From sequence record EF517021.1: DNA of 566 bases, one strand, 5' to 3'. The notes beneath the pieces are model-generated. The model searched no databases. It was not told the DNA's origin and worked only from the letters and a program-made list of their open reading frames with translations. Of this stretch, positions 1 to 566 are shown in pieces. This DNA comes from a phage. Position numbers and translations under genes: made by a program. The number at the start of each line of letters is the position of its first letter. The first letter of the stretch is position 1.

Positions 1-1
1 C

Positions 2-88
2 TGGGAAAAAGAAAACCCACCAGTACAAGCAACTGGGTGTATAGCTTGCTTAGAGAAAGATGACCGTTATTCACACACACCTGTAACA
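2..88 (+). CDS. 5'-partial ORF in frame 2, probable N-terminal extension of the gp1.7-like kinase long isoform, out of frame with the main ORF (possible frameshift remnant)
   Basis: Frame 2 is open from the window edge and translates WEKENPPVQATGCIACLEKDDRYSHTHL, ending at TAA 86-88. Frame 1 has TGA at 61-63 and frame 3 has TAG at 42-44, so frame 2 is the only open frame here. It contains a CxxC pair (TGT 38-40, TGC 47-49). Whether this is a separate small gene or a displaced N-terminus cannot be settled from this window. Confidence 0.45.
72..80. repeat. (CA)4 dinucleotide tract (cacacacac) at the frame-2 to frame-1 junction
   Basis: Directly visible: ca at 72-73, 74-75, 76-77, 78-79, then c at 80. 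It lies inside 64-85, the only interval open in both frame 1 and frame 2. Confidence 0.8.
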
Positions 89-94
89 AAGGAG
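88..94 (+). promoter_or_regulatory. Shine-Dalgarno ribosome-binding site (AAAGGAG) for the ATG at 103
   Basis: aaaggag at 88-94 is a near-perfect match to the anti-SD complement, with an 8-nt spacer (95-102, ctaacgat) before ATG 103-105. The frame-2 stop TAA 86-88 sits immediately upstream. Confidence 0.75.
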
Positions 95-102
95 CTAACG
101 AT

Positions 103-566
103 ATGACCGAACGTGAACAAGAGATGATTATTAAGTTGATAGACAATAATGAAAGTCGCCCAGATGATTTGAATGGCTGTGGTATTCTCTGTTCCAATGT
201 CCCTTGCCACCTCTGCCTCGCAAATAACGATCAAAAGATAACCTTAGGTGAAATCCGAGCGATGGACCCACGTAAACCACATCTGAATAAACCTGAGGTA
301 ACTCCTACAGATGACCAGCCTTCCGCTGAGACAATCGAAGGTGTCACTAAGTCTTCCCACTATATGCTGTTTGGCGACATTGAGGCTATCGAAGTGATTG
401 CTCGTTCAATGACCGTTGAACAGTTCAAGGGATACTGCTTCGGTAACATCTTAAAGTACAGACTACGTGCTGGTAAGAAGTCAGAGTTAGCGTACTTAGA
501 GAAAGACCTAACGAAAGCAGACTTCTATAAAGAATTCTTTGAGAAACATAAGGATAAATGTTATGC
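103..566 (+). CDS. 1.7: Phage T7 gp1.7-like nucleotide kinase (dTMP/dGMP kinase; DUF3310-type C-terminal domain); 3'-partial, continues past the window end
   Basis: ATG 103 with strong SD; frame 1 is open for 154 codons to the window edge. Translation: MTEREQEMIIKLIDNNESRPDDLNGCGILCSNVPCHLCLANNDQKITLGEIRAMDPRKPHLNKPEVTPTDDQPSAETIEGVTKSSHYMLFGDIEAIEVIARSMTVEQFKGYCFGNILKYRLRAGKKSELAYLEKDLTKADFYKEFFEKHKDKCY. Three parts: a Cys cluster (codons 26-38), a Pro/acidic linker (codons 55-83) and a C-terminal core (SHYMLF...KYRLRAGKK...DLTKADFY) that I recognise as the T7 gene 1.7 / DUF3310 family. Recognition is from memory, not a database hit. Confidence 0.85.
   Translation, partial: MTEREQEMIIKLIDNNESRPDDLNGCGILCSNVPCHLCLANNDQKITLGEIRAMDPRKPHLNKPEVTPTDDQPSAETIEGVTKSSHYMLFGDIEAIEVIARSMTVEQFKGYCFGNILKYRLRAGKKSELAYLEKDLTKADFYKEFFEKHKDKCY

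Follow-up and report, generated by a model that had tools for sequence, protein, structure and literature searches.

Gene 1.7 of bacteriophage T7, which NCBI annotates as a nucleotide kinase, lies between genes 1.6 and 1.8, and its product holds the DUF3310 domain (PF11753) at residues 122-184 according to Pfam. In the original prediction, made from the letters of the sequence studied here, it was noted that T7 gp1.7 is made as a long and a short form from two in-frame starts roughly 40 codons apart. The starts are indeed present in the T7 protein, as Met1 and Met42, 41 codons apart. In 2010, Tran and colleagues are said to have found that products of ~22 kDa and ~17.8 kDa are both made, that each of the two is fully active as a kinase, and that the C-terminal half of gp1.7 suffices for dideoxythymidine sensitivity. 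The masses computed here are 22,184 Da for the full-length protein and 17,711 Da for the form starting from Met42; the isoform masses reportedly obtained are 22,181 and 17,782, the second of which is ~71 Da off the computed value and has to be taken with caution. The phage tolerates complete deletion or replacement of the gene (PMC9712115, PMC7697293), and its product has been reported to activate the defence protein EfAvs5 (PMC11897194).

The 566-nt stretch of phage DNA analysed here (record EF517021.1, referred to below as the window) matches T7 (AY264774, positions 8190-8753) over its full length with 97.5% DNA identity, by which the kinase gene proposed for it is identified as T7 gene 1.7. 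T7 is also its nearest match, at the same identity, in megablast and blastn searches of 50,697 phage records. The window extends from codon 9 of gene 1.7 to the second-last codon, with the first four bases of gene 1.8 added, and the gene occupies the same position between genes 1.6 and 1.8. It shares with T7 the gene 1.8 neighbour, the internal Shine-Dalgarno sequence and ATG (T7 Met42), and the DUF3310 core. Unlike T7, it holds an extra CA at codons 32-34, which breaks the long ORF, and seven amino acid replacements, P32S in the N-terminal extension and six in the short form (G59S, P80L, P125S, D132G, A178T and L186F).

Another group closely related to the window is formed by records AY264775-AY264778, the chemically mutagenised T7 isolates K, K115, P and P82 (Bull et al. 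2003 J Mol Evol 57:241). They resemble the window in their near-wholly G:C>A:T divergence at a density of 1-2%, in star-like descent from T7+ and in the occurrence of small indels. They differ from it in that their gene 1.7 is in frame, no mutation is common to them and the window, and the window is the more densely mutated.

Alleles comparable to that of the window are found in two further sets of phages. Three Kayfunavirus isolates, LNA5 (MZ311861), SHAK9454 (OR594184) and vB_EcoP-R1 (OQ703102), share with it the +2 at this tract, a short upstream ORF with ...PHTPVIKELTI before its stop, and an intact short kinase ORF. Unlike the window, they belong to another genus, with ~27% kinase protein divergence and an independent origin of the allele, and they are environmental isolates with ordinary, non-mutagen-type divergence. 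The laboratory T7 mutants OL964748.1 and OL964749.1 (T7_1t2) have likewise lost the long start and the N-terminal module and kept the short form. The cause there is a 98-nt deletion reaching from the end of gene 1.6 to the inside of the CA tract, as opposed to the +2 insertion of the window. As a consequence, gene 1.6 runs on into ...TPVTKELTI, its stop being the very TGA that overlaps the internal ATG in the window, and OL964749 retains only the short gene 1.7 CDS. A literature search by accession found no paper on the OL9647xx T7 mutants. Positions of the features discussed are collected in Table 1.

Table 1. Positions of gene 1.7 features in the window and of comparable lesions in other phage records (the latter numbered within the locus taken from each record)
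Record	Feature	Position	Strand	Basis or remark
Window	Remnant of the long-form frame: T7 gp1.7 codons 9-31, then shifted SHTPVTKELTI and stop	2-106	+	Frame-2 translation, T7 alignment
Window	TGA closing the kinase frame (frame 1) upstream	61-63	+	Within GAT GAC in T7
Window	C>T beside the CA tract, Pro32>Ser in the T7 frame	71	+	C in all relatives
Window	CACACACAC tract, (CA)4 plus C, the frameshift lesion	72-80	+	T7 has CACACAC; net +CA
Window	Shine-Dalgarno sequence AAGGAG of the internal start, 8 nt before ATG	89-94	+	Kept in all relatives
Window	Short-form gp1.7 ORF, T7 Met42 onward	103-566	+	Open to window end, 1 nt short of the end of the last codon
Window	DUF3310 (PF11753), conserved kinase core	343-531	+	79.9 bits, E 1.4e-22
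Window	First bases of gene 1.8 (ATG 563-565), with the gene 1.7 overlap also found in T7	563-566	+	AY264774 annotation, alignment
MZ311861.1 (LNA5)	+2 locus	498-600		
OR594184.1 (SHAK9454)	+2 locus	529-630		
OQ703102.1 (vB_EcoP-R1)	+2 locus	529-630		
OX460914.1 (Milel)	2-nt deletion	~520-540		
OL964749.1 (T7_1t2); also OL964748.1	98-nt deletion	~400-430		

The CA tract and the two reading frames

Alignment with T7 places a net +2 exactly at the CA tract, where T7 reads TATC--CACACACC and the window reads TATTCACACACACC. In terms of codons, the T7 order TAT CCA CAC ACC TGT AAC is replaced in the window by TAT TCA CAC ACA CCT GTA AC, that is, (CA)3 has become (CA)4 and a C>T change is present immediately before it. 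The lesion is thus found where the original prediction had placed it, in a CA tract, and it cuts the kinase ORF off from the N-terminal extension. This is the sole tract of its kind in the window, and none of 200 shuffled sequences contains one. Deletion of one CA restores ...LEKDDRYSHTCNKGANDMTEREQ..., and the fusion of the two frames expected from such a removal gives the T7 gp1.7 protein except for P32S.

Some details of the frames turned out to be different from those first described. The upstream ORF had been said to stop at a TAA at 86-88; these positions read ACA, the TAA lies at 84-86 in frame 3, and the frame-2 ORF continues as ...DDRYSHTPVTKELTI until the TGA at 104-106, which overlaps the internal ATG as ATGA. 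Likewise, any join between the frames had been confined to 64-85, whereas both frames are open over 64-103, a correction that leaves the place of the lesion unaffected. The TGA reported to close frame 1 on the upstream side is present, and it does so because of the shift only, its bases lying inside two sense codons in T7.

In the window, the long-form frame and the kinase core are not joined in one continuous ORF. When the first eight codons of the wild type are added, the long-form product is computed to be a peptide of 42 aa, whose shifted tail TPVTKELTI is the conserved CNKGAND read out of frame. The expectation that the long isoform would end as a short Cys-containing peptide holds, with Cys21, Cys24 and His33 kept and Cys35 lost.

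The same state of the site can be followed among relatives by the distance between a GGRTGYAT anchor and the internal ATG. This distance is 71 nt in the window, and hence shifted, and 69 nt, in frame, in T7 wild type, isolates K and P, Yanou, 13a, HZ2R8, 3A_8767, SHAK7854 and Bia; in ESh3 it is 72 nt, also in frame. The frameshift is absent in T7 wild type, in isolates K, K115, P and P82, and in the in-frame natural relatives. As judged from these alignments, the +CA frameshift is derived on the window's side and looks real. Promoter and terminator scans around the CA-tract site gave results at chance level only.

The short form is left with an initiation site of its own, as had been predicted. 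The Shine-Dalgarno sequence stands at an 8-nt spacing before the ATG at 103-105, an arrangement present in only 1 of 200 shuffled sequences, and both the internal Met and the Shine-Dalgarno sequence are conserved among relatives. The short ORF is intact and keeps the full DUF3310 at its residues 81-143, with a score of 79.9 bits against a Pfam gathering cut-off of 24. Among its six replacements, P125S is located in the PSHY motif, where P125 is invariant in all 14 homologues examined, and because it hits this motif, full activity of the short form is not assured. Judging by the replacements, the short-form dTMP/dGMP kinase may therefore be impaired or not fully active. P125S (window position 352) and D132G (window position 374) are both located where DUF3310 begins.

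A 19-nt imperfect direct repeat is also present in the window, at 42-60 and 488-506, with 17 of 19 positions matching. One copy, in the N-terminal module, encodes ..CLEKDD.., and the other, close to the C-terminus, encodes ..YLEKDL..; T7 has the repeat too, and it may be due to chance.

Substitution spectrum and origin of the line

In addition to the inserted CA, the window differs from T7 by 13 substitutions, all of which (13/13) are transitions and 12 of which are G:C>A:T, the remaining one being A>G. This corresponds to a density of 2.3%, compared with 1.2-1.5% in isolates K and P. These two isolates, serving as positive controls over the same region, have exclusively G:C>A:T changes, 27/27 in isolate K and 21/21 in isolate P. 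In natural relatives (ESh3, 13a, Yanou and others), the ratio of transitions to transversions is ~1.3 and G:C>A:T changes make up 20-25% of the differences. Taking the natural proportion as p=0.25, the probability of at least 12 G:C>A:T changes among 13 is ~6e-7, and Fisher's exact test of the window's spectrum against that of ESh3 gives 3e-6.

The direction of change can be read from the relatives, which serve as the outgroup. T7 wild type has their majority state at 13/13 sites; therefore, all change occurred on the branch leading to the window, and T7+ acts as its direct ancestor. No mutation is common to the window and isolates K or P, and the window consequently represents an independent line. 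For the same reason, isolates K, K115, P and P82 were rejected as its origin.

A spectrum dominated by G:C>A:T is typical of mutagenesis by alkylating agents of the nitrosoguanidine type, as in the Bull/Hillis T7 lines. Nitrosoguanidine prefers a purine 5′ of the mutated G, and WRC is the AID-like context. A purine 5′ of the mutated G was found at 8/12 sites, which is not significant, and the WRC context at 6/12, which is not decisive, and because neither context settles the matter no specific mutagen is claimed. Going by the spectrum, the window very probably comes from a chemically mutagenised laboratory line of T7. Related to this, a passage in PMC8923235, citing Springman 2010, gives a rise of ~100-fold in the mutational load of T7 upon growth with nitrosoguanidine. 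Regarding the effect on the protein, 6/12 of the G:C>A:T changes are missense, compared with a share of 0.67 expected without selection (p=0.18), which fits relaxed constraint on a non-essential gene drifting at a high mutation rate.

In regard to the mechanism leading to such an allele, it was probably produced by slippage, as a +CA frameshift in a mutagenised laboratory T7+ line that lost the long gp1.7 and retained the short form. A laboratory T7+ derivative would have accumulated many G:C>A:T transitions under chemical mutagenesis, and replication slippage could have added one CA where codons Pro32-His33-Thr34 (CCA CAC ACC) make up a mini-repeat. Ribosomes starting at the long start would then go out of frame and stop after ~42 residues at the TGA overlapping the internal ATG, and the long isoform would be gone. 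The short isoform, from Met42 onward, would presumably continue to be produced, through direct initiation or through termination-reinitiation at the ATGA, the latter being conceivable because the upstream stop overlaps the short-form ATG. Such a change is an ordinary mutation in a non-essential gene and not a new mechanism. Gene 1.7, its two isoforms and its dispensability were already known, and a frameshift is to be expected in a heavily mutated laboratory phage, so that the allele carries little biological weight.

Alternatively, the extra CA could be a miscall introduced during sequencing or assembly, the real genome having (CA)3 and an intact long ORF. This is unlikely, yet it deserves weighing, given that no independent copy of the exact window sequence was found in the phage, viral, metagenome, genome-contig or protein collections searched. 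Although the lesion lies within a short repeat, an Illumina or Sanger error would not typically add two bases to a dinucleotide run of three units. Similarly, the second difference, C>T at 71, directly adjoins the lesion, as errors might, but it is of the same class as 11 other changes in the window. The +2 at the same tract occurs in three natural records from two laboratories, as +CA in LNA5 and vB_EcoP-R1 and as a CACACACG variant in SHAK9454. Mutagenised T7 lines are also known to acquire indels, as shown by a 3-nt deletion in gene 1.7 of isolate K.

Loss of the N-terminal module in T7-like phages

In all T7-group loci retrieved, the tblastn match to T7 gp1.7 spans the site in one frame. 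Most Kayfunavirus relatives also read through the site in one frame, and six records have secondary +2 or -2 lesions. In the phages that are in frame, codons 20-38 of the module include eight variable codons, all of them varying synonymously, and the N-terminal module is therefore under purifying selection where it is present.

The +2 lesions of Kayfunavirus are confined to LNA5, SHAK9454 and vB_EcoP-R1, which are the only ones among 219 records with the N-terminal module (3/219) to match the frameshifted peptide in tblastn. The tract reads CCACACACACC in vB_EcoP_LNA5 and vB_EcoP-R1 and CCACACACGCC in vB_EcoM_SHAK9454, and in all three the upstream ORF is MGCIACLEKDDRYPHTPVIKELTI, its TGA stop overlapping the internal ATG. 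The isolates stem from one laboratory in Brisbane and another in China. All large ORFs are intact in the LNA5 genome, which makes a generally error-ridden assembly unlikely. Locally, LNA5 is almost the same in sequence as SHAK7854, which is in frame, meaning that both states are held among the Brisbane isolates, with LNA5 and SHAK9454 carrying the +2 and SHAK7854 being in frame.

Two of the Brisbane records, OR594182.1 (SHAK7854) and OR594184.1 (SHAK9454), are marked UNVERIFIED, and their feature tables and sequences are out of register by ~2.5 kb. Annotation puts the nucleotide kinase at 8528-9064, while the gene is actually near 11099, and the features listed with a BLAST hit are misleading.

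The three remaining Kayfunavirus records with a lesion, those of the wastewater phages Milel, Emlis and Midid, have a 2-nt deletion that changes GAGAAGGATGAC to GAGAGATGAC. It is located elsewhere in the module than the CA tract, and it equally uncouples the long start from the kinase. Furthermore, one natural homologue (L017) starts close to where the short form does, and in-frame deletions within the module are present in others. Taken with the laboratory mutants OL964748 and OL964749, this means that the Cys/His N-terminal module is strongly conserved yet has been repeatedly lost, through lesions of several kinds, in T7-like phages from both the laboratory and the wild. That this conserved module has been lost independently more than once is the only mildly notable point of the locus, and it hints at a conditional role of the long isoform.

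For the CA tract itself, the most fitting description is that of a mutational warm spot within a dispensable segment. It could also be imagined that the CA mini-repeat acts across T7-like phages as a recurrent and possibly selected off-switch for the long gp1.7, which we consider improbable. If this were true, loss of the module with the kinase kept might be of help in some hosts, for example through altered sensing by EfAvs5.

More improbable still is a phase-variable contingency switch, raised as a speculation in the original prediction, in which the CA tract would slip both ways and toggle the long gp1.7 while the short form stays constant. The +2 arose independently at the same tract in the T7-line window and in Kayfunavirus, and near-identical Brisbane isolates hold both states; however, it is present in 3/219 records only, and no (CA)2 or (CA)5 alleles were seen among them, the lengths found being (CA)3 and the +2 alone. 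The tract has merely 3-4 units, and Tandem Repeats Finder reports no repeat there, whereas known contingency loci have much longer repeat tracts. The module is otherwise under purifying selection, and the repeat consists of nothing but the codons for Pro-His-Thr. Synonymous CAT or CCG codons interrupt the tract in many lineages, including 13a, Yanou, HZ2R8, 3A_8767 and T7 isolate P, and the CA repeat is therefore not maintained as such. The shifted frame of every +2 allele ending at the TGA that overlaps the internal ATG would suit a switch, and the reported activation of EfAvs5 by gp1.7 offers a conceivable selective reason for one, but the case for phase variation is weak when set against the composition and the length of the tract.

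That the N-terminal peptide and the kinase are two separate genes in the window's lineage, which had also been considered at first, is hardly credible. The overlap of stop and start as ATGA resembles ordinary translational coupling, and in vB_EcoP-R1 the kinase is annotated from the internal ATG. However, T7 is in frame and all differences from it are derived on the window's branch, and the relatives bearing the module, comprising all those examined of the T7 group and most of Kayfunavirus, are single-frame across the site, except for the six records in which the +2 or -2 lesion is clearly secondary. The supposed C-terminal end of the separate peptide is, moreover, the conserved kinase-frame segment read out of frame. 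An equally far-fetched possibility is recoding by a -1 ribosomal slip at A_AAG (88-91), a weakly shift-prone tetramer in E. coli from which the upstream frame would land in the kinase frame and restore the long isoform (...YSHTPVTK/GANDMTEREQ...), given that an X XXY YYZ heptamer is absent, the fold of 55-135 has z = +0.44 with 133/200 shuffles folding at least as well and no downstream structure, an Rfam search around the CA-tract site gave no match, and the two-frame layout is a recent accident unconserved among relatives. For annotation, this means that the locus should be entered as gene 1.7 disrupted by a frameshift that spares the short form, and not as two novel genes or a recoding site.

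Gene 1.7 homologues on six T7-like contigs from IMG/VR, L017 among them, are modular in their organization, and all of them are single-frame. Some lack the N-terminal CxxC...HxC module, others join this module directly to the DUF3310 core, omitting the middle Cys cluster, and one carries a Cys-rich insertion of 33 aa.
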